Position numbers and translations under genes: made by a program. Positions 1 to 64,000 of a stretch of DNA of 64,000 nt are shown piece after piece. Source of the stretch: Bacillota bacterium (GTDB lineage Bacteria > Bacillota > Dehalobacteriia > UBA4068). Numbering within the stretch: the first letter of the stretch is position 1; every line of letters starts with the position of its first letter. The notes under the pieces are model-generated. The model did no database searches and had not been told where the DNA came from. It saw only the letters and a list, made by a program, of their open reading frames with translations. The stretch lies in the NCBI GenBank assembly GCA_050942825.1, contig JBMNOA010000004.1:357-64356 (forward strand), read 5' to 3'.

Positions 1-566
1 CAAGCACTGCAGGCAGCATGGGAAACTATGATAGGACTTTGGCTCTCGGCCAACAGCTCCCAAAAACCTCTTGAGGAAATATGTGCCGCATCCAATAAGA
101 TGCCCAGATCATTACATTGGCGCACAACTTGCTTGCCCAGCGCTGTCAAACCGCCATTTTGCCCGCAAGCGGCTGATAAGTGATTATCATAATTCCAAGT
201 CAAGCCCAAAAAACGTAATCCCAAAGTATAAAAAAGTGATAAAAGGGCTTTATCACCTGCCAAAAAGCCTCCACCCTCAGCTCCTACCAATATTTTATTA
301 CCTTTAGTTAATAATTGTTCTTTATATAAAAGCATTTTTACCAGATGTTCGTGATTTTTGATATCCTCCGACAATTTAGCCAAAATATTCATCATTTCTC
401 CGATCTGACAAGCTGCATACCTCTGCGGATGAATAAAAATGGCAAAAAAAGCTATGTCTACATATTTATGTAAGCGCTCAAAATCACAATGAATGTCCGC
501 CAAAGAACATAAAGATTGATGCTCTCGCAGCCAAAGCGCTGTATCTAAATGTGCGTCAATGATCAT
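1..566 (-). CDS. Membrane dipeptidase family (peptidase M19), partial; runs off the left edge; not in the ORF track
   Basis: Hand translation from ATG at 566 gives MIIDAHLDTALW...GAEGG...GLTWNYDN...GLTALGKQVVRQCNDLGILLDAAHIS...IIVSHA, with the M19 motifs D-x-H-x-D, EG, LTWN, D-x-x-H and SH. The start overlaps the spoVS stop (TAATG). Confidence 0.9.
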   Translation of the reverse strand, partial: MIIDAHLDTALWLREHQSLCSLADIHCDFERLHKYVDIAFFAIFIHPQRYAACQIGEMMNILAKLSEDIKNHEHLVKMLLYKEQLLTKGNKILVGAEGGGFLAGDKALLSLFYTLGLRFLGLTWNYDNHLSAACGQNGGLTALGKQVVRQCNDLGILLDAAHISSRGFWELLAESQSPIIVSHAACSA

Positions 567-862
567 TATCTGGCCTCCACTATCAATTTGATGGCAGTTC
601 TTTCTTCTCCGTTTACTATCACATCGGCAAAGGAGGGTATGCATACCAGGTCCATACCGGAGGGGGCAACAAAACCCCTGGCAATGGCAATGGCTTTTAT
701 AGCCTGATTGATCGCTCCCGCACCAATAGTCTGTATTTCCGCTGAACCTTTTTCCCGCAGAATACCCGCCAAAGCACCAGCTACGGAGTTGGGTGTCGAC
801 TTTGCCGAAACTCTCAAAGAATCGGAATTATGGCTGTTATTGATATCTGTGCTATGGTTCAT
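566..862 (-). CDS. spoVS: Stage V sporulation protein S
   Basis: LRVSAKSTPNSVAGALAG...IGAGAINQAIKAIAIARGFVAPSG...ERTAIKLIVE; strong AGGAGG RBS. Confidence 0.95.
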   Translation of the reverse strand: MNHSTDINNSHNSDSLRVSAKSTPNSVAGALAGILREKGSAEIQTIGAGAINQAIKAIAIARGFVAPSGMDLVCIPSFADVIVNGEERTAIKLIVEAR

Positions 863-924
863 AAATTAAACCTCCTTTAGTCCAAAGTTTTTTCAACTGA
901 TATAAATTTATATGCCACAACCAT

Positions 925-961
925 AAAAAAAACACTTCTTTCCACACAAAGAAGTGTTTTT
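925..961 (-). terminator. Intrinsic terminator after ymdB
   Basis: AAAAACACTTCTTT-ccacac-AAAGAAGTGTTTTT inverted repeat; U-tract on the minus strand. Confidence 0.8.
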
Positions 962-1000
962 GCCACTAATATTGTATATCAAATTGCCATTACTTCTCTT

Positions 1001-1786
1001 TTACAATGAAGGGTCAAAGAAATTAATCAAATCAATGGTTCGGGCTTTACCATCCTCCCCTAGTTCGATTACTACACCATTAAACTGCAGATCGCCTCGG
1101 GCAGGCTCAAAGCGCTGCGGCATTTGTGTAAGCATCTTTTTAATGATGATATCCTTGTCGACACCTAGTACGGAATCTCTGGGACCAGTCATGCCGACAT
1201 CGGTCAGATAAGCGGTGCCTCTCGGTAAGATCCTGGCATCGTTGGTCTGAATATGGGTATGAGTACCCAATAGGGCACTGATCCTGCCATCCAAATACCA
1301 TCCCATAGCCATTTTCTCCGAGGTGGCCTCGGCATGAAAATCCACGATAATAAATGAGGTGATGTCCCGCACTTGTTTGAGCATCTCATCCATGGCCGCA
1401 AAAGGACAATTGGCGGGCGGCATATAGATCCTGCCCACAATATTGCTTAAAGCCAGCTTCTTGCCCTGCGGCAAATCATAGATACGCCAGGGCATACCCG
1501 GCAAAGAAGGAGCGAAATTGGCTGGGCGAACTATTCTTTGATCATGGTCGATAAGATCAAAAATTTCTTTATTATCCCAGATATGATTGCCCATAGTAAA
1601 AGCATCTACGCCGATAGCCGATAATTCCTCCAAAGATTTGCGGCTCATACCTGCGCCGCCAGAAGAATTCTCCCCATTGGCAATAGTAAAATCTATCTCA
1701 TATTGCTCTAAAAGACGCGGTAGATTTTTCTCCACTATATGCCGTCCCGGAGAAGCTACGATGTCCCCAATAAAAAGAATTTTCAT
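1001..1786 (-). CDS. ymdB: YmdB-family metallophosphoesterase (TIGR00282-like)
   Basis: MKILFIGDIV, NGEN, TMGNH, DFHAEATSEK, GTHTH, TDVGMTG motifs; canonical rny-ymdB-spoVS order. Confidence 0.93.
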   Translation of the reverse strand: MKILFIGDIVASPGRHIVEKNLPRLLEQYEIDFTIANGENSSGGAGMSRKSLEELSAIGVDAFTMGNHIWDNKEIFDLIDHDQRIVRPANFAPSLPGMPWRIYDLPQGKKLALSNIVGRIYMPPANCPFAAMDEMLKQVRDITSFIIVDFHAEATSEKMAMGWYLDGRISALLGTHTHIQTNDARILPRGTAYLTDVGMTGPRDSVLGVDKDIIIKKMLTQMPQRFEPARGDLQFNGVVIELGEDGKARTIDLINFFDPSL

Positions 1787-1867
1787 ATCTGACTCCTTTT
1801 TAAGTTGTTAATAATATTATATCAAAATTTGTCCATATATTTCTTAATAATTTTTTTTAAAGGAGAT

Positions 1868-1897
1868 AAAAGTGGCATCCGCTTGCACAGATGCCAC
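1868..1897 (-). terminator. Probable terminator after rny
   Basis: GTGGCATC-10 nt-GATGCCAC hairpin followed by a short U-tract on the minus strand. Confidence 0.6.
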
Positions 1898-1917
1898 AGA
1901 GAATTCATAAATTAAGG

Positions 1918-3450
1918 TTATTTAGCGTAATCGACAACTCTGGTTTCCCTAATCACAACTACTTTAATTTGTCCGGGATATTCTAATTCGGCTTCGATTT
2001 TTTTGACTATATCACGAGCAAAACGGGCTGCTGTGAGATCATCGATTTTTTCGGGTTTGACTAAAATACGTATTTCCCGGCCGGCTTGAATAGCATAAGA
2101 TTTTTCTACACCTTCAAAAGAATCGGCAATTTCTTCCAGTTTTTGTAAGCGCTTGATATAATATTCGAGAGTTTCTCTTCTGGCACCGGGACGAGCGGCA
2201 GAAATTGCATCGGCAGCTTGTACCAAAGCAGCCTCCAGACTATTGACTTCTATATCACCGTGATGAGCGGCAATGGCATGGATTACTTCTTCTGATTCAC
2301 GATATTTTTTTGCCAAATCGGCACCGATGGTAACATGGGGGCCTTCGACTTCATGGTCTACGGCTTTACCCAAGTCATGCAAGAGGCCGGCTCTTTTGGC
2401 AAGAGTGATATCAGCACCCAATTCAGCGGCCATCAGGCCCGCCAAATGGGATACCTCGGTAGAATGTTTAAGTACGTTTTGACCATAACTGGTACGGAAT
2501 TTCAAACGCCCTAAAAGTTTAATCAGCTCTGTATGCAATCCATGAACGCCTGTTTCGAAAGTGGCCTGTTCACCCTCATCCCAGATTCTTTGTTCCACTT
2601 CTTTTTTTGCTTTTTCTACCATTTCTTCAATACGTGCAGGATGGATGCGGCCGTCGAGAATCAATTTTTCCAAAGCAATTCTGGCGACCTCCCTTCTGCA
2701 GGGATCAAAACCGGAAAGTATGACAGCTTCCGGAGTATCATCAATAATTAAATCAATACCTGTCAAGGTCTCCAGCGTACGGATATTGCGACCTTCCCGG
2801 CCGATAATACGTCCTTTCATTTCCTCATTGGGCAAAGCTACCACGGATACGGTAGTTTCAGCCACATGATCGGATGCCACTCTTTGAATAGCTGAAGCAA
2901 CGATCTCTCTGGCTCTTTTTTCTCCTTCTTCTTTAGCTTGAGTCTCAATATCTCTAATAAGAATATTAGCCTCATGCTGGATCTCATCTTCAATGCTGGA
3001 CAAAAGGATTTGTTTTGCTTCTTGAGCAGTGATGCCTGAAATAGACTCCAATTGCTGGATTTTTTGTTGTTGTAATTGCGTGATTTTGGCCAGTCTTTGT
3101 TCTATTTCCTGATCTTTCTTTTTAATGGCTTCATCTTTTTTCTCTATTGCATCCAGTTTGCGATCTAAAGATTCTTCTTTTTGTTGAATCCTTTTTTCCT
3201 GACGAAGAATTTCATTACGGCGCTCTTTATTTTCCTTATCCATCTCCATACGCAGAGCGTGGATCTCTTCTTTTGCTTCTATCAATGCTTCTTTGTTCTT
3301 GGATTCAGCTTCTTTTTTTGCCTCTATAATAATCTTCGCCGCAGCTTCTTCTGCTGTCTTTATCTTGGATTCGGCTACTCCTTTTCTTATAAAATAACCG
3401 ACTATTATACCTACAATAATTCCTACTATAGCATAAATAAATATCATCAT
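1918..3450 (-). CDS. rny: Ribonuclease Y
   Basis: N-terminal TM helix, coiled coil, KH ([14 protein letters not shown]), HD (LLHDLGK). Start placed at ATG 3450 after GGAGGTG. Confidence 0.97.
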
Positions 3451-3483
3451 TTCACCTCCGTTATTATAGAATAAAAACATTGC

Positions 3484-3706
3484 CGAAAAAAATAAAATCG
3501 AGCGGAAACTCGATTTTAGAATACACGATGCAGGGCAAAAAGTTTGACTTTTTGCTCACAAATATATCATTTATATATAATAAAAAGATTTACCTCTTTA
3601 TAAATCAAAATAACTATATATATAAATAATGCATTCTGCTGCATCATAATCTTTAAGAATTCACAAAGAATTCCTCAAAGAACTTACTCTAAAATCACTT
3701 CCTAAC
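3484..3706 (-). ncRNA. Candidate structured sRNA or leader RNA upstream of rny
   Basis: Consensus promoter upstream, several nested stems, and a terminal TAAAATCGAG/CTCGATTTTA hairpin followed by U7 (see findings). Confidence 0.5.
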
Positions 3707-3712
3707 ATATCT

Positions 3713-3741
3713 ATTTTATTATCTTAGGATATATTTGTCAA
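3713..3741 (-). promoter_or_regulatory. Sigma-A promoter driving the rny upstream RNA
   Basis: TTGACA-17 nt-TAAAAT on the minus strand. Confidence 0.8.
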
Positions 3742-3753
3742 TAAATTAATTTG

Positions 3754-4275
3754 CTAGTCCCTTTTTTTATTAACCACATCAATAATTTTATCTAAACTAA
3801 ATCCTTTCCTGGCCAAACGCTTTACCAAATTTTGCCAAAAAATCTCCTGCTTTTCTTGTTGCGGCGGTTTCTTAGCTGCTTCTTTTAGAAAAGCTTTAAG
3901 CAAAACTTCGTCTTCTTTATCCTCATCATAAAGCTGGGCCAGTCCATCCCTGACTATATCGGGATCTACCCCCTTTTGCACCAGTTCCCTTTGCACAAAA
4001 GAGGCGCTTCTTACGGCATGCTCCTGACGGTAATAGACCCAAGCTTCCACCATTTTTTCTTCATTTATGAGGCGTTCTTGGCATAACTCCGCTATGGTTT
4101 GGTCAATGTGTACCGTCATTTCCTCCACATGCTCTGGGGAGCATCTTTCCAGGAGCTTTTGTTTAAGGCCAGCAGCTGAATAATGTCGGCGGGCAAGATA
4201 ACGCAAAGCAACAGCCCGAATTTTTTCCGGGCCGCTCAAAAGCTTTTTTTGAGAAATTTTTTGCCAACTGCTCAT
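3754..4275 (-). CDS. recX: Regulatory protein RecX
   Basis: Follows recA; ALRYLARRHYS...L.QKL; SASFVQRELVQKGV; KRLARKGFS. Confidence 0.8.
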   Translation of the reverse strand: MSSWQKISQKKLLSGPEKIRAVALRYLARRHYSAAGLKQKLLERCSPEHVEEMTVHIDQTIAELCQERLINEEKMVEAWVYYRQEHAVRSASFVQRELVQKGVDPDIVRDGLAQLYDEDKEDEVLLKAFLKEAAKKPPQQEKQEIFWQNLVKRLARKGFSLDKIIDVVNKKRD

Positions 4276-4305
4276 AGTAAATTGTCCTAACATAATAGCA
4301 ACTAT

Positions 4306-5352
4306 TTATTGCTGGGAATTTTTTTCTTTTTCCTCATCGTTCAAAGTACCGACCTCTATAAGAGGTATATCACTTGCCATATCCCTGATTTTAGCTTCTA
4401 TTTCATACATAATTTGTGGGTTGCTCTTCAAATATTCTTTGACATTCTCTCTGCCTTGTCCGATCCTTTCACCGTCATAAGAATACCAGGAACCAGATTT
4501 ATCAATTATTTTCATTTCAGCGGCTATATCCAAAATATTACCTTCTTTGGAAATTCCTTTGCCGTACATGATATCAAATTCGGCATGTTTGAAAGGAGGA
4601 GCTACTTTATTTTTAACAACTTTTACTTTAGTACGATTGCCAATTACTTCTGTACCTTGTTTGATGGCCTCACCTTTGCGTACATCTAGGCGCACGGAAG
4701 CATAAAACTTGAGTGCTCTGCCCCCTGAAGTAGTTTCAGGACTACCATATATAACACCGACTTTTTCTCTAATCTGGTTGATAAAGATAATAGTAGTATG
4801 GGATTTACTGACAGCGCCCGTCAACTTACGCAAAGCCTGCGACATCAAACGAGCCTGCAAACCGACATGAGAATCGCCCATGTCTCCCTCTATTTCCTGA
4901 CGGGGCACCAATGCTGCCACAGAGTCTACCACTATCACATCTACTGCCCCGCTTCTGACCAGAGCCTCGGCTATCTCTAAAGCCTGTTCCCCAGTATCCG
5001 GTTGTGAAATCAATAATTGACTGGTATCTACTCCCAGATTTTTGGCATATTTAGGGTCCAGGGCATGTTCGGCATCAATAAAGGCAGCCGTACCGCCCAT
5101 TTTTTGTGCTTCGGCTACGATATGTAGAGCTACTGTAGTTTTGCCGGAGGATTCTGGTCCATAAATTTCTATAATGCGGCCTTTGGGTATACCGCCTACA
5201 CCTAAAGCTATATCTAAAGCTAAAGAACCGCTGGGAATGGATTCTATGCTTTTTCCATTCGAGACCTCTCCCAAACGCATGATGGCACCTTTGCCAAACT
5301 GCTTTTCTATGCGGGCCAAAGCGGCATCCAGTGCTTGACTCTTTTCAGACAT
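4306..5352 (-). CDS. recA: Recombinase A
   Basis: [36 protein letters not shown]. Confidence 0.99.
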
Positions 5353-5393
5353 AATTTTGCCTCCTCAATCAATATCTATCATAGCCAGCTAAA

Positions 5394-5439
5394 CAACATA
5401 AGTTGGCTAAATTATATAATTGTTTCACTGATTTTACAA
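5394..5439 (-). promoter_or_regulatory. recA sigma-A promoter with an adjacent palindrome (possible LexA-type operator)
   Basis: TTGTAA-17-TATAAT (5439-5411); CAAC-TTAT-GTTG palindrome at 5394-5405, just downstream of the -10. Confidence 0.6.
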
Positions 5440-5442
5440 GTT

Positions 5443-5946
5443 TTATTTATATTCCTGTGCCAGCTCCATATAGGCTGCAGCATGTTTTTTCAATTGCTGT
5501 TCTCTGTCCTCGTCCATAGTTTTGATTATTTTGGCCGGGATACCCACAACCAGCGAACGAGGTGGTATTTGTTTGTTTTCCGGTACTACGCAACCTGCAC
5601 CCACAATACTGCCTTGGCCGATTTTGGCCCCATCCAAAACTATCGCACCCATACCGATGAGACAATTGTCTTCCACGGTGCAAGAATGAATAACGGCATT
5701 ATGTCCTACGGTGACATTATTACCGATAACAGTCGGAACCTCTATACCCACATGAACGGTACAATTATCCTGTATGCTAGTGTTTTGTCCGATGGTGATA
5801 TCAGCAACATCGCCGCGTATCACAGCTCCGTACCACACACTGCTGCCGGCACCGATTTTTACTCTGCCGATTACTTTGGCGCTGGAGGCCACAAAAACAT
5901 CTGCCTCTATCTGCGGATAGTGATCACCAAATTTTTCTATATTCAA
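5443..5946 (-). CDS. Gamma carbonic anhydrase family protein (YrdA/CaiE-like hexapeptide repeat)
   Basis: VWYGAVIRGD, IQDNCTVH, VGHNAVIHSC (three His ligands), IGMGAIVLDGA. Confidence 0.9.
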   Translation of the reverse strand: MNIEKFGDHYPQIEADVFVASSAKVIGRVKIGAGSSVWYGAVIRGDVADITIGQNTSIQDNCTVHVGIEVPTVIGNNVTVGHNAVIHSCTVEDNCLIGMGAIVLDGAKIGQGSIVGAGCVVPENKQIPPRSLVVGIPAKIIKTMDEDREQQLKKHAAAYMELAQEYK

Positions 5947-5988
5947 TTGCCATACCTCCTTTTCTACGGTTGTGTAAGGAAAAAATTT

Positions 5989-7698
5989 TTAGCGAGCTAA
6001 CTCTTTTTTAACAAGTTCACAAACATGATCCACTATTTGAGAAAGCGGGATATCTTGGGATTCTTGAGAGGCTCTTTTTTTCAACTCTACCAAGGCATCG
6101 TTTTTGGTTTTTTTGCCAATAGTGATACGCAAGGGATAGCCGATCAGATCGGCATCATTGAATTTAACACCCGGTCTTTCTTTTCTGTCATCAAGCAGCA
6201 CCTCTATTTTTCTTAGGGATAATTGCCTGTAGATATCATCCGCTATAGACATCAATTGCTCATCCTTATCATTAACAGGCACGATGACTACATGATAAGG
6301 AGCGATAGCCATAGGCCAAATAATACCCGCCTCGTCATAGTTCTGCTCGATAACAGCAGCCATAGTGCGTCCTACACCTATGCCGTAACAACCCATAACC
6401 ATATCTTGTTCTTTGCCGTTTTCATCGATAAAGCATGCGCCCAAAGCCTGGCTGTATTTGGTACGAAGTTTAAATATTTGCCCCACTTCTATACCTCTGG
6501 CGCTGAGCAGCTCGTGACCGCAATGAGGACAGGCCTCACCGGCTGTAACCATGCGTATATCAGCCACTACATCCATTTGATAATCACGGCGTGGATTGAC
6601 ATTGATGAGATGATAGTCCTGTTTAGCAGCCCCACAAACATGATTGATCATTAAAGCGACCTCTTGATCTGCGATTATTTTTAACCCTTGGGACTCCTGC
6701 GGTCCTAAAAATCCAGGGACCAGGCCCAAAGCTCTCATTTCTTCATCAGTAGCAAAAATCAGCTCCAGGCAACCTAGCACATTTTGCAATTTGACCTCGT
6801 TGATCTGACGATCACCGCGACACAAGACCAAAACCAGTTCATCGTCGGCTTTATAGCACATAGTTTTGACCACATTGTCAGAAGTTGTACCTAAAAAAGC
6901 TGCTACATCCTCCACACTGCTACAATTAGGAGTATGAACTTCTTGTTGAGTCAACATTTCCTGAGCAGGCGGAGCCTTCGGTTCTACAGAAGCGATCTCA
7001 TTAGAGGCAGCATAATCGCAGCAAGAGCAATAGAGTATTTCCGCTTCTCCCGACTCGGCCAGAGCCATGAATTCATGGCTGCCGGAGCCGCCAATAGCTC
7101 CCGAATCAGCCTCTACAGGCCTGAAATCAAGCCCGCAGCGTTTAAACACGCTGGTATAAGCGGTATGCAACAATTGATAGCTGATTTGCAGACTATCTTC
7201 ATCGCGGTCAAAAGAATACATGTCTTTCATGATAAATTCGCGTCCGCGCATCAGGCCAAAACGGGGACGGCGTTCATCCCTGAATTTGGTCTGTATCTGA
7301 TACAGTCTTTGCGGCAATTGTTTATAGGAACGAATATCATTTTTTACCAACGTGGTAATAATCTCTTCATGGGTGGGACCAAGACAAAAATCACGCTCAT
7401 GCCTGTCATGCAAACGGAACAACTCATCACCATAAACATCCCAGCGTCCTGATTGCTGCCATACTTCGGCTGGCTGCAAGGCGGGCATGAAAATCTCCTG
7501 GCCATTTACTAGATCCATTTCCTCTCTGATGATATTCATGATTTTTTTCATGACGCGCCAGGAAAGCGGCAAATAAGAATAAATACCGGCGGCGGTTTTA
7601 TGGATCATACCAGCCCTTAGCATTAATTGATGACTGATGATCTCCGCCTCGGCAGGTGTTTCCCTTAATGTCGGTGCATATAATTGACTGGCCCTCAT
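5989..7698 (-). CDS. proS: Proline--tRNA ligase (with INS editing domain)
   Basis: SHQLMLRAG, LGPTHEE, KFRDERRPRFGLMRGREF, GCYGIG. Confidence 0.98.
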   Translation of the reverse strand: MRASQLYAPTLRETPAEAEIISHQLMLRAGMIHKTAAGIYSYLPLSWRVMKKIMNIIREEMDLVNGQEIFMPALQPAEVWQQSGRWDVYGDELFRLHDRHERDFCLGPTHEEIITTLVKNDIRSYKQLPQRLYQIQTKFRDERRPRFGLMRGREFIMKDMYSFDRDEDSLQISYQLLHTAYTSVFKRCGLDFRPVEADSGAIGGSGSHEFMALAESGEAEILYCSCCDYAASNEIASVEPKAPPAQEMLTQQEVHTPNCSSVEDVAAFLGTTSDNVVKTMCYKADDELVLVLCRGDRQINEVKLQNVLGCLELIFATDEEMRALGLVPGFLGPQESQGLKIIADQEVALMINHVCGAAKQDYHLINVNPRRDYQMDVVADIRMVTAGEACPHCGHELLSARGIEVGQIFKLRTKYSQALGACFIDENGKEQDMVMGCYGIGVGRTMAAVIEQNYDEAGIIWPMAIAPYHVVIVPVNDKDEQLMSIADDIYRQLSLRKIEVLLDDRKERPGVKFNDADLIGYPLRITIGKKTKNDALVELKKRASQESQDIPLSQIVDHVCELVKKELAR

Positions 7699-8810
7699 CT
7701 ATCTTCCTCCTGATTTGTTATTGATTGTTGTGCTATAATCTCTTTTACTTTATTGATCAGGGCATCGGCCAGATCATCATTGGCATATTTTCCTATGGCT
7801 TGTCCCCGATAAAAAAGCACTCCTTCCCTGGAGCTACCGGCAATACCCAGGTCAGACCCTTTGGCTTCTCCGGGGCCGTTTACCACACAGCCCATCACAG
7901 CTATTTTTAAAGGTAGGGAAGGCTTTAAATGCTCCAAGGCTTTTTCCACCTTTAAAGCAATTCTTTCTACATCTATCATTGTCCTGCCGCAAGTAGGGCA
8001 AGAAACAAATTCAAAATTATTTTTACGTAATTTCAATGCTCCCAATATTTCTTGGGCCACAAAAACTTCCTCCACCGGATCACCGGTCAAGGAGACTCTA
8101 ATGGTATCGCCAAGCCCTTGAGACAACAAGATGGCAATAGCGCAGGCAGAACGTATGCTTCCTTTTTTAACCGTACCAGCCTCCGTCAAACCGATATGAA
8201 AAGGATAATCTACTTGATCGGACAACAGGCGATAGGCCTGTATCATCAAAGACAAATCGGATGCCTTTAGAGAAATTTTGATATCAGAGAAATTCTCCTT
8301 TTCCAGCATGGCTACATGGCGCAAAGCGCTTTCCACCATAGCACGGGCAGAAAGACCGTATTTTTGCAAAAATTCCTTTTCCAAAGACCCAGCATTGACT
8401 CCTATGCGTATTGGTATGGCAGCCGCTTTAGCCGCCACAGCAACTTCCTTGACTTTATATTGGCCGCCGATATTGCCGGGATTAATACGCAAGCCATCAA
8501 CCCCTGCTTTTATAGCAGATAAAGCCAAACGGTAATCAAAATGAATATCGGCAATTATGGGCAGCGAAGAAGCCGATAATATTTGCGGCAATTTTTCGGC
8601 TGCCTCCGTATCCGGTACAGCCAGGCGTACTATATCACAGTCGGCGGCAGCCAGCCTGGCAATTTGCCTGCTGGTAGCCTCCACATCAGCAGTAGGGGTA
8701 TTGGTCATCGACTGGACAGAGATCGCATTATCACCACCTATTTTTACATCAGCGACGCTGATAACACGACTCTTTCTTCTGGGGAAGAGATCGTTTTTCA
8801 TATACATCAT
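7695..8810 (-). CDS. ispG: HMBPP synthase
   Basis: VQSMTNT, ADIHFDYR, RINPGNIG, SCPTCGR, VMGCVVNGPGE. Confidence 0.97.
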   Translation of the reverse strand: MMYMKNDLFPRRKSRVISVADVKIGGDNAISVQSMTNTPTADVEATSRQIARLAAADCDIVRLAVPDTEAAEKLPQILSASSLPIIADIHFDYRLALSAIKAGVDGLRINPGNIGGQYKVKEVAVAAKAAAIPIRIGVNAGSLEKEFLQKYGLSARAMVESALRHVAMLEKENFSDIKISLKASDLSLMIQAYRLLSDQVDYPFHIGLTEAGTVKKGSIRSACAIAILLSQGLGDTIRVSLTGDPVEEVFVAQEILGALKLRKNNFEFVSCPTCGRTMIDVERIALKVEKALEHLKPSLPLKIAVMGCVVNGPGEAKGSDLGIAGSSREGVLFYRGQAIGKYANDDLADALINKVKEIIAQQSITNQEEDR

Positions 8811-8813
8811 TTA

Positions 8814-9830
8814 TTAACCGCCTTCTATCAAGCGTAGTACATCGCGATAGGTAATAATGACCATCAAGCCGATCAGAAGAGCAAAGCCGATAAAATGGAT
8901 CATGCCCTCTCTTTCTCTCTTGATCGGTTTGCGCCTTATACCCTCGACAGCCAAAAATACCAAACGGCTGCCATCTAAGGCAGGTATAGGCAAAAGATTG
9001 ATTACACCTAAATTGATACTTAAAAAACCTGTCAAGATCAATAGGTTTTGCCATCCTGTACTTGCCGCCTGGCCAACTATAGTAACCACGCCTACCGGTC
9101 CCGCTACATCAAGAGGCATTTGTCCGCTAACCATTTTTATCAGTGTCAATAAAAGTAATTTGGTCAATTCATAAGATTGACGGAAGCCCAAGGCAATCGA
9201 TTCACCCAGCCCCCTGGTCTCCATCAGGGGTGAAATGCCCACCATCCAGCGGTCACTGGCTTCATCATGATAAGGCTTTATCTTTAAAGGAAGATGTTGA
9301 CCGTCTCTTAAAACTACTACATTTAGGACTTCTCCCGGCGGTTGTTCCTGGATAACGGTGACAATATCGTTCCAGGTCTCAGTTTTTTGACCATTTATTT
9401 CTACTATAGCATCATTTTCTTTCATACCAGCAACTTGAGCAGCTTGCCCGGGTACGGTAGAACCAACAATATTGCTGGAGGAAGGCATACCCATCATCAT
9501 AAAAACAATAATAAAAATTATTATAGCTGCCACAAAATTCATCAAAGGACCTCCGGCTACCACCAGCATCCTTTGCCAAACTTTTTTTCTATTGAAGGCG
9601 CGAGGATCTGCGCTGTCCTCATCCTCACCCATCATCATACAAGCTCCGCCAATGGGCAAAGCTCTCAGAGTATATTCAGTTTCCTTTCTTTTAAAACCGA
9701 ACACTTTAGGCCCTAGACCCAAAGAAAATTCATAGACATAGATACCGTTGGCTTTGGCCAAAAGATAATGCCCTAATTCATGCGATACAATCAATATTAC
9801 AAAAATAAATATCGCTATCAATATACCCAA
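8814..9830 (-). CDS. rseP: RIP metalloprotease RseP/RasP
   Basis: HELGH, PDZ domain, NLLPIPALDG. Confidence 0.95.
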   Translation of the reverse strand: MGILIAIFIFVILIVSHELGHYLLAKANGIYVYEFSLGLGPKVFGFKRKETEYTLRALPIGGACMMMGEDEDSADPRAFNRKKVWQRMLVVAGGPLMNFVAAIIIFIIVFMMMGMPSSSNIVGSTVPGQAAQVAGMKENDAIVEINGQKTETWNDIVTVIQEQPPGEVLNVVVLRDGQHLPLKIKPYHDEASDRWMVGISPLMETRGLGESIALGFRQSYELTKLLLLTLIKMVSGQMPLDVAGPVGVVTIVGQAASTGWQNLLILTGFLSINLGVINLLPIPALDGSRLVFLAVEGIRRKPIKREREGMIHFIGFALLIGLMVIITYRDVLRLIEGG

Positions 9831-9833
9831 GTT

Positions 9834-10985
9834 TTAGCCTCCTATAATTTTTCTTATTAAATCACGAGCTGTGGCATCAGCCTCCAAGATATCTGCTAGA
9901 TCTGCTTTATAAGAAGGCTGATGTCTTTCCAACACTATTTCAATATTCTTGCCAATTTGCGCAAAAGATATTTGGTCTCGCAAATAAGCCCTCACCAATT
10001 CTTCATTAGCCGCATTCATGGCGGCAGGATAAGTGCCGCCCGCATTACCAGCCTGATAAGCTAGTGCCAAACAGGGGAATTTTTGCAGATCCGGCCGCTC
10101 AAAAGTCAAACTGCCAATCTGGGCCAAATCAACATTTTGCAAACTATTGGCCCTACGCTGTGGATATGTCAAAGCATATTGGATAGGGATACGCATATCT
10201 GGCGGCCCCAAATGGGCCAACAGAGACCCATCTTGATATTGTACTAAAGAATGTATCACACTTTCTTTGTGGATCACTACCTGAATTTTATCATAAGGCA
10301 TAGCAAAAAGCCAATGCGCTTCGATCACTTCCAAGCCCTTGTTCATTAATGAGGCCGAATCAATAGTAATTTTGGGTCCCATATTCCAAGTTGGGTGCTT
10401 TAAAGCGTCCTCGGCTTTAACTTGAGCCAACTTCTCTGCCGGCCAATCCCTGAAAGGGCCGCCGGAAGCAGTTAAAATCAGATAGTCTATTGCTGATTTA
10501 TCATCTTTCAGGCACTGGAAGACAGCCGAATGTTCACTATCGACGGGTAAAATAGAAACTCCTTTCTGCCGAGCTAAATCCATGACCAAATGGCCGGCAG
10601 CTACCAAAACTTCTTTATTGGCCAAAGCAATATTTTTACCGGTCTTAATAGCGGCAATCACAGGGGCAAGACCGGCAACTCCGGAAATAGCCGCCACTAC
10701 GGTATCGACTTGTGGCAAAGTCGCTGCAGCTACCAGCCCTTCCTGCCCTACCACTATCTCTCCCTGATAACCGCTGAGGGCTTCTTTCAATAAAGCATAC
10801 CTGCTCTCATCAGCGATGGCAACCATAGGCGGATGATATTTTTCCACCTGTTTTTGCAAAAGCTCAATATTGCTGTGTGCCGCTAAGGCCCCAACAGTAA
10901 AGTCAGAGTCAAACCAATCGATAACATCTAAAGTTTGTCTGCCGATCGAGCCAGTAGAGCCTAATAGGGCGATATTTTTAGTCAT
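9834..10985 (-). CDS. dxr: DXP reductoisomerase
   Basis: LLGSTGSIG, LANKE, PVDSEHSA, HPTWNMGPKITIDSA. Confidence 0.98.
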   Translation of the reverse strand: MTKNIALLGSTGSIGRQTLDVIDWFDSDFTVGALAAHSNIELLQKQVEKYHPPMVAIADESRYALLKEALSGYQGEIVVGQEGLVAAATLPQVDTVVAAISGVAGLAPVIAAIKTGKNIALANKEVLVAAGHLVMDLARQKGVSILPVDSEHSAVFQCLKDDKSAIDYLILTASGGPFRDWPAEKLAQVKAEDALKHPTWNMGPKITIDSASLMNKGLEVIEAHWLFAMPYDKIQVVIHKESVIHSLVQYQDGSLLAHLGPPDMRIPIQYALTYPQRRANSLQNVDLAQIGSLTFERPDLQKFPCLALAYQAGNAGGTYPAAMNAANEELVRAYLRDQISFAQIGKNIEIVLERHQPSYKADLADILEADATARDLIRKIIGG

Positions 10986-11006
10986 GCGAGTTTTTTCACA
11001 TCCAGA

Positions 11007-12110
11007 TCAAGATTTTATATTTATAGGTCCCTTATTAAGTCGGTAGAAGGCTACGACAATAGCCAATAATATCGGACCAAAGATCAAACCCATAATACCA
11101 AAAATTTGCAAACCGACAAAAATAGCAGCCAAAGTAGCCAAAGGGTGCAATCCTATACGGTCACCGACTAATTTTGGCTCTAAGATATTGCGCACAGCCA
11201 CCAGGATAATATAAAAGATTATCAAACCAAAGCCCAACCAGGTATTACCGATGATAAAGCAATAAATAATCCAAGGAATAATCAAAAATCCTGCACCTAG
11301 TAAAGGCAATGCATCCAACATGCCGGTCAATAAACCAATAGCCAAAGCACCTTCTACCTGCAGAATATAATAGAAAACTATACATATACAGGTAGAAATG
11401 GTAGACAAGATAATCTGCGATCTGGCATAACCGCCGATAATCTTTTCCAAAGAATCATAAGCAAGGGACACTTGGTTTTTTTTTGCGGCAGGGGTGATTT
11501 TAAATAATAATTTGCGCAGCAAATCTTCGTCGCGGCTGAAAAAGAAGGTGGCAACAAAAACAATGAGTATAAATAAAAATATCGTGGGTGTATTTTGCAA
11601 AAAACCCAGCAAGGAGATGAAAAATCCCTCCAGCATCTGATTGACAAATTTTCCACCGACGGAGAATATTTTTTCGATATCTATGAAACCATGAGGAGAG
11701 GCATGAAGCTTTAAAGAAATATCATTAATAAGTAGTGATAATCTTTCTATGCCATCTTGTAAAATCAGCAAATTATCTGATATATTGCTTATCTCAAAAA
11801 CAATACGCGTAATCACAATATAACAAACCCAAAACAATAAAAAAACCAAAACGGCCATCATGAGCAAAACAGAAGCTGCTTTGGGCATATGTAATCTATA
11901 TGTAAGATATTCCACCACAGGCCTGGTGATAATGGATATTATCCAAGCGATGATAAAGGGAGTGAATATGATAAGTAAAAAAGTGAGAATCTTTTCTAAA
12001 ACAGGTAATAAATAATTGTAGGAAATTATGATCAATACTATTATCAGAAGGATGATCAGTACTTTTAGAAGAAGTTTTATCAAAGACTCCTGATCCATAT
12101 TCTTGAGCAT
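11007..12110 (-). CDS. ytvI: Sporulation integral membrane protein YtvI (AI-2E family)
   Basis: Multi-TM protein; RNILEPKLVGDRIGLHPLATL...G..GLIFGP. Confidence 0.85.
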   Translation of the reverse strand: MLKNMDQESLIKLLLKVLIILLIIVLIIISYNYLLPVLEKILTFLLIIFTPFIIAWIISIITRPVVEYLTYRLHMPKAASVLLMMAVLVFLLFWVCYIVITRIVFEISNISDNLLILQDGIERLSLLINDISLKLHASPHGFIDIEKIFSVGGKFVNQMLEGFFISLLGFLQNTPTIFLFILIVFVATFFFSRDEDLLRKLLFKITPAAKKNQVSLAYDSLEKIIGGYARSQIILSTISTCICIVFYYILQVEGALAIGLLTGMLDALPLLGAGFLIIPWIIYCFIIGNTWLGFGLIIFYIILVAVRNILEPKLVGDRIGLHPLATLAAIFVGLQIFGIMGLIFGPILLAIVVAFYRLNKGPINIKS

Positions 12111-12145
12111 ATCAATCTCTTTTCTTCTGGCAGTCCTGCTAAAAA

Positions 12146-12928
12146 CTAAGCCGCAAACAGAAGAAGAAAATAAACAAAAGGAGCTACAAATAATATACTG
12201 TCAAAACGGTCCAAAGCCCCCCCATGGCCGGGGAAAAGGTTGCCCGAATCCTTGATGCCGGCCCAGCGTTTGATCAAAGATTCCCACAGATCTCCGAACT
12301 GACCGGCCACAGAACCTATTATGGCCAACAACACCACATGATACCATAAGAGATCCATAAGCAAAAATCCATAAATAACAGTAATTATAGTAGCCGAGAT
12401 TATGCCGCCTATAGCACCTGCTATAGTTTTATTGGGGCTGATGGTGGGCGCCAATTTCTTTTTGCCAAAAGTACGGCCAAAGAAATAAGCTCCTACATCA
12501 GTAGCCCAAGTAATCAAAAAGGCTAAAAACAAAATGTTGAAATCAGCGGCCGATAAACGTAAAAGCAGGACAAAACCAAAACCTAATCCTATATAAATAA
12601 TACCGCCAAAATGCAACATTATGCCTGTAAAATTAATTTGTTTTATCATCATGGTCCACAAGATCAGCAAAACCAAAATAATCATCAGGATCAAGCCCAA
12701 AAAGGCCCAAGCCTCATAGCCAACAGCTACCATAATGGCGATACCTGCCGCTATGAGCAAGGGATAAGGCGCCTCAAGGACTCTTATTTCAACCATGCGT
12801 CCATATTCAAACAGGCTTGCTGCGACCAAAAACCCTAAACCCAGCATCAAGGGTATGCCGCCCCAATAAATCAAAAACAAGAGAATCGGTACATAAATGG
12901 CCGCTGTAATTATCCTCGTTTTTAGCAT
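12146..12928 (-). CDS. cdsA: Phosphatidate cytidylyltransferase
   Basis: WATDVGAYFFG...KLAPTISPNKT...GDLWES..KR...KDSG..FPGHGG.LDRFDS. Confidence 0.97.
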   Translation of the reverse strand: MLKTRIITAAIYVPILLFLIYWGGIPLMLGLGFLVAASLFEYGRMVEIRVLEAPYPLLIAAGIAIMVAVGYEAWAFLGLILMIILVLLILWTMMIKQINFTGIMLHFGGIIYIGLGFGFVLLLRLSAADFNILFLAFLITWATDVGAYFFGRTFGKKKLAPTISPNKTIAGAIGGIISATIITVIYGFLLMDLLWYHVVLLAIIGSVAGQFGDLWESLIKRWAGIKDSGNLFPGHGGALDRFDSILFVAPFVYFLLLFAA

Positions 12929-12946
12929 AAAATCTCCTTTGTAGCG

Positions 12947-13735
12947 CTATATCCCGCCAAAGCGACGATTACGTTTTTGATATTCCAAAATAGCCTTTAG
13001 CAATTCCTCGGGGGTAAAATCAGGCCACAGTATATCTGTATAATAAAATTCGGCATATGCCAATTGCCATAGCAGGAAATTACTGATACGCAATTCACCG
13101 GATGGACGGATTAATAGATCAGGATCAGGTATATCGGCAGTATAAAGCCGCTCTGCCAGTGAGTTTTCATCAATCTCAGCAACAGAGAGCTTGCCGGCCA
13201 GTACATCCTCAGCCAAAGTACGGGCGGCATGGGCGATCTCTTTTCTAGAACCATAATTAACAGCTAAACAAAAAGTCAGACCGGTATTATCGGCCGTCCT
13301 TTTCATGGCAGTGATAAATTCTTTTTTGACCCTCTCCGGCAAAAGATCCAGCTCACCAATAGCTTTGACCTTGACATTTTTTTCATGCATAGCCAAAAGC
13401 TCTTTTCTCAGATATTCAATAAATAAATTCATGATAAAGCTGATTTCGGCTGTGGGCCTTTTCCAATTTTCTGTTGAGAAGGCAAAGACGGTAACAATCT
13501 TGATACCCATGTCATCACAAATTTCGATGATGTGGCGCAAAGCCTCCGCCCCATAGCGATGACCCATAGGACGCGGCAGATGCCTTTCCTTAGCCCAGCG
13601 CCCATTACCATCCATAATAATTGCAATATGCTGGGGTAAATTATCAGGATCGATAGCAGCCAGCAATTGTTCTTTTTTTGGTGTATTGACCAAGAAAGCC
13701 TTATTATCATTAGAGGCTTTTCTGAAAATATTCAC
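12947..13735 (-). CDS. uppS: Undecaprenyl diphosphate synthase
   Basis: HIAIIMDGNGRWA, FSTENWKRP, DLLIRPSGELRISNFLLWQ. Confidence 0.97.
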   Translation of the reverse strand: MNIFRKASNDNKAFLVNTPKKEQLLAAIDPDNLPQHIAIIMDGNGRWAKERHLPRPMGHRYGAEALRHIIEICDDMGIKIVTVFAFSTENWKRPTAEISFIMNLFIEYLRKELLAMHEKNVKVKAIGELDLLPERVKKEFITAMKRTADNTGLTFCLAVNYGSRKEIAHAARTLAEDVLAGKLSVAEIDENSLAERLYTADIPDPDLLIRPSGELRISNFLLWQLAYAEFYYTDILWPDFTPEELLKAILEYQKRNRRFGGI

Positions 13736-13786
13736 AAAGTCATGCTCCTCTGTTATTATTATTTTTTATTATCTCATACTTTATCT

Positions 13787-13826
13787 AAAAAATCAAAGGC
13801 CTTCTCAAAAAGAGAAGGCCTTTGAT
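13787..13826 (-). terminator. Intrinsic terminator after the ferredoxin gene
   Basis: ATCAAAGGCCTTCTC/GAGAAGGCCTTTGAT 15-bp stem, followed by U6 on the minus strand. Confidence 0.85.
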
Positions 13827-13838
13827 GTATGTCTTTGA

Positions 13839-14006
13839 TTATGATTCAACAATCGCATTTACAGGGCAGCAATCAACACAAGCACCACATTCGGTACAAG
13901 AATCAGCGGAGATGCTGTAAATGTCACCTTCTTGAATAGCTCCTGACGGACATTCTGCCAAGCAGCTACCACAAGCCAAACATTCTTCAGTAATCGAATA
14001 TGCCAT
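13839..14006 (-). CDS. Clostridial-type 2[4Fe-4S] ferredoxin, 55 aa; not in the ORF track
   Basis: Hand translation: MAYSITEECLACGSCLAECPSGAIQEGDIYSISADSCTECGACVDCCPVNAIVES*; two CxxCxxCxxxCP motifs; GGAGGTG RBS. Confidence 0.96.
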   Translation of the reverse strand: MAYSITEECLACGSCLAECPSGAIQEGDIYSISADSCTECGACVDCCPVNAIVES

Positions 14007-14080
14007 TAATATACACCTCCCTCCTTAAACTATTTTAAGGAAAGTTTATTTTGGATCATATAATTATCTAGTGCTTAATT

Positions 14081-14638
14081 CTATATCTCCATAATCTCTT
14101 TTTCTTTTTGTTCTAAGATTTCCTCTAGCTTTTTGATACTTTTATTGGTGATTTTCTGAATTTCGTCCAGGCCGCGTACGCTTTCATCTTCAGAAACGCT
14201 TTTGGATTTCTCCAAATCTTTGATCATATCATTAAGGTCTCTTCTAATATTGCGTATGGCAACTTTAGCTTCTTCGGTTTTTTTGTTACACACTTTAACC
14301 AATTCTTTACGCCGCTCTTCCGTTAGTGGAGGAATATTGATCCTAATCACTGAGCCGTCGCTATGAGGCGTAAGTCCTAAATCTGATTTCAGTATGGCTT
14401 TTTCAATAATGGGAACGGTATTTTTATCCCAGGGCTGGATAAGAATAAGACGTGGTTCCGGACAAGAAATGTTGGAAGTTTGATTAATCGCGGTAGGTGT
14501 ACCATAATAATCTACCAAAACTTTATCTAATATGGCAGGATTAGCTCTGCCGGCGCGCAAAGAGGAAAATTCTTTGGACAAAACCTGGGCAACCTTATCC
14601 ATTCTCACTTGAGCATCAGACAAAACATCTTTAATCAT
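14081..14638 (-). CDS. frr: Ribosome recycling factor
   Basis: [23 protein letters not shown]; start overlaps the pyrH stop. Confidence 0.97.
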
Positions 14639-15356
14639 CAACTTCACCTCCTAAATATGTGCCTATTCCTTTGTCCATTACGACATTAAAAATATTATTA
14701 GGCCGCGTAATATCAAAAACAACGATCGGAATAGCATTATCCTTACATAAAGAAGCAGCTGTAGAATCCATAACCTGCAATTCTAAATTAAGAACTTCCA
14801 TATAAGTGAGATTATCAAATTTTTTTGCGTTGGGATTCTTATTGGGGTCGCTATCATATACACCATCAACTTTTTTAGCCATCAAAATAATTTCGGCTTC
14901 TATTTCAGCGGCACGCAAGGCAGCGGTAGTATCGGTAGAAAAATACGGGCTGCCTGTCCCGGCAGCAAAAATAACTACTCTGCCCTTTTCCAAATGTCTG
15001 ATAGCGCGGCGACGTATATATGGCTCGGCCACGGCTCTCATCTCAATAGCTGACTGAACTCTCGTGACGACATCCAATTTTTCCAAAGCATCTTGAAGAG
15101 CCAAAGAATTAATTACCGTAGCGAGCATCCCCATATAATCAGCTGTGGAGCGATCCATCCCTTTGGAACTGCCGGAAATACCTCTCCAGATATTGCCTCC
15201 GCCCACTACAATTGCTACTTGTATACCTAAACGATTAAGATCTTTGACTTGAGATGCAATTGCATTAAGAGTTTTTTGCTCAAGACCATAGCCCATATCA
15301 CCGGCTAAGGATTCGCCGCTGATTTTTAGTACCAACCTTTTATATTTGGGCTGCAA
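14631..15356 (-). CDS. pyrH: UMP kinase
   Basis: [36 protein letters not shown]; TTG start inferred from RBS spacing. Confidence 0.97.
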
Positions 15357-15488
15357 AACGATCACCGCTCCTTTTTGTAGATTATTGATTGTATACCATT
15401 AGGAATTTCTGCATAGCAGAGGAAATTCCTCCATTAAAAAAGGATTATTTATTGGAATTTTTTTCGTTTTTTATTTTTTAGCTTGCGG

Positions 15489-16139
15489 CTATTGGCATTG
15501 GCTCATAGCTGCTACTTCTTCGGCTAAATTGCTTTGTTTTTTCTCGATGCCTTCACCGACTTGGAAACGGGCAAAACGGCGAATGGAAATATTCTCACCA
15601 ATAACGGCTATTTTCTCAGTTAAAACTTGCTGAATAGTTTTGTCGGTGTCCTTGATGAAAGGTTGTTCTAAAAGGCAAACTTCTTTGTAATATTTTTCTA
15701 TGCGTCCTTCCACCATTTTTTCGGCAATATTTTCCGGTTTGCCTTCGTTCATGGCTTGAGATTTTAAAATTTCTCTTTCTTTTTGGATATTTTCCGCTGG
15801 CACTTCTTCGCGGCTGACATATGCGGGATTAGAAGCAGCGATCTGCATGGCTATATCACGACATAATTCTTTATATTCAGGAGTTTTGGCCACAAAATCT
15901 GTTTCGCAATTTACTTCTACCAAAACACCTATTTTTCCCGCTCCATGGATATATGCTTCCACCAGACCTTCGGCAGCAATACGGCCGGATTTTTTAGCGG
16001 CGGAGGCCAGACCTTTTTCTCTCAAATAGTCGATAGCTTTTTCTATATCAGCGTTACATTCAGTTAAGGCTTTTTTGCAGTCCATCATGCCTGCACCCGT
16101 TCTTTCTCTTAATTCTTTTACCATAGCAGCACTAACCAT
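15489..16139 (-). CDS. tsf: Elongation factor Ts (short type)
   Basis: [27 protein letters not shown]. Confidence 0.97.
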
Positions 16140-16183
16140 TTATAAAAAACCTCCTTAAACTTAAATTATTTAATTTTAGCTTA

Positions 16184-16211
16184 AAGGCAGGGATATCTTC
16201 ATCCCTGCCTT
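16184..16211 (-). terminator. Hairpin between rpsB and tsf (attenuator, stabiliser or weak terminator)
   Basis: AAGGCAGGGAT-6 nt-ATCCCTGCCTT. Confidence 0.55.
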
Positions 16212-16218
16212 ATAATTT

Positions 16219-16989
16219 TTAGACTTCTGCGGCTGGGGTTTCTGCCGGGACGTCTTTGCTGACTGCATCATTATCTGCAGTAGCTTCCACAGCTGCCGCC
16301 ATAGATTGGCCTTGGTTGGCCTCAATGATAGCATCGGCCATTTTAGCAGATAATAACTTCACCGCACGAATAGCATCATCATTGCCGGGAATGACATAAT
16401 CAATCTCATCGGGATCACAATTTGTGTCAACAATGGCCACGATAGGTATTCCTAAACGACGCGCCTCCGCAACGGCAATTTTTTCTTTTCTAGGATCAAC
16501 AATGAAAAGTGCACCGGGCAATTTCTTCATGTCCTTGATGCCACCCAAAAAGCGTTCTAACTTATCTTTTTCAGCCCGTAATTTAGATACTTCTTTTTTG
16601 GGCAATAACTCAAAAGTGCCATCTTCTTCCATTTTTTCCAATTGACGTAAATAATCTATACGTTTTTGGATGGTATGGAAATTGGTCAGCATACCGCCCA
16701 ACCAACGTTCATTAACATAATACATATTAGATCTGATGGCTTCTTCTTTGATGGAATCTTGAGCTTGTTTTTTGGTACCCACAAAAAGCACGCTTTTACC
16801 TTCTTCGGCTACAGAGCGGATAAAATTATAAGCTTCCTCCACTTTGCGAACAGTTTTTTGCAGGTCAATGATATAAATGCCATTACGTTCAGTAAAGATG
16901 TACTTGCTCATTTTAGGGTTCCAGCGACGGGTTTGGTGACCGAAATGCACACCGGCCTCCAACAATTGTTTCATAGAAATAACATCCAT
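16219..16989 (-). CDS. rpsB: 30S ribosomal protein S2
   Basis: [38 protein letters not shown]. Confidence 0.99.
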
Positions 16990-16994
16990 TTTTA

Positions 16995-17085
16995 CTTCCT
17001 CCTTTTGTTTTACCACCGACATTTCTAAAGCCTGCCCACCGCAAGCGGCACTAGAGCGGCTAATTCATGTCGTGTGTATTTATAC
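16995..17085 (-). promoter_or_regulatory. rpsB leader (S2 autoregulatory RNA)
   Basis: ACACACGACAT...ATGTCGGTGG-TAAAAC: conserved ACACACG start, CGACAT/ATGTCG stem and downstream AAAC, as in known S2 leaders. Confidence 0.65.
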
Positions 17086-17093
17086 CAGCGCTA

Positions 17094-17122
17094 AGTATAG
17101 CATAATATAAATATTATTGCAA
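17094..17122 (-). promoter_or_regulatory. rpsB sigma-A promoter
   Basis: TTGCAA-17-TATACT with an extended TG. Confidence 0.75.
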
Positions 17123-17173
17123 TAGATTTAGCTGCAATACTTGCGCAGTACCTGATATAGCTTGTCCAAATAT

Positions 17174-17196
17174 AACAGGCGGCTGAGCCGCTTGTT
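17174..17196 (-). terminator. Probable terminator after hslU
   Basis: AACAGGCGGC-tga-GCCGCTTGTT hairpin; weak U-tract. Confidence 0.5.
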
Positions 17197-17200
17197 GTTT

Positions 17201-18619
17201 TTATAAAATAAAGCGGCTCAAATCTTCGTTTTGCGCAATATCTTTGAGCTTCGTTTCGACAAATTTTCTGTCTATTTTTACTCGGCCACGGGCATTTTCG
17301 GGCGCCTCAAATAGTAGATCTTCCAATACCTTTTCCAGGATGGTGTGTAGTCTCCTGGCACCGATATTTTCCGTATTCCTGTTCACCCTATCGGCAAATT
17401 CAGCTATGGCATCAATACCGTCGCTAGTAAACTCGGCCTCCACTCCGTCTACTTTCAACATGGCCTCATATTGCTTGATCAGGGAATTTTTCGGTTCCAA
17501 TAAAATGCGGCGCAAATCTTCCATATTAAGATTATCCAGCTCTACACGGATAGGGAAACGCCCCTGAAGCTCGGGGATGAGATCGGAGGGCTTGGAAAGG
17601 TGAAAAGCTCCGGCAGCTATAAAGAGTATATGATCGGTTTTGATAGGACCATACTTGGTCATGACTGTGCAACCTTCTACAATAGGCAAGATATCCCTTT
17701 GCACTCCGCCACGCGAAATATCGGGTCCATGACCGCCCTCTTTACCGGCAATTTTGTCTATTTCGTCTAAGAAGATGATACCGGATTGTTCGGCTTTTTC
17801 TATGCCCAAGAGCGTAACTTCATCAGTATCTATGAGTTTTTCCGCTTCTTCCTGAGTGAGTATTTTTTTGGCTTCGGCAACGGAAACTTTACGCTTTTTA
17901 TGTTTTTTAGGCATGATTCCACCTAAAATACCCTGCATATTGATACCCATCTCTTCCATTCCGTCACCCAAAGCTCCCAAAGCCATGGTATTATTTTCTT
18001 CGACTTCAATTTCTACTATCTCTTTATCCAAAGCTCCTTTGGCAAGTTGATCACGCAGCCATACCCGTCTGCGTCTGATATCTTCTTCTTTTTTCAGCTC
18101 TTTTTCCTGTTCTTCGGGGCTCTCTTCAACGCTGGTCTCAGTGTTTCCAAAAAACATATTTAGAGGATTAGCCATATTAAAATTATGGTTGCGGCTTTTG
18201 CTAGGCAGAGGAGCCAACAAATTCAAAAGACGCAATTCCGCGGCAGCTGCTGCTTTTTCCTTGACCTTTTCCATTTTTTCATTACGGACCATTCTGATAG
18301 AGGTTTCCAGCAAATCACGAATCATAGATTCTACATCACGTCCTACATACCCCACCTCGGTAAATTTGGTGGCCTCTACTTTGATAAAGGGAGCTTCCAC
18401 CAGCTTTGCCAAACGGCGGGCGATTTCGGTTTTGCCTACGCCTGTAGGTCCGATCATGATGATGTTTTTTGGCAGGATTTCTTCCTGTATGGTAGCATCC
18501 AGCTTCTGACGACGATATCGGTTACGCAAAACCACCGCCACACATTTTTTGGCATCTTTTTGGCCGACTATATATTTATCCAGTTCGGCAACTATCTGAG
18601 TCGGAGTTAATTCTTTCAT
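17201..18619 (-). CDS. hslU: ATP-dependent protease ATPase subunit HslU (ClpY)
   Basis: [33 protein letters not shown]. Confidence 0.98.
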
Positions 18620-18665
18620 ATTGTCCTCCTTTTAGCATTTACAAAAAACAGCTCTCGTATTGATA

Positions 18666-19214
18666 TTATTTCAGCTCTTCTATGCTGATATTCTTATTGG
18701 TATATACGCAAATATCGGAGGCAATATTCATAGCTTCCTTAGCTATTTCTTTGGCGCTTAAATCGCTATAGGCCAACAAAGCTCTGGCTGCAGCCAAAGC
18801 GTAGGTACCCCCTGAACCGATAGCGGCCACATCATCATCCGGCTCAATTACTTCACCGTTACCCGAGATGATGAGCATTTTAGCGCTGGAGGCGACTATC
18901 AAAAGCGCCTCTAGATGGCGCAAATATTTATCTGTTCTCCATTCCCGGGCCAGACCGACAGCGGCTTTTTCAAGATTGCCGCGGCTTTCCTCCAAGCGTC
19001 CCTCAAATTTTTCAAACAGCGTGAAGGCATCGGCCACAGACCCGGCAAAACCGGCGATTACCTTATCATGATATAGGCGGCGGATTTTTTTTGCCCCATG
19101 CTTCATCACTGTAGCATTACCAAAAGTAACCTGACCATCTCCAGCCAAAGCTACTTTATTATCCTTTTTGACGCAAATTATAGTCGTGGCATGAAAAGAA
19201 ATTTTATTATCCAT
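18666..19214 (-). CDS. hslV: ATP-dependent protease subunit HslV (ClpQ)
   Basis: HATTI propeptide/Thr nucleophile, [20 protein letters not shown]. Confidence 0.98.
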
Positions 19215-19238
19215 GGCTATCCTCTCTTTCTTGAAAAA

Positions 19239-20135
19239 CTATGCTCTGGGATGAGTTTTGTCATAGACCTCTTTGAGCCTATTTTTGGTAACATGAGTAT
19301 ATATCTGAGTTGTCGACATGCTGGCATGGCCTAAAAACTCCTGCACAGAACGGAGATCAGCTCCATTATCTAATAAATGGGTTGCAAAGGAATGACGCAG
19401 CGTATGTGGACTGATCTTATGATTTATGGCGGCCTTTTCCATATATTTATTGACTATATTACGAATACTTCTGTCCGTCAGGCGACCGCCTCGGTTATTA
19501 AGAAATAGTGCTTTCCCTTTAACAAGCGGATATTTTTGCGCACGGGCCTGGCTATAAGCTTTGACGGCCTCCATAGCGGGAAGTCCGATCGGCACTATCC
19601 GCTCTTTAGAGCCCTTGCCAAACACACGCAAATAGCCGACGGAATAATCAATATCGCCGATATTAAGCGAAACCAGCTCACTGACCCTCAACCCCGCTCC
19701 ATAGATCACTTCCAAAATGGCTTTATCCCTCAAGCCTCCCAGGCTCTCGTCAGGAGCCGTTAAAAGAGCTTCTATCTCGGGATAATAGAGAAATCTGGGT
19801 AGATACTGATCAGCCTTGGGTGTTGACACGGTAAAATTTTTAGCTTCTTTTAACAAATTTTCCCGCGTGATAAAATGATAAAAAGAACGAATAGTAGATA
19901 ACTTGCGGGCTATAGACCGTTTGCTCAGACCGCTTTGACGTAGATAAGACAGATAATGGCGGATCAACAAATTATCTATGGCATTGATATCAATATCGAC
20001 AGGCGTACAAGCCTGTTCCCTTGCCATAAAAGCAGCCAGATCAAGCAAATCAGATTCATAAGCACGCAAAGTATGAGTCGAATAATTTTTCTCCGCAATC
20101 AGGTACATATTGTACTTTTTAATCAACGCTTGCAA
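19239..20135 (-). CDS. xerC: Tyrosine recombinase XerC/CodV
   Basis: GLRVSEL, GKGSKER, HTLRHSFATH, LGH, TQIY; sits in the topA-trmFO-xerC-hslVU order. Confidence 0.9.
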   Translation of the reverse strand: MQALIKKYNMYLIAEKNYSTHTLRAYESDLLDLAAFMAREQACTPVDIDINAIDNLLIRHYLSYLRQSGLSKRSIARKLSTIRSFYHFITRENLLKEAKNFTVSTPKADQYLPRFLYYPEIEALLTAPDESLGGLRDKAILEVIYGAGLRVSELVSLNIGDIDYSVGYLRVFGKGSKERIVPIGLPAMEAVKAYSQARAQKYPLVKGKALFLNNRGGRLTDRSIRNIVNKYMEKAAINHKISPHTLRHSFATHLLDNGADLRSVQEFLGHASMSTTQIYTHVTKNRLKEVYDKTHPRA

Positions 20136-20172
20136 TGCTCTCCCGCCTTTTTATATGCAGATAAAAGAGATT

Positions 20173-21477
20173 TCATGACTTAATTTGCAAAAAATCTTCT
20201 AATACAGCCAGAGCTCTGTGGGCTATAGCCGCATTTTTTTCTTTTTTATTTCTGATTCTTTTCTCCAAAGGAGGCAGCAAACCAAATGTGACATTCATAG
20301 GCTGAAAATTTGTATTAGGGCTGCTGATATAACGCAAAAGACTTCCTATAGCTGTCTCCTGCGGCAAAATTAGAGTATTTCGACCCAAAGCCAGTCTAGC
20401 AGCATTGATGCCCGCTACCAAACCGGAGGCCGCTGATTCCACATACCCCTCCACGCCGCTGATTTGGCCGGCAAACAAAAGATCGGTCCTCTTTTTAGTG
20501 ACAAGATCAGCCTTGAGTATTTGCGGGGCATTGATATAGGTATTAAGATGCATCATGCCATAACGCATAAATTCGGCTTGTTCCAGCCCCGGTATCAGCC
20601 TGAATACTCTGTCCTGCTCTGCTTGTTTTAGTCTGGTCTGAAAGCCTACTATATTATACATGGTAGCAGCTTGATTATCCTGGCGTAACTGCACAACGGC
20701 ATAGGGCTGACTGCCATCGGGACACCTCAATCCTACCGGTTTCAAAGGCCCGTAACGCATAGTTTCCGGTCCCCTTTTGGCCATAGCCTCGATAGGCATG
20801 CAGCCCTCAAAGATTTTTTCTTCCTCAAAACCATGCAGTGGATAAAGCTCGGCAGTCAACAACTCCTCATAAAAACACCTGTATTGTGACTCGGTCATAG
20901 GGCAATTGAGATAATCACCAGCGGAATCCCCCTTGTTATAACGGGAGGCTCGAAAGGCAATATTTAAGTCAATACTATCCTTAGCCACCACGGGAGCCAC
21001 AGCATCATGGAAAAAGAGATGTTGGTGACCGGTGAAAGCAGCTATAGCATTGCTTAAATCATCAGAAACCAAAGGTCCGGCTGCTATTACAGTTAAATCG
21101 GAGGGAATTTTTTTTACTTCCTCATAATGTATATCGATTAAGGGGTGATTAACGATTTTTTCACTGATATAGGAAGAAAAAAGCTCTCTATCCACTGCCA
21201 AAGCGCCCCCTGCGGGAACTTTAGTTGCATAAGCGGCTTCCATTATCAATGAATCTAGTCGGAACATTTCCTCTTTTAGCAATCCTACGGCATTCTCCAC
21301 GGCACTTGCCCGCAAAGAATTGCTGCATACCAATTCCGCGAAGCATCCCGTTTTGTGAGCGGGAGTCATTTTGTACGGCCTCATCTCATAAAGATCAACG
21401 CCCACTCCCCTTTGGGCGGCTTGCCAAGAGGCCTCACAGCCTGCCAAACCGGCACCTATGATGCTGATTCTGTTCAT
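20173..21477 (-). CDS. trmFO: Folate/FAD-dependent tRNA U54 methyltransferase
   Basis: [43 protein letters not shown]. Confidence 0.96.
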
Positions 21478-21481
21478 CTAT

Positions 21482-23692
21482 CTACTCCTTGGCTTGTTGC
21501 TTTGTTTTATTTGATTTGGTGGCTCTGGTTTTTTTTGCGACTGAGGTTGTACTGTCTTTCCGTTTGGACTTTTTAGGTTTAGCCGCTTTGGCTTTTTTTG
21601 TAGCGACATCATCTTTTTTCTTACTTTCTTTTTGATTGCCGGGGCAATCTTTATTGGGACAAACAATCTGCGTTTTGCCACCCCTAAATGTTTTCTGGCT
21701 CAATTGTGTACCGCAAAGGCTACAAGCCTCAGCAATAGGAAGATCCCAGGATACATACTTGCAATCAGGATATTTTTCGCAACCAAAAAAAACCCTCCCT
21801 GAGCGGCTCTTCCTTTGTACGATGCGTCCGCCGCAAGCCATGCAGGTAATATCCGTAGGCTTGATGATAGGTTTGGTATTACGGCATTCCGGGAAGCCGC
21901 TGCAAGCTAAAAAGCGGCCATACTTACCCATACGGTAAACCATAGGCTTGCCACATAATTCACAAATATCCCCGCTTTCTTCCGGGGCAATATTGATTTT
22001 TTCCATTAACTTTTCGGCGTTGGCCAAGGTCGGGGCAAAGTGCTCGTAAAATTGTGATAAAACGGCATCCCATTGCAAGTTGCCTTCTTCTACCATATCC
22101 AATTGATTTTCCATTTCGGCCGTAAAATCTATATCAATAATATTAGTAAAATATTCTTTGAGTAAATCAACTACCACCCGGCCTAATTCAGTGGGGAAAA
22201 ATTGCTTTTCTTCCTTGACCACATAACCACGTGCCAAAATCGTATCAACTATCGGCGCATAGGTGCTAGGTCTGCCTATACCTAATTCCTCTAGAGTTTT
22301 TACCAAAGAGGCTTCCGTATAGCGCGGTGGCGGCTGCGTGAAATGTTGATTAGGAGATAAAGCCACCAAAGACAGCTTTTGTTCATTTTTTACTGGAGCC
22401 AGTACGCCTTCCTCTTCTTTATCGGTCTCAGCTTTGCTTTCCACATAGACCTGGCGAAAACCAGCAAACCGCAAACTACGGCCGCTGGCTCTGAAAAGGC
22501 AGTTACCGGCAGCCACTTCCACACTAGTAACATCCCAAATAGCAGAGCTCGTTTGGCTAGCCATAAAACGCTCCCAGATCAGCTTATAAAGCTTATATTG
22601 CTGCGGGGTCAAATATTGTTTGAGAGAAATTGGAGTGCGCTCCACCGAAGTAGGACGAATAGCCTCATGAGCGTTCTGCACTTTTCCCTTACCCTTAAAT
22701 ACGTTAGGCTTGGCGGGGATAAATTCCTCACCGTATCTTTCGGCAATATAAGATCGGGCGGCAGTTTGCGCGGCGTCAGAAATACGCACGGAATCGGTAC
22801 GCATATAACTGATCAAACCTACAACCTGACCACCGATATTGATGCCTTCATAAAGCTGCTGTGCTATTTGCATGATTTTTTTCGCTGTCATGCCGGAAAT
22901 ATTTCTGGAAGCCACCTGCTGCAGACTGCTGGTTGTAAAAGGGGGTTGGGGGTTTTCTTTCTTCTCTTTGGTTTGCAGAGCGCATACTATATATTCTTTA
23001 TCAGCCAAATAGGCAATGATGGCATCTATTTCTTCCTGACTGTGTATATTGGCTTTCTTGCCGTCAATTTTATTTAGCTGAGCTTGCAGAATCCCTTTGC
23101 CGGTATCCAGCTCAGCTAACAAGGTCCAATATTCTTCAGGCACAAAAGCTTTGATTTCGTCTTCTCTGTCGCAGATTAAACGCACCGTCACGGATTGCAC
23201 GCGACCGGCGGAAAGGCCTTTTTTGACCTTTTTCCATAACAAGGGGCTTATTTTATAACCTACCAACCTATCCAAGATCCTTCTGGCCTGCTGAGCTTCC
23301 ACTCTATCCATATCGATAGGATGCGGGTTTTTTACGGCTTCCTTTACCGCTTGATCGGTGATCTCATTAAATTCAATGCGGCAATCTTCTTCCTGAACTT
23401 TTAAATATTGTTGTAAATGCCAGGCAATGGCTTCCCCTTCACGGTCAGGGTCACTGGCCAGAAGAATACGGTCGGTCTTTTTAGCTTCTTCTTTAAGCGA
23501 CTTTATGGTATTGCCTTTACCACGGATAGTGATATATTTGGGCACAAAGCCTTCCTCCACATTCACGCCGAGATCGCTTTTGGGCAAGTCCCTGATATGC
23601 CCCATAGATGATTTTACGGTATAGTTTTTACCTAATATTTTTTCGATTGTTTTAGCTTTAGTAGGAGATTCTACAACAACTAATGTTTTCAT
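21482..23692 (-). CDS. topA: DNA topoisomerase I with Zn ribbons and a basic tail
   Basis: VVESPTKAKTI, DPDREGE, SAGRVQS, SYMRTDS; three C4 ribbons. Confidence 0.98.
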   Translation of the reverse strand: MKTLVVVESPTKAKTIEKILGKNYTVKSSMGHIRDLPKSDLGVNVEEGFVPKYITIRGKGNTIKSLKEEAKKTDRILLASDPDREGEAIAWHLQQYLKVQEEDCRIEFNEITDQAVKEAVKNPHPIDMDRVEAQQARRILDRLVGYKISPLLWKKVKKGLSAGRVQSVTVRLICDREDEIKAFVPEEYWTLLAELDTGKGILQAQLNKIDGKKANIHSQEEIDAIIAYLADKEYIVCALQTKEKKENPQPPFTTSSLQQVASRNISGMTAKKIMQIAQQLYEGINIGGQVVGLISYMRTDSVRISDAAQTAARSYIAERYGEEFIPAKPNVFKGKGKVQNAHEAIRPTSVERTPISLKQYLTPQQYKLYKLIWERFMASQTSSAIWDVTSVEVAAGNCLFRASGRSLRFAGFRQVYVESKAETDKEEEGVLAPVKNEQKLSLVALSPNQHFTQPPPRYTEASLVKTLEELGIGRPSTYAPIVDTILARGYVVKEEKQFFPTELGRVVVDLLKEYFTNIIDIDFTAEMENQLDMVEEGNLQWDAVLSQFYEHFAPTLANAEKLMEKINIAPEESGDICELCGKPMVYRMGKYGRFLACSGFPECRNTKPIIKPTDITCMACGGRIVQRKSRSGRVFFGCEKYPDCKYVSWDLPIAEACSLCGTQLSQKTFRGGKTQIVCPNKDCPGNQKESKKKDDVATKKAKAAKPKKSKRKDSTTSVAKKTRATKSNKTKQQAKE

Positions 23693-23736
23693 TGGGACCT
23701 CCGTTTCAATTTTGCTGGTTCTGATAATTTATTAAT

Positions 23737-24825
23737 CTATAATTCATGAACGGCCAAAATATAATATTTGCCGGGCAATTGCTTAATCAAACCTCTGATT
23801 TCCCACATAGTAAGCATAGCGGCCAATCTCTGTGCAGGCAAATCCAGCTTGTCTAATAAAGAATCAAAATGAATCGGTTCTGCCATCATGTCCAGTATAT
23901 CCTTTTCCTCTTTACTGACTGTGACAGGCTTTTTTTTCTTATGCTTTATCATCCTAGACTCAGGAAGATAATCTTGCCAAATATCTTGGGCATTAGTAAC
24001 GACTTTGGCTCCCTGAGCAAACAAAGCATTAGTGGCGGAGCTCATTTTACTGGTGATGAGTCCGGGAACAGAAAATACATCCCTGCCCTGCTCCATAGCG
24101 CGGTCAACAGTCAATAAAGTACCGCTCCTTTTACCAGCCTCCACTACAACCACACCTTTGGATAAACCGCTGATGATTCTGTTACGCATAGGGAAATGAG
24201 CAGCCAATGGAGGGGAGCCCAAGGGCAATTCACTGATCACAGCACCGTTTGCAATAATTTGTTGAAAAAGATTGCCATTTTCAGGCGGATATATAATATC
24301 AATACCGGAGCCTATAACTGCTATGGTTTTGCCGCCGGCCTCAATGGCAGCCTGATGACAAATAGAATCTATACCTCTGGCCATCCCGCTGACCACCCAG
24401 ATGCCCTGCATGGCTAGATCTCTGGCTAAAATCTGCGCCACCTGTCTACCGTAAGGAGTGGGCCGTCGTGTGCCGATCATGGCTACAGTGATATCAGCAG
24501 GCTCAGGTAATTGACCATAATAAAATAATAATAAAGGTGGATCATAGATATTGGCCAACAGCTCAGGGTAAGCGGGATCATTCAGCAGCAACAAGCTGGC
24601 ACCGGATGCCAAAAACTTTTCGTATACGGCCTCTACATCCACTTCTTTTTTGGCCGCTGCCAAGGTATTGGCTATAGAGGGAGTCAATCCCGGTATCATA
24701 CGCCAATTGGAGCAATCATGCCAAGCCATAGCAGCATCATAACCATAGTATTCCAAAATATTTTTTAACCGGCTCGGTCCCATATTATTGATACTGTGCA
24801 AGGCCAACAGATATGCATTTGACAA
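23737..24825 (-). CDS. dprA: DNA processing protein DprA
   Basis: IGTRRPTPYG, VSGMARGIDS, FPMRNRIISG, EAGKRSGT; C-terminal winged helix. Confidence 0.95.
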   Translation of the reverse strand: MSNAYLLALHSINNMGPSRLKNILEYYGYDAAMAWHDCSNWRMIPGLTPSIANTLAAAKKEVDVEAVYEKFLASGASLLLLNDPAYPELLANIYDPPLLLFYYGQLPEPADITVAMIGTRRPTPYGRQVAQILARDLAMQGIWVVSGMARGIDSICHQAAIEAGGKTIAVIGSGIDIIYPPENGNLFQQIIANGAVISELPLGSPPLAAHFPMRNRIISGLSKGVVVVEAGKRSGTLLTVDRAMEQGRDVFSVPGLITSKMSSATNALFAQGAKVVTNAQDIWQDYLPESRMIKHKKKKPVTVSKEEKDILDMMAEPIHFDSLLDKLDLPAQRLAAMLTMWEIRGLIKQLPGKYYILAVHEL

Positions 24826-24846
24826 CGATCAGCCCTCCTTGCCAAG

Positions 24847-26019
24847 CTATTTTTTACTGCCTTTAAAACCGCCGCCCTGCGCCAAGATATTAGAAGCATA
24901 GGAAAAGATCATTTTTTCTTTTTTGCGGCTTCTTTTAAGTGCAAGCCGGATCAAATCATCTAATAATTGGCTAAATGTCTTACCTGTCGGTTCCCAGAGA
25001 TAAAATGACAGGGAACCGGGGATAGTATTTATTTCATTAACAAAAATTTCATTGCTATCGGCATTCATAAGAAAATCTATGCGGCAAACACCATATTCAT
25101 CCAAAGCCACAAACGCCCTGCGGGCATAATCCTGGATCTTTTGAGTAATAGACTCGTCAAGATCAGCGGGAATACGCCTTTGGGCGCCGCTCATACCCTT
25201 GGTGCCTCCACACAGATATTTATCACCATAGGATAAAAATTTTGCTGCAGCTATCGGCTCCTCACAGACCGAGGTCTCCTGATTTTCCGGACAGCCCAGA
25301 ACAGAGCAATTAATCTCTCTCAAAGGGTTAATAAATTTCTCTATTAAAATCCTATTAGCAAAGCTGCCTGCCAAAGATACGGCCTCTAATAATTCTTCTA
25401 TATTGTCTACAGCCGTTACACCAATAGAAGAACCTAAATCGGCCGGTTTGACTATCATGGGATAAGAAATTTTTTCCTCTAATATCTTACATATTTGCTC
25501 TTGATCATCATGCCATTGATGCATATAAAACCAATGATAATCGGGAGTTGGCAAACCTGCCTCTTTAAGAACAGCTTTCATAATGATTTTATCCATACCG
25601 CAAGCAGAACCCAAAACAGCGGGTCCGGTATAAGGCACTCCGCTTAATTCTAATAAACCCTGCAGGCAGCCGTCCTCTCCATGAGTTCCGTGGATGACAG
25701 GCATGACTACATCAATTTTATGGGAAAAGGTTTTTTTAAACATACCCGTTGCTTCTGTGCCGACTATCATAAAGTCATGATGATTTTGAGAAAAATATAT
25801 TTTTTTACAAGTAGATAATAGCATATTTATATCACGGTAGTTTCTGATATCCAGCAAGTTATCACCGGTATACCAAATACCCTGCTTGGAGATATAAAGC
25901 GGCACCGGCTCATATTTTTCTTTATCCAACGCTCTGATAGCTTGCAAAGCAGAAATAATAGAAACCTCATGTTCCACACTGCGGCCGCCATAAGCAACTC
26001 CTACTTGGATTTTTTGCAT
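24847..26019 (-). CDS. ddl: D-alanine--D-alanine ligase family protein
   Basis: YGGRSVEHEVS, HGTHGEDG, KPADLGSSIG, omega loop FLSYGDKY, NEINTIPG. Confidence 0.92.
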   Translation of the reverse strand: MQKIQVGVAYGGRSVEHEVSIISALQAIRALDKEKYEPVPLYISKQGIWYTGDNLLDIRNYRDINMLLSTCKKIYFSQNHHDFMIVGTEATGMFKKTFSHKIDVVMPVIHGTHGEDGCLQGLLELSGVPYTGPAVLGSACGMDKIIMKAVLKEAGLPTPDYHWFYMHQWHDDQEQICKILEEKISYPMIVKPADLGSSIGVTAVDNIEELLEAVSLAGSFANRILIEKFINPLREINCSVLGCPENQETSVCEEPIAAAKFLSYGDKYLCGGTKGMSGAQRRIPADLDESITQKIQDYARRAFVALDEYGVCRIDFLMNADSNEIFVNEINTIPGSLSFYLWEPTGKTFSQLLDDLIRLALKRSRKKEKMIFSYASNILAQGGGFKGSKK

Positions 26020-26059
26020 ACTAATCTCTCCTTAAAATTATACTAATACAGTAATTTAC

Positions 26060-27679
26060 TTATTCATTATAGGTATCGGGCAAATCATTTTCAAACAAAA
26101 CTATATCACCGACTGTAGCTATTTGCGATAATTTATGGCTGGCATCTGTCAAATCAGCGGCTACATAATATTGTTGGCAAGGATAAGAAACCTCCACCAG
26201 CCCATCTTGTAATGGTTGGCTATGCTTTTTGCCCACTAATATGATATAATCGCACACCTGGGCTGCCTGCATAGCAAAAGACTTATTTAATTGATACTGT
26301 TTTTCACCTAATTCCACCATACCGGGTGTCACGATAATTTTCTTACCGGCCCTAAAACAAGCCAGCACCTCCAATGCGGCGGCAGCACCTTGAGGATTGG
26401 AGTTAAAAGCGTCATCTATTACGTTGAAGCCATGCGGGTTAGATAAAAATTGCAGTCTATGGGGGATCGGCTGCAATCGTTTTACGGCTTTGGCCGCTTG
26501 TTTGAGAGATAAACCTAATTGATGAGCGGTAGCCACAGCGGCTAGAATATTATAAATATTATGTCTGCCTAAAAGCAATGTAACAAATTTTTCTTCTTCT
26601 CCATTGGCAACATGTATAGTAAAACTGCTGCCTTGTGAATCATAGCTGATATCATCAGCATAATAATCCCAAGCGGCATCTAATCCGTAACTGATGATTT
26701 TGCACTTATATTGCGCAGCTTTTTTTCTGATATTCTCATCATCAAAATTCAAGACAGCAAAACCGGCATCGGGGATAGCGTCAATCAATTCAAATTTTGT
26801 ATTGATGATATTCTCCAAACTTCCGAATGTTTCTAAATGCTGTGGACCGATAGCTGTAATGATCCCCACTTTAGGGTTGACTAGTTGGCAGATCTCCGCT
26901 ACATCGCCTTTTTGTTTAGCACCGATCTCCGCTACAAACATCTCATGAGTACTACGTAAATTTTCCCTGATCACCCTGGTGATGCCCATGGGCGTATTAT
27001 AACTGGCAGGAGTAACCAAAGTCATAAATTCCTCCGACAACACCTCTCCCAGAATAAATTTGCAGCTGGTTTTGCCGTAGCTGCCGGTAACGGCGATGGA
27101 GGTCAGAAAAGGCATACTGCGGATAATATTTTTGGCTTCATTGAGGAATTTGTTATTAATCGCTTTTTCCACCGGTATCAACAATGTGTTGGCCAAAAGC
27201 ATAGGAGCAAAAGTAAATATGCCCAACAGCAAAAATACCACTAACACTAATAACATATGACCACCGAAAATCAAGGTGGCAAATAAAACCGCACTAATCA
27301 CTACAAGCAAGATCAGTGATAAAAGATAAAGCCTTTTGGCCCTGGCGGTCATCACGAGAGGCTTTTTTTGCTGCGGTTTTTTATAGGACAGAAATAGCAG
27401 CAGATATACTACAAAAGATATGATGGCAAAAACAAACGGATTGACCGTAAAAAGCCATATTAACACAAGCGCAGCAGGTATAAAGTCCCGCTTTTTAAAA
27501 ACCCGACCTTTTTGTTGCGTGTACCAACGCAAATAGCGTTCGTTACGATAGGAATTAAGCTGGAACATATGCAATTCATGTCGTAATTTTTTACTATTAT
27601 ATAGAATAAAAAACACAAAGAACGCCAGTAAGAAAATTATTAAATATATATTAAATGTAGGATAAACCAAGTTTATCAT
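26060..27679 (-). CDS. murF: MurF-like ligase with an N-terminal multi-TM anchor
   Basis: About 170-aa hydrophobic N-terminus, then VTGSYGKTS, SYNTPMG, DDAFNSNP, TPGMVELG. Confidence 0.85.
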   Translation of the reverse strand: MINLVYPTFNIYLIIFLLAFFVFFILYNSKKLRHELHMFQLNSYRNERYLRWYTQQKGRVFKKRDFIPAALVLIWLFTVNPFVFAIISFVVYLLLFLSYKKPQQKKPLVMTARAKRLYLLSLILLVVISAVLFATLIFGGHMLLVLVVFLLLGIFTFAPMLLANTLLIPVEKAINNKFLNEAKNIIRSMPFLTSIAVTGSYGKTSCKFILGEVLSEEFMTLVTPASYNTPMGITRVIRENLRSTHEMFVAEIGAKQKGDVAEICQLVNPKVGIITAIGPQHLETFGSLENIINTKFELIDAIPDAGFAVLNFDDENIRKKAAQYKCKIISYGLDAAWDYYADDISYDSQGSSFTIHVANGEEEKFVTLLLGRHNIYNILAAVATAHQLGLSLKQAAKAVKRLQPIPHRLQFLSNPHGFNVIDDAFNSNPQGAAAALEVLACFRAGKKIIVTPGMVELGEKQYQLNKSFAMQAAQVCDYIILVGKKHSQPLQDGLVEVSYPCQQYYVAADLTDASHKLSQIATVGDIVLFENDLPDTYNE

Positions 27680-27692
27680 GATATCTCCTCGA

Positions 27693-28478
27693 TTATTCAG
27701 CAAACTTATCATCAGCTAAAAAAGTATCTATAATATGCAAAAACTGTGGCAATCGTTCCAAATAAGAATAGTGGCCCGCGCCTTCCAAAACCACCAAACC
27801 GCTATCAGGTATCAATTTTTCCATTAGCTGCCCGTCAGCTAACGGGGTAGCAGTGTCCAAATCCCCCCACACTAAGAGCGTCGAGGCAGTAATATGTGGC
27901 AAATAAGGCTTGAGGTCCTCATTGACCACCTTGACAAAAATCTGTCTCATAACCCCCTCGGCCTGCTTGTAATCACTGGAAGCGCTGTTTTTTTGCCAGT
28001 AGGCCAGTGCCTGATCTTTTTTTTTCCTCAACCCCGGCAAAGAAAAAAATTTTTTAGCCGCTTTATAACTGTACACTTTGAGATAATAATTAATACTTCT
28101 TTTGGGCAATATTCCGGCGCTGTCGATAAGCACCATTTTAGAGGGAATTTTTTTAGCGCCCAACAGGATAGCCACACGCCCGCCAAAAGAATGGCCCATA
28201 ATAAGCGGATCTTTGATGTGCTGCAGTTCTATAAAATCTTCTATAAGAGCAGCATAATCATGCACTGACCAAGCAGCCTCAGGAGCAGGTGTCAAGCCGA
28301 AACCGGGAAAATCAATATTATATACGTTAAAATATTGTGCCAACTCACGTGCTACAGGCTCAAAAGCAGAGCTGTCCACTCCCCAACCATGCAATAAAAT
28401 AAGATCTTTGCCTTCACCTGCTTGTTTATAAAAAAGCTTTTGCCCTTTGATCTCTTTTTCTTTAAGCTTGAATTCCAT
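27693..28478 (-). CDS. Alpha/beta hydrolase (Ser-Asp-His esterase type)
   Basis: HGWG oxyanion loop, GHSFGG nucleophile, WGDLDTATP, GAGHYSY. Confidence 0.9.
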   Translation of the reverse strand: MEFKLKEKEIKGQKLFYKQAGEGKDLILLHGWGVDSSAFEPVARELAQYFNVYNIDFPGFGLTPAPEAAWSVHDYAALIEDFIELQHIKDPLIMGHSFGGRVAILLGAKKIPSKMVLIDSAGILPKRSINYYLKVYSYKAAKKFFSLPGLRKKKDQALAYWQKNSASSDYKQAEGVMRQIFVKVVNEDLKPYLPHITASTLLVWGDLDTATPLADGQLMEKLIPDSGLVVLEGAGHYSYLERLPQFLHIIDTFLADDKFAE

Positions 28479-28558
28479 ATTAAATCCTTTTAAGAGTACT
28501 TTTAAACAATTATATTTTTTATATAGCCAAAAATGTTAAAAATTATAAACGCTTTTGG

Positions 28559-28587
28559 TAATTCTCTTTATTATAACCAATTCCTTC
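28559..28587 (-). promoter_or_regulatory. SigH-like promoter overlapping a sigma-A -10, upstream of the hydrolase gene
   Basis: GAAGGAATT-11-AGAGAATTA matches RNAGGAWWW-N11/12-RNNGAATWW; TATAAT at 28570-28575 lies in the spacer. Confidence 0.55.
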
Positions 28588-28601
28588 TTATACACAAAAA
28601 T

Positions 28602-28639
28602 AAAAAAGTAGTTCCCTGAACAAAGAGCTACTTTTTTTT
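28602..28639 (-). terminator. Terminator after comM
   Basis: AAAAAAGTAGTTC...GAGCTACTTTTTT imperfect hairpin with A/T runs on both sides. Confidence 0.65.
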
Positions 28640-28653
28640 ACTTTTCCTGGCAC

Positions 28654-30183
28654 TTACAGCATTTTTCTATCCAAATTTCTATACTGGATAGCTTCGGCAA
28701 TATGTTCTATGCCGATCTGGTCTGCGGCGGCCAAATCAGCAATAGTCCTGGCCACTTTTAAAATCCTGTCATGAGAGCGGGCGCTCAGTTGCAGTTGATT
28801 GAACACCTGACGCATCATTTCGCTTCCCTCATCATCCAATTGACAATACTTTTCTAAATCTCTTTTGTTCATCATCGCATTACAGGTAAGACCGGCTGGC
28901 TTAAGTCGCTCACTTTGCCTAGTCCTGGCAGCTTCCACCCTTTTTTTTATGATAGTCGAGCTTTCGCTTGATTTTGATGAGGAAATCTCGCCATATTTAA
29001 TTCTGGGCACTTCTATATGTAGATCGATCCTATCCCAAAGCGGGCCTGATATCTTAGCTAAATATTTTTTTATGGCGTATTCACTGCAAGTACATTCTTT
29101 GAGGTTGTCCCCATAATAACCGCAAGGGCAAGGATTAAGAGCCCCTACCAACTGAAAAGCAGCGGGAAAAGCCACCCTGCCGCTGACCCTTGATACAACG
29201 ACCGTACGATCCTCCAAAGGTTGTCTTAAAGCTTCCAACACATCACGAGCAAATTCTGGCATTTCATCCAAAAAGAGGATGCCATGACTGGCCAGGCTGA
29301 CTTCGCCGGGCTTGGGGTGGGCGCCGCCGCCGATGATACTGGCGGAAGATGCGCCATGATGAGGAGCCCTGAAGGGCCTTACGGTAATCAGAGGCTGGTC
29401 CTGCGGCAATAGGCCGGCCACGCTAAATATTTTGGTCACTTCCATACTTTCCGCTAAGGTTAAATCAGGCATAATAGAGGGCAATCTTCTGGCCAGCATA
29501 GTTTTTCCGGAACCAGGAGGCCCGATCAAAAGGATATTATGCCCTCCCGCAGCAGCAATCTCCAAAGCTCTTTTGACACCTTCCTGGCCTTTGACATCAC
29601 CCATATCATAAATATCCGTTCCCTGAGCATGGGCAAAAAGTTTATCAGTATCCACAGTAACAGGCTGAACATGCTGCTCACCCTGTAAAATAGGCAATAA
29701 CCCTTTGAGGTGCGAAGCTTCATAATAATTCATATTACCAGCAATAGATGCTTCTCGAGCATTTTCCACAGGCAAAAAGAATTTGTCGTATAATTTAGAA
29801 AGGCAAGTGGCCATCGCCAAAGCACCGGAAACGGGACGTATTGCACCTTCTAAAGATAATTCGCCCACAAAAGCACTGTTTAGTAAATTGCTATCGGATA
29901 TTTGGCCAGTAGCAGCCAATATACCAATAGCAATTGGTAAGTCAAAAAGAGCACCTTCTTTTTTTATTGCGGCTGGGGCCAAATTAACGGTAATACGCCG
30001 CAAGGGAAATTCCAAATTAGAATTTCTGATAGCGGCTCTTACTCTTTCCTTACTCTCTTTAACCGACGCGTCGGGCAGGCCCACGATATCAAAAGCAGGT
30101 AAGCCCGCGCTCACATCTACTTCTACTTTTACCGGGTAGCCATCTACACCCAAAACAGCACAACTATTGATGATTGCTAGCAA
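28654..30183 (-). CDS. comM: ComM/YifB Mg-chelatase-like AAA+ ATPase
   Basis: IVGLPDASVKESKERV, GPPGSGKTMLA, RAPHH, LDEMPEF, NPCPCG, LSARSHDRILKVARTIADL; TTG start inferred. Confidence 0.93.
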   Translation of the reverse strand: MLAIINSCAVLGVDGYPVKVEVDVSAGLPAFDIVGLPDASVKESKERVRAAIRNSNLEFPLRRITVNLAPAAIKKEGALFDLPIAIGILAATGQISDSNLLNSAFVGELSLEGAIRPVSGALAMATCLSKLYDKFFLPVENAREASIAGNMNYYEASHLKGLLPILQGEQHVQPVTVDTDKLFAHAQGTDIYDMGDVKGQEGVKRALEIAAAGGHNILLIGPPGSGKTMLARRLPSIMPDLTLAESMEVTKIFSVAGLLPQDQPLITVRPFRAPHHGASSASIIGGGAHPKPGEVSLASHGILFLDEMPEFARDVLEALRQPLEDRTVVVSRVSGRVAFPAAFQLVGALNPCPCGYYGDNLKECTCSEYAIKKYLAKISGPLWDRIDLHIEVPRIKYGEISSSKSSESSTIIKKRVEAARTRQSERLKPAGLTCNAMMNKRDLEKYCQLDDEGSEMMRQVFNQLQLSARSHDRILKVARTIADLAAADQIGIEHIAEAIQYRNLDRKML

Positions 30184-30226
30184 AAAATCACCCTTTTCCG
30201 GTACCATGTTTTGCCTATTCCAATAT

Positions 30227-30255
30227 ATTTTCGACGCTCAAATACTTTTCCCTGC
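30227..30255 (-). promoter_or_regulatory. SigH-like promoter of comM
   Basis: GCAGGGAAA-11-GTCGAAAAT; AGGG...GTCGAA architecture like the B. subtilis spo0A Ps promoter. Confidence 0.5.
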
Positions 30256-30265
30256 CCACAAAAGA

Positions 30266-30299
30266 AAAAGCCCCTTATCACTAGTACTGTAGGGGCTTG
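30266..30299 (-). terminator. Terminator after the nuclease gene
   Basis: AAGCCCCT...AGGGGCTT stem followed by a U-rich tract on the minus strand. Confidence 0.65.
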
Positions 30300-30330
30300 A
30301 TAATTTACCTATAATAGTAACGGCTCATCT

Positions 30331-31368
30331 CTATTTTGGATCACATACACTACAGGCGGTATAACCTTTTTGCCGGGCCTCTTCGATAGTAGCAAAGAAA
30401 ATCCTATTCTCTTCTTTTATTTTCAGCGCATATGCGCATTCAGAATCATGAAATTTATCGGAAGACAGACTGCCCATATATGTGCCGCTTTTTGTAGGCA
30501 TATTGTTTTTCTCACCAGAATTACTAGCCTGGTTGCCGTACGTTTCCCAGATGCCGATGCCCTTGGCTTGAGCGGTTTTTTCCAGAGCAATAAAATCATC
30601 AACATATTTGACATTAGGTGGAAAAGTAGCTACCGCTGCATGGCCTTGTTCCAATAGTATTTTATTAAACATTTTCCCGTTTAAATACACATATGCCAAA
30701 AGTCTGTTATATTTATCTCTTTTTTGCACATCAAATTCCAGCTCTACCTCTTCGCCTTGCAATTGGTTTTTGGTGAAATCGGCGGCGATTTTGCCATACG
30801 GCACATTTCTTTGCTCATCAGGGTGTACACTTTCGGGAGTATCTATACCGATCAAACGGACTTTTTCGGGTGTTCCGTTATAGTCGATCTCTATGGTGTC
30901 GCCATCAATGACCTTGATTATTTTATATGTTTTGCTAGCGGCCGCTGTCTCAGTCTTGATTATAATATCTTTGCCGCTCCAGTCAACCTGGCAATCCAAG
31001 CTCTCGGCCACAAAACGCAGTGGCACCATAATTCTGTTATTGATGGTTTTAGCGGCAATATCCAGCTCTATCTTAGTATTGTTTTTATAAGCATATTTAT
31101 TATTTAAGTGAATGCTGACAGTAGTGTTAGCTTTATTTATCAAAACAGTTTTTGTTGGGGCATGCCAAGAAACATCTGCGCCGATAGCCTCAAAGACGGC
31201 TCGCATGGGTACTAAGGTAGTTTGCGCCTCCAGCTGGGGCGGTGTATCGAATTTCAGCTTCTGTCCATCTACATAAACATTAATACCATTTGAGGCTGAT
31301 ATCACTACAGAAAAGCTCAAAATCAGTATTACTATCAAGCCTATTATGAGAAGCGGTTTCTTTTTCAT
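30331..31368 (-). CDS. Secreted thermonuclease (SNase) with a copper-amine-oxidase N-terminal-like domain and a C-terminal Cys/His metal-binding domain
   Basis: Signal peptide MKKKPLLIIG...; TLVPMRAVFEAIGA/IMVPLRFVAESL; VIDGDT, VRLIGIDTPE, DKYNRLLAYV; KFHDSEC...GYTACSVC. Confidence 0.85.
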   Translation of the reverse strand: MKKKPLLIIGLIVILILSFSVVISASNGINVYVDGQKLKFDTPPQLEAQTTLVPMRAVFEAIGADVSWHAPTKTVLINKANTTVSIHLNNKYAYKNNTKIELDIAAKTINNRIMVPLRFVAESLDCQVDWSGKDIIIKTETAAASKTYKIIKVIDGDTIEIDYNGTPEKVRLIGIDTPESVHPDEQRNVPYGKIAADFTKNQLQGEEVELEFDVQKRDKYNRLLAYVYLNGKMFNKILLEQGHAAVATFPPNVKYVDDFIALEKTAQAKGIGIWETYGNQASNSGEKNNMPTKSGTYMGSLSSDKFHDSECAYALKIKEENRIFFATIEEARQKGYTACSVCDPK

Positions 31369-32278
31369 TATTAATATCCCCTTTAGCATCTTGTCCTACT
31401 AAAAAGTTAATACTTCTTGGCTGATTGATGATTTGCACTTCTTTTTGCCAACCGCCACTTTCTCCGTCCAGACACCAGGAAACTTCTTGCTCAGAGGTTA
31501 TGTTGATTTTTGCGGCATGTAGAAGTAAAACATCATCTTTATCATATTGTTGTCTCAATAAATCTGTAATAATAGAACTTAGATGCAATGTATTACGGGG
31601 GGACTTGACCAGTAACATCTCAAATAATCCATCATTGAGCTGAACATATTTTTGTTTATATTTGACCAGTCCGCCCATCGACAGGGAATTTGTAATCGCA
31701 CCAAAAGTAAAATCATCTTCTATGATATGGCCATCATACTCTATCTTCATATGATAAGATGGGAGTTTGGTAAAAGTTTTCATTCCCTCCAATACATAGG
31801 CCAGATGACCGAGAGAGGTTTTGAGCTGTTGAGAGGTATTGTAAGGAACATCGGAAAAAATACCAAAAGCAGCTACATAATCAAAATAAAGTTTTTGATT
31901 AAACATACCAATATCATAAGGAAAGAGCTTGCCCTCAATAATAGTTTCCGCTGCTTTGAGCATATTTTTAGGTATTTTCAAACTAGTGGCTAAATCATTT
32001 GTTGTACCCACCGGTATAAATCCTAACGGAGGACGTTTTTGGTGCATCATCATACCAGATATCACTTCATTTAATGTGCCATCTCCGCCGCAACAAATAA
32101 CCAGATCATATTTTGACATATTTTTTTTCACAATATTTGTGGCATCATTTTTTCCTTGCGTAGGAAAAACCGTAACCTCATAACCATGGCGAAAAAATAT
32201 ATTTACCAAATCAAATAACTTGTTTTTTGATTGCTGTTTGCCAGCACATGGATTGATGATAACCATAGCATTTTTCAT
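31280..32278 (-). CDS. Diacylglycerol/lipid kinase family (YegS/BmrU-like)
   Basis: INPCAG, GGDGTLNEV, PVGTTND, LDGE. Confidence 0.9.
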   Translation of the reverse strand: MKNAMVIINPCAGKQQSKNKLFDLVNIFFRHGYEVTVFPTQGKNDATNIVKKNMSKYDLVICCGGDGTLNEVISGMMMHQKRPPLGFIPVGTTNDLATSLKIPKNMLKAAETIIEGKLFPYDIGMFNQKLYFDYVAAFGIFSDVPYNTSQQLKTSLGHLAYVLEGMKTFTKLPSYHMKIEYDGHIIEDDFTFGAITNSLSMGGLVKYKQKYVQLNDGLFEMLLVKSPRNTLHLSSIITDLLRQQYDKDDVLLLHAAKINITSEQEVSWCLDGESGGWQKEVQIINQPRSINFLVGQDAKGDINNEKETASHNRLDSNTDFELFCSDISLKWY

Positions 32279-32426
32279 TTTTTAAGGAATCCCCCGTAAA
32301 ATCTTAGGTGATTATACTATAATATTGTACTAAAGACTTGAATTTGATTCAATATTATTGTATTTCGGAATTTTTAGCGTGTAAGTAAATTTTTTTAGTA
32401 TGGTTATCATGTCTAACTATTATGCT

Positions 32427-32465
32427 GATAATAAAGCAATGCTCTTTGAGCATTGCTTTATTATC
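32427..32465 (-). terminator. Perfect 18-bp hairpin at the end of ispA
   Basis: GATAATAAAGCAATGCTC-ttt-GAGCATTGCTTTATTATC, overlapping the ispA stop. Confidence 0.75.
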
Positions 32466-33345
32466 TATCTCTATTCAAAAAACAATCCGGCACTTGCCGC
32501 AGAATATGGGCTTTGTCACCTAAAGGCTCCAATAGTCTCTGAGCTTCTTGGGCAGACGCCTGCCCTAGACGTCTGGCTTCCGCTAACCCCAATAAAGATA
32601 TATAAGTGGTTTTTTTATTTTTGGCATCACTACCTAATGGTTTTCCAATTTTCTGCTGATCTCCCACCACATCTAGTATATCATCAGCGATCTGAAAAAC
32701 CAGACCTATTTTTTCGGCATATGCCGCTAAGATTTTTGTGTACTTTTCATCAGCATCAGCCAAAATGGCGGCACTGACTACAGCGGCTTTAAAAAGAGCT
32801 CCAGTTTTATGTTTATGAATAAATTGCAGTTGCTCCTCGGTCAAAGGCTGACCTTCGCAAGCTATATCAACAACCTGTCCCACAATCATGCCCTTGATAC
32901 CGGCCGAAGAGGCAACTTCATCAATAGCTGCAAGTAAATTCTCAGCAGTAGTGTACGGAGCAACCCGGATCATACAATTAAAAGCGTAGGTCAGCAAAGC
33001 ATCACCGGCCAAAATAGCCTGCGCCTCATCAAAAGCTTTATGGCAAGTAGGTTTGCCCCGCCGGAAATCATCGTTATCCATAGCGGGCAGGTCATCATGG
33101 ATCAGGGAATAGGTATGGATCAATTCCAAAGCACAGGCAAAAGACAGAAATCGGCTGCTATCCTGGGCCAAAGCTTCCAGAGTAGCTAAAAAAAGGCAGG
33201 GACGCAAACGTTTACCACCGGCAAAAACACTATAACGCATAGCTTTGTACAAGACCTTTTCAGGGCCTTTTTCGGCAGGTAACAGTTTATCTAAGGTTAG
33301 GTCTATTTGTTGTCTTTTTTCTTGAAGATAATCCTGTAGATCCAT
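32461..33345 (-). CDS. ispA: Farnesyl/geranyl diphosphate synthase
   Basis: GGKRLRP, LIHDDLPAMDNDDFRRG, KTGALF, FQIADDILD. Confidence 0.95.
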   Translation of the reverse strand: MDLQDYLQEKRQQIDLTLDKLLPAEKGPEKVLYKAMRYSVFAGGKRLRPCLFLATLEALAQDSSRFLSFACALELIHTYSLIHDDLPAMDNDDFRRGKPTCHKAFDEAQAILAGDALLTYAFNCMIRVAPYTTAENLLAAIDEVASSAGIKGMIVGQVVDIACEGQPLTEEQLQFIHKHKTGALFKAAVVSAAILADADEKYTKILAAYAEKIGLVFQIADDILDVVGDQQKIGKPLGSDAKNKKTTYISLLGLAEARRLGQASAQEAQRLLEPLGDKAHILRQVPDCFLNRDR

Positions 33346-33357
33346 AGTAATCCCTTT

Positions 33358-33558
33358 CTATGAATTCTTGATCTCAGCAATGGTTTGTTGCATTTTTTCC
33401 TCTGCCTTATCTAGCTTATTACGGCAAGTTTCAAGCATCTTGACACCTTCGGCAAAAACAGACAAAAGCTCCTCCAAAGGTTTTTGCTCTTCTTCCATTT
33501 CTTTTATGATTTCTTCTAAACGGCAAAAGGCTTCCTCAAAGCTTAATTTCTTTTTCAT
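33358..33558 (-). CDS. xseB: Exodeoxyribonuclease VII small subunit
   Basis: SFEEAF.RLEEII..ME....LEE....F.EG......C...L..AE. Confidence 0.92.
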   Translation of the reverse strand: MKKKLSFEEAFCRLEEIIKEMEEEQKPLEELLSVFAEGVKMLETCRNKLDKAEEKMQQTIAEIKNS

Positions 33559-33559
33559 C

Positions 33560-34771
33560 TTACAACTCCTTATCATCTACTCGGCAGCATAAAAGCCCCT
33601 TATGTAAAGTAACATTGATCTTCTCTCCAATATCCGCTTGACGAGCGTCAAGCAGGATTTGACCGTCATCTTTAGTGCAAAAAGCATAACCGCGAGCCAA
33701 AACTGACAAGGGATTGAGCAAATTTAGCTCAGTAGCTAAAGCAATTACTTGCTGCTCTCTTTTCTCCAAAGCCCTTTGCCCAAGTTCGAGCAAACTTTGC
33801 TCTGCAGTATCTAGGGCCATTTGCTTGGTTCGTAATATTAAAGACGGCTGAGTAAACAAGGGATTGTCTGATAAAATTTGCCAAGCGGCTCTTTTTCGCG
33901 CTAACTGTTCCTTTACAGCAGCTTCCAAGCGCTCTTGATAATGCTGCAGGACAGTTTGCCATTTATGGGAGTCAGGCACCGACAATTCTGCCGCATGGCT
34001 TGGTGTAGCGGCTCTGATATCGGCAGCCAAATCTGCTAATGTGTAATCAATCTCATGGCCTATAGCTGTGATTATAGGGGTTTTAGCCGCGGCAATAGCA
34101 CGCACGACAAGCTCAGTATTGAAGGCTGATAAATCCTCATAAGAACCACCGCCGCGGGCTACGATGATGAGATCATAGGCTTTTTTATCGGCTTGAATGA
34201 TCGCCGCGGCTATTTGAGCAGCCGCTGCCTCTCCCTGAACCAAAGTGGGGAAAAGGTCTAAAGAGATTTGGGGCCAGCGGTCATAAGCTATTCTTTGGAT
34301 ATCAGCCCAAGCGGCTCCTTCGGCGGAAGTCACCACGGCAATACGCTGTGGGAACAAGGGTAAGGGCTTTTTAAGCTTTTCATCAAAAAGCCCTTCTTGC
34401 GCCAGAGTTTTTTTCAATTGATCCAAAGCCAAAAAATCCCGGCCGGCTCCTACAGCAAAGATTTCCTCTACATAAAGCTGGCAAGAGGCATCTTTTTCAT
34501 ACAAAAAGACACTGCCAAAAGCAACTATATCCATACCGTTTTCAGGCACAAAAGTCAGATTGCTTTTATAACGGCGAAAAATAACACAACTGATAGAAGA
34601 TTTTTGATCTTTCAAGGTAAAATAGATATGACCTGATTTATGCTCTTTGTAGCCGCTGATCTCGCCCTTTACAGCAATAGAATTAAGAAACTCATCTTCC
34701 AGGAGTATCTCTTTGAGATAATAATTCAGTTGTGAAACACTATAAGCTTCTATTTGTTGAACTACAGCCAT
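33560..34771 (-). CDS. xseA: Exodeoxyribonuclease VII large subunit
   Basis: GEISG...SGHIYFTLKD, ARGGGSYEDL, IGHEID...D..AD.RAATPS. Confidence 0.96.
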   Translation of the reverse strand: MAVVQQIEAYSVSQLNYYLKEILLEDEFLNSIAVKGEISGYKEHKSGHIYFTLKDQKSSISCVIFRRYKSNLTFVPENGMDIVAFGSVFLYEKDASCQLYVEEIFAVGAGRDFLALDQLKKTLAQEGLFDEKLKKPLPLFPQRIAVVTSAEGAAWADIQRIAYDRWPQISLDLFPTLVQGEAAAAQIAAAIIQADKKAYDLIIVARGGGSYEDLSAFNTELVVRAIAAAKTPIITAIGHEIDYTLADLAADIRAATPSHAAELSVPDSHKWQTVLQHYQERLEAAVKEQLARKRAAWQILSDNPLFTQPSLILRTKQMALDTAEQSLLELGQRALEKREQQVIALATELNLLNPLSVLARGYAFCTKDDGQILLDARQADIGEKINVTLHKGLLCCRVDDKEL

Positions 34772-34779
34772 CTTTTCAC

Positions 34780-37209
34780 CTATTGTTTATTTTTTTCTTT
34801 AAATTGGCGTAAGACATCTACCAATTGTTCTAAATTTTCAACTTTTGGAAATTCTCCCTGGTAAAGTTCAATATGCTTATAAATCATATCTAATAACGCT
34901 TCTTCTGAGGGCGCCACAGGATTATGATTGATATCGACTCCGTTATGATCGAGTACCAAGCCCCAACGACCCAAAGAGCAGATTTTCCCTTGGGTAGGCT
35001 CTACGCTGACGAGCCAATCGCCGTAGTATGAAAGCTGCACCGGACAGGCCTCTGGACAATATGGACATACGGTTTGCACTTTTTCTGTCGGTAGAGGCGG
35101 TGTTTTGCCCAAGGGCCAGCGCAAGGTAATAGCTCCGGTAGGACAAAAAGATACACAAGCCCCGCAGCCCACGCAATCACTATCTTTAAGCGGCATCATA
35201 TAGGGCGGTGCAGCCTGAGTATCGAAGCCCCGACCCCAATAGCTAAGCGCCTCGGCCTGTACCAGATGACGGCAAACATTGATACATAAGCCGCAGAGTA
35301 TGCACTTGTTCATATTACGCCAGATCGTAGGTTGAGAAGTTTCTCTGGCATTGATATGGACTTCACCTTTAAATACTTTTCCTTGGGGATTATACTCTTG
35401 TAACAGCGGTAATAATTTACATTCATATAAATCATGGCAACCGCATTCCAAGCAACGGGAAGCTTCCTGTTGGGCTTCATATTCCGTAAAGGGCAAAGTC
35501 ACCTCATCAAAAGTATGCTTTCTTTCGTGAGCAGGCAAATAAGCAGGTTTAACCCTGTTGGCAAGTTTATGAGGGGCAATTTCCTTAGGTTCATAGTCCT
35601 CATTGACAACCAGGAAGGGGTTTATAACAGGCCTAATCTCTCCAGCTAAATAACTGTCGATAACTTTAGCTGCATTTTTGCCATGGGCAATAGCGCTGAT
35701 AGCAATATCGGGGCCTTTGTTGACAGCATCACCGCCGGCGAAGACTCCAGGCAAATTGCTGCAATATGTGCCTTCGTCAACAACAATGGTTTTGCGGCCG
35801 GATAGCTCGATATTATCCAAGCCATCGACTGCAACTTTTTGGCCGATAGCAGCAATAATCCTATCATATCTAACATCATCTACTGCGCCTTCGATAGGTA
35901 CAGGTCTGGGGCGGCCACTGGCATCAGGTTCGCCCAATTTCATTTTTTGCAAGGTTAAACCTACTGCGCGTCCGTTTTCTTCTATAACCTTGGTGGGTGC
36001 CGTCAGAAAACGCATCCACACACCTTCTTGATCAGCCTCTTTTACTTCCCATTTAGCAGCGGGCATTTCTTTGTTAGTACGTCTATAAAGCAGATCTACA
36101 TGTGAAGCACCTAAACGCAAAGCTGTGCGGGCTGCATCTATGGCAGTATTACCGCCTCCCACCACAGCCACTTTTTCTCCTTGGCAGGATACTTGGTTTT
36201 GTGCAGCCTGAAGCAAAAACTCCAATCCGCCGTAAACACCGGGCAGATTTTCTCCCTCGCAGCCCAAGGCACTGCTTTTCCAAGCACCGATTGCCAAAAA
36301 TACGGCATCATAGGCCTCTTTTAACTTGGCTATGGTGATATCTCGGCCCAGACATTTGTGATAATTTATTTTCAGGCCCATATTTTCTATCAGAGCAATC
36401 TCTTTATCTAAAACATCTTTAGGCAGGCGATATTGTGGAATACCATAACGCAACATACCACCGGCTTTAGGCATAGATTCAAACATTTCCACTTCATGAC
36501 CTAATCGCAAAAGGAAATAAGCTGCGGAAAGTCCGGCCGGGCCACTACCTACTATGGCAACTTTTTTACCGCTTTTTTCCGCCATAGGAGGTTGATACTG
36601 TTGTTCCTGGGCAAGATCCCAGTCACCAGCAAATTGTTTGAGTTTGGCAATAGATAAGGGCTGACCGGCTAATTCTCTATGACAAATTTCATTGCATTCA
36701 TCGGAACATGCTTCCGGCAACGGCCAGCATTTAATGGATTTAGCTCTTCTACGACATTCATCTTCGCAAGGATGCGGACAAATCCTGCCGATACTGGCCG
36801 GCAGAGGGTTATCTTCTTTGATCAAACGTATGGCCTCAGCATAGCGGCCATTGGCAATCAGACCGATATAGCCCTGGCAATCATTATTGGCCGGGCAGGT
36901 ATTGCGGCAAGGCGGCCTGCAATCTCCTCTGTGATCAGATAAGATAAGCTTCAAAGCCATCTCTCTGGATTTGATTATGGCAGGAGTTCTAGTATTGATA
37001 ACCATACCATCTTCTGCTAAAGTAGCACAGGCACGCACGGCTTTCGGTCTGCCTTCGATCTCTACCAAACAAAGACCGCAACCACCATACGGTTCCAGAT
37101 AATGCGTATAACAAAGATTAGGGATCTCGATGCCATTGGCTAAAGCCACCTGTAAAATATTTTGTCCTTGTTCAAACTCTATGATTTTTCCATCAATTGT
37201 CAAGCTCAT
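34780..37209 (-). CDS. StnC/NfnA-like large subunit: [2Fe-2S] + GltD-like FAD/NADPH domain + NuoG/HydA-like FeS relay
   Basis: IPNLC..CGLC..C; GSGPAGL; GGGNTAIDAAR..YRR; CLECGC; CILCGLCINVC; CVGCGACVSFCP; CPYCPEAC; no H-cluster or Mo-bisPGD body. Confidence 0.8.
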   Translation of the reverse strand: MSLTIDGKIIEFEQGQNILQVALANGIEIPNLCYTHYLEPYGGCGLCLVEIEGRPKAVRACATLAEDGMVINTRTPAIIKSREMALKLILSDHRGDCRPPCRNTCPANNDCQGYIGLIANGRYAEAIRLIKEDNPLPASIGRICPHPCEDECRRRAKSIKCWPLPEACSDECNEICHRELAGQPLSIAKLKQFAGDWDLAQEQQYQPPMAEKSGKKVAIVGSGPAGLSAAYFLLRLGHEVEMFESMPKAGGMLRYGIPQYRLPKDVLDKEIALIENMGLKINYHKCLGRDITIAKLKEAYDAVFLAIGAWKSSALGCEGENLPGVYGGLEFLLQAAQNQVSCQGEKVAVVGGGNTAIDAARTALRLGASHVDLLYRRTNKEMPAAKWEVKEADQEGVWMRFLTAPTKVIEENGRAVGLTLQKMKLGEPDASGRPRPVPIEGAVDDVRYDRIIAAIGQKVAVDGLDNIELSGRKTIVVDEGTYCSNLPGVFAGGDAVNKGPDIAISAIAHGKNAAKVIDSYLAGEIRPVINPFLVVNEDYEPKEIAPHKLANRVKPAYLPAHERKHTFDEVTLPFTEYEAQQEASRCLECGCHDLYECKLLPLLQEYNPQGKVFKGEVHINARETSQPTIWRNMNKCILCGLCINVCRHLVQAEALSYWGRGFDTQAAPPYMMPLKDSDCVGCGACVSFCPTGAITLRWPLGKTPPLPTEKVQTVCPYCPEACPVQLSYYGDWLVSVEPTQGKICSLGRWGLVLDHNGVDINHNPVAPSEEALLDMIYKHIELYQGEFPKVENLEQLVDVLRQFKEKNKQ

Positions 37210-38972
37210 GACAGCACCTCCCTATCTTTTCCGCTTAAAACTTCTATAGCTCCAAAAGGACATCGTTCCAAACATTCTCCGCATTTACTGCACTTTTCAG
37301 CATCAAGAAAATGCGCTTTTTTCAGCTCTCCCGAAATAGATTTGGTCGGACAAGCACTTACGCACAAAGTACAACCCTGACATTTATCTTCATCTATACG
37401 GTACAGTAGCAAAGCCTGGCATTTTTTGGCGGCACAGTGTTTATTTTCTATATGGTCCTTATATTCATCAGCAAAGTATTTCAAAGTAGTCAAAACAGGA
37501 TTAGGCGCTGTGCCACCCAAAGCACACAAAGAAGCAGTCCTTACAAATTGAGCCAATTCGCTCAGATCTTGAAGATCGCTTGCCAAAGCTTTACCCTCCA
37601 CGATCCTGTTCAATATTTCCAGCATTCTTTTAGTACCGGTACGGCAAGGCAGACAACGGCCACAGCTCTCATCACTAACAAAGTTCATGAAGAAACGGGC
37701 CATCTCCACCATACAGGTAGCCTCATCCATTACTATCATACCGCCGGAACCCATAATAGCCCCTGTAGCGGACAAACTTTTATATTCAATAGGCGTATCC
37801 AACAATTCAGCAGGCAAACACCCTCCCGATGGTCCGCCCATTTGTACACCTTTGAAAGGTATATCATTTTTGATGCCGCCAGCAATGTCAAAGATTAACT
37901 GCCGCAGAGTCATACCCATAGGAACTTCTACCAGACCGCCTCTTTTAACTTTACCGGCTAAAGCAAACACTTTTGTACCTTTGCTATCCTCCGTGCCCAT
38001 TGCGGCAAAAGCAGTCCCGCCATTTCTTATTATCCAAGGAACATTAGCAAATGTCTCCACATTATTGATACTGGTGGGCATCTTTTGATAACCTTTATGT
38101 ACAGGATAAGGCGGTTTAGGATAAGGCATGCCCCGCTCTCCGCTCAAAGAAGCCATCAAAGCAGTTTCTTCGCCGCACACAAAGGCACCGGCGCCTTTGA
38201 ATAATCTGATATTGAAAGAAAACCCACTGTTACAAATATTTTCACCCAAAAAACCTGCTTTATTAGCTTGATCAATAGCTATTTGCAATCTTTTTACAGC
38301 CAGGGGATATTCAGCACGGACATAGATAATGCCTTCACTTGATCCAATAGCATAAGCGGCCAGGATCATGCCTTCTAGTACCCCATGCGGATCGCCTTCC
38401 AAAATACTGCGGTCCATAAAAGCACCTGGATCACCCTCGTCGGCATTACAGATGACAAACTTTTGCTCACCCGGTGCATCTTTGGCTGCTTGCCATTTCA
38501 TCCAAGTGGGGAAACCGGCGCCGCCGCGCCCGCGCAAACCTGATACTTTCATTTGTTCAATAATCTGCAGGGGATCTTTTTTTAATGCTTCTTTTAACGC
38601 CTCATAGCCTCCAACTTCGATATAGGAATTGATATCCTGCGGATCTATATTGCCGCAATTGGCTAAAGCAATGCGAGTTTGTTTATTGATAAAAGCTAAA
38701 TCTTCTTCGTTAAGTAAATTATTGGTGGGAGTCTGTCCTGCCAGTATTTCTCGGGCAATTTTGGCTGCGCTTTTGGCATTAAGTCGGCCATAATAGGTAG
38801 CATGGCCCTCATCATCAATATATTGCAATAAAGGTTCGGCAAAACACATACCATTGCAGCCTACTTTTTGTAAAACCGCATCACTACCGGCCAAAACTTC
38901 TCTCAAAGACTCTTCTACAGCGGCAGCCCCGGCTGCCAAACCGCAACTTCCGTATCCTAATAAAAAACGCAT
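37206..38972 (-). CDS. HydB/NuoF-like FMN/NADH subunit (StnB/BfuB-like)
   Basis: SGLRGRGGAGFPT, CNADEGDPGAFMD, GAGAFVCGEET, GGPSGG, SCGRCLPCR, and two C-terminal CxxCxxCxxxCP motifs. Confidence 0.9.
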   Translation of the reverse strand: MRFLLGYGSCGLAAGAAAVEESLREVLAGSDAVLQKVGCNGMCFAEPLLQYIDDEGHATYYGRLNAKSAAKIAREILAGQTPTNNLLNEEDLAFINKQTRIALANCGNIDPQDINSYIEVGGYEALKEALKKDPLQIIEQMKVSGLRGRGGAGFPTWMKWQAAKDAPGEQKFVICNADEGDPGAFMDRSILEGDPHGVLEGMILAAYAIGSSEGIIYVRAEYPLAVKRLQIAIDQANKAGFLGENICNSGFSFNIRLFKGAGAFVCGEETALMASLSGERGMPYPKPPYPVHKGYQKMPTSINNVETFANVPWIIRNGGTAFAAMGTEDSKGTKVFALAGKVKRGGLVEVPMGMTLRQLIFDIAGGIKNDIPFKGVQMGGPSGGCLPAELLDTPIEYKSLSATGAIMGSGGMIVMDEATCMVEMARFFMNFVSDESCGRCLPCRTGTKRMLEILNRIVEGKALASDLQDLSELAQFVRTASLCALGGTAPNPVLTTLKYFADEYKDHIENKHCAAKKCQALLLYRIDEDKCQGCTLCVSACPTKSISGELKKAHFLDAEKCSKCGECLERCPFGAIEVLSGKDREVLS

Positions 38973-39475
38973 TAACGCTCACTCCCTTCCAGCTCTTTTT
39001 GACGCAAATCCTCAATAATTTCAGTAACACGTTCCGGAGTAAGCTTGCCATATACTTCACCATTGATCATGATGGCAGGAGAAAGGCTGCAACAACCTAA
39101 GCAAGCAACCCTTTCCCAACTGAAAAGCCTATCTTGAGACACTCGGCCTTCCGGTACCCCTACTGCCTTGGCAATAGAGTCGGCAATTTTGGCAGAGTCG
39201 TTCACATGGCAGGCTGTACCACTGCAAACTAAGATTTGATATTTGCCCGGCGGCTCCAGACGGAATTGAGCATAGAAAGTAACAATACCCGTCAATCTTG
39301 CCAAGGGGATGTTACAAGTCTTACTAATATGAACTAGAGCCTCTCGCGGCGAATAACCATATATTTCTTGCATTTGCTGCAAAAGAGCAATCAGATTCAT
39401 GTCCGATTGCGGAACAGATGATAACAGAGAATCTAAAGGGGTTAAGTCGATGGCGCTTTCGCTCTGACTTATCAT
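38972..39475 (-). CDS. HydC/NuoE-like [2Fe-2S] subunit (StnA/BfuC-like)
   Basis: VTFYAQF, CSGTAC, CLGCCSLSP. Confidence 0.9.
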   Translation of the reverse strand: MISQSESAIDLTPLDSLLSSVPQSDMNLIALLQQMQEIYGYSPREALVHISKTCNIPLARLTGIVTFYAQFRLEPPGKYQILVCSGTACHVNDSAKIADSIAKAVGVPEGRVSQDRLFSWERVACLGCCSLSPAIMINGEVYGKLTPERVTEIIEDLRQKELEGSER

Positions 39476-39577
39476 AGTCTCAACAGCTCCTTTTAATTAT
39501 ATTCTTTATTATAAGCCGAACTGTCTCTTCTTAATTGTAATAACCGCTAAGTAACAACAATTCAGCTCCCTATGAAG

Positions 39578-40516
39578 TTATTTATGAATAATATCCCTGC
39601 CCAAAAGTGCAACGCCGACCGCATTGTCCCCCGCATAATCAGCCCGGGCAAAATACAGTTCAGCATGGTCATTAAGCTGGGTTAATAATCTCTCTTTTAT
39701 GATACTGTTAGCCATAACTCCTCCCGCTAACAGCACCTTTTTTATTCCGCTTTGTCTGCTGATAAAAATCATGGCTTGGGCCAAGCTGTCGGCAATATTG
39801 ATCAAAACAGCCCATGCCAGGCGATTAAAGTCCTCGCCCTGATCCAGCAAGCGTTTAGCAGCGCTTTGGGGTCCGTTAAAATAAATATGGTTTTCTTTTA
39901 CCGATACAGGCAGCTTGATCGGCGGTCCGGTGGCTTGCCGAGCCAATTTTTCCAAATGACTGCCGGCGGGAAAAGGTAAACCCATAGCTACACCTATTCT
40001 GTCTATATATTGACCGGCGGCTAAATCACTATCACCGATTATAGTGATAGCAAAAGCCCCCTTTTGCCTTTTTACATGCAGCACCTCTCCGGTACCTCCG
40101 GACAGGTGTAAGGCCAAAAACTCCTCCTCATCCAAAGGCTTGTCCAGTGACCACAAAGCTGCCTGCAAATGGCCTTCTTGATGGCTTGTAGCAGCAAAGG
40201 GCACATTGAGGGTATCAGCAAGCATACGTGCAATACTGCCGCCGACACGAAAAACCGGCATATAAGATCCCTCCACAGGACGGGGTCTGGTAGAAGCACA
40301 AATACCCTTAATCTTTTTGTTATCTACAATTTGATAAACTTGTTGCAGAAGCTGCGGAAACTGAGCCAAGTGCAAGAAAAGCGCCTGTGATTGAGCCAAT
40401 CCGCAGGCACCGTCCGGAACTTGCAAAAGTTGGCGGCAATCGGCCAGCGCAACCCCATTGTAATCAACTATTGCCAAAGATGTAGTGTAACAGCTTGTAT
40501 CAATACCCAGAATCAC
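39578..40516 (-). CDS. TsaD/Kae1-like (peptidase M22 family) paralog
   Basis: LGIDTSCYTTS, SHQEGH, LSGG, GQYIDR, AGGVMAN, GDNAVGVA. Confidence 0.8.
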   Translation of the reverse strand: MILGIDTSCYTTSLAIVDYNGVALADCRQLLQVPDGACGLAQSQALFLHLAQFPQLLQQVYQIVDNKKIKGICASTRPRPVEGSYMPVFRVGGSIARMLADTLNVPFAATSHQEGHLQAALWSLDKPLDEEEFLALHLSGGTGEVLHVKRQKGAFAITIIGDSDLAAGQYIDRIGVAMGLPFPAGSHLEKLARQATGPPIKLPVSVKENHIYFNGPQSAAKRLLDQGEDFNRLAWAVLINIADSLAQAMIFISRQSGIKKVLLAGGVMANSIIKERLLTQLNDHAELYFARADYAGDNAVGVALLGRDIIHK

Positions 40517-40970
40517 TCTGTTGTTCTACTCCTTTTTCCTCGTCTATGCCCTTGATATCTCCCAGATTATTATGGTGAGTTTTTTTAATATTGTCCAAAA
40601 CAGCATTTACAAAAGAACCCGAATCTTCCGTACTGAATTTTTTTGCTAATTCAATTGCTTCATTGATGACTATATTTGATTCAGCAGCCTTAGTATCATA
40701 TTCCAGTTCATAGATAGCTAAACGTAAAATATTTTTATCTACATTGGCCAAACGGTCTACATTCCACTCTCTGCTGCGGGAATTGATTAATAAATCAATC
40801 TGTTGCATATTTTCCCTGGCTCCCAGAACTAATTTAGCAGCGAAATCCTTATTGATCTCCGTCAAATCAGCATTATCTAATGTGACTTGAGCCATCTGCC
40901 ATTCATTTTGTCCCACATCCAGTTGAAAAAGCATCTGCAGAGCAGTTTCACGCGCTTTGCGCCTGCTCAT
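40500..40970 (-). CDS. nusB: Transcription antitermination factor NusB
   Basis: RRKARE.ALQ.LFQ, VDKNILRLA, INEAIELAK, FVNAVLD. Confidence 0.96.
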   Translation of the reverse strand: MSRRKARETALQMLFQLDVGQNEWQMAQVTLDNADLTEINKDFAAKLVLGARENMQQIDLLINSRSREWNVDRLANVDKNILRLAIYELEYDTKAAESNIVINEAIELAKKFSTEDSGSFVNAVLDNIKKTHHNNLGDIKGIDEEKGVEQQSDSGY

Positions 40971-40988
40971 TCGTTCATCCTCCAATAA

Positions 40989-41213
40989 CTAGTCTTGTTT
41001 ATTGAATATTTTTTCTACAACCTCTTTAAAATCCACTTTATCATCGGATTTTTTGCCCAGATAATATCCTACTAAAATACAAACCAATATTACTACAGCG
41101 GCCCAAAAACCACCAGCAACAATACAAATACCAAAAAGAAGGCCTAAAATTACTCCAATTATTTTGCCTTTATGATTTTCTAACAGATATAACAATAGTT
41201 TTGCCCAATCCAT
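40989..41213 (-). CDS. Small membrane protein (DUF2273-like)
   Basis: Two TM helices, GKIIGVILG; position in the asp23-amaP-DUF2273-nusB order. Confidence 0.75.
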   Translation of the reverse strand: MDWAKLLLYLLENHKGKIIGVILGLLFGICIVAGGFWAAVVILVCILVGYYLGKKSDDKVDFKEVVEKIFNKQD

Positions 41214-41240
41214 AAAAAACCCCCCATTTAGAATCAGCAC

Positions 41241-41813
41241 TTATTCCATTTTCATTCCTGGGCTTGCGTTTGTTTTTATGGTATTATCCGGTATAATATT
41301 ACCGATCAACACTTTCACTTCGGCTACACGTAAACCCGTTATAGCCTCCAGATATGATTTCACTTCATTTTGCAGGCGGGAAGACAGCTCGGGTACGTTT
41401 ATTTCATGAGGGACCGAAACCCCCAAAAATAAAGCCACTCCTTCGGGAACTGCTTTAATCTGGGTCCGAACTTCTTTCACTTCCTCTATATTGGTCACAG
41501 ATTTTCTGACGATACTATCAATTGCCTGCATACTGATATTGACTTGCCCATATTCAGCATTGGAAATAGGTACAAGCGTATCTTTTCTTTTGTAATGGAA
41601 GGCCACGATTAAGCTAAATACACCCACTATGATAAAAGCGGCTGCAATAAGCATAGCTATAAAAAAGTTGTATTGACCGAAGAAAAAGTCTTGCAGCACA
41701 TTTTGCCAGTATTGGGCAATAGTCGCGTTGGTCAAGCAGCCAACCATCACAATGCCGATAATAACCAAAAACAAACTCCACAATATCAATAGTATGCGCC
41801 TAAGCACGTTCAT
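41241..41813 (-). CDS. amaP: Alkaline shock response membrane anchor AmaP
   Basis: Two TM helices plus an Asp23-like domain (GQVNISMQAI...LQNEVK...ITGL.V..V). Confidence 0.8.
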   Translation of the reverse strand: MNVLRRILLILWSLFLVIIGIVMVGCLTNATIAQYWQNVLQDFFFGQYNFFIAMLIAAAFIIVGVFSLIVAFHYKRKDTLVPISNAEYGQVNISMQAIDSIVRKSVTNIEEVKEVRTQIKAVPEGVALFLGVSVPHEINVPELSSRLQNEVKSYLEAITGLRVAEVKVLIGNIIPDNTIKTNASPGMKME

Positions 41814-41878
41814 ATTTGCTCCTCCTTGAAAAACCAATAATAAATAGCCGCTACCCTGTTGGAGTAGCGGCCGCTATA

Positions 41879-42283
41879 TTATACTTCTGGTTTACTAGAA
41901 GCCGGATGCCCCTGAGGGAAAGTAACCCCTTGAACATGAATGTTAACAGCAGAGGCCTGTAATCCCGTCATTGTTTCAACCGCTGTTTTGACGCTTTCTT
42001 GTACTTCTTGCGCCACCTTTTGGATAGCTACGCCAAATTCTACTATAATATAGATATCAAGCTCAGCCTTTTCTGTACCGACTTCTACTTTAACACCTTT
42101 AGTCATATTTTTTTTGCCCAGCATTTCGACAATACCGCCTACAACACCGCCGCTCATACCGGCAACCCCTTCTACCTCTATAGCTGCCAGTCCGGCGATC
42201 GTTGCTACTACATCATTGGCGATCTTAACGGTGCCGGCACTATCTACAGCAGTCTCTAAAATAGAGTCTTTTTTGTCGAGCAT
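41879..42283 (-). CDS. Asp23/Gls24 family protein
   Basis: GTVKIANDVVATIAG, KGVKVE, VQESVKTAVETMTGL. Confidence 0.92.
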   Translation of the reverse strand: MLDKKDSILETAVDSAGTVKIANDVVATIAGLAAIEVEGVAGMSGGVVGGIVEMLGKKNMTKGVKVEVGTEKAELDIYIIVEFGVAIQKVAQEVQESVKTAVETMTGLQASAVNIHVQGVTFPQGHPASSKPEV

Positions 42284-42469
42284 TTTTATTCCTCCTTTTT
42301 GAGTAATGGAGTACAAAGAAAATTTTGATTTTTTATAATTATAACAGATATACACCCAAATAACAATAATATAAACAATCTTTAGTTGGTATTTATTACA
42401 TTATACCATCTATCTTTTACCTGGCTTATGTTGTCTAGGCATAAAAATCGATTCTCTCAAAAATACTCT

Positions 42470-43024
42470 TTATTTTTCTCTGGTAATAATGACAACATTT
42501 TCAAAACCGATTCCTGTCACGCCATCTACAAGTTCTGCAATCTTCCCTGAAGATTTCTCATCTACTTGTGCGTCAAGAACCACAGTCACTTTGTCCTCTT
42601 GGATAAACACAGCCGCATCAGGGAAATTCTTAGCTGCCAATAATGTTTCTATCAGTAACTCTTGTTCCATGTTTTTGGCAATGACGATCTCGGCTTCTTG
42701 CGCAGATTTTTTAGTCTCTGTATCGGAGTTGGGATTATCTATAATAGATTGCAAAAGCTCCAAAGATTCGCCGCGCACCTTTTCTCTTTCGATGCGGTAA
42801 TCATCATAAAAATTATCAGCGCTGTTCTTATTAGCCGTAATATCATTACCGGCTGTTCTTTCATCCACCGACCCCTCTTGACCAACGACCTCCAAGGTAT
42901 CGGGATTGCCACCCAGTTCATCCAAAACACCTTTTTGCGATACATCATAAACCAAAAAGGCTAAGCAAGCGATACAAAGAACGAATACCCATTTTTTTGC
43001 GGATGATTTGCCTGATTTCTTCAT
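42470..43024 (-). CDS. spoIIIAH: Stage III sporulation protein AH
   Basis: TM helix; FYDDYRIEREK.R; E.LL.AK.F.DAAV; last gene of the spoIIIA operon. Confidence 0.88.
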   Translation of the reverse strand: MKKSGKSSAKKWVFVLCIACLAFLVYDVSQKGVLDELGGNPDTLEVVGQEGSVDERTAGNDITANKNSADNFYDDYRIEREKVRGESLELLQSIIDNPNSDTETKKSAQEAEIVIAKNMEQELLIETLLAAKNFPDAAVFIQEDKVTVVLDAQVDEKSSGKIAELVDGVTGIGFENVVIITREK

Positions 43025-43053
43025 ATTATAACCTCCTTTATTATCTCTTATAA

Positions 43054-43731
43054 CTAATTTCCTTCTACAATATTAATTCTATGTGCTGATACTCCTAAAA
43101 GACCTTGAACCGCGTTAAACAGCTGACTGCGAACTTTAGAATCACCGGCCCCTTTAGATACTACTAATACCCCTTTGATCTTAGGCATATATTCTTTTAC
43201 CAATACCGGTTCACCGTTTTGTTGCGCCAAAGAAGTCTTTTCTTGACTATCTATGCTTTTACGGTCACTTTCCGATGTGCCGGCGCTTGCTTCTATTGTC
43301 GTACTGTCCGTAGTTTCTCTATCCAAAGCATATTCGGATTCCGCACCATATTCAAAAGTAACGGCTACGCTCACGGTTTCTGCTCCTTTAATTCTTGCCA
43401 ATACTTCCTCCAGTCTTCTTTCCAGCATAGCTTCGCTATTACGGTATTCACTATCCTGAGAAACTATACTGCCGGCGTTGACCGATGGTTTTTTGTTTCT
43501 TGTATCGTGAGATACAACATTCATAAAGATTAAGCCGACCACCAAAACAGCTCCCAATTTAAAGAGCAGCTCTTTTTCTTTTTTTCGCCAATTCCCGGGC
43601 CAGAAGCGACTCTCAAACGAAAAACCTTTACTGGTGCTTTTTTTGTCCTGCTCATTTATTGTTCCGTCTGTTGAATCAGATGTATTATTCAGTCTCTCCT
43701 CTTCATTGGCTATCTCCTTTTCCTTGATCAT
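43054..43731 (-). CDS. spoIIIAG: Stage III sporulation protein AG
   Basis: LE.VL..IKGA..V.V, P.I.GVLVVSKGA, I.V. Confidence 0.88.
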   Translation of the reverse strand: MIKEKEIANEEERLNNTSDSTDGTINEQDKKSTSKGFSFESRFWPGNWRKKEKELLFKLGAVLVVGLIFMNVVSHDTRNKKPSVNAGSIVSQDSEYRNSEAMLERRLEEVLARIKGAETVSVAVTFEYGAESEYALDRETTDSTTIEASAGTSESDRKSIDSQEKTSLAQQNGEPVLVKEYMPKIKGVLVVSKGAGDSKVRSQLFNAVQGLLGVSAHRINIVEGN

Positions 43732-44263
43732 TTTTTGCACCTCCTTCCTCAAAAGACACATCTATAAAACTTTCTTTGATACTATAAAAATTACTTAAAG
43801 TAGATTGGATCTTCTTTCGTAATGAATAATCGTCAAGCACGGTACCGTCTTTGACAGCCTTGACAGTGATATTATTGATAACAGTAGCCTCATCGCCAAG
43901 CTTTACTGTCGCCTCAGCGGACATGATACCGGGGGTCAGAGCAGCCAAAGATGCGATTTGACCGCACAGCCCTTCTTGGTATTCTTGTTGGGCTTGCTCG
44001 GCCAGGCGTGAAGATATGTCCTGGCCTTTTTCTAAAATCTCGGTTGTCTGTGAACTATAATCCTCTTCTTTATAAATTGCCAATACAGGCTCTTGGCCTA
44101 TAAACCCCAAAAGGGGATTAAGAACCGCCGCCAGAAGCAGCAATCCCATTACCAAGCGGATAAACCGGCTTAATTCACCAAAAGGCAATAACAGCTCAAA
44201 AAAAACTGCCAAAATCACTAAGATAGCTACATTTCTTACTATTTCACCTACTATCTCTATCAT
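43703..44263 (-). CDS. spoIIIAF: Stage III sporulation protein AF
   Basis: ELLLP.G...RFIRLVMGLLL...L.P; operon position. Confidence 0.85.
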   Translation of the reverse strand: MIEIVGEIVRNVAILVILAVFFELLLPFGELSRFIRLVMGLLLLAAVLNPLLGFIGQEPVLAIYKEEDYSSQTTEILEKGQDISSRLAEQAQQEYQEGLCGQIASLAALTPGIMSAEATVKLGDEATVINNITVKAVKDGTVLDDYSLRKKIQSTLSNFYSIKESFIDVSFEEGGAKNDQGKGDSQ

Positions 44264-44272
44264 GATTCGCTC

Positions 44273-45466
44273 CTATCTCATCATCATCGTTATATTTCCG
44301 GCACCGATGCAAATTGCCAACACAAAGAAGAAGAGTAATCCACACACCGCCACTGCAGCAAAAAGCAATAACAAAGCATTGGATAATCCACTTAAGGCAT
44401 CAGCCAGCTGATTATCTCCCAAAGGTTGTACTACAGCAGCGGCCAGACGGAAAATTATCACCTGTACTAATATCTTGGCGGCAGGCATGGCACAGATAAG
44501 AAAAATCGCTATAATGCCTACAACTCCTATACCATTTTTCAAAACCAAAGCCGTGCCCAAAACACTATCCATAGCATCGGCTAAAGATCGTCCTACTACC
44601 GGGATAAAAATCCCACTGGCAGTTTTGGCCGCTTTGACAGCCAGGCCATCCATTGCTGCAGTGGCCATGCCTGCAATACCCATAAAAGCAATAAAAACAC
44701 TGACCCCGATACTCATAAACCCCAAAGAAATATCTTTAAACAACCCCGCTAATTTATTTACATTAAATTTTGGAGAAATATGGCTGACCAGGCGCAATAT
44801 AGCCGAAAAATAGATTAAAGGGAAAATTACACTGCTCATGATATTCATCAAAACAGTAAGAGCAAATAAAATACTGGGATGTAAAATTCCTACCGAAGTG
44901 ATGCCTCCCATAGCAGCCAAAAGCATCATCAAAAGAGGTAATACAGCGTATAAGAATCCGCTCATCGTCTCAACTGCCTCTTTGGCAACATTCAAGGATA
45001 TAGAAAAGGAACTGATAGCAATAGCCGCCAAAAGCAAATAAACTACTCCTTTGGCCAAAAGAGAAACATTTTCTTTTTCAAAAGCGCTGCCCAAATTACC
45101 AAGTATCAGAGAGATGATGGCGAGTAAGATCAATTGCCCTAAAAGAGCCCAGGAAGCATGGACTTCTTTAAAAAAGATTTTTGATAATACAGTAAAAACA
45201 CTGCCAACACTTAGATCAACCTCACCATTTTTAGCTTGCTGCCACAGATCTTTCAAACTGAAATCATGCAGATATTGATCAAGATTTTTGTCCAGTTGAT
45301 TCAAATAATCATCCATGGCTTTCATATCGGAATTATTCATAACCGCAAAGGGCTCTGAGGATGTGGCCCAAGCAGGGCTTGGTACAATTCCTAGCAGAAA
45401 AAAAAGCAAGCAAAAAAAGATTATTATTTTTGTCAAGCGGGCCATATCAATCCCCTTTTCGTTCAT
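44273..45466 (-). CDS. spoIIIAE: Stage III sporulation protein AE
   Basis: FIPVVG..L.DA, LKNGIG; multi-TM protein. Confidence 0.92.
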   Translation of the reverse strand: MNEKGIDMARLTKIIIFFCLLFFLLGIVPSPAWATSSEPFAVMNNSDMKAMDDYLNQLDKNLDQYLHDFSLKDLWQQAKNGEVDLSVGSVFTVLSKIFFKEVHASWALLGQLILLAIISLILGNLGSAFEKENVSLLAKGVVYLLLAAIAISSFSISLNVAKEAVETMSGFLYAVLPLLMMLLAAMGGITSVGILHPSILFALTVLMNIMSSVIFPLIYFSAILRLVSHISPKFNVNKLAGLFKDISLGFMSIGVSVFIAFMGIAGMATAAMDGLAVKAAKTASGIFIPVVGRSLADAMDSVLGTALVLKNGIGVVGIIAIFLICAMPAAKILVQVIIFRLAAAVVQPLGDNQLADALSGLSNALLLLFAAVAVCGLLFFFVLAICIGAGNITMMMR

Positions 45467-45855
45467 GATAAGAATCTTAATATTGATTGCAACACAGCAG
45501 CCATAATAGGCATGGCCAATAAAATTATGCCAATTTTAGCGGCTAACTCCACCTTAAAGGCAATTGCTCCCTGACCGGCATCCCGACAAATCTGCGCAGC
45601 GAATTCAGCTATATAAGCCAAACCGATAATTTTGAATAAAGTAGCAAGATAAAAAGTATTAAGATTTGCTTTAGCAGCCATATCCTCAAACATAGATAAT
45701 ATCTGACCCAGCTTGGGCAATATTTGAATAAAAATTAAAGCACCGGCTACCAATGCTAATAAAACGCCTAATACAGGCAATTTGCTTTCTTTTAAAAATA
45801 CTGCAAACAGGGCAGCTAAGACAGCTAATCCGACTATAGGAAATATTTCCTGCAC
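45463..45855 (-). CDS. spoIIIAD: Stage III sporulation protein AD
   Basis: KIIGLAYIAEFAAQICRDAGQGAIA.KVELAAK. Confidence 0.95.
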   Translation of the reverse strand: MQEIFPIVGLAVLAALFAVFLKESKLPVLGVLLALVAGALIFIQILPKLGQILSMFEDMAAKANLNTFYLATLFKIIGLAYIAEFAAQICRDAGQGAIAFKVELAAKIGIILLAMPIMAAVLQSILRFLS

Positions 45856-45876
45856 GAACCCGCCCCCCCTTAAAAA

Positions 45877-46077
45877 TCAATATAGTCTAAACACGGATTG
45901 CACTCCGTCAAAAAGCTCTTGAATAACAGGTAATACTTTCAAAAGGCCTATGACCAAACCGACTATCAAGGTCAGGTAGGCATATTCATCACGTCCAGCT
46001 TGCTTGAGAAATGTATGTAAAATCGTAACAGCTATCGCTAAAGCAGTGAGAAAAAATATTATCGCCGTCTCTTGCAT
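45877..46077 (-). CDS. spoIIIAC: Stage III sporulation protein AC
   Basis: LHTFLKQAGRDEYA. Confidence 0.92.
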   Translation of the reverse strand: MQETAIIFFLTALAIAVTILHTFLKQAGRDEYAYLTLIVGLVIGLLKVLPVIQELFDGVQSVFRLY

Positions 46078-46116
46078 CGGGCTTCCCCCTTCTTTTATTT
46101 GGATATTGTTTTTGGC

Positions 46117-46632
46117 TCAAAAAGATATGATGGCTATGGCTATACCTGCGGCCCAGCCCAGATTTTTCCATACTTTGCCTAATTGTCTGTAATGCGCCTG
46201 CGCCTCTTCCTCCAGAGAAAATAATCTTTGCCTGCTCAATTCCAAACGCCTGATCTGGTCTTGCATATCGGACAAACCCAACCCTCTGCCAAAAGCCGAC
46301 AATATTGATAAATCCTCGGCTCCCAAAGGCAATTCATAACCGGCCCGCTCCAGGGCCCATTCCCAAGCCTGTTGAGCATTGATACCACGACTCTGCCGCA
46401 ATTTACTAGCTGCATTTTCAAAAACAGAAGCTGCCGAAGCGCTGGATCTGGCCGCGATGCGCAATGCCTCCGGCAAGGGAGTCGCAGCATAACTGATTTC
46501 CCGTTCCAGCGCTAAAAGACCCTGCTGCAGATCATGCAACACCCTGCAACGTCTTTCTAATTCTTCGGCCAACAAGCGTCCGATAGATACACAAACAAAA
46601 ATTATCATGATGGCGCCCAATATTTTTAGCAT
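46117..46632 (-). CDS. spoIIIAB: Stage III sporulation protein AB
   Basis: MLKILGA, EISYAATPLPEAL, GLSD..DQ. Confidence 0.92.
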   Translation of the reverse strand: MLKILGAIMIIFVCVSIGRLLAEELERRCRVLHDLQQGLLALEREISYAATPLPEALRIAARSSASAASVFENAASKLRQSRGINAQQAWEWALERAGYELPLGAEDLSILSAFGRGLGLSDMQDQIRRLELSRQRLFSLEEEAQAHYRQLGKVWKNLGWAAGIAIAIISF

Positions 46633-46641
46633 AGTATCCCT

Positions 46642-47625
46642 CTATTCTGAATCCGATTCTGAATCTGACCCTAATTCTAATTTTTGCAAATTAGCATCCA
46701 AAACATATTCCAGGGTTCCAGGCCCCTTATTGCGGGAGAAAAAAGCGATCCTGTCAAAAGCTTTTTCTGCCAAAAGATTAGCTAATACGGGTCTTTTCAG
46801 CAGATCATCCTTATCCGATCCATGAGCGCTGGCGATAATAATCACCCCTGCATTGGCCACCTCCCTAATAGCATAAGCATCTTCTTCACGGCCAATCTCA
46901 TCACATATGATTATTTCCGGCGACATGGAACGAATCATCAGCATCATGCCTTCCGCTTTGGGACAGGCATCCAAGACATCACTGCGCGGACCAATAGGGA
47001 ACTGCGGCTTGCCCTTTAGCATAGCAGCCAGTTCTGACCTCTCGTCCACTATACCGACGTTGAATCCTCTAATGGAGAATTGCCGTGCCAGATCACGCAA
47101 AATAGTTGTTTTGCCTGCCCTGGGCGGGCTGACTAGAAGAGTAGGATAAGGCAGCGAAGGATCTTTGCCATGACAGATCAACGGTAATATTTGATCGGCC
47201 GTACCCGGTATCCAGCGGGCCAAACGAATGTTGATACTGGAAATTTCTGTCAGATGTTTGATATATCCGTTCTCCAACACAGCCCGTCCGCATAATCCTG
47301 CTCGATGACCACCCGTTAAAGTTATATAGCCCCGGCGTAATTCTTCCGCCATAGCGTAAAAGGAACTATTAGATAACAAAAGTACTGCTTGATGCATTTC
47401 CTCCATACTAAAGGCCTCTCCTTCGGAAGCTTTGCTACTGCATTTGCCCTCCGAGGTCAAAAAATATTCTCCTCGATGAAAACGCAAAGCTACCGGTAGT
47501 CCGTTGCGCAAACGGATCTCTTCTAATTCATCCAATAAGGGCGGACTTAATCTGGTGATTTTTTTACGTAGTTTTTCCGGCAGATAAGGTAGGATCTCAT
47601 CCAAACCCACTTTTTTGATTGGCAA
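46642..47625 (-). CDS. spoIIIAA: Stage III sporulation protein AA (ATPase)
   Basis: LEEIRLR, GGHRAG.CG, SPPRAGKTT.LRD, DERSE, CPKAEGM...IRSMSPE..DEIG; TTG start inferred from the GGGGG RBS. Confidence 0.95.
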   Translation of the reverse strand: MPIKKVGLDEILPYLPEKLRKKITRLSPPLLDELEEIRLRNGLPVALRFHRGEYFLTSEGKCSSKASEGEAFSMEEMHQAVLLLSNSSFYAMAEELRRGYITLTGGHRAGLCGRAVLENGYIKHLTEISSINIRLARWIPGTADQILPLICHGKDPSLPYPTLLVSPPRAGKTTILRDLARQFSIRGFNVGIVDERSELAAMLKGKPQFPIGPRSDVLDACPKAEGMMLMIRSMSPEIIICDEIGREEDAYAIREVANAGVIIIASAHGSDKDDLLKRPVLANLLAEKAFDRIAFFSRNKGPGTLEYVLDANLQKLELGSDSESDSE

Positions 47626-47651
47626 TTTAAACAAGCCCCCTTTTACTTCTT

Positions 47652-47684
47652 TATGAGATTTTATTAATGAGGGACGAGTATTAG
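47652..47684 (-). promoter_or_regulatory. Possible SigE-type promoter of spoIIIA
   Basis: TTCTAAT-ACTCGTCCCTCATT(14)-AATAAAAT; spacing and the GTCCC spacer resemble SigE promoters; weak match. Confidence 0.3.
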
Positions 47685-47741
47685 AACCCGTCTGACGAAA
47701 AAAAACGCCGAATATAGGGCGCTTTTTGGGGGTAAAAACAT

Positions 47742-47768
47742 AAAAAAGCAAGGACCGCAGTCCTTGCT
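47742..47768 (-). terminator. Terminator after efp-CD1247
   Basis: AGCAAGGAC-cgca-GTCCTTGCT followed by U6 on the minus strand. Confidence 0.8.
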
Positions 47769-47809
47769 CTCAAATCTTTTATATGGAATATAATAATTAG
47801 ATTATATTA

Positions 47810-48265
47810 TTATTCTTTTTTCTCATCGTCATCGTCATCATCGTCATTATCGTCTTGACAGCCACAGGTGCAAAATTCCTCATCATCTTCATTATCTTCT
47901 TCATCATTGACAAAGACTACGGCACCGCAAGAAGGACAAACGACTTCGATTAGATCTTCATCATAAACAATATCATCATCGAAAAAGACTTCTTCTCCAC
48001 AATTGGGACAAATAACCTCTACAAAATCATCCTCATCATCTTCTTCTAAATAAATATCATCTTCCAGATCGGCTAGATCACTATCGAGATTTTCGACATA
48101 ATCCGCTAAATCATCCTGTTCTTCTTGAAGGCAGGCGATATAATCGGCCATATCATCCAAAACTTCCAAAATGCCCACAATCACCTTGCCCTCCGAGGTT
48201 TTGTCCAAATTCATACCCGCGGACAAACCTTGTAAATAGGATATTTGTTGTTGTAAATCTTTCAT
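47810..48265 (-). CDS. CD1247-like acidic zinc-ribbon protein
   Basis: ISYLQGL..G......EGK; CPNCG..CPSCG; Asp/Glu-rich tail. Confidence 0.75.
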   Translation of the reverse strand: MKDLQQQISYLQGLSAGMNLDKTSEGKVIVGILEVLDDMADYIACLQEEQDDLADYVENLDSDLADLEDDIYLEEDDEDDFVEVICPNCGEEVFFDDDIVYDEDLIEVVCPSCGAVVFVNDEEDNEDDEEFCTCGCQDDNDDDDDDDEKKE

Positions 48266-48336
48266 TACGTTACCTCCTCTCATTATTCACATAAGGAATA
48301 ACATGCTATTTATTATATACAAATTTTATAGAATTA

Positions 48337-48894
48337 TTATGCTCTTTCGATATATTCGCCGGTTTTGGTATTGATACGCAAAACATCTCCAACATTGATA
48401 AAAAAAGGTACGCGCACAACATAACCAGTTTCTAAAGTAGCGGGTTTATTACCGCCGGATGCAGTATCACCTTTGATACCGGGCTCCGTTTCAATTACTT
48501 TCAATTCTACCTGACCGGGCATATCAACACCCATGATATTGCCCTTGAAGAAAAGCACGGAAAGAATCATATTTTCTTTGAGGTAATTTTTACCATCGCC
48601 GATTTGTTCTTCAGATAAATTAAGTTGTTCATAATTTTCCATATCCATGACCACATATGCCTCACCGTCATGATACAGGTATTGCATTTCCCTTCTATCC
48701 AGATGGGCTTTGGGCATCTTTTCTCCTGCATTAAAGGTTTTTTCTATGACTGCACCGGTACGAACATTTCTCAATTTGGCACGCACAAAGGCAGCACCTT
48801 TACCAGGTTTAACATGTTGGAATTCTACAACTTGATAAGCATCTCCGTCTAATTCGATAGATACACCGGTTTTAAAATCATTGGACGAAATCAA
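48337..48894 (-). CDS. efp: Elongation factor P
   Basis: [24 protein letters not shown]; TTG start inferred. Confidence 0.97.
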
Positions 48895-49004
48895 ATTAAT
48901 CCCCTCGCTCACAAATTAAGATTTATCTTTGATATTTTCTCTCATTTTACCATATATTGCAATTCAGAAACAACTAATAGTATCAATAAACAAATAAAAA
49001 ATAA

Positions 49005-49030
49005 AAAGGAGAGGAATAACCCTCCTTTTT
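49005..49030 (-). terminator. Terminator after rplS
   Basis: AAAAGGAGAGG/CCCTCCTTTT hairpin with an A-run (U-tract on the minus strand). Confidence 0.65.
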
Positions 49031-49374
49031 TAACGGCGGAGTTCTTTAATCCTAGCCGCCTTACCTGTAAGCTTACGCAAATAATAAAGCTTGGCGCGAG
49101 CTACTTTACCACGACGAACCACTTGTATTTTCTCAATGCGGGGTGAATGAAGAGGAAAAACTCTTTCCACACCTACGCCATAAGTTACACGACGTACTGT
49201 AAATGTTTCGTTGATGCCGCCACCTTTTCTTTTGATCACAACGCCTTCAAAAACCTGGATACGTTCTCTGGCGCCTTCGACAACCTTTACATGGACTTTT
49301 ACTGTATCTCCAGGACGAAAAGCAGGTATGTCCTTTCTGATTTGTTCACTTTCTATAGCATTGATAATGTTCAT
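49030..49374 (-). CDS. rplS: 50S ribosomal protein L19
   Basis: [34 protein letters not shown]. Confidence 0.99.
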
Positions 49375-49398
49375 TATTAAAGCTCCTCCTTTTTCATC

Positions 49399-49435
49399 GG
49401 CTGTTCATACCCAAAAGATTGGTAGCGGACCAGCC
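49399..49435 (-). ncRNA. L19 leader (cis-regulatory RNA)
   Basis: GGCUGGUCCGCU-ACC...GGU-AUGAACAGCC resembles the Firmicute L19 leader (UUCCGCU...GAACA core) and sits between the promoter and the rplS RBS. Confidence 0.65.
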
Positions 49436-49458
49436 TCAAGCATAAAAACACATATTTG

Positions 49459-49487
49459 ATTATAACACAAGGAACCGGGCACTGCAA
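49459..49487 (-). promoter_or_regulatory. rplS sigma-A promoter
   Basis: TTGCAG-17-TATAAT with an extended TG. Confidence 0.75.
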
Positions 49488-49501
49488 CTACTATATTTAT
49501 T

Positions 49502-50800
49502 TCAGCGAGATTTTTTTTCGCCTAATAATCTGTCTAGCATAATACTTGCCGCACTACGTACGGAGAGATGATTATATTGGACTCGCCCATAGATAGGACG
49601 CAGCCTAAAATCGGCCTCCTCCATTATTTCATCGGTCAATCCCCAACCTGTGCCCAATAGCAAAAGATAATTTCCGCCCTCTTGCTCCATCTGACGTCGC
49701 ATTTGGCGATAGCCGGTAGTTGCGCTATATGTTTTGGCACTGGTAGCTATGGTATACAAGGGTCCGGGATATTTTTCTTTGATATGTTCTTCTACATCGG
49801 TTATAGAATCGAGTATCTGCACTCGCGAGAGAGCTTCTTGACGATCAGGGTTATACCTGGCACCAAAACCCTGCTGCCAATGATTAAGAAGCTGAAAAAT
49901 CAGCTCTTTTTGATTATCAAGAGACTGCACAATATAGTATTGGTCAACATCATAGGTAGCACAAGTCCTGGCAATATCATGCAGATCCAAATTAGTTAAG
50001 GAAGTGTTAATAATATGCTTTTTTTTGTTATATACAGGATAATGAATTAAAGCAACAAAAATATTAAATGGTTTTTGCCGTTCTTTTTGTAATTGTTCCA
50101 GATATGCCAGATCGTCAGGAGTCAAAACAGCATCCTCCAATAGATCAGGCCTGTTTTCAAGCGTTCTTTGTAGCGATTTTCTGCGCCGCCAAGCAGCGAT
50201 TTGACTATGATTGCCGCCCAGCAACACTTCAGGGACTTCCAGGCCTTGAAAAATGGCGGGCCTGGTATATTGAGGGTATTCCAAAAGACCCTCGTTAAAA
50301 CTTTCTTCTTTGGCCGCCATTTCGTGCCCCAAAACGCCCGGCACAAGACGCGAAACGGCATCGGCTATAGCCATAGCTGGTATTTCCCCACCAGTTAAAA
50401 CAAAATCTCCAACGGAGATAATATCGGTAGCCAAAAACTCAAGAACTCTTTCATCAATACCTTCGTAATGACCGCAAATAATGATAATTTGCTCTTCCTG
50501 TGCTAGTTCTTGGGCGATCTTTTGATTAAAAGGCCGGCCTTGAGGGCTGGTAATAATAATCCTCGGCTCAGCCACCTTTTTTACCGCATCGACAGAGGAA
50601 AAAATTGGCTCCGGCTTCATAACCATGCCGGCGCCTCCACCATAGAGACGGTCATCCGTTATATGATGTTTATCCGTGGTATAATCACGAATATTAGTGA
50701 TATTTATCTCTATCAGGCCATTTTCCACAGCTCTTTTAATTATGCTTTGTTGCAGCGGGGCAAACATCTCCGGGAAAAGGGTCAAAATATCAATACGCAT
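49502..50800 (-). CDS. trmD: TrmD fused to a C-terminal Tm1570-like SPOUT methyltransferase
   Basis: aa 1-~243 TrmD ([30 protein letters not shown]); aa ~244-432 [36 protein letters not shown]. Confidence 0.92.
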
Positions 50801-50813
50801 AAGCTTTCCTCTT

Positions 50814-51326
50814 TTATAGTTCTTTATCCAGTCCAGGAGGCAATTTGACTTGCATTTTGCCCGTCTCTAAAGATATTTCTGTAATAAAGGCTTTGAGCGC
50901 AGGCAGCAATAATTCCCCTCCCGACACCTTCTCCACCACATATATATCATTGGCATTATTAGTCAGCACCTCTTTAATAACACCAAGCTTGTTTTCATCT
51001 TCATATACTTCTAGCCCTACTATCTGGAAATGATAATAATGCCCGGGAGGCAAAGGAGCTAGTTGATCTTTGGTGATTTTCAATAATGATTGTCCCAGAG
51101 CTTCGGCAGCATTTCTATCATCGATGCCAACAAATTTCAGCAACAAATTGTGCCCATGCCAAAGAGATGATTCTATCTGCATCTGTTGGGCTGTTTTTTC
51201 TACAAAAAGCAGATTACCGGCCGCGAAACGCTCGGGGAAATCACTTATACATTCTGTTTTTAGCTGGCCCTTGATGCCAAAGGCTCCCAGTATTTTTCCT
51301 ACTGTTATTTCATACTTTTCTTTCAT
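50814..51326 (-). CDS. rimM: 16S rRNA processing protein RimM
   Basis: GKI.GAFGIKG, YY.FQIVG, ANDIYVV, LLP. Confidence 0.93.
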
Positions 51327-51381
51327 TAACTCACCTTTCGGACCATTAAAGGGACGAACCACAGGCCCGCCCCCCTTATAA

Positions 51382-51608
51382 CTAATCGATCTCCAGAATG
51401 TACTTTTTGCCCTCTTTGGCAGAAGCGGATTTTAAAACAGTGCGAATCGCTTTGGCTATACGGCCTTGTTTACCGATTACTTTACCCATATCATTGGGTG
51501 CAACAGTTAGAGACAACACGATAGCGCCTTCCCTTTCACTTTCTTGCACTGTGACGGCAGTCGGATCTTCAACCAAAGATCTGGCAATATGAATTACTAA
51601 GTCTTTCA
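51382..51608 (-). CDS. khpA: KH-domain RNA-binding protein KhpA (YlqC)
   Basis: DMGKVIGKQGRIAKAIRT. Confidence 0.93.
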
Positions 51609-51658
51609 CAACAAACACCCCTTAAAGAATATCCATAATAGAATAATTCCAGAGTTTT

Positions 51659-51928
51659 CTATTTAGCCATTTCTTCGGCTCTTCTTTTAAGGATACCACT
51701 TTTTTTCATCAAATTTTTGGCAGTTTCAGAAACCTGTGCTCCGTTATTCAGCCACTTGATAGCTTTATCAGCATCGATATTGATAACAGCAGGATTTTTG
51801 GTCGGATCATAATATCCGATTTCTTCAATAAAGCGACCATCACGGGGATAGCGAGAATCAGCTACTACCACACGATAAAAAGGAGCTTTTTTACTTCCCA
51901 TTCTTTTAAGTCTGATTTTGGTTGTCAT
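51659..51928 (-). CDS. rpsP: 30S ribosomal protein S16
   Basis: [25 protein letters not shown]. Confidence 0.99.
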
Positions 51929-51963
51929 TTCTTCACCTCCTTAAAAAATTATTGAATATTTAT

Positions 51964-53304
51964 TTACATAAACGGAAATGGAGGCAAACCTCTTTTACCT
52001 TTTTTACCTTTACCCATACCGCCGCTACTAAACTGCTTCATCAATTGTTGCATTTGTTTGTGCTGCTTTAAGAGTCTGTTGACATCCTGCACTTGCCTAC
52101 CGCTGCCTCTAGCGATACGAAGTTTGCGCGATCCGGTTATCAAGGAAGGATTGGCTCTTTCTTCTTTGGTCATAGAATAGATCATAGATTCCACAATCAC
52201 CAACTGTTTATCATCCAAATCAACATTTTTCAGCTGCTTACCCATACCGGGTATCATGCCCATAACATCTTTCAAGCTGCCCATTTTACGCATACTTTGC
52301 ATCTGTTCCAGATAATCGTCAAAAGTAAATTGGGCTTTACGCATCTTTTCTTCCATTTTTTGTAATTGATCCTGATTCACAGCGGACTGAGCCTTTTCGA
52401 TCAGAGTCAAAACATCCCCCATGCCCAAGATGCGTGAGGACATGCGATCGGGATAAAAAGGCTCCAAAGATTCCAGCTTTTCACCTGTGCCCGTGAATTT
52501 TATGGGTTTTCCAGTGACGGCCTTGACGGAAAGAGCAGCACCACCTCTGGTATCACCATCCAATTTAGTTAAAACAATACCTGTAACAGCCAATTGCTCA
52601 TTAAAAGCAGCCGCTACATTAACAGCATCCTGACCAGCCATAGCATCGACTACCAAGAGTATTTCCTGCGTCTCAACAGCCTCTTTGATGGCAGTCAATT
52701 CCTGCATCAATTCTTCATTTATATGCAAACGTCCGGCTGTATCCACTATCAAATAATCATTGCCGAATTTTTTGGCATGTTCGTAAGCACCCTTGGCAAT
52801 CTCGACAGGACTAACTTGATTTCCCATGGCAAAGACGGGAATATTGGTCTTTTCTCCCAGAACCTCTAATTGCTTGATAGCAGCCGGGCGATAAATATCA
52901 GCTGCTGCCAAAAGTGGTCTTTTACCTTGTCCTTTTAGCCACAAAGCCAGCTTGCCGCTACTGGTGGTTTTACCTGCTCCCTGCAAACCTACCATCAAAA
53001 TTACTGTAGGGGGTTTGGCAGAAACAATCAGCTTAGATTGCTCAGAACCCATTAATTCCGTTAATTGCTCATGAACCATTTTGACCACTTGCTGGCCGGG
53101 AGTCAGACTGTTCAAGACTTGTGAACCAACAGCCTTTTCTTTTATTTTGGCAATAAAATCTTTAGCAACCTTGTAATTGACGTCAGCTTCCAAAAGAGCG
53201 ACCCTGATCTCTCTCATAGCTTCATTGACATCGGATTCACTGAGCTTGCCTTTGCCTTTTAACTTGCTGAAAATGCTTTGCAATCTATCGCCTAAAACAG
53301 ACAT
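51964..53304 (-). CDS. ffh: Signal recognition particle protein
   Basis: [26 protein letters not shown]; Met-rich M domain. Confidence 0.99.
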
Positions 53305-53649
53305 TCAATCACCGTCTTTCATTACTTGCCAGCTTTGCCAAAATTGCTGCCAAAGCTGCACAGTTGGTGCTTTTTCCAGTTGTTTGGCCAAGCGCTGCAA
53401 ATCCGCTTCCTGCTGCAATCTTTGATAATATTTATCTGCCAGCGCTAATTGACTCTCATATTTTTCCAATAAGGCCTCACCGCGTTTGATCAGATCATGT
53501 ACGGCCTGCCTGCTGATATGCAAAAATTCGCCAATTTCCGCCAGGGAGAAGTCCTCCTCATAAAAAAGACGCAGAGCTTCCTGCTGCTTGGCAGTCAAAA
53601 GAACACCATAAAAATCAAATAATATCGCTATATGTGCTCTCTTGTCCAT
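53305..53649 (-). CDS. ylxM: YlxM (UPF0122, sigma-70 region 4-like HTH)
   Basis: LFDFYG.LLT.KQ...D.SL.EI....ISRQAVHD. Confidence 0.93.
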   Translation of the reverse strand: MDKRAHIAILFDFYGVLLTAKQQEALRLFYEEDFSLAEIGEFLHISRQAVHDLIKRGEALLEKYESQLALADKYYQRLQQEADLQRLAKQLEKAPTVQLWQQFWQSWQVMKDGD

Positions 53650-53695
53650 TAAAATCCATCTCCACTGACTTTTTGGGTTTTTAGTTTACCTGATT

Positions 53696-53741
53696 ATTAT
53701 ACATAAATATAATTTGGCCGTCAAGTATTTTTACTTGTCAG
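53696..53741 (-). promoter_or_regulatory. ylxM-ffh sigma-A promoter with an inverted repeat over the -35
   Basis: TTGACG-17-TATAAT; GACAAGTA-aaaa-TACTTGAC near-palindrome at 53720-53739. Confidence 0.75.
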
Positions 53742-53761
53742 ACAATCATAAACAACGGTTG

Positions 53762-53800
53762 AAAAAAGAGAGACTTTAAAAAATTTCAAAGTCTCTCTTT
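53762..53800 (-). terminator. Terminator after the amidohydrolase gene
   Basis: AAAGAGAGACTTT/AAAGTCTCTCTTT 13-bp stem with a U-tract. Confidence 0.85.
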
Positions 53801-53803
53801 AGG

Positions 53804-55108
53804 TCAAGAACAGATCCTTTTAGCTATAACAGAGGCATCAGCCATGATTTTTTCTGCATCCAGATAGAGCAATTGTCGTTTTTCCATCAGCAGTCTACCA
53901 TTGATGATAACACTATCCACATCCGCCCCCGAGGCCGCATATACCAGATGTGAAATAAGATCATTGGGCGGCATCAGATGCGGTTGGTCCAGATTTAGCA
54001 AGATCAAATCGGCCTTCATGCCCTCTTTCAGCACTCCCACATCTTCATATCCTAAAGCTTTGGCCCCGTTGAGCGTTGCCATCAGCAAGGCCTGCCCCGC
54101 CGGCAAAACAGTAGGATCAGCATTGCTGACTTTGGCCAAGAGAGCCGCTGTACGCATTTCCTGGAACATATCCAAATTATTGTTACTGCAGGCGCTATCT
54201 GTTCCGATACTGACATTGATACCATGCTCTAAAAGCTTGGCTACCGGAGCAATGCCACTGCCCAGCTTCATATTGCTGCGGGGGTTATAGGCAATACTTA
54301 TATCATGACCCAGTAAAAGCTTTATCTCATCATCATCGATAAATACGCCATGAGCAGCCAAAACTTTATTGTCCTCAAACAAGCCGATCTCAGCCATCAA
54401 TTGTACAGGTCGACGCTGATACAGTTCTTCTATCTGTGCCACTTCAGTTTGTGTTTCTGCTAAATGAATGTGGATTGGTGCAGCATATTTTTTGGCCATA
54501 GCAATCGTTCTTTTCAAATAATCCGGATTGCAGGTATAGGGCGCATGAGGACCCAGCATCACTGTAATCAGACCATCGGCTGCACCCTGCCATTTTTGCC
54601 AAAAAGCAGGGAAATCGTCTAATTTGTCATGCTGTCCTGCCCCAGGAGCTATTAAACCCTCGGAGAGCGAAGCCCTCATACCGGATTGTACTACAACTTC
54701 TGCTACATCATTCATATAAAAATACATGTCGGCAAAAGCAGTAGTTCCGGATTTTAGCATTTCTACAATAGCCAAAAGCGTTCCTTTGGCAATATCAGAG
54801 GCTGTTAATTTGGCTTCGGCCGGCCAGACACGAGTCGTGAGCCAATCCATTAACTGCATATCATCACCATAACCTCTAAAAAGACTCATTGCAGCATGAC
54901 CATGGGTATTGATCAAACCGGGCATGGCCAACAAATGGCTGCCATCAATGATTTTATCGTATTCGGACTCGTTATCGACCTTGCCAAGAGAAAATATTTT
55001 ATCATCTTTGATCATGATATCAGCCGAAAAAATTGGTTTTAGGGAGCCGTTTTGCTCCTGTTGCATAGATAAAATTGAGGCGTTTTTTATCAGAATGGAC
55101 AAATTCAT
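53804..55108 (-). CDS. mtaD: 5'-methylthioadenosine/SAH deaminase (amidohydrolase)
   Basis: HGHAAMSLFRG, HAPYTC, HLAETQTE, GTD..CSNN. Confidence 0.85.
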   Translation of the reverse strand: MNLSILIKNASILSMQQEQNGSLKPIFSADIMIKDDKIFSLGKVDNESEYDKIIDGSHLLAMPGLINTHGHAAMSLFRGYGDDMQLMDWLTTRVWPAEAKLTASDIAKGTLLAIVEMLKSGTTAFADMYFYMNDVAEVVVQSGMRASLSEGLIAPGAGQHDKLDDFPAFWQKWQGAADGLITVMLGPHAPYTCNPDYLKRTIAMAKKYAAPIHIHLAETQTEVAQIEELYQRRPVQLMAEIGLFEDNKVLAAHGVFIDDDEIKLLLGHDISIAYNPRSNMKLGSGIAPVAKLLEHGINVSIGTDSACSNNNLDMFQEMRTAALLAKVSNADPTVLPAGQALLMATLNGAKALGYEDVGVLKEGMKADLILLNLDQPHLMPPNDLISHLVYAASGADVDSVIINGRLLMEKRQLLYLDAEKIMADASVIAKRICS

Positions 55109-55908
55109 CTCTCCTTTAATGACCAATTATTACAAGCGGCTATTTTGGCGGCAGCGCAAGAACAGCCCATATTGGAATTGTTTCTTTGCTGTAATATTGC
55201 TTCCAGAATACTTTCCAGACTGTCTTTTTCATTACCCATAATATTTGATATACTCTCTACATCAAGAGCTTCCTCTTCATTCATACCGGCAGCATAATTG
55301 GCTACCACAGCCAAGGAAGCATAACAAAGACCGGCCTCTCTGGCCAGAGGAGCTTCCGGCACACCGGTCATGCCAATAAGATTCGCCCCCCATAAAGCAT
55401 AGGCTTTAATCTCTGCGGGGGTCTCAAAGCGCGGCCCCTGAGTGCACAGATATACGCCACCTGTTTTGATCTCCACAGAGCGACTTTGAGCAGCCCGCAT
55501 AATGGTTTGTCCCAAACGTGAGCAATAAGGTTCGGTCATATCTACATGATCTACCAGACCTTCAGCAGAAAAGGTACACTCCCTGCCCCAGGTATTATCA
55601 ATAAATTGCTCCAAAAGAACCAGACTGCCAGGAGACATTTCTCTGGCCAAACTGCCTACGCAGCAAAGAGATATCACCTCTTTGACACCTAACACCACCA
55701 AAGCATAAATATTGGCCCGATAATTGATCAAATGAGGGGGTACACTATGCCTCTTTCCATGACGGGGCAAAAAAACCACAGGCTGGCCGGCATAATCAGT
55801 CTGGTATACCGTGGCTTGTCCATAGGGTGTTTCCATAACATCTTCTTGCACTGATGACATCAAAGCAAACTCATAAAGACCGGTTCCGCTAATAATTCCT
55901 AACGACAT
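55105..55908 (-). CDS. MTAP-family nucleoside phosphorylase, probably methylthioinosine-specific
   Basis: IISGTG, RHG..H..PPH.INYRANI, GPRFETPAE, GMT..PE; ANYAAG where MTAP has TDYD. Confidence 0.82.
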   Translation of the reverse strand: MSLGIISGTGLYEFALMSSVQEDVMETPYGQATVYQTDYAGQPVVFLPRHGKRHSVPPHLINYRANIYALVVLGVKEVISLCCVGSLAREMSPGSLVLLEQFIDNTWGRECTFSAEGLVDHVDMTEPYCSRLGQTIMRAAQSRSVEIKTGGVYLCTQGPRFETPAEIKAYALWGANLIGMTGVPEAPLAREAGLCYASLAVVANYAAGMNEEEALDVESISNIMGNEKDSLESILEAILQQRNNSNMGCSCAAAKIAACNNWSLKER

Positions 55909-55928
55909 ATCTTCCCTCCTGTCAATTA

Positions 55929-56840
55929 CTACTCAAATAGAGCCTTGGCAAATTCTTCGGCCACAAAGGGCTGCAAATCATCGATTCCTTCTCCCACACC
56001 TATCATCCTGACAGGTAAATTACTTTCATTGACGATACCACAGACACTGCCACCCTTGGCTGTACCATCCAGTTTGGTCAAAATAACACCCGATAAGTCT
56101 ATTACCTCGCCAAACATTTTAGCCTGGGAAATTGCATTTTGCCCCGTTCCGGCATCTAAAACCAGTATTTTTTCCACATGAGCATCTCCGGCTTCTCTTG
56201 TTATAACTTTACCGATTTTCTTTAATTCTTCCATTAAATTAATTTTGTTTTGCAAACGTCCGGCTGTATCAATGATCAAGATATCTGCTTTTCGCGATAA
56301 GGCAGCTCGGCAAGCATCAAAAACGACAGCGGCAGGGTCAGCACCCTGACCTTGTTTTATCAAGTCCACGCCTGCTCTACTGGCCCATTCCTGTAGCTGC
56401 TCGGCAGCAGCAGCCCTAAAAGTATCAGCTGCAGCCAACAGTACCTTTTGACCCTGATTACTATAAGCAGCAGCTAATTTGCCGATGGTGGTGGTTTTGC
56501 CCGCTCCGTTCACTCCGACCATCACCCAAATATTGAGACGGCCTGCCACGGGCTGCAATCCTCCTGCTTGTGATTTTTGTAGCAAAGAAGTAATTTCTTC
56601 TTCCAATAATCCTTGTAAAAGTGTAGGATCGCTAATTTTTTCCCCTTTGACCCGGCAGCGCAGCTGGTCGACCAAAAAGCAAGATGTAGTCACACCGACA
56701 TCGGCTTGAATCAGAGCTTCCTCCAGTTCATCATATAAATCATCACTGATACGCTGTCCACTAAAAAGAGCGCCGACCTTGCCTAAGAGATTACCTCTGG
56801 TAGGCAACAGCCCTTTTTGCAGTTTTTCAAAAAAACCCAT
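55929..56840 (-). CDS. ftsY: SRP receptor FtsY (NG domain only)
   Basis: [37 protein letters not shown]. Confidence 0.97.
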
Positions 56841-56871
56841 ATTTTCCTCCTAAGCACTTATGATTTTCGGC

Positions 56872-59800
56872 TCATAATTTTACTGAAATAATTTTCGAGA
56901 TACCTTCTTCTGCCATGGTCACACCCCAAAGAGAGGAGGCCGTCTCCATAGTACCCTGACGATGTGAAATAAGTAGAAATTGTGTATTTTGTGCTAAATC
57001 TTTTATATAATCAGCGAAACGGTTAACATTAGACTCATCCAATGCTGCATCTACTTCATCCATCACACAAAAAGGCATCGGGCGTACAGCTAAGACAGCA
57101 AACAGGAAAGATAGGCCAACTAAGGTTTTTTCCCCTCCTGATAAAAGATTATGATTTATCACCTTTTTGCCTGGGGGCTGCACTGCCATCTCCACGCCGG
57201 TCTCCAGAATATTATCAGGCTGGCTCATAACTAAAGCTGCCGTACCTCCATTAAAAAGGCGGGCAAAAGACTTGTTGAATTCCTGGCTCAATTGCTCAAA
57301 GACCTTAACGAACTGAGAGGTCAAAATAGTATCCATATCCTTTACTATACTATGCAATGAATCTATGGCCTCCAGGAGATCCTGCCTCTGCTCAGTCAAA
57401 AATTGATGACGCTCGGAGACAGCTTTATACTCTTCTATAGCAGCAATATTTACTATACCCAAAGCTGTGATTTGTTCACGCAGTTGCTTGAGACGCATAG
57501 TCATTTCTCTTGGGGACAGTTGCGGTTTCTCCAGTAAAACCGCCTGATCAAATGTCATACAGAATTTTTCTTGCAATTTATGCTCTTCATTGTACCATTC
57601 CGATTCCAAACGAGTCTTTTTCAGTTCCAATTGATGGCATAAAGAGCGCAGTTCCAGCACAGCCTGGCTTTGCTCTTTAATGCGTTTTTTCAGCTGCTGG
57701 CTTTGCTCCATTTCCGCCGATAGGCCGTGGCGTTTGGCGGTCAATTCCGCCTCTTTTTCCATGGCTTGTCTTTCCCAGAGCAATAACTGCCCTTTTCCAT
57801 CATTTTCTTTAACAATCAGATCCCCCAGCTCTTTGATAAGCTGGTCTAGATCGGCGCACTTACTTTCCTGCTCCCACAAGTTATCTTCGATCTCGCTTGC
57901 TAATCTTTGCTCGTTTTGCTGCAAATCAGTGATTTTTTGCTGCAGGCCGGCCAATTTCACTTTGAAGGCTGTTATATCTTCCTTTTCGGCTTCATTATGG
58001 GTTTGTTTTTCAGCCAATTGTTGCTGCAACTTTTCTACCTGCTGCATTAATAGATCATAATCATACTCTTTTTGCTGTAATTCCAGTGCCAATTCTTGTT
58101 CTTTTTCTGCTATATCCTTATTCTCTGCTCGCAGATTTTTAATTTCCTGCATAATAGCAGACAATTGCTTCTTGCTTAATTGACCTGATAAAAGCAGTTG
58201 CTCCTGGTCTTTTTGCGCAGCGTAGATAGCTTTGGTCAAATCCCTTATTTCTTGAGTGGTCTTTTCTACCTGTTCCTGCTTTTGTGCCAGGGATAAGCGC
58301 GCCGCTTGCAATTTATCCACCCACAGCACAAGCTCTTTTTCCAAAACAACCAGCTCTTCTTTACAAGTTTTTAAGGCGCTCTTTTTGCTCAATAGGTCAG
58401 CACTTTTTTTATGCTTGCTGCCACCGGATAAAGTAGCACCGGGATTTATCATATCCCCTTCCAAAGTAACCACGCTATAACGATAATTGACAGCCTTGGC
58501 TGCTGCTGCTGCCACATCCAGATCAGAGACTATCAAGGTATTAGCTAATAAGAAATCAACTGCATCCTTGATTTTTAGCGGATAAGAAACCAGTTCACTA
58601 GCTCTGCCGTAGACTCCTTTAATAGACAGTGCTTTACTAAAATCGGCTTTCTCCCTTACCTTCAAAGTATCCAGGGGCAAAAATGTAGCCCTGCCACCAT
58701 TTACCGTTTTTAGATAAGCAATAGCACTTTTGGCAGCCGCTTCTGTCTCAGCTACCATACTTTGCAAAGAGGCGCCTAAATATGTCTCTATAGCTACCTG
58801 ATATTGAGACGGTACATCCAATAAAGAAGCCATGGCATCTATCACGCCCGCTACTGCCTTTTCCTCTTGCTTTTTGGCTAGCAAGATACTTTTGATGCCG
58901 GGGAAAAAGCCTTCATAATTTTTAGCCATTTCTTCCAATATTGCCAAACGAGAGGAAAGCGCATGAACACGGTAACGGCAATCAGTTTCCCTACCTGCTA
59001 GCTCCTGCACATTCTCATTAAGCCCCAGTATATCCTTTTGTCCTCTTGATAATACGTATTCCTGATGCTCTCTTTGTTTTTTCAAATTTTGTATCTTCTC
59101 ATGCAAATCCTTTTCTTGTGTCGAAAGTCCAAACAAAAAATTATCCAGCTCGGCCTTTTGTTGTTCCAGACGTTTGATAGCTTGGAGATTATTTTCTGAT
59201 AATTGCTTTTGATAGCGTATTTTATTACGGCAATCTGCTAAAAAACCCGCTGATGCGAATATCTGTTCTTTGGCCTTATCAAGGCTATCTTGTAAAAAAG
59301 CAACTGCTTGTTTGCGGCTTTTTTCATCGGATTCTCCGGCAACTATTTGTTTTTGTTGCTCATCTATAGCTGCTGATAATTCTTGTATCTGTGCCTTTAG
59401 AGCTTCGATCTGTTCTTGTTTGGTTTCATTGATAACATTGATATCTTCCAGCTCTTTTTCCAATCTGGCTTTATTTTGCAAACAAGCCTCTTTTTGGGCA
59501 CTTAACACCTTGAGATCGGAAAACAATTGTTCTTTTTGAGTCTTTAATTGATAAAATTGTTGTTGCAGCCGGGAAGCTTCTTGATCCAAATTAGCGATCA
59601 AAAGGTTTAGTTCCTCCGCTTGTGTTTCTAGTTGCAATTGATGTGTTTCTTTGTCCAAACAATCATTTTGGACCTGTTGTAATTGTTTGTTTATGTAGGT
59701 CAATTTTTCTTTGGTCTCACTGAGTATGTTAACAATCAGCGCTATTTCCAGCTGATCGGCTTCCTCGTTCAAAGATAGATAGCGGCCTGCGATTTCCGAC

Positions 59801-60423
59801 TGCTCGGATAGAGGCTGTAACCTGGATGATAACTCATTAATAATATCACTTACTCTTTCTAAATGACGTTCGGTTTCCTCTAATTTACGCAAAGCTTCTT
59901 TTTTACGATTACGATACTTGAGTATGCCGGCTGTCTCCTCAACTAGCATCCTTCTTTCTTCGGGTTTGGCATGTATTATTTCATGTATCTTATCTTGTCC
60001 GATCAAAGAAATGCCTTCTAGACCCACGCCACTGTCTATAAAAAGGTTATGAATATCTTTGAGGCGACAAGGCTTATTATTGAGCAAATATTCACTTTGA
60101 CCGGAACGAAAGACCCGGCGGGTCACAACCACTTCAGTAAAAGGCTGATGCAAATAACTGTCACTGTTATCTAAAATTATGCTGACTTCGGCCATGCCGA
60201 GGGCCCGCCTTTTTTTTGATCCGGCAAATATCACATCTTCCAGTTTACCGCCCCTCAAGGTTTTGGCACTTTGCTCACCAAAAACCCAACGTAAAGCATC
60301 GGCTATATTTGATTTGCCGCTGCCGTTAGGTCCAACGATACAGGAAATACCCGGTTCTAACTGGATTTGAGTTTTATCGGTAAAAGACTTAAAACCTAAT
60401 AGTTCGATTCTTTTGAGATACAT
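56872..60423 (-). CDS. smc: Chromosome segregation protein SMC
   Basis: GPNGSGKSN, hinge GRATFLPL, LSGGE, DEVDAALD. Confidence 0.98.
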   Translation of the reverse strand: MYLKRIELLGFKSFTDKTQIQLEPGISCIVGPNGSGKSNIADALRWVFGEQSAKTLRGGKLEDVIFAGSKKRRALGMAEVSIILDNSDSYLHQPFTEVVVTRRVFRSGQSEYLLNNKPCRLKDIHNLFIDSGVGLEGISLIGQDKIHEIIHAKPEERRMLVEETAGILKYRNRKKEALRKLEETERHLERVSDIINELSSRLQPLSEQSEIAGRYLSLNEEADQLEIALIVNILSETKEKLTYINKQLQQVQNDCLDKETHQLQLETQAEELNLLIANLDQEASRLQQQFYQLKTQKEQLFSDLKVLSAQKEACLQNKARLEKELEDINVINETKQEQIEALKAQIQELSAAIDEQQKQIVAGESDEKSRKQAVAFLQDSLDKAKEQIFASAGFLADCRNKIRYQKQLSENNLQAIKRLEQQKAELDNFLFGLSTQEKDLHEKIQNLKKQREHQEYVLSRGQKDILGLNENVQELAGRETDCRYRVHALSSRLAILEEMAKNYEGFFPGIKSILLAKKQEEKAVAGVIDAMASLLDVPSQYQVAIETYLGASLQSMVAETEAAAKSAIAYLKTVNGGRATFLPLDTLKVREKADFSKALSIKGVYGRASELVSYPLKIKDAVDFLLANTLIVSDLDVAAAAAKAVNYRYSVVTLEGDMINPGATLSGGSKHKKSADLLSKKSALKTCKEELVVLEKELVLWVDKLQAARLSLAQKQEQVEKTTQEIRDLTKAIYAAQKDQEQLLLSGQLSKKQLSAIMQEIKNLRAENKDIAEKEQELALELQQKEYDYDLLMQQVEKLQQQLAEKQTHNEAEKEDITAFKVKLAGLQQKITDLQQNEQRLASEIEDNLWEQESKCADLDQLIKELGDLIVKENDGKGQLLLWERQAMEKEAELTAKRHGLSAEMEQSQQLKKRIKEQSQAVLELRSLCHQLELKKTRLESEWYNEEHKLQEKFCMTFDQAVLLEKPQLSPREMTMRLKQLREQITALGIVNIAAIEEYKAVSERHQFLTEQRQDLLEAIDSLHSIVKDMDTILTSQFVKVFEQLSQEFNKSFARLFNGGTAALVMSQPDNILETGVEMAVQPPGKKVINHNLLSGGEKTLVGLSFLFAVLAVRPMPFCVMDEVDAALDESNVNRFADYIKDLAQNTQFLLISHRQGTMETASSLWGVTMAEEGISKIISVKL

Positions 60424-60508
60424 CGAAACCTCCGCAAGGCATAATTGCCTTATATTATACCATAATATAGTATAAATTACCAGTTACGGGCTCATAAAAC
60501 TGCTTGGC

Positions 60509-61588
60509 TTAAGGCATCGTTTTTTCGTAAATCTGTAAAAATTCTTTATATGACAAAACAAATTTTTGTGAGTCTTTGGCGATAGCAATAGCATTTTCCG
60601 AGAGTTTATCATCAGCATGAAAACGCGGCCTTTGGCCTGATTTTTCTTGCAGCCAGAGCTTATTGCTTTTGTGATGCCCGATAGATTCCGGTAATTGACG
60701 CTTAGGTATATAGATATCTTGCGGCCAAAAGCCGGCCAAAGTGATGGCAGTTATTAATTGTTGTTTTTTCAAAGCGCTGCGCACCAAATGACCAAAAGCA
60801 GCATCATAGGGGCCCTCAAGAAGGGCTGCCTCTACATCAGCAGAGGGATTTATACCTATACGGATCACAGGTATATCGGCTAAAGCAAAAATTGCTGCCA
60901 TATCCCTACACACCCTGACAGCCTCTTCGACGGTCTGCGGCCTATATTGGCCATTCTCATAAAGAAGAGCTAAAGGCGTATGACGCAAAACCAAAGTAGG
61001 ATAAATTCTCACCATAGCAGGTCTAATCTTGACAGCCTCCCTGGCGGAAAAAAGGCTTTGTTTTATATCATCCTGGGGCAATCCCGTCATCAGTTGTAGG
61101 CCCAGAATAAAACCTTTTTCCAGGATAAGATGAGCGGCTCTTTTAGCAGTATCGCTGTCATATCCTCTACCGGAGGCTCGTAAAACCTGATCGGAAAAGG
61201 ACTGTATGCCCAGTTCAATGGTATTGACTCCATAGGCAGCAAGAAAATCCAGCTCTTGTTCATCTATATAATCAGGACGGGTGGAGATACGGATTGACTT
61301 GATACGTCCATCAGCCAAATATGGCTGTGCAAATGACAAGTATTGCTCTTGTTTTTGTTTAGGCAAGGCGGAAAAACTCCCGCCATAAAAAGCTAGCTCC
61401 GGAATATCATGATCGCAGCGGGCTACAGCTTCGGCAATATCTGCTTGGTCAGGTCCTTGCTTGTAGCCGCTTATTGCCGTTTGATCACAATATATACATT
61501 GATGCGGGCAACCTTGCATAGGAATAAAAAAAGGCAAAATGGTATTTTTTGCCTTTTTTAGCATTTTACTGTTATTTATTCTTAACAT
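60509..61588 (-). CDS. Elp3-like radical SAM protein of unknown function
   Basis: GCPHQCIYC, FYGGSF, STRPD, IELGIQS, GLQLMTGLP, RIYPT. Confidence 0.85.
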   Translation of the reverse strand: MLRINNSKMLKKAKNTILPFFIPMQGCPHQCIYCDQTAISGYKQGPDQADIAEAVARCDHDIPELAFYGGSFSALPKQKQEQYLSFAQPYLADGRIKSIRISTRPDYIDEQELDFLAAYGVNTIELGIQSFSDQVLRASGRGYDSDTAKRAAHLILEKGFILGLQLMTGLPQDDIKQSLFSAREAVKIRPAMVRIYPTLVLRHTPLALLYENGQYRPQTVEEAVRVCRDMAAIFALADIPVIRIGINPSADVEAALLEGPYDAAFGHLVRSALKKQQLITAITLAGFWPQDIYIPKRQLPESIGHHKSNKLWLQEKSGQRPRFHADDKLSENAIAIAKDSQKFVLSYKEFLQIYEKTMP

Positions 61589-61599
61589 AAAACCACTCT

Positions 61600-62316
61600 T
61601 TATCTTATTTGTTTGAGCCAGCTTTCCCGATTGAGCCAAGCCTCGGCAGCTGCTGCTTGCTCGCTTTCCTTTTTGCTTTTACCCTTACCTTGTCCCAGAA
61701 ATACCTTATCGTAACAAACTGCCGAGACAAATTGTTTATCATGATCAGGCCCGCTAATATCTAATACTTTATAGTAAACGGTCTTATTACCATACTTTTG
61801 TACAATTTCCTGCAACAGGCTTTTTTTATCCTCAAAATCCTCTTTGGTCAAATTATCCATCACGGAAGAAAATTGTTTAACGACAAAACTTCTAGCCGCA
61901 TCCATGCCCATACCAAGGTAAATAGCACCAATAACTGCTTCTAAAGCATCGGCCAAAATAGATGGTCTGTGCCTATCACCGCCAATCTCCGCTCCTTTGC
62001 CTAACCGCAAAGCTTTGTCTAAACCCAACTCAGCAGCTTTAGCAGCCAAGCTGGCTTCACATACTATCAAGGCACGCATTTTGGTCAGATCCCCCTCCAG
62101 CGAGGAGGGATAGGTATTAAAAAGATATTCTCCAACCAAGAAGTCTAATATAGCATCGCCTAAAAATTCTAATCTTTGATTATCCTTGGCAGGCATTTTA
62201 TGACCTTCATAAAATGTCGGATGAGTCAAAGCCTGGACCAGAAGAGGCCAGCATGAATCAGTAAGCTGTAATTTATTTTTCAATTCCGTTATTTGTAAAT
62301 TTTTATACTTATTCAT
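61600..62316 (-). CDS. rnc: Ribonuclease III
   Basis: NQRLEFLGDAIL, ADALEAVIGAIY; dsRBD with G.G.SKKESEQ.AA. Confidence 0.97.
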   Translation of the reverse strand: MNKYKNLQITELKNKLQLTDSCWPLLVQALTHPTFYEGHKMPAKDNQRLEFLGDAILDFLVGEYLFNTYPSSLEGDLTKMRALIVCEASLAAKAAELGLDKALRLGKGAEIGGDRHRPSILADALEAVIGAIYLGMGMDAARSFVVKQFSSVMDNLTKEDFEDKKSLLQEIVQKYGNKTVYYKVLDISGPDHDKQFVSAVCYDKVFLGQGKGKSKKESEQAAAAEAWLNRESWLKQIR

Positions 62317-62337
62317 ATTACTTCCTTGTGAATGAGG

Positions 62338-62568
62338 TTATTTGAGCTTCGCAGCTACCAGCTCTGCTACTTCTCCAACATTATTAAGACGGCTGATTTC
62401 GGAATCATCAATGGCAATATCAAATTCTTCCTCCACAGCAATAATAAATTCCAAAACTACCAAAGAATCCATACCCAGATCATCGAATTTTGTTTGCGGT
62501 TTGATCAAAAATTCTTCTAAATTTATCTGCTGAGATAAAATCTTCGTCACTTTTTGTAGTTCATCCAT
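62338..62568 (-). CDS. acpP: Acyl carrier protein
   Basis: DLGMDSLVVLE (phosphopantetheine Ser), EEEFDI.I.D; may be an AcpB-type paralog. Confidence 0.85.
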   Translation of the reverse strand: MDELQKVTKILSQQINLEEFLIKPQTKFDDLGMDSLVVLEFIIAVEEEFDIAIDDSEISRLNNVGEVAELVAAKLK

Positions 62569-62611
62569 AATTCTACCTCCTTGAAAAGAAGTATTTGATG
62601 TTTTTGATATC

Positions 62612-63637
62612 TTATGCATCAACTTTGTCTTTTAGGTCCTCCGAGTCTTGTTTTTTTTCATTATTTTTATTGAGGGCTTGATTTATTTTAGCTACAAAAT
62701 CTCCTTTGAGGCATTTCTCAGCAACTTTTATGGCATTTTTGATAGCCTTGGCATTAGAACTTCCATGACAAATAATGCTGATACCTTTCACTCCGACTAA
62801 AGGAGCACCTCCATATTCGGCATAATCCATGCTTTTTTTAATATCTTTAAAGGCAGGACGCACCAACATGCCTCCGATTTTACGGTTGGCGCTCTTTTGC
62901 AATTCTTCTTTGATTATTGAAAAAAGTGTGGAAGAGAGCCCTTCCATGAGCTTAAGAACCACATTGCCCGTAAAACCATCGGTGACTAAAACATCATAAT
63001 TACCGGCTGCCACATCTCTACCTTCTCTGTTACCAATAAAATTCACACCGGAGGCCTCAAGCAAATTATGCGCCTCTACAGCCAATTTATTACCCTTGCC
63101 TGCTTCGGAACCGTTAGACAAAAGAGCCACTTGAGGATCATCTATACCGAGTACTATTTTAGCATAAATATCCCCCATCAAGGCAAATTGCAGCAGCATT
63201 AGGGCAGTGCAATCGGCATTAGCACCAACATCAAGCAATATCTTGCCGCCGCGGGCCGTAGGGATAACAGTAGCGAGGGCGGGGCGGGAAATACCCGCTA
63301 TGCGCCCAAAAAGCAATAGTCCGCAAGCCATTTGCGCTGCTGTAGATCCGGCGGAGACCACAGCGTCGGCCGCTCCATCTTTTACTAATTTACTGGCTAC
63401 CCAAATAGAGGAATCTTTTTTTCCCATCAAATTTTCTACAGGCTCGTCCATACCCATAACTGTAGCGGCCATGACGGTACTGACATTATTAGGCAAAGCA
63501 CTTAATGTTTGCAATACTTCACTTTTACCAACAAGGATTATTTGTAGCTGAGGATTTTCAGTAGCCGCTTTTACGGCTCCTTCCACAATGACCTGGGGAG
63601 CGAAATCCCCACCCATTATATCAACTGCTATACGCAA
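62612..63637 (-). CDS. plsX: Phosphate acyltransferase PlsX
   Basis: IAVDIMGGDFAP, LDVGAN, DGFTGNV.LK, GVKG.....HGSS. Confidence 0.96.
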   Translation of the reverse strand: MRIAVDIMGGDFAPQVIVEGAVKAATENPQLQIILVGKSEVLQTLSALPNNVSTVMAATVMGMDEPVENLMGKKDSSIWVASKLVKDGAADAVVSAGSTAAQMACGLLLFGRIAGISRPALATVIPTARGGKILLDVGANADCTALMLLQFALMGDIYAKIVLGIDDPQVALLSNGSEAGKGNKLAVEAHNLLEASGVNFIGNREGRDVAAGNYDVLVTDGFTGNVVLKLMEGLSSTLFSIIKEELQKSANRKIGGMLVRPAFKDIKKSMDYAEYGGAPLVGVKGISIICHGSSNAKAIKNAIKVAEKCLKGDFVAKINQALNKNNEKKQDSEDLKDKVDA

Positions 63638-63688
63638 AACTTTTCCCCCTTAAATATCGATTATATCAATAATAGATTATTTATATAT

Positions 63689-63717
63689 ATCATAAATTAA
63701 TAGTAAACTTTTAGCAA
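63689..63717 (-). promoter_or_regulatory. plsX sigma-A promoter
   Basis: TTGCTA-17-TATGAT. Confidence 0.6.
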
Positions 63718-63727
63718 GTCAGATAAA

Positions 63728-63755
63728 ATAAAAAATCCCCCTTATGGGGGATTTT
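63728..63755 (-). terminator. Terminator after the deacetylase gene
   Basis: AAAATCCCCC-ttat-GGGGGATTTT with a U-tract on the minus strand. Confidence 0.8.
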
Positions 63756-64000
63756 GTCCATACTCAACTTTATAAGCAAAATCTTCAATACTATCTTGAG
63801 GTCCTACAGCGATCCGAGGCAAAGCATATAAATCACTATCTTTTGTTACTAAACCAGATTTAATGCCTAAAGCTGCAGGGGAGCCGCTTTTTTGACACAT
63901 AAATATCACGGTATCATTAAAAACCCCATAAGGATATGCCAGCACAGGCTGGTCATTACCCAAGTAATCTTTCAAAAACCTGTTGGCCATAAAAAAATCA
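63742..64000 (-). CDS. Polysaccharide deacetylase (NodB/PgaB-like), C-terminal part; runs off the right edge
   Basis: LAYPYG...G...A...G......D.YALPRI.V; frame stays open to the window end. Confidence 0.75.
   Translation of the reverse strand, partial: DFFMANRFLKDYLGNDQPVLAYPYGVFNDTVIFMCQKSGSPAALGIKSGLVTKDSDLYALPRIAVGPQDSIEDFAYKVEYGQNPP

Follow-up and report, generated by a model that had tools for sequence, protein, structure and literature searches.

We find that the leader of rny, the gene encoding RNase Y, very probably functions as a cis-acting transcription attenuator, as judged from modelled folds, in a 64,000-nt stretch of Bacillota DNA obtained from a bioreactor metagenome (hereafter, the window). 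In Firmicutes, most mRNA decay begins with RNase Y, the dosage of which has effects on global gene expression, sporulation and virulence; to our knowledge, how RNase Y levels are set has been worked out for B. subtilis alone, where only control of mRNA stability is described. The leader described here probably lets the cell tune the amount of its main mRNA-degrading enzyme. The best explanation overall, and one that we consider likely, is that the rny mRNA 5′ leader acts as a transcription attenuator, with the decay machinery as its inferred input; the nature of this input taken by itself, RNase Y or decay from the 5′ end, is a tentative assignment by analogy, to which we give somewhat less than an even chance.

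The rny leader represents a new RNA family, unannotated and without an Rfam entry, that employs a known working principle. A permissive scan of the region against Rfam 15 (E up to 10) gives best scores of only 11–22 bits against thresholds of 40–130, and the matches include none from 6S RNA, Clostridiales-1, T-box or riboswitch families, in keeping with the initial annotation of this DNA, which had recognised no T-box, riboswitch or 6S RNA here. Scanning the whole 64-kb window at the gathering threshold returns no hits, the leaders of 20 homologous loci return nothing relevant, and in the literature searched we found no description of a terminator/antiterminator pair in an rny leader.

The rny locus, its promoter and the predicted leader fold

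All features given here with coordinates lie on the minus strand of the window. The gene upstream of rny is recX (3754–4293), itself preceded by recA (5352–4306), and rny (1918–3450) encodes a 510-residue RNase Y with the Pfam domains RNase_Y_N, KH and HD; synteny places ymdB and then spoVS downstream. The recX–rny intergenic region measures 303 nt, and the recX stop codon is separated from the −35 box of the rny promoter by just 13 nt, without an intervening terminator. The RNase Y of the window is at most 77% identical to the RNase Y proteins of GTDB species representatives, and metagenome assemblies contain RNase Y proteins with 79–90% identity to it.

The sigma-A-type rny promoter (3713–3741) matches the consensus at 11 of 12 positions, with TTGACA (3741–3736) and TAAAAT (3718–3713) separated by a 17-nt spacer, and the transcription start, predicted by spacing only, would be G3706, the G of GUUAGG. 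With this start, the terminated RNA would be ≈220 nt long and the whole leader ≈255 nt. Of 160 rny loci drawn from genomes and metagenomes, 138 have a TTGAC[AT]-16-18-TAnnnT promoter before the gene, as do all 10 of a further set of contigs, and the distance from promoter to start codon ranges from 38 to 540 nt in the 147 leaders analysed (median, 158 nt). The conservation of a promoter before rny in most loci identifies that at 3741–3713 as the rny promoter and makes a long leader a general feature of this gene; the content of the leader is lineage-specific. The 3′ part of the window leader (3445–3485) consists of a spacer, an extended Shine-Dalgarno sequence, GGAGGUG (3459–3453), and an ATGATG start (3450–3445), with GGAGGTG present in 115 of the 147 rny leaders.

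Between this promoter and the start codon, the RNA is predicted to fold into a series of helices that follow one another closely. The 5′ antiterminator strand (3685–3702; RNA nt 5–22, GGAAGUGAUUUUAGAGUA), defined by its pairing in the minimum free energy (MFE) structure, is predicted to remain mostly single-stranded until its partner has been transcribed. Next is hairpin P2 (UCUUUGAGGAAUUC/GAAUUCUUAAAG; 3650–3681), identified by folding and by pairing in homologues, and then a central long-stem domain (3524–3648), identified by folding, RNAalifold and alignment. The closing stem of this domain pairs UAUGAUGCAG (3648–3639) with CUGCAUCGUG (3533–3524), and the domain contains a small GCA/UGC hairpin, an AT-rich (UA)n arm (≈3630–3567) with an inner GAUUUA/UAAAUC helix, and a second arm, GCAAAAAGU/ACUUUUUGC (3555–3535). 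The 3′ antiterminator strand (3504–3523), made up of UAUUCUAAAAUCG (3523–3511) and UUUCC (3508–3504), overlaps the 5′ arm and loop of an intrinsic terminator (3486–3518), which comprises an 11-bp stem, UAAAAUCGAGU/GCUCGAUUUUA (3518–3493), a UUCC loop and a U7 run that stops at 3486, such that the terminator ends 35–43 nt before the rny ATG (3450).

The MFE of the leader is −62.4 kcal/mol, compared to −39.3 ± 4.0 kcal/mol for 200 dinucleotide shuffles (z = −5.85), none of which folds as well, and RNAalifold on the window and its two closest homologues recovers all helices named in the initial annotation. That annotation had described a consensus TTGACA-17-TAAAAT promoter on the minus strand, a hairpin upstream of the closing stem, the AT-rich arm with its GAUUUA/UAAAUC helix, the second arm, and a degree of structure beyond that given by AT-richness; the promoter is confirmed at 3741–3713, the hairpin corresponds to P2 (3681–3650), both arms are present in the predicted structure, and the shuffles bear out the excess of structure. 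The closing stem that it proposed is likewise present, with its 3′ half at 3533–3524 and not, one base off, at 3534–3525, and the terminator and U7 run that it placed before rny are found there with a stem of 11 rather than 10 bp. Absent from it was the pairing of RNA nt 5–22 (3702–3685) with 3523–3504, that is, with the flank, 5′ arm and loop of the terminator, on which the attenuator reading turns.

Mutually exclusive folds and compensatory change

The MFE structure is the antiterminator form, at −62.4 kcal/mol, and forcing the terminator gives −60.0 kcal/mol, such that the two states lie 2.4 kcal/mol apart and are nearly isoenergetic, in energy models that are of lower reliability for an RNA as AU-rich as the rny leader. 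The antiterminator pairing takes in the 5′ flank of the terminator, three of the five core pairs of its 5′ arm and four loop positions; part of the terminator hairpin is tied up in an alternative fold of similar stability, and promoter, leader, terminator and rny are on one strand, with the terminator between the start site and the ATG. Folding of growing 5′ fragments gives a probability of being unpaired of 0.53–0.96 for nt 1–25 of the nascent RNA, and stepwise folding shows that the zipper closes from nt 16–22 to nt 5–22 as RNA positions 190 to 204 emerge, proceeding outward from the base of the central stem and before the 3′ arm of the terminator has been synthesised.

The equilibrium probability of the terminator core is 0.06–0.08, and in silico deletion of the first 5 nt raises it to 0.98; deletion of 12–16 nt yields a terminator stem of 7–10 pairs and deletion of at least 20 nt the full 11-pair stem. 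These calculations show, in silico, an antiterminator that would be both the kinetic and the thermodynamic default and that would depend on an intact extreme 5′ end. Given how strongly the antiterminator is favoured in the models, use of the terminator might be rare.

We then find that the pairing between the 5′ end and the terminator region is specific to each leader. In 29 leaders from many lineages, the duplex formed by the first 45 nt with a region consisting of the 20-nt flank, terminator 5′ arm and loop has an average energy of −19.2 kcal/mol for cognate partners vs. −12.8 ± 0.7 kcal/mol for permuted ones (0 of 20,000 permutations), and the corresponding values for the 15 leaders of the window's subfamily are −16.4 and −11.0 kcal/mol (0 of 20,000), with the caveat that kinship among the sequences inflates shuffle tests, here and below. 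In nearly all 29 leaders, the duplex reaches into the arm or the loop of the terminator. When all 30-nt windows of a leader are compared, the one that pairs best with the terminator region begins in the first 15 nt of 22 of 32 leaders, against an expectation of about 1 in 8, and in the window itself it is found at offset 4 among 145 sliding windows. Column-wise covariation on plain MAFFT alignments of 10–15 leaders failed, since the register of pairing between the 5′ strand and the terminator loop shifts from subclade to subclade, and RNAalifold on ungapped mini-constructs returned no structure; with plain alignments failing, we used the duplex-energy permutation tests, together with three-sequence and covariance-model alignments, instead.

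Compensatory change between the terminator loop and the 5′ strand is evident from the paired motifs themselves: UUUCC:GGAAG in the window, CUUCC:GGAAG in locus L161, CUUUC:GAAAG in L163, UUUGC:GCAAG in L001, UUUAAC:GUUAAG in L164 and L166, and UUUUUAAC:GUUAAGGN in L002 and L081–L083. From the window to L161, UGAUUUUAG:CUAAAAUCG becomes UGGUUUUAG:UUGAAACCG and the terminator 3′ arm changes from CUCGAUUUU to CUCGGUUU, a three-way change (A to G in the 5′ strand, U to C in the terminator 5′ arm, A to G in the 3′ arm) that is expected of a strand alternating between two partners. In a sequence-only MAFFT alignment of the window, L161 and L163, read against the antiterminator-state structure, 93.2% of cells are paired vs. 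40–53% when the structure is slid, with nine compensatory pairs vs. 0–3, and none of 500 shuffles reaches any of these measures; within this alignment, the antiterminator helix accounts for 17 pairs, 96% paired and three of them compensatory, and the top pair of the second arm is U-A, C-G and A-U.

A covariance-model alignment extends these counts to eight full-length rows, partial and wrong-strand matches having been excluded, with the understanding that such an alignment is fitted to the structure and that three sequences underlie the unfitted test. Here, the antiterminator helix is 89.8% paired vs. 27–58% slid, with 9 of its 17 pairs compensatory vs. 0–3 slid; P2 has 97.8% of its cells paired, with compensatory change in 6 of 10 pairs, and the corresponding values for the closing stem are 89% and 5 of 6 pairs. 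Close homologues thus carry compensatory changes in every helix, as the check on covariation among recX–rny leaders proposed in the initial annotation had sought.

Leaders with an intrinsic terminator 24–105 nt before the rny start codon number 33, and the arrangement is met again before rny in many Clostridia-type Bacillota whose leader sequences differ considerably. The strict terminator core, CYGRG..CYCGR, has 15 matches within 140 nt upstream of rny and ≈9 independent matches in the other ≈1.7 Mb, both strands considered, an ≈100-fold enrichment upstream of rny. The window's own stem, UCGAG..CUCGA, falls just outside this strict pattern, and the looser core CGRG..CYCG selects just 1 of the 38 terminator-like hairpins in the window, that of the rny leader. 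The subfamily of the window consists of 15 leaders (window, L161/L162, L163–L167, L169, L170, L001, L002 and L081–L084) with the same order of parts: a 5′ strand starting GUUA(A/G)G, P2, the closing stem with its AT-rich arm and second arm, the 3′ strand and the terminator. L168 is a related leader with a different terminator. The terminator and antiterminator states of the homologues lie 2–7.5 kcal/mol apart, and which of the two is the MFE state differs by leader.

The primary sequence of the leader diverges too fast for blastn, which, with the element as query against 80 genome loci, finds only short matches, in L001, L002 and L004 (Thermincola), and no convincing similarity of the window leader to genome loci outside its own subfamily. 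A covariance model built from the window, L161 and L163 recovers the full-length leaders of L170 (E = 3e-5), L165, L084 and L167 and, more weakly, that of L083 (E = 0.14), and all of these matches are upstream of rny. In L169, an amidohydrolase gene is found upstream in place of recX and the leader is intact, terminator included, from which it follows that the element belongs to rny. In many lineages (Clostridium sensu stricto, Bacilli-like, Acetivibrio), rny leaders are without a terminator, which weighs against the attenuator reading, and Bacilli-like metagenome leaders carry different motifs. The loci examined include those of the cultured relatives Desulfitobacterium (L029) and Thermincola (L004). 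Among cultivable bacteria, leaders of the terminator type occur in Thermincola, Anaerosalibacter sp. ND1, Anaerophilus nitritogenes and Desulfitobacterium sp. THU1.

Proposed mechanism and competing explanations

We propose the following course of events. Transcription would start at the strong sigma-A-type promoter directly after recX, and polymerase would make, in order, the AU-rich single-stranded 5′ segment, P2, the long multi-branched stem and the terminator. As the flank, arm and loop of the terminator emerge, the 5′ segment would pair with them, with the central stem zipping outward before the 3′ arm exists; since the antiterminator zips first, read-through into rny–ymdB would be the default, as it is in silico. 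If the 5′ segment were removed, occupied or misfolded, the terminator would form, and a transcript of ≈220 nt would end at 3486–3492. The input that we infer is a cut by RNase Y in the exposed AU-rich 5′ segment beside P2, or 5′-to-3′ trimming by RNase J, such that an excess of decay capacity would turn rny transcription off, in negative autoregulation, and the crossing of the central domain by polymerase would act as a timer during which the antiterminator strand would be destroyed.

The 5′ strand is AU-rich and exposed and adjoins a stable hairpin, and by analogy it would resemble the type of substrate used by RNase Y, which is an AU-rich single strand near secondary structure (PMC10303841) and which in S. 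aureus is cut 6 nt upstream of a double-stranded element (PMC5449607); it would also be the first RNA met by a 5′ exonuclease. It is questionable if a membrane-bound RNase Y could act within the few seconds needed for the transcription of ≈200 nt, and some other protein, or an sRNA, might provide the input, if there is one at all. The wider proposal, that the leader is a transcription-acting sensor of RNA-decay capacity in many Clostridia-type Bacillota, in which the loss of a few 5′ nucleotides would block a zipper antiterminator, is more doubtful still than the assignment of the input.

An RNA-binding protein or an RNA is the main rival to RNase Y or 5′ decay as the input to a switch that is otherwise real, and we consider it unlikely that an RNA-binding protein, an sRNA or antisense RNA, or a small ligand of the central domain fills this role. 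The exclusive association of the element with rny makes the product of rny itself the most economical candidate, and neither the 5′ motif nor the terminator is repeated elsewhere in the 64-kb window; the element occurs once, and so nothing points to a regulon. A conserved sequence that pairing does not account for would nonetheless suit a binding partner: the initial tetranucleotide, GUUA, is conserved in 13 members of the subfamily though unpaired in the window's antiterminator, and the terminator core CYGRG/CYCGR is kept across distant lineages beyond the needs of pairing. There is precedent as well, as an RNA-binding protein or antisense RNA is also proposed by the authors of the pLS20 zipper attenuator study (PMC13401043), and the L20 leader is a case of autogenous attenuation through protein binding (PMC1865079). 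A small ligand is disfavoured by the central domain, which is highly variable between lineages in length and sequence and, unlike riboswitch aptamers, has no conserved junction nucleotides; this makes a riboswitch unlikely, and we rejected a metabolite riboswitch as the primary reading. Leader-peptide attenuation was also considered and rejected, since the leader contains only short, low-complexity ORFs and the ATG at 3708–3706 is ATG, TTG, ACG, ACA or CTG in homologues, with ORFs of differing lengths.

The initial annotation had offered two functional readings, a stand-alone sRNA and an attenuator or RNase Y-sensing leader, and it is the attenuator that is upheld, by a terminator and antiterminator that are mutually exclusive, conserved and covarying and by a promoter that is the conserved rny promoter; sensing of RNase Y would hold only by analogy with B. 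subtilis. It is improbable that the ≈220-nt RNA is the product of an sRNA gene that acts in trans, perhaps by serving as a decoy for RNase Y, with rny transcribed independently. A scan of the interval from the terminator to rny in the window finds no promoter; the TATAAT at 3468–3463, which had been put forward as a potential independent start for rny, is without a −35 box and would place the start inside the Shine-Dalgarno sequence, and lineages without the terminator keep the same promoter as the only recognisable one before rny. A highly structured RNA flanked by a strong promoter and a strong terminator is indeed what such a gene would look like, and attenuation would itself yield the terminated RNA as a by-product, but a conserved antiterminator would be purposeless in a constitutive sRNA, and the spacer from terminator to start codon varies from 24 to 105 nt.

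Nor is the region likely to be passive, a recA–recX terminator with an AT-rich spacer in which 5′–3′ complementarity has no regulatory role; we regard this as very improbable. AT-rich sequence does readily form many helices, and the recX–rny interval has no second terminator, such that read-through transcripts from recA–recX end at the rny-leader hairpin or pass it. A plain recA–recX terminator, the outcome that the initial annotation had named as the one that would deflate its proposal, is contradicted by the fold z-score of −5.85 against dinucleotide shuffles, by the compensatory changes in every helix, and by L169, which retains leader and terminator without recX; pairing that is cognate-specific and biased to the 5′ end across lineages with unrelated sequences further argues for an attenuator.

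Relation to known leaders

A 5′-terminal antiterminator has a precedent in the B. subtilis pyrG attenuator, in which the extreme 5′ end of the transcript is the antiterminator strand and pairs with the 5′ arm of a downstream terminator; there, the pairing strand is made by CTP-sensitive reiterative addition of G at the start site. The strand of the rny leader, in contrast, is encoded in the genome and does not begin with a homopolymer. The L20 leader of B. subtilis infC–rpmI–rplT, in which the operon's own product provokes premature termination (PMC1865079), resembles the rny leader in its length of ≈200 nt and in a choice between two folds that exclude each other, one being a terminator. The input to the L20 leader is a ribosomal protein that binds an rRNA mimic; the rny leader has no evident mimic, and the proposed input is nucleolytic removal of a strand.

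Other RNase genes are controlled through their leaders as well. The B. subtilis rny (ymdA) leader, first noted in PMC2965217, is 164 nt long, and autoregulatory cleavages by RNase Y are concentrated in its AU-rich first 50 nt; control is exerted on mRNA stability, by cuts that fall in the UTR and in the ORF's first ≈100 nt, after which RNase J1 trims the RNA, and a terminator is not mentioned (PMC10303841). It and the window leader are alike in having a sigma-A promoter, a long 5′ UTR, an AU-rich 5′ part beside a stem-loop and a very strong Shine-Dalgarno sequence, and by analogy their common purpose would be RNase Y homeostasis; the window leader differs in its conserved terminator and competing antiterminator, neither of which is reported for B. 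subtilis rny. The E. coli rne 5′ UTR is structured, and RNase E controls its own synthesis (cited in PMC10303841), a parallel in that a major decay-initiating endoribonuclease is regulated through its own leader; rne, however, is controlled post-transcriptionally through faster decay, without a terminator/antiterminator, RNase E is an unrelated enzyme, and the region studied here has no Rfam match.

The closest mechanistic likeness is to cATT of pLS20, a zipper-type attenuator of conjugative plasmids in which the antiterminator forms by default (PMC13401043, NAR 2026). [quoted passage not shown] The complementary flanks that extend the central stem are found in the window, with P2 interrupting coaxial extension. 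The rny leader works like a zipper attenuator and, by its context and architecture, is not a member of the cATT family: it is chromosomal and precedes a housekeeping ribonuclease gene, and cATT lies on a plasmid upstream of conAn1 in a conjugation operon; its upstream strand, unlike that of cATT, is the extreme 5′ end of the transcript; and P2, also unlike in cATT, stands between the 5′ strand and the central stem, as a result of which antiterminator formation yields a three-way junction and not a single, longer stem.

Zipper-type attenuation is thereby extended from conjugative plasmids to a core chromosomal gene, and an rny switch across many anaerobic Bacillota offers a concrete, easily mutated handle on RNase Y homeostasis in Clostridia; the rny-leader family could also enter genome annotation. 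If the decay-sensor reading is true, this would be the first attenuator with a ribonuclease acting on the nascent 5′ end as its input, and it would give RNase Y homeostasis a second route, different in mechanism from the mRNA stability control of B. subtilis. The weak SL-2 hairpin of cATT, whose formation keeps the antiterminator strand from pairing, has no clear counterpart in the window, where 25 of 26 nt of the 5′ strand are predicted to be unpaired, and one is predicted in L161, L163 and L084.

Conserved sequence in the terminator and central arm

The intrinsic terminator of the rny leader, the transcribed region between the rny promoter and start codon, carries a stem core of the form C(C/U)G(A/G)G..CUCG(G/A), corresponding to 3512-3499 in the window, whose sequence is kept between distantly related lineages, with homologous terminators in about 20 of the rny loci compared here (L001-L170, from genomes and metagenomes). 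This conservation exceeds what pairing requires. The top 'GAG' of the core is often bulged and unpaired in the competing antiterminator fold, in which the 5' end of the leader pairs with the terminator flank, 5' arm and loop, and the core might be a recognition site for a protein or nuclease.

Terminator-type rny leaders are also rich in alternating (UA)n runs: runs of at least 7 are present in 47% of these leaders vs 17% of others, and the longest run averages 6.3 in terminator-type leaders as compared with 4.6 in dinucleotide shuffles. Two self-complementary copies are present in the window, at 3624-3615 and 3579-3572, and in close relatives such as L161, L163, L081-L084 and L095; in the window leader these copies make up the AT-rich arm. 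Equivalent arms occur in L161, L163, L081-L084, L095, L003, L004 and others. Such an arrangement would give a slippery helix.

Motifs at the two ends of the leader

Two further conserved motifs lie at the 5' terminus of the leader. GGUGUAUC is found directly 3' of the start site, in the first ≈25 nt, in seven loci (L005, L007-L010, L017 and L050). GGGAGAAA(A/C)UAG is found in six loci of the Thermincola/Peptococcaceae type (L003, L004, L018, L052, L088 and L120) and in these is, in addition, a pairing partner of the terminator flank.

At the other end, the Shine-Dalgarno sequence of rny takes the extended form GGAGGUG (3459-3453 in the window), which is near-universal (115 of 147 loci) and agrees with the ribosome-binding site of unusual strength described for B. 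subtilis rny (PMC10303841). Directly 5' of the Shine-Dalgarno sequence, within the last ≈40 nt, 23 loci share the motif TTGAAAAnTnAATA (L011, L012, L013, L022, L030, L031, L036, L038, L041, L060, L061, L063, L065-L067, L069, L070, L076, L077, L080, L133, L147 and L149). The carriers come from a number of families within the Clostridia, with Tissierellia, Acetivibrio and Sedimentibacter among the groups represented, and the majority of their rny leaders have no terminator; TTGAAAAnTnAATA could be a further, lineage-specific control element of rny.

Leaders of the Bacilli-like loci

Among the Bacilli-like metagenome loci L085-L114, 22 have a CCCAAG-N-CUUGG hairpin immediately 5' of the rny Shine-Dalgarno sequence, accompanied in these leaders by a 5' hairpin whose loop, UUCCUUCCAA, resembles an anti-Shine-Dalgarno element. 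The combination of the two hairpins suggests that rny control in this lineage is translational rather than transcriptional.

Other RNAs, hairpins and gene calls

A scan of the full 64-kb window (1-64000) against Rfam at the gathering threshold gave no match, neither tRNA nor riboswitch. In L052, a Peptococcaceae MAG, two TwoAYGGAY RNAs (RF01731) lie on either side of the rny locus, at 124-282 and 5736-5893, both on the minus strand. The source annotation of L170 contains a 32-aa gene (1692-1790) that overlaps the recX stop codon, enters the recX-rny intergenic region and reaches about to the start of the rny leader; its product has no match in Pfam, and the call may be spurious. Elsewhere in the window, the perfectly symmetric hairpin GGCAAAA...UUUUGCC at 61533-61553, with U runs on both strands, is built like a bidirectional terminator.

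Follow-up and report, generated by a model that had tools for sequence, protein, structure and literature searches.

The window analyzed here, a 64,000-nucleotide stretch of a Bacillota bacterium contig (GCA_050942825.1, JBMNOA010000004.1), carries three co-oriented genes on its minus strand in the order hydrolase-murF-ddl, encoding an EstV-like hydrolase, a MurF-like ligase with an N-terminal transmembrane domain (TM-MurF), and a D-Ala-D-Ala-type Ddl (Table 1). A previous sequence-only reading had delimited the same features, and all of its coordinates hold apart from one small correction to the start of TM-MurF. A second ATG at 27679 is preceded by a GAGGAG ribosome-binding site 7 nt upstream and is probably the true start, rather than the first ATG at 27712; with this start, the ligase and hydrolase genes do not overlap. 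In the intergenic region upstream of the hydrolase gene, we discern by eye a terminator-like hairpin with a T-run (about 28596-28640, minus strand; folding energy, -11.8 kcal/mol), three TATAAT boxes (28570-28575, 28542-28547, and 28509-28514), and a ribosome-binding site, AAAGGA, at 28485-28490. The region probably marks the start of the transcription unit of the trio, but the promoter/terminator reading is weak, since a consensus scan of this region lists neither. A search for RNA evidence of co-transcription yielded only two runs containing the stretch, both of metagenomic DNA. Neither Rfam families nor tandem repeats were found within 23000-30500.

Table 1. Features of the hydrolase-murF-ddl locus, in positions of the window
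Feature	Position	Strand	Basis
Intergenic region, comM/yifB to hydrolase gene	28479..28653	-	Sequence read by eye, fold energy
EstV-like alpha/beta serine hydrolase, 261 aa	27693..28478	-	Pfam, NCBIfam, AlphaFold, fold match
TM-MurF ORF, first ATG 27712	26060..27712	-	Pfam, NCBIfam
TM-MurF membrane domain, residues 1-190 from probable start 27679	27110..27679	-	AlphaFold, profile
TM-MurF ligase body, MurF-type	26060..27109	-	Pfam, NCBIfam, Foldseek
D-Alanine--D-alanine ligase, DdlA-like, 390 aa	24847..26019	-	NF002528

Canonical MurF is a textbook-soluble, essential enzyme and a drug target, and its domain 1 is the part that binds the substrate at its UDP end. TM-MurF retains the ATP-binding and C-terminal domains of a Mur ligase (in the ORF, Mur_ligase_M at residues 208-396, PF08245, 158.6 bits; Mur_ligase_C at residues 418-540, PF02875, 52.8 bits), including the P-loop TGSYGKTS in the central ATP-binding domain and the motifs DDAFNSNP and TPGMVELG in the C-terminal domain. 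For this ligase, MurF outranks MurE, MurD, and MurC in both NCBIfam and Foldseek, and the top Foldseek matches of the ligase body are the MurF structures 4qf5, 3zl8, 4cvm, and 1gg4, with some 360 columns aligned. Domain 1, in contrast, is absent: MurF sequences from the PDB align only from query residue 192 onward, and TIGR01143 matches at model positions 74-403 only, with a score of 238.4 bits that is below the cut-off of 288.6, a shortfall that corresponds to the missing domain. TM-MurF resembles the canonical enzyme (EC 6.3.2.10; 1GG4, 4QF5, 4CVM, and 3ZL8) in its central and C-terminal domains, in its P-loop, motifs, and fold, and presumably in its position in the pathway. It differs in carrying a 190-residue, five-helix membrane domain instead of a domain 1 of about 80 to 100 residues, in ending in an invariant acidic tail (ENDLPDTYNE), in its obligate hydrolase partner, and in being encoded outside the dcw cluster.

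The replacement of the N-terminal domain by transmembrane helices had been recognized from the sequence, with the number of helices put at about four to five. The first ~190 residues contain three long hydrophobic stretches, and AlphaFold models this domain as five transmembrane helices with the N terminus out and the C terminus in (pLDDT, 94.4). Conservation is confined to the positively charged cytoplasmic loops, whereas the helices themselves are not conserved. Two loops stand out (H37, Q40, N42, Y44, R48, and W52 in one; K105, K106, T111, R113, and R116 in the other), joined by P169 and E171 at the end of TM5, and the previously noted motifs MFQLNSY and KKPLVMTARAKRL are both found at the most conserved positions. 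No Pfam family covers the domain. A profile built from it matches 2,559 cluster representatives in a public protein collection; in the best 150 of these, the domain is N-terminal in proteins of 500 to 560 residues or in shorter ones that are presumably fragments. Neither fusions of the hydrolase to TM-MurF nor other architectures of the membrane domain occur among these best 150 matches or in the 80 loci described below.

The hydrolase matches Abhydrolase_6 and Abhydrolase_1 in Pfam. In NCBIfam it comes closest to NF058580 (EstV family lipase), with 141.3 bits against an equivalog cut-off of 300, which places it, by sequence, as a relative of EstV outside the curated equivalog. The intact Ser-Asp-His triad claimed by the sequence-only reading is borne out as S97 (within GHSFGG), D208, and H236; these residues and an HGWG oxyanion motif are invariant across 21 orthologues, and the enzyme is probably catalytically active. 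The protein has neither a signal peptide nor a transmembrane segment, and its lid (residues 121-175) is strongly cationic, with a net charge of +9. By fold, its AlphaFold model (pLDDT, 92.4) best matches the membrane phospholipase A PlaF (6i8w), which has a transmembrane helix that the hydrolase lacks; generic esterases come next. The BioH model TIGR01738 matches over its full length with 78 bits. BioH and the family V carboxylesterases share with the hydrolase the HGWG motif, the Ser/Asp/His residues (at near-identical positions in BioH), and a helical lid with basic residues, but the hydrolase scores far below the cut-offs of these families, and in the genome it is linked with murF and ddl rather than with biotin or lipid genes. 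H. pylori EstV itself is said, in work attributed to Ruiz et al. in 2007, to be a short-chain esterase.

The third gene encodes a Ddl that passes the cut-off of NF002528 with 336 bits. Its SYGDKY motif aligns with Y.TKY of solved D-Ala-D-Ala ligases, so that the omega-loop Tyr is kept as had been read; the Lys-Tyr pair is followed by an insertion of 5 to 6 residues. D-Ala-D-Ala ligase models score above their cut-offs, as opposed to 135 to 223 bits for the Van models, the cut-offs of which are 495 to 775. NF002528 was rejected as a marker of module-specific Ddls, as its cut-off is reached in 224 of the 401 genomes surveyed below; the module Ddls merely score lower on it (E values, 1e-86 to 1e-108) than the typical Ddls of the phylum.

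The host genome (G000) is a 97%-complete MAG in 140 contigs. A search for a second soluble murF or ddl found none in this assembly, so that the copies in the trio are the sole ones, and TM-MurF, as the only protein with MurF as its best match, would fill the MurF step of the pathway. Consistent with this, the dcw cluster reads spoVD-murE-mraY-murD-ftsW-murG-murC-murB-murA, without a murF in the 27 nt between murE and mraY. Given the fragmentation of the MAG, a canonical murF may conceivably have been missed by the assembly. On the gene content available, the trio comprises the only predicted D-Ala-D-Ala-adding enzymes of this genome and is most likely a housekeeping route rather than an extra unit.

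Co-occurrence of the two partners was assessed across 401 genomes from this phylum. The transmembrane domain was found in 22 genomes, none of which encodes a canonical MurF, and no genome of the 401 has both types. The association of hydrolase and TM-MurF, proposed as a test in the sequence-only reading, is complete: the two occur together in 22/22 genomes and the hydrolase in 0/379 others, across 13 families. Each of the 22 has an orthologue scoring at least 164 bits, the best score elsewhere being 131 bits, and about 378 of the 401 genomes have a canonical MurF without a hydrolase orthologue. The two genes adjoin in 20 of the 22 genomes, while the other two genomes keep the hydrolase elsewhere. 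In four families, genera of the transmembrane type exist beside genera of the canonical type, and the hydrolase follows the former; within orders, inheritance is stable. Six genomes with a sub-cut-off MurF and no transmembrane domain were considered as exceptions and rejected, as these are split or truncated canonical genes. From this distribution, the hydrolase is predicted to be an obligate partner of the TM-type MurF.

In 80 related loci from Clostridia, Bacilli, Bacteroidales, and Poribacteria, representing four or more phyla, the three genes of the module are the sole conserved ones, with the hydrolase next to murF in 75 and Ddl directly downstream of TM-murF in 73. No fourth conserved gene was seen in these loci, the next commonest neighbor occurring in 11. 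In Poribacteria, mraY and ftsW lie directly downstream of the trio.

The neighborhood in H. pylori was likewise as stated in the earlier reading, with ddl, estV, and murF in order and co-oriented (HP0738-HP0740). What that reading missed is that the H. pylori MurF is itself of the membrane-anchored type. In this protein (493 residues), the TIGR01143 match likewise starts only at about position 62, the N terminus is hydrophobic with the motif NDKPLVFTPRVKRF, and hhalign of our transmembrane-domain profile against it gives a probability of 98% (E value, 1.7e-13) for a region made up of loop 2, TM4-5, and the linker. The motif KKPLVxTxRxKR is common to both proteins. Divergence prevents alignment of the first half of the membrane domain. 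Thus, the H. pylori and window loci have in common a homologous polytopic N-terminal domain, an EstV-like hydrolase gene by murF (in H. pylori, estV overlaps the start of murF), and a clustered Ddl, and the same three proteins are encoded by ddlA-estV-murF in H. pylori and Cj0798c/Cj0796c/Cj0795c in C. jejuni. We conclude from these sequence comparisons that ddl-estV-murF is the same module as the trio, although identity is only 27 to 31%, the gene order differs (ddl-hydrolase-murF in H. pylori), and the GSxDY motif of the lid is missing from EstV; Csd5, CcmA, and Csd7 are partners specific to Helicobacter.

Published work on the H. pylori and C. jejuni counterparts fits a housekeeping assignment. 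H. pylori MurF is essential and has been handled as an inner membrane protein (PMC9507126, PMC9448923), and a statement in PMC9448923, citing Blair et al. 2018, credits it with "four N-terminal transmembrane domains." As its membrane anchoring has been noted in print, the kind of module to which the trio belongs is already known, if mechanistically unexplained. The H. pylori wall is pentapeptide rich (PMC7012605), and murF and ddl are on the essential list of C. jejuni (PMC3229698); a literature search on UDP-MurNAc-pentapeptide pools in H. pylori gave nothing decisive. For the esterase, the literature shows no cell wall role, in line with the sequence-only reading. The nearest evidence comes from C. 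jejuni, where a deletion of the hydrolase neighboring murF/ddl was unobtainable and roughly 1 in 10 transformants became filamentous when it was overexpressed (PMC5530802).

We think it quite likely that the trio is the Helicobacter-type housekeeping module by which this organism completes its stem peptide, along the following lines. Ddl would supply D-Ala-D-Ala, which TM-MurF, sitting beside MraY on the cytoplasmic side of the membrane, would join to MurNAc-L-Ala-D-Glu-mDAP. The five-helix domain may serve as anchor and scaffold, with the basic and aromatic cytoplasmic loops and the end of TM5 substituting for the lost domain 1 in holding the diphosphate/nucleotide end of the precursor. We favor, without great certainty, UDP-MurNAc-tripeptide as the precursor substrate, and the frequency with which canonical murF has been displaced points to such a plug-compatible, UDP-level reaction; a lipid-linked tripeptide, also raised in the sequence-only reading, is a rather unlikely substrate, even if the conserved loop patch at the membrane interface would suit the pyrophosphate of lipid I/II as well as UDP. 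The hydrolase may dock via its cationic lid on the membrane face or on TM-MurF. Its contribution could tentatively be seen as BioH- or GatD-style support, in which it hydrolyzes a small ester or amide on an anionic substrate either required or released by TM-MurF, while a merely structural role and a role as lipid esterase are each doubtful. Simple isofunctionality with canonical MurF would not explain the need for a hydrolase, and two genomes, G009 and G013, carry both MurF types, so that TM-MurF and canonical MurF may not be fully equivalent.

A precedent is MurT, which is homologous to the Mur ligases but has no N-domain and which modifies lipid II in partnership with the triad hydrolase GatD. 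By analogy, TM-MurF might have lost UDP recognition altogether and add D-Ala-D-Ala to undecaprenyl-diphosphate-linked MurNAc-tripeptide (lipid I/II) after MraY, with the hydrolase as its catalytic partner. This precedent, the complete absence of the domain that binds the UDP end, the location of conserved Lys, Arg, and aromatic residues precisely where membrane and cytoplasm meet, and the resemblance of the hydrolase to a membrane phospholipase all speak for such a route. We nevertheless regard it as unlikely. Repeated displacement of canonical murF within families is easiest when the soluble substrate stays the same and MraY is spared tripeptide precursors, the MraY of this genome is an ordinary TIGR00445 member (333 bits), and the transmembrane helices themselves are unconserved. 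The likeness to lipid II isoglutamine synthase is one of logic only, a ligase without the nucleotide-binding N-domain paired with a separate nucleophile-His triad hydrolase: MurT is free of transmembrane helices and carries a DUF1727 C-domain, GatD is a glutaminase rather than an alpha/beta hydrolase, and MurT models score just 23 to 33 bits on TM-MurF against a cut-off of 800, which leaves it outside the MurT-GatD family.

The proposal made in the sequence-only reading, that the hydrolase edits errors of Ddl or MurF by cleaving D-Ala-D-Lac, D-Ala esters, or mis-ligated termini, draws on the fact that every lineage has the gene for an esterase-type triad enzyme next to ddl and murF or between them, and on the esterase activity reported for EstV. 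It appears improbable to us, since the hydrolase tracks the TM-type MurF and not Ddl, being absent from the about 378 genomes that combine Ddl with canonical MurF; in addition, the Ddl bears the Tyr that marks clean D-Ala-D-Ala ligases, and an editing enzyme is not expected to be essential, yet the C. jejuni deletion failed. Self-contained clusters of ddl and murF-like genes are also typical of glycopeptide resistance islands, a VanX-like dipeptidase gene follows the trio in 4 of the 80 loci, and the two genomes G009 and G013 carry both MurF types. An accessory role, be it a Van-like stem terminus or a sporulation-specific paralogue, is nonetheless largely refuted and very improbable: murF and ddl are the sole copies here and in most carriers, the Ddl has no D-Lac/D-Ser ligase signature, vanH, vanX, and vanRS are absent near the trio in the window, and inheritance is stable. 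As to a general esterase that happens to share the operon, the generic fold and family matches (esterases, C-C hydrolases, and BioH-like proteins) would be compatible with it. Barring a sampling artifact, however, the phyletic pattern refutes this explanation, which we consider hardly credible, given the strict co-occurrence in 13 families, the adjacency kept from Clostridia to Helicobacter, and the retention of the orthologue even where it is not adjacent.

In conclusion, the trio in the window is one more clear-cut member of the module, in which the canonical gene is fully replaced. Besides this Clostridia-type bacterium, the module is carried by many gut Clostridia, by Bacteroidales, by some Bacilli, and by Poribacteria and Campylobacterota. 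Its carriers include the human pathogens H. pylori and C. jejuni as well as large fractions of the gut microbiota. Should the last stem-peptide step have moved into a two-protein membrane machine, in which TM-MurF works on a lipid-diphosphate-linked or MraY-presented MurNAc-tripeptide and the hydrolase step is coupled to ligation as GatD is to MurT, a prospect to which we give little weight, peptidoglycan precursors would be completed in a second way besides that of the textbooks. An answer to what the hydrolase does, and to whether ligation is UDP or lipid linked, would fill a gap in peptidoglycan biochemistry and could define a narrow-spectrum target.

In agreement with the sequence-only reading, whose observations all hold, the three genes at 24847-28478 on the minus strand are tightly packed, and they belong to the Helicobacter-type ddl/EstV-like hydrolase/TM-MurF kind, all three defining features of which are present. 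Here, TM-MurF denotes a MurF ligase with a five-helix membrane domain in place of the N-terminal domain 1 with which the canonical, soluble MurF (family TIGR01143) binds the UDP end of its substrate. Identification of the trio as a Van cluster was rejected, its Ddl scoring far under all Van models, as was identification as MurT-GatD.

Genes of the trio and the models that identify them
Gene	Coordinates	Strand	Product	Basis
EstV-like alpha/beta hydrolase	27693..28478	minus	261 aa	Pfam and NCBIfam
MurF-like ligase (TM-MurF)	26060..27712	minus		Mur_ligase_M and Mur_ligase_C (Pfam)
Ddl	24847..26019	minus	390 aa	D-Ala-D-Ala ligase models

The suggestion that membrane helices replace the usual N-terminal domain of the ligase holds. 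The TIGR01143 match begins only at model position 74, alignment to solved MurF sequences begins at residue 192, and the first ~190 residues contain three long hydrophobic stretches with polar loops between them. The protein lacks domain 1 and scores 238.4 bits, under the 288.6-bit cut-off, and so is, by sequence, not a full TIGR01143 member. On the open reading frame (ORF), Mur_ligase_M covers residues 208-396 and Mur_ligase_C residues 418-540, and the top Foldseek matches of the predicted structure are MurF structures (4qf5, 3zl8, 4cvm, and 1gg4), aligned over ~360 columns of the ligase body only. The C-terminal tail ENDLPDTYNE is invariant, with ANDAPNYI as its Helicobacter pylori equivalent, and the parts of the enzyme that face ATP and D-Ala-D-Ala are retained. 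If translation began at the first ATG of the ORF (27712), the gene would share 20 nt with that of the hydrolase; a GAGGAG box 7 nt 5' of the second ATG favors 27679 as the likely start, giving a 539-aa protein and no overlap, and structural residue numbers are counted from there.

The AlphaFold model of TM-MurF, built with a 138-sequence alignment (pLDDT 94.4, pTM 0.89), places helices at 11-41, 63-77, 81-98, 112-139, and 142-187, the last kinked at 155-156, and two short helices within 46-60. Loops 35-62 and 99-113 carry charges of +4 and +5, while the N terminus and both short turns carry no net charge, so that the positive-inside rule would predict an N-out, C-in topology with both charged loops in the cytoplasm. 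The strongly conserved residues of the membrane domain (H37, M38, Q40, N42, Y44, R48, and W52, followed by K105, K106, L108, V109, T111, R113, R116, L117, P169, and E171) are confined to these two loops or the cytoplasmic end of TM5; in the helices, hydrophobicity alone is conserved. TM-MurF is a membrane-embedded enzyme with a conserved patch on its cytoplasmic face.

TM-MurF replaces the canonical enzyme and is never found without the hydrolase. We sampled 401 genomes evenly across the phylum: 372 have a canonical MurF above the TIGR01143 cut-off and 6 have one below it, split or cut by contig ends. The TM-domain profile matches 22 genomes, none of which has a canonical MurF, and in the proposed check of co-occurrence the hydrolase profile picks out the same 22 at 164-359 bits, no other genome scoring above 131 bits. 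The TM-murF and hydrolase genes adjoin in 20 of these; in one of the other two the pair straddles two contig ends, and in the other 4.3 kb lies between the genes. With independent draws, the chance of such co-occurrence would be ~1e-36; since the genomes are related, the weight rests on repeated switches within families. The 22 genomes span 13 families, and in four (f74, f90, f106, and f128) TM-type and canonical-type genera stand side by side, the hydrolase always with the TM type. Two genomes (G208, 100% complete, and G229, 97%) showed neither a MurF match at E <= 1e-40 nor a TM domain; G229 still has a strong Ddl (465 bits).

The protein collection holds more than 7,800 full-length relatives of TM-MurF (500-560 aa), from Clostridia metagenome-assembled genomes and halophilic Bacilli and annotated merely as MurF. 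We drew 80 loci from species-representative genomes, taking in Oscillospiraceae, Lachnospiraceae, Tissierellia, Peptoniphilus, Christensenella, Pseudalkalibacillus, Aquibacillus, Gracilibacillus, Bacteroidales, and Poribacteria. The hydrolase gene is upstream of TM-murF in 75 of them; the other five are cut by a contig end (three) or have an orthologue on another contig (two; 360 and 338 bits). Ddl lies downstream in 73/80. Clustering of all flanking ORFs of the 80 loci revealed no fourth conserved gene, the next commonest neighbor occurring in 11. In Poribacteria (L037:8990-12892), the trio directly precedes mraY and ftsW and therefore occupies the place of murF in a dcw-like cluster. In the tree of the 80 TM-MurFs, Bacteroidales (support, 99), Poribacteria (100), and Bacilli (100) each form a single clade placed among Clostridial branches. 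This fits ancient transfers, after which the gene was inherited stably and vertically, as expected for a housekeeping gene. A VanX/DdpX-like D-Ala-D-Ala dipeptidase ORF lies directly 3' of ddl in 4/80 loci, for example in Pseudalkalibacillus sp. A8 (L018:9086-9811).

Among 20 of the 80-locus genomes checked, 18 lack a canonical MurF and two have both types: the Mediannikovella-like Clostridiales bacterium mt11 and Sporosalibacterium faouarense (G009 and G013). Their canonical MurFs score 402-418 bits, their TM-MurFs are accompanied by the hydrolase, and they may serve as natural test cases for redundancy or specialization of the two types. Four Bacteroidales (G006, G007, G011, and G016) combine the trio with a ~830-aa MurF'-Alr chimera that matches TIGR01143 over its full length (268-281 bits), and have no ordinary MurF. 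Such a chimera has been called 'MurFA' (PMC13726279), and the 'MurFA' of that report may be the membrane type in those Bacteroidales.

The genome containing the window (1.87 Mb in 140 contigs, from a bioreactor metagenome) is 97% complete, and the proposed check for a second soluble murF or ddl found none beside the trio: TM-MurF is the sole MurF-best match and the Ddl the sole true Ddl. MurE, MurD, and MurC are encoded on another contig in the order spoVD-murE-mraY-murD-ftsW/spoVE-murG-murC-murB-murA (L233:62-11984), where the murE-mraY gap of 27 nt leaves no murF at its usual dcw site. Hence, barring a canonical gene in the missing 3%, the trio has to be the housekeeping route. The spoVD- and spoVE-type genes and the mDAP-type MurE in this cluster suggest a spore-forming, Clostridia-type organism. 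Upstream of the trio, comM/yifB ends in a hairpin with a T-run (-11.8 kcal/mol), after which come TATAAT boxes and a ribosome-binding site; downstream, an AAGGAGG box precedes the TTG start of dprA, 22 nt past the ddl stop, with topA next (23737-24846). This suggests a putative transcription unit hyd-murF-ddl(-dprA-topA), for which promoter and terminator evidence is weak since a consensus scan upstream of the trio gave no match. Among the 80 loci, only those of the two closest relatives (L016 and L017) share the comM and dprA-topA flanks.

The same neighborhood in H. pylori, cited in the initial reading, was recovered from Helicobacter genomes retrieved via a 16S signature. In strain HUP-B14, the sole MurF match begins at model position 62 within a 493-aa ORF, whose hydrophobic N terminus matches the TM-domain profile (98% probability, E 1.7e-13) and bears NDKPLVFTPRVKRF, the counterpart of KKPLVMTARAKRL in the window. 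EstV, a 241-aa hydrolase, overlaps the murF start, and ddl is just upstream, all co-oriented and with products 27-31% identical to those of the window. Helicobacter pullorum (G422) differs from the other four Helicobacter genomes in having no TIGR01143 and no hydrolase match at 1e-20; its genes may be more diverged or fall in an assembly gap. H. pylori MurF is essential and copurifies with Csd5, CcmA, and Csd7 (PMC9507126), and it has been described in print as having four N-terminal transmembrane domains (PMC9448923). Pentapeptides abound in the H. pylori wall (PMC7012605), and TM-type MurF therefore makes ordinary D-Ala-D-Ala termini. In Campylobacter jejuni, the alpha/beta hydrolase gene Cj0796c adjoins murF (Cj0795c) just 3' of ddl (Cj0798c); efforts at deletion were unsuccessful, and its overexpression gave filamentous cells in ~1/10 transformants (PMC5530802). 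Both murF and ddl are on the C. jejuni essential list (PMC3229698). This kind of module is thus already known and partly noted in print; our literature search found no paper on the absence of domain 1, on the hydrolase as a universal partner, or on canonical murF being displaced.

The window Ddl exceeds the cut-offs of D-Ala-D-Ala ligase models (NF002528, 336 bits; TIGR01205, 288 bits). Aligned to solved DdlA-type enzymes, its stretch FLSYGDKYL falls on their omega-loop FYAYDTKY, so that the Lys-Tyr pair is retained, including the Tyr already noted in SYGDKY; an insertion of 5-6 residues follows the pair. Module Ddls match the phylum's usual Ddl model, which is not module specific, at 1e-86 to 1e-108, other Ddls mostly at 1e-113 to 1e-145.

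The hydrolase matches Abhydrolase_6 (84.5 bits) and Abhydrolase_1 (76 bits). Its top NCBIfam family is EstV family lipase (NF058580), whose equivalog cut-off of 300 bits places it, at 141 bits, outside that threshold by sequence score; the next models, of BioH, PcaD, and MenH type, reach at most 78 bits. The Ser-Asp-His triad is intact, as claimed: nucleophile S97 (GHSFGG), D208 (WGxxDTATP), and H236 are invariant in an alignment of 21 orthologues, as is the HGWG oxyanion motif. No hydrophobic segment was detected in the sequence. The AlphaFold model (pLDDT 92.4) is closest in fold to the membrane phospholipase A PlaF (6i8w), then to generic esterases, BioH, and ABHD6, and has a helical lid (121-175) of net charge +9 on a remainder of net -10.

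How might this machinery work? The Lys, Arg, Tyr, Trp, Gln, and Thr residues of the patch would stand in for domain 1 and hold the acceptor at its diphosphate and nucleotide. We consider this acceptor probably to be UDP-MurNAc-tripeptide: an enzyme that has repeatedly displaced canonical murF within families should be plug-compatible, and the window genome has an ordinary MraY while carriers build normal pentapeptide walls. A lipid-linked acceptor is improbable but conceivable, given that the patch sits at the very place where lipid I would have its pyrophosphate. The hydrolase tracks the membrane-type MurF rather than Ddl, and its triad is preserved in every lineage; it is a cytoplasmic protein with a cationic lid, and C. 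jejuni probably cannot do without it. We therefore read it as a putative working subunit of TM-MurF, acting at the membrane face. Our leading candidate for its contribution, held tentatively, is an auxiliary hydrolysis, in which a small ester or amide on an anionic substrate would be cleaved, by analogy with the logic of BioH or GatD. A structural or substrate-presenting role seems rather unlikely, a role as lipid esterase equally so, and editing of Ddl or MurF errors very unlikely. The observation is real, and as a class the module is biologically interesting.

Follow-up and report, generated by a model that had tools for sequence, protein, structure and literature searches.

The three adjacent genes at positions 34780–39475 of the window (the whole 64,000 nt stretch of DNA analyzed) very probably encode a soluble three-subunit Nfn-Bfu enzyme of the StnABC/NfnABC type, an NADH-dependent reduced-ferredoxin:NADP+ oxidoreductase, whose activity, coupling and direction we infer. 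Such enzymes have been described before, and their structures have been solved. The large subunit is a member of a short subfamily of single origin, which has shed its cofactor-less FdhF-like body and has kept seven Fe-S sites. The original prediction had arrived at the same overall reading, but it failed to recognize that the absence of the FdhF-like domain and the retention of the off-path clusters are significant.

The three ORFs lie on the minus strand and are translationally coupled, the small and B subunit genes overlapping by 1 nt, the B and large subunit genes by 4 nt. Both their coordinates and their domains are those expected from the original prediction of a three-subunit HydABC-type locus:

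38972–39475, minus strand: small subunit NfnC/StnA/BfuC (NuoE-HydC-like), 167 aa, 18.3 kDa
37206–38972, minus strand: B subunit NfnB/StnB/BfuB (NuoF-HydB-like), 588 aa, 63.1 kDa
34780–37209, minus strand: large subunit, a short form of NfnA/StnC/BfuA, 809 aa, 89.0 kDa
39476–39577, minus strand: upstream intergenic region of 102 nt, with a TATAAT box and, 9 nt ahead of the ATG start codon, the ribosome-binding site AAAGGAG

These genes form a three-gene operon, and the C-B-A order is kept in 26 of the 30 genome loci inspected. The start of xseA is found 8 nt past the large-subunit stop. The B-A-xseA arrangement also appears in a sister genus (genome G006), and a genome of the same genus (G001) shows A-xseA. 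The upstream region is possibly the operon's own promoter; a consensus scan detected no strong full promoter in it, so that this assignment is a putative one. Promoter and terminator counts were not above those of shuffled controls, and the operon boundaries are therefore drawn from gene spacing alone. When we searched for expression evidence, the locus was matched in one DNA run only, a bioreactor metagenome, and in no RNA run.

The small and B subunits correspond to the core of a bifurcating enzyme. The small subunit is a 2Fe-2S_thioredx protein (PF01257, Pfam E 2e-45), in which a motif search locates the C1 [2Fe-2S] site, C84-x4-C89-x35-C125-x3-C129. Its best PDB matches are 9n5u_C, 9bov_C and 8oh5_A. 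In the B subunit, Pfam and NCBIfam detect Complex1_51K (PF01512), NADH_4Fe-4S (PF10589) and a C-terminal dicluster ferredoxin domain. Its PDB matches are 9bov_B (E 6e-240, 801 bits), 8oh5_B (8e-231) and 9n5u_B (5e-223), while non-bifurcating FdsB/Nqo1 proteins reach only about 1e-119 to 1e-110 in the PDB sequence search. The alignment with these three chains covers the full length of the subunit, with an identical Cys/His pattern. The following sites are found in it:

FMN/NAD(H) site: G148RGGAGFP and A177DEGDPGAFMD (motif search)
Further motifs: GERGMP, residues 278–283, and GGPSGG, residues 379–384 (motif search)
B1 [4Fe-4S] site: C437/440/443/483 (motif search)
B2 site: H507-x5-C513-x4-C518, aligned with the matching residues in 9bov_B, 8oh5_B and 9n5u_B
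B3/B4, two [4Fe-4S] sites: C531/534/537/541 and C561/564/567/571, in two CxxCxxCxxxCP motifs (531–542, 561–572)
B5, N-terminal thioredoxin-like domain: C10, C39 and C43 (GSCG...GCxGMC), as in Caldicellulosiruptor saccharolyticus, Sporomusa ovata and Thermococcus sibiricus

Every motif quoted in the original prediction is present: ADEGDPGAFMD, GMP, GGPSG, the N-terminal Cys, H-x5-C-x4-C and 2x[4Fe-4S] in the B subunit, GGGN...YRR in the large one. Not all of them are signatures of bifurcation, as had been claimed: ADEGDPGAFMD, GMP and GGPSG are general NuoF-type FMN/NADH motifs. Bfu cores are set apart from their non-bifurcating homologues by the B2, B3, B4 and B5 sites (PMC11829005), and all four are found here, together with B1 and C1. 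The B2 His/Cys linker site binds Zn in the solved enzymes. To judge from the sequence, the B5 cysteines would fit either [2Fe-2S] or Zn. The genome also contains a HydB 58% identical to the B subunit and a HydC 39% identical to the small subunit.

The large subunit is a NuoG/HydA-type Fe-S scaffold with an inserted FAD/NADPH domain of the GltD/NfnL type. The Pfam and NCBIfam domains are Fer2_4, Fer4_20, Pyr_redox_2, 2x[4Fe-4S] and Molybdop_Fe4S4, and its features are distributed as follows:

36934–37209, minus strand: N-terminal [2Fe-2S] ferredoxin domain, residues 1–92, with C33, C44, C47 and C61 (PF13510, E 1.7e-19)
36748–36933, minus strand: GltD-type Fe-S domain, residues 93–154, with C97/101/105/111/144/148/152 (PF14691)
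36676–36747, minus strand: 24 aa insert RAKSIKCWPLPEACSDECNEICHR, residues 155–178, a gap in all three PDB alignments
35635–36582, minus strand: FAD and NADPH domains, residues about 210–525, with G221SGPAG, G351GGNTA and Y375RR (PF07992, E 1.7e-33)
34978–35454, minus strand: four NuoG-like [4Fe-4S] sites, residues 586–744 (motif search)
34783–34977, minus strand: C-terminal tail, residues 745–809, in place of the roughly 430 aa FdhF/MopB-like body of long forms

The seven cysteines of the GltD-type domain and the downstream K191 would provide the eight ligands of two FAD-adjacent [4Fe-4S] clusters (A6/A7 = C6/C7), the ligand-to-cluster assignment being a putative one. The nucleotide motifs are GxGxxG at 221 in the FAD domain and GxGxxA at 351, plus YRR, in the NADPH domain; GxGxxA has been read as NADP(H)-type (Kremp 2020, PMC7483475). 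The NuoG-like sites have as ligands C586/589/591/597, a ferredoxin-type pair (C636/639/642/646 and C679/682/685/689) and the Molybdop_Fe4S4 residues C715/718/722/744. The last two correspond to the off-path A4 and A5 (C2/C1) clusters. As read from the sequence, one [2Fe-2S] and six [4Fe-4S] sites are present, which means that all seven sites of the family have been kept. Their ligands are invariant in 58 homologues, short and long forms alike, and so is K191. This residue, C111 and R261 align to K170, C114 and R239 of S. ovata StnC, all three of which have been tested by mutagenesis (PMC10482914); the Lys ligand of the FAD-proximal cluster (K170) is reported to be strictly conserved in StnC.

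The large subunit lacks an H-cluster domain: Hydrogenase models match only its Fe-S parts, residues 2–112 and 629–697. A molybdopterin domain is also absent, since Molybdop_Fe4S4 appears as an isolated motif (PF04879, E 5.6e-4), with no PF00384. In the PDB, the best matches are 9bov_A (E 3e-247, 826 bits), 8oh5_C (2e-222) and 9n5u_A (3e-172). The AF2 model (pLDDT 90.1, pTM 0.89) gives query-normalised Foldseek TM values of 0.87, 0.86 and 0.83 with these same chains, against 0.46 for NfnL alone. Domains, motifs and fold thus agree with the GltD/NfnB-like FAD domain in a NuoG/HydA scaffold without H-cluster which had been proposed. The proposed likeness to StnABC/NfnABC also holds, as Nfn/Stn chains are the top three PDB matches of each subunit, the TM values range from 0.83 to 0.87, and the K170, C114 and R239 equivalents are conserved.

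This protein ends about 65 residues past the Molybdop_Fe4S4 cluster. PDB alignments to 9bov_A and 8oh5_C stop at residue 732 of those chains. Among 131 sampled homologues, 49 end at the same point, giving short forms of about 750–810 aa. They form one deep group: Short and long forms differ by a single change in the tree, with a support of 99–100, even if only shared columns are used. The tail is conserved among short forms, and AF2 predicts helices at 745–756, 769–777 and 793–808 (pLDDT 76–94). In the same family and order, the majority of genomes encode long forms of 1126–1196 aa. The lost domain is not found elsewhere in the genome: A tblastn search with five long-form C-terminal domains matched only the genuine FdhA (22–30% identity), and a transfer of the FdhF-like domain to another gene was rejected on these grounds. 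We found no description of a 750–810 aa StnC/NfnA in the family literature searched; the shortest entries in Table 1 of Kremp 2020 (PMC7483475) have 891–898 aa, with 31–33% identity. The term "minimal version" used in the original prediction is appropriate, since 809 aa is less than any characterized large subunit (1172, 1178 and 963 aa) and the genome has no NfnSL, Rnf or PntAB.

Two of these characterized enzymes have the complete domain. StnABC from S. ovata (PDB 8oh5/8oh9; Kremp 2020, PMC7483475; Kumar 2023, PMC10482914) has the same subunit types, seven Fe-S sites, B-subunit metal sites and expected reaction. Its StnC is 47% identical to our large subunit (rmsd 2.3 Å over 761 columns), but has 1172 aa, and its FdhF-like domain (aa 683–1172) is the core of a tetramer. 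Only about the first 125 residues of this region are left in the window protein, which include the Molybdop_Fe4S4 cluster, followed by the short helical tail; on the other hand, StnC lacks the 24 aa insert with four Cys. The hosts also differ, as S. ovata is an acetogen and ours, without CODH/ACS, is not. NfnABC from C. saccharolyticus (PDB 9bov/9bp5; PMC11829005), a fermentative Firmicute, is the best match for both the large (50% identical) and B subunits. Its NfnA, of 1178 aa, includes a complete Fdh-like domain without pterin. The complex is tetrameric, and its A4/A5 clusters have been described as a dead-end branch (PMC11829005). Zn has been found at its B5 and B2 sites.

NfnABC from T. 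sibiricus (PDB 9n5u/9n5v; PMC9304861, PMC12018979) has a naturally shortened large subunit of 963 aa, which still bifurcates. This archaeal NfnA is 40% identical to the window protein and keeps a partial C-terminal domain, but it is reported to lack cluster A4, and the equivalents of C646/679/682/685 are missing in the alignment. Our protein is 154 aa shorter, yet the A4 and A5 ligands are kept. The T. sibiricus enzyme shows that the full FdhF-like domain is dispensable in principle. Its variation in the family leads us to take this domain as typical, not as defining.

Other related systems differ more. In NfnSL/NfnAB (T. maritima 4ylf, P. furiosus 5jca), NfnL/NfnB is homologous to the window FAD/NADPH domain with its two [4Fe-4S] clusters (E 3e-88, TMt 0.77–0.80). 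The overall reaction is the same, but the machine is different: The FAD of NfnL itself bifurcates, and its partner is the small FNR-like NfnS. Neither a separate NfnS/NfnA nor a stand-alone NfnL of about 470 aa is found in the genome of the window, where the best TIGR01316 match is the fused large subunit. The electron-bifurcating [FeFe]-hydrogenase HydABC has a homologous B/C core, with an H-cluster domain in the large subunit where the window protein has the NADPH flavoprotein domain. Formate dehydrogenases (Fdh-Bfu/FdsABG) have molybdopterin-binding catalytic domains, absent from the window large subunit.

The insert is a more restricted feature, found in only 8 of the 131 homologues. They form one clade (support 100) and correspond to one change in the tree, confined to the genus of the source organism and a few relatives. 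It contains four invariant Cys (C161, C168, C172 and C176), between C152 and K191. The insert DNA is flanked by TGTCGTAGA and TGTCATAGA, as expected for a local duplication. The AF2 model has a pLDDT below 50 at residues 161–175. The loop adjoins the FAD-proximal cluster and probably binds a metal, either an extra Fe-S cluster or Zn. No description of it was found in the family literature searched, and it may be considered a small testable curiosity. The YRR NADPH motif has been lost from three sister sequences within this clade (P0004-6), and members of the clade may therefore differ in substrate use.

By analogy with the solved enzymes, a hydride from NADPH would be transferred to the FAD in the GltD-like domain of the 809 aa subunit. 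From there, single electrons would travel along the two [4Fe-4S] clusters on the FAD side, next along the NuoG-type clusters and the N-terminal [2Fe-2S], until they reach B1, beside the FMN of the B subunit. The FMN/B1/C1 "flavobicluster" would split them: One branch would reduce NAD+ at the FMN, the other would run through the small subunit, with its mobile [2Fe-2S] domain, and B3/B4 to ferredoxin. In a fermentative member of the Bacillota from a bioreactor, the enzyme is likely to run the opposite way (confurcation), NADH + reduced ferredoxin + 2 NADP+ -> NAD+ + oxidised ferredoxin + 2 NADPH, which would supply NADPH for biosynthesis.

We have considered three other explanations. The large subunit might be what is left of a long StnC after truncation, decay or mis-assembly, as part of an inactive complex. 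This could be suggested by the long forms that prevail among the genomes of its family and order, but 49 of 131 homologues would hardly share an end point, in one deep and well-supported group, with a conserved tail predicted to be helical and all ligands invariant. xseA follows at 8 nt both here and in the sister genus; the genome has a completeness of 97%, and an independent run listing also contains 99% of its sampled words. A truncation or assembly artefact is effectively refuted by the shared end point, the tree, the xseA spacing and the synteny, and we consider that this explanation can practically be discarded. A non-bifurcating complex, such as a simple NADPH:NAD+ transhydrogenase or NADPH:ferredoxin oxidoreductase, seems to us quite improbable. 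Its branches would have been uncoupled because the FdhF-like body and the tetramer were lost, because of the added Cys loop, or for both reasons. P. furiosus NfnII/Xfn is a precedent for a homologue without bifurcation. Also, in S. ovata no active complex could be purified or assembled as a tetramer when the FdhF-like domain was deleted or the C1/C2 cluster ligands were mutated (PMC10482914), so the function of a form without this domain cannot be assumed. Nevertheless, bifurcation is the task of the B/C core and not of the domain that was lost: B2–B5 and C1 are intact, in full-length alignment with three proven bifurcating enzymes, and non-bifurcating homologues lack the Bfu-specific sites.

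It is also very improbable that the enzyme has a different third reaction or partner, with electrons entering or leaving through the four-Cys insert or the uncovered A4/A5 branch. The partner would be an external redox protein or a sulfur compound, as was once proposed for the T. litoralis homologue NsoABC. The off-path A4/A5 ligands are still invariant though their protein shell is gone, and the insert places four invariant Cys beside the FAD-proximal cluster. However, no conserved fourth gene was found beside the short-form operons inspected, the genome has no split-off FdhF-like gene, and the copy in the window has intact NADPH motifs. Nso may itself be an Nfn-type enzyme, as suggested by Kremp 2020 (PMC7483475). 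We therefore prefer an Nfn-Bfu oxidoreductase with a short large subunit. The retention of off-path cluster ligands without their domain suggests that these clusters are not mere relics. A more speculative and rather unlikely extension is that the short subfamily represents a distinct "minimal" Nfn-Bfu, a free heterotrimer of about 170 kDa instead of a tetramer of about 840 kDa. A4/A5 would have been kept for a real role, such as buffering electrons or offering a second docking site, which became exposed once the FdhF-like shell had gone. An eighth Fe-S cluster would be coordinated in this genus by the duplicated CxxxCxxxC loop, next to the FAD-proximal cluster, and would either retune the latter or serve as an added electron port.

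Nfn-Bfu enzymes set the balance between NADH, NADPH and ferredoxin in many anaerobes, and how they bifurcate electrons is being actively studied by structural methods. The simplest interpretation of the deletion experiment in S. ovata is contradicted by a natural enzyme that does without the FdhF-like body, and mechanistic and cryo-EM studies could make use of its protomer of about 170 kDa. The short form is common in Oscillospiraceae, Acutalibacteraceae and other Clostridia MAGs. Mislabelling by automatic pipelines, which had been anticipated, does occur: Homologues are named "formate dehydrogenase major subunit", "FAD-dependent oxidoreductase" or "molybdopterin-dependent oxidoreductase". Since "formate dehydrogenase" and "FAD-dependent oxidoreductase" are routine labels of the short form, the transhydrogenase is probably overlooked when the metabolism of gut and bioreactor communities is reconstructed.

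The 1.87-Mb genome contains two PFORs and complexes of the HydABC and Fdh-Bfu types, with a genuine HydA on contig C66 and a genuine FdhA on contig C65 (TIGR01591, 894 bits). No NfnSL, Rnf or PntAB was found in it, so the locus described here is its only recognisable transhydrogenase. The best matches of its RecA are 78% or lower and are scattered among Bacillota and other lineages, a placement that may be described as a deep Bacillota lineage.

Three genes on the minus strand, which form an operon (nfnCBA), occupy exactly the limits predicted for the complex, 34780-39475. Their reading frames overlap by 1 nt (small/B) and 4 nt (B/large).

Features of the nfnCBA operon and its products
38972-39475, minus strand: small subunit, 167 aa
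C1 site, small subunit: C84/89/125/129, intact
37206-38972, minus strand: B subunit, 588 aa
B1 site, B subunit: C437/440/443/483, intact
B2 site, B subunit: H507-x5-C513-x4-C518
B3/B4 sites, B subunit: CxxCxxCxxxCP motif, twice
B5 site, B subunit: C10/C39/C43
34780-37209, minus strand: large subunit, 809 aa
36676-36747: 24-residue insert (residues 155-178), between C152 and K191 of the large subunit
Off-path site 1, large subunit: ferredoxin-type cluster, Cys retained
Off-path site 2, large subunit: Molybdop_Fe4S4 cluster, ligands retained

The operon is preceded by 102 nt of intergenic DNA, in which there are a TATAAT box and a ribosome-binding site (AAAGGAG). Downstream, xseA starts 8 nt past the stop of the large gene, with no terminator between them. 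In the surrounding region (33560-40985) the operon lies within a row of housekeeping genes: nusB, a 312-aa ORF, nfnCBA, xseA and a polyprenyl synthase-like gene. The B-A-xseA order is also kept in a sister genus, which indicates vertical inheritance.

Domains were assigned with Pfam and NCBIfam. The small subunit is a thioredoxin-like [2Fe-2S] domain, the B subunit contains Complex1_51K, NADH_4Fe-4S and a C-terminal dicluster ferredoxin domain, and the large subunit contains Fer2_4, Fer4_20, Pyr_redox_2, a ferredoxin-type dicluster and Molybdop_Fe4S4. Outside its Fe-S parts the large subunit has no match to hydrogenase models, and neither database detects a molybdopterin-binding domain in it.

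For every subunit, the top three solved complexes are NfnABC from Caldicellulosiruptor saccharolyticus (9bov), StnABC from S. ovata (8oh5) and NfnABC from T. sibiricus (9n5u), with E-values of 3e-247, 2e-222 and 3e-172 for the large subunit and 6e-240, 8e-231 and 5e-223 for the B subunit. The next matches of the B subunit are HydB chains of bifurcating hydrogenases; those to non-bifurcating FdsB/Nqo1 are far weaker (~1e-119 to 1e-110). Modelled with AlphaFold2 from a 58-sequence alignment (mean pLDDT 90.1, pTM 0.89), the large subunit gives query-normalised TM-scores of 0.87 with 9bov_A, 0.86 with 8oh5_C and 0.83 with 9n5u_A, the next structural matches covering the GltD/NfnL half only (TM 0.46). 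BfuB homologues that do not bifurcate have no B2, B3, B4 or B5 sites (PMC11829005); here all four are found, each residue matching its counterpart in the three solved enzymes. Mutagenesis of StnC picked out three residues, K170, C114 and R239, of which K170 coordinates the FAD-proximal cluster and is reported to be strictly conserved (PMC10482914). The three align with K191, C111 and R261. In the second Rossmann motif GxGxxA precedes YRR, which is NADP(H)-type according to Kremp et al. (PMC7483475). The original prediction of a Stn/NfnABC-like transhydrogenase is therefore supported, and all the motifs it quoted are found in the translated subunits. The locus likely encodes an Nfn-type, ferredoxin-coupled transhydrogenase. 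It belongs to the known Nfn-Bfu/Stn family, a kind of enzyme already characterised biochemically and solved structurally, and its function is not surprising. All defining family features that can be checked in the sequence are present, except the FdhF-like domain, which is already variable within the family.

The large subunit has 809 aa, whereas the characterised ones have 1172, 1178 and 963 aa. Its alignments to 9bov_A and 8oh5_C end at their residue 732, leaving 57 residues beyond that point. In S. ovata, StnC residues 683-1172 are a catalytically dead FdhF-like domain which builds the tetramer core; when it was deleted, an active, correctly assembled complex was not recovered, and mutation of the ligands of its off-path clusters C1/C2 had the same result (PMC10482914). 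We have rejected the possibility that the large gene is a broken copy: homologue lengths are bimodal (45 at 750-809 aa and 72 at 1100 aa or more, among the best 120 database homologues), and short and long forms are separated by one change (support 99) on an unrooted tree of 131 sequences, based on shared columns only, with insert and tail removed and the 875-960-aa intermediate forms left out. Most genomes from the same family and order have the long form. We found neither a separate gene for the FdhF-like domain in the genome nor a conserved fourth gene beside short-form operons.

The short form retains the ligands for all seven large-subunit Fe-S sites, both off-path sites included, and these ligands are invariant in short and long forms alike. 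The cluster names are putative, as we have assigned them from motifs. In T. sibiricus, on the other hand, the Cys of the ferredoxin-type off-path cluster are absent (reported there as "A4 missing"). The intermediate large subunits are found at nine loci (L001, L005, L012, L013, L017, L020, L023, L060 and L064) in Candidatus Fimenecus, Eubacterium sp. CAG:180 and Ruminococcaceae MAGs. It thus seems that several different lengths have been trimmed from the FdhF-like domain, whose erosion is a wider theme. We found no description of the short variant in the papers on the Nfn-Bfu/Stn family that we read. The variant bears directly on the role of the off-path clusters and of the "relic" domain, and offers a smaller model enzyme.

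The 24-residue insert interrupts the series of residues that ligate the two FAD-side clusters. Its four Cys (C161, C168, C172 and C176) are invariant in the six distinct database proteins of its clade; the residues between them are variable, with a 3-residue deletion in one relative. The insert has the same CxxxCxxxC pattern as the two motifs before it, the single S. ovata ACRRE segment aligns to both flanks (HMMER), and TGTCGTAGA and TGTCATAGA border the insert in the DNA, so an origin by local duplication would fit. The insert is lineage-specific: it is limited to one clade (8 of the 131 tree rows, support 100), comprising a same-genus genome, one sister-genus genome and metagenomic sequences. 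Its pLDDT in the AlphaFold2 model is below 50. Three metagenomic proteins of this clade (P0004, P0005 and P0006) have V---CILPLP in place of LYRRT, a 3-residue deletion which removes the YRR motif that is a mark of NADPH binding (residues 375-377 of the window's large subunit, 36079-36087). These relatives may therefore differ from the window enzyme in nucleotide preference or third substrate.

The genome (1.87 Mb in 140 contigs, ~97% complete, from a bioreactor metagenome) is a deep Bacillota lineage, with RecA identity of at most 78% to any species representative. It encodes two PFORs as well as two other 2-oxoacid oxidoreductases, and therefore produces reduced ferredoxin. Rnf, PntB, stand-alone NfnL and CODH/ACS were not found in it. 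Since only the window complex recognisably links reduced ferredoxin and NADH to NADPH, its physiological direction would likely be confurcation towards NADPH.

Two other Bfu-type modules are present. One is a HydABC [FeFe]-hydrogenase operon (L085, contig C66, 1501-6200), in which a 121-aa ORF, with no NCBIfam match at E <= 1e-10, separately encodes the thioredoxin-like (B5) domain expected at the N-terminus of HydB and lies upstream of the 498-aa HydB gene product. The other (L084, contig C65, 28001-36000) encodes a NuoE-like protein (167 aa), a HydB-like protein (625 aa) and FdhA (894 aa; TIGR01591, 894 bits); mobA, fdhD and focA come next. It is probably a formate dehydrogenase linked to NADH/ferredoxin, in an organism that lacks CODH/ACS. 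The "potential StnC" entries of 891-898 aa and 31-33% identity listed in Table 1 of Kremp et al. 2020 for Desulfosporosinus, Dehalobacter and others (PMC7483475) match a true FdhA, for example the 894-aa protein of this genome, in length and level of identity, and may be Fdh-type, not Stn. Finally, the minus strand of contig C36 (~7.6-9.9 kb, with an ORF covering 9203-9784) contains a 781-aa open frame in which the N-terminal part is of the GltD Fe-S and FAD type (TIGR01316 positions 28-239, E 2e-29) and is joined to a long C-terminal region rich in Cys.
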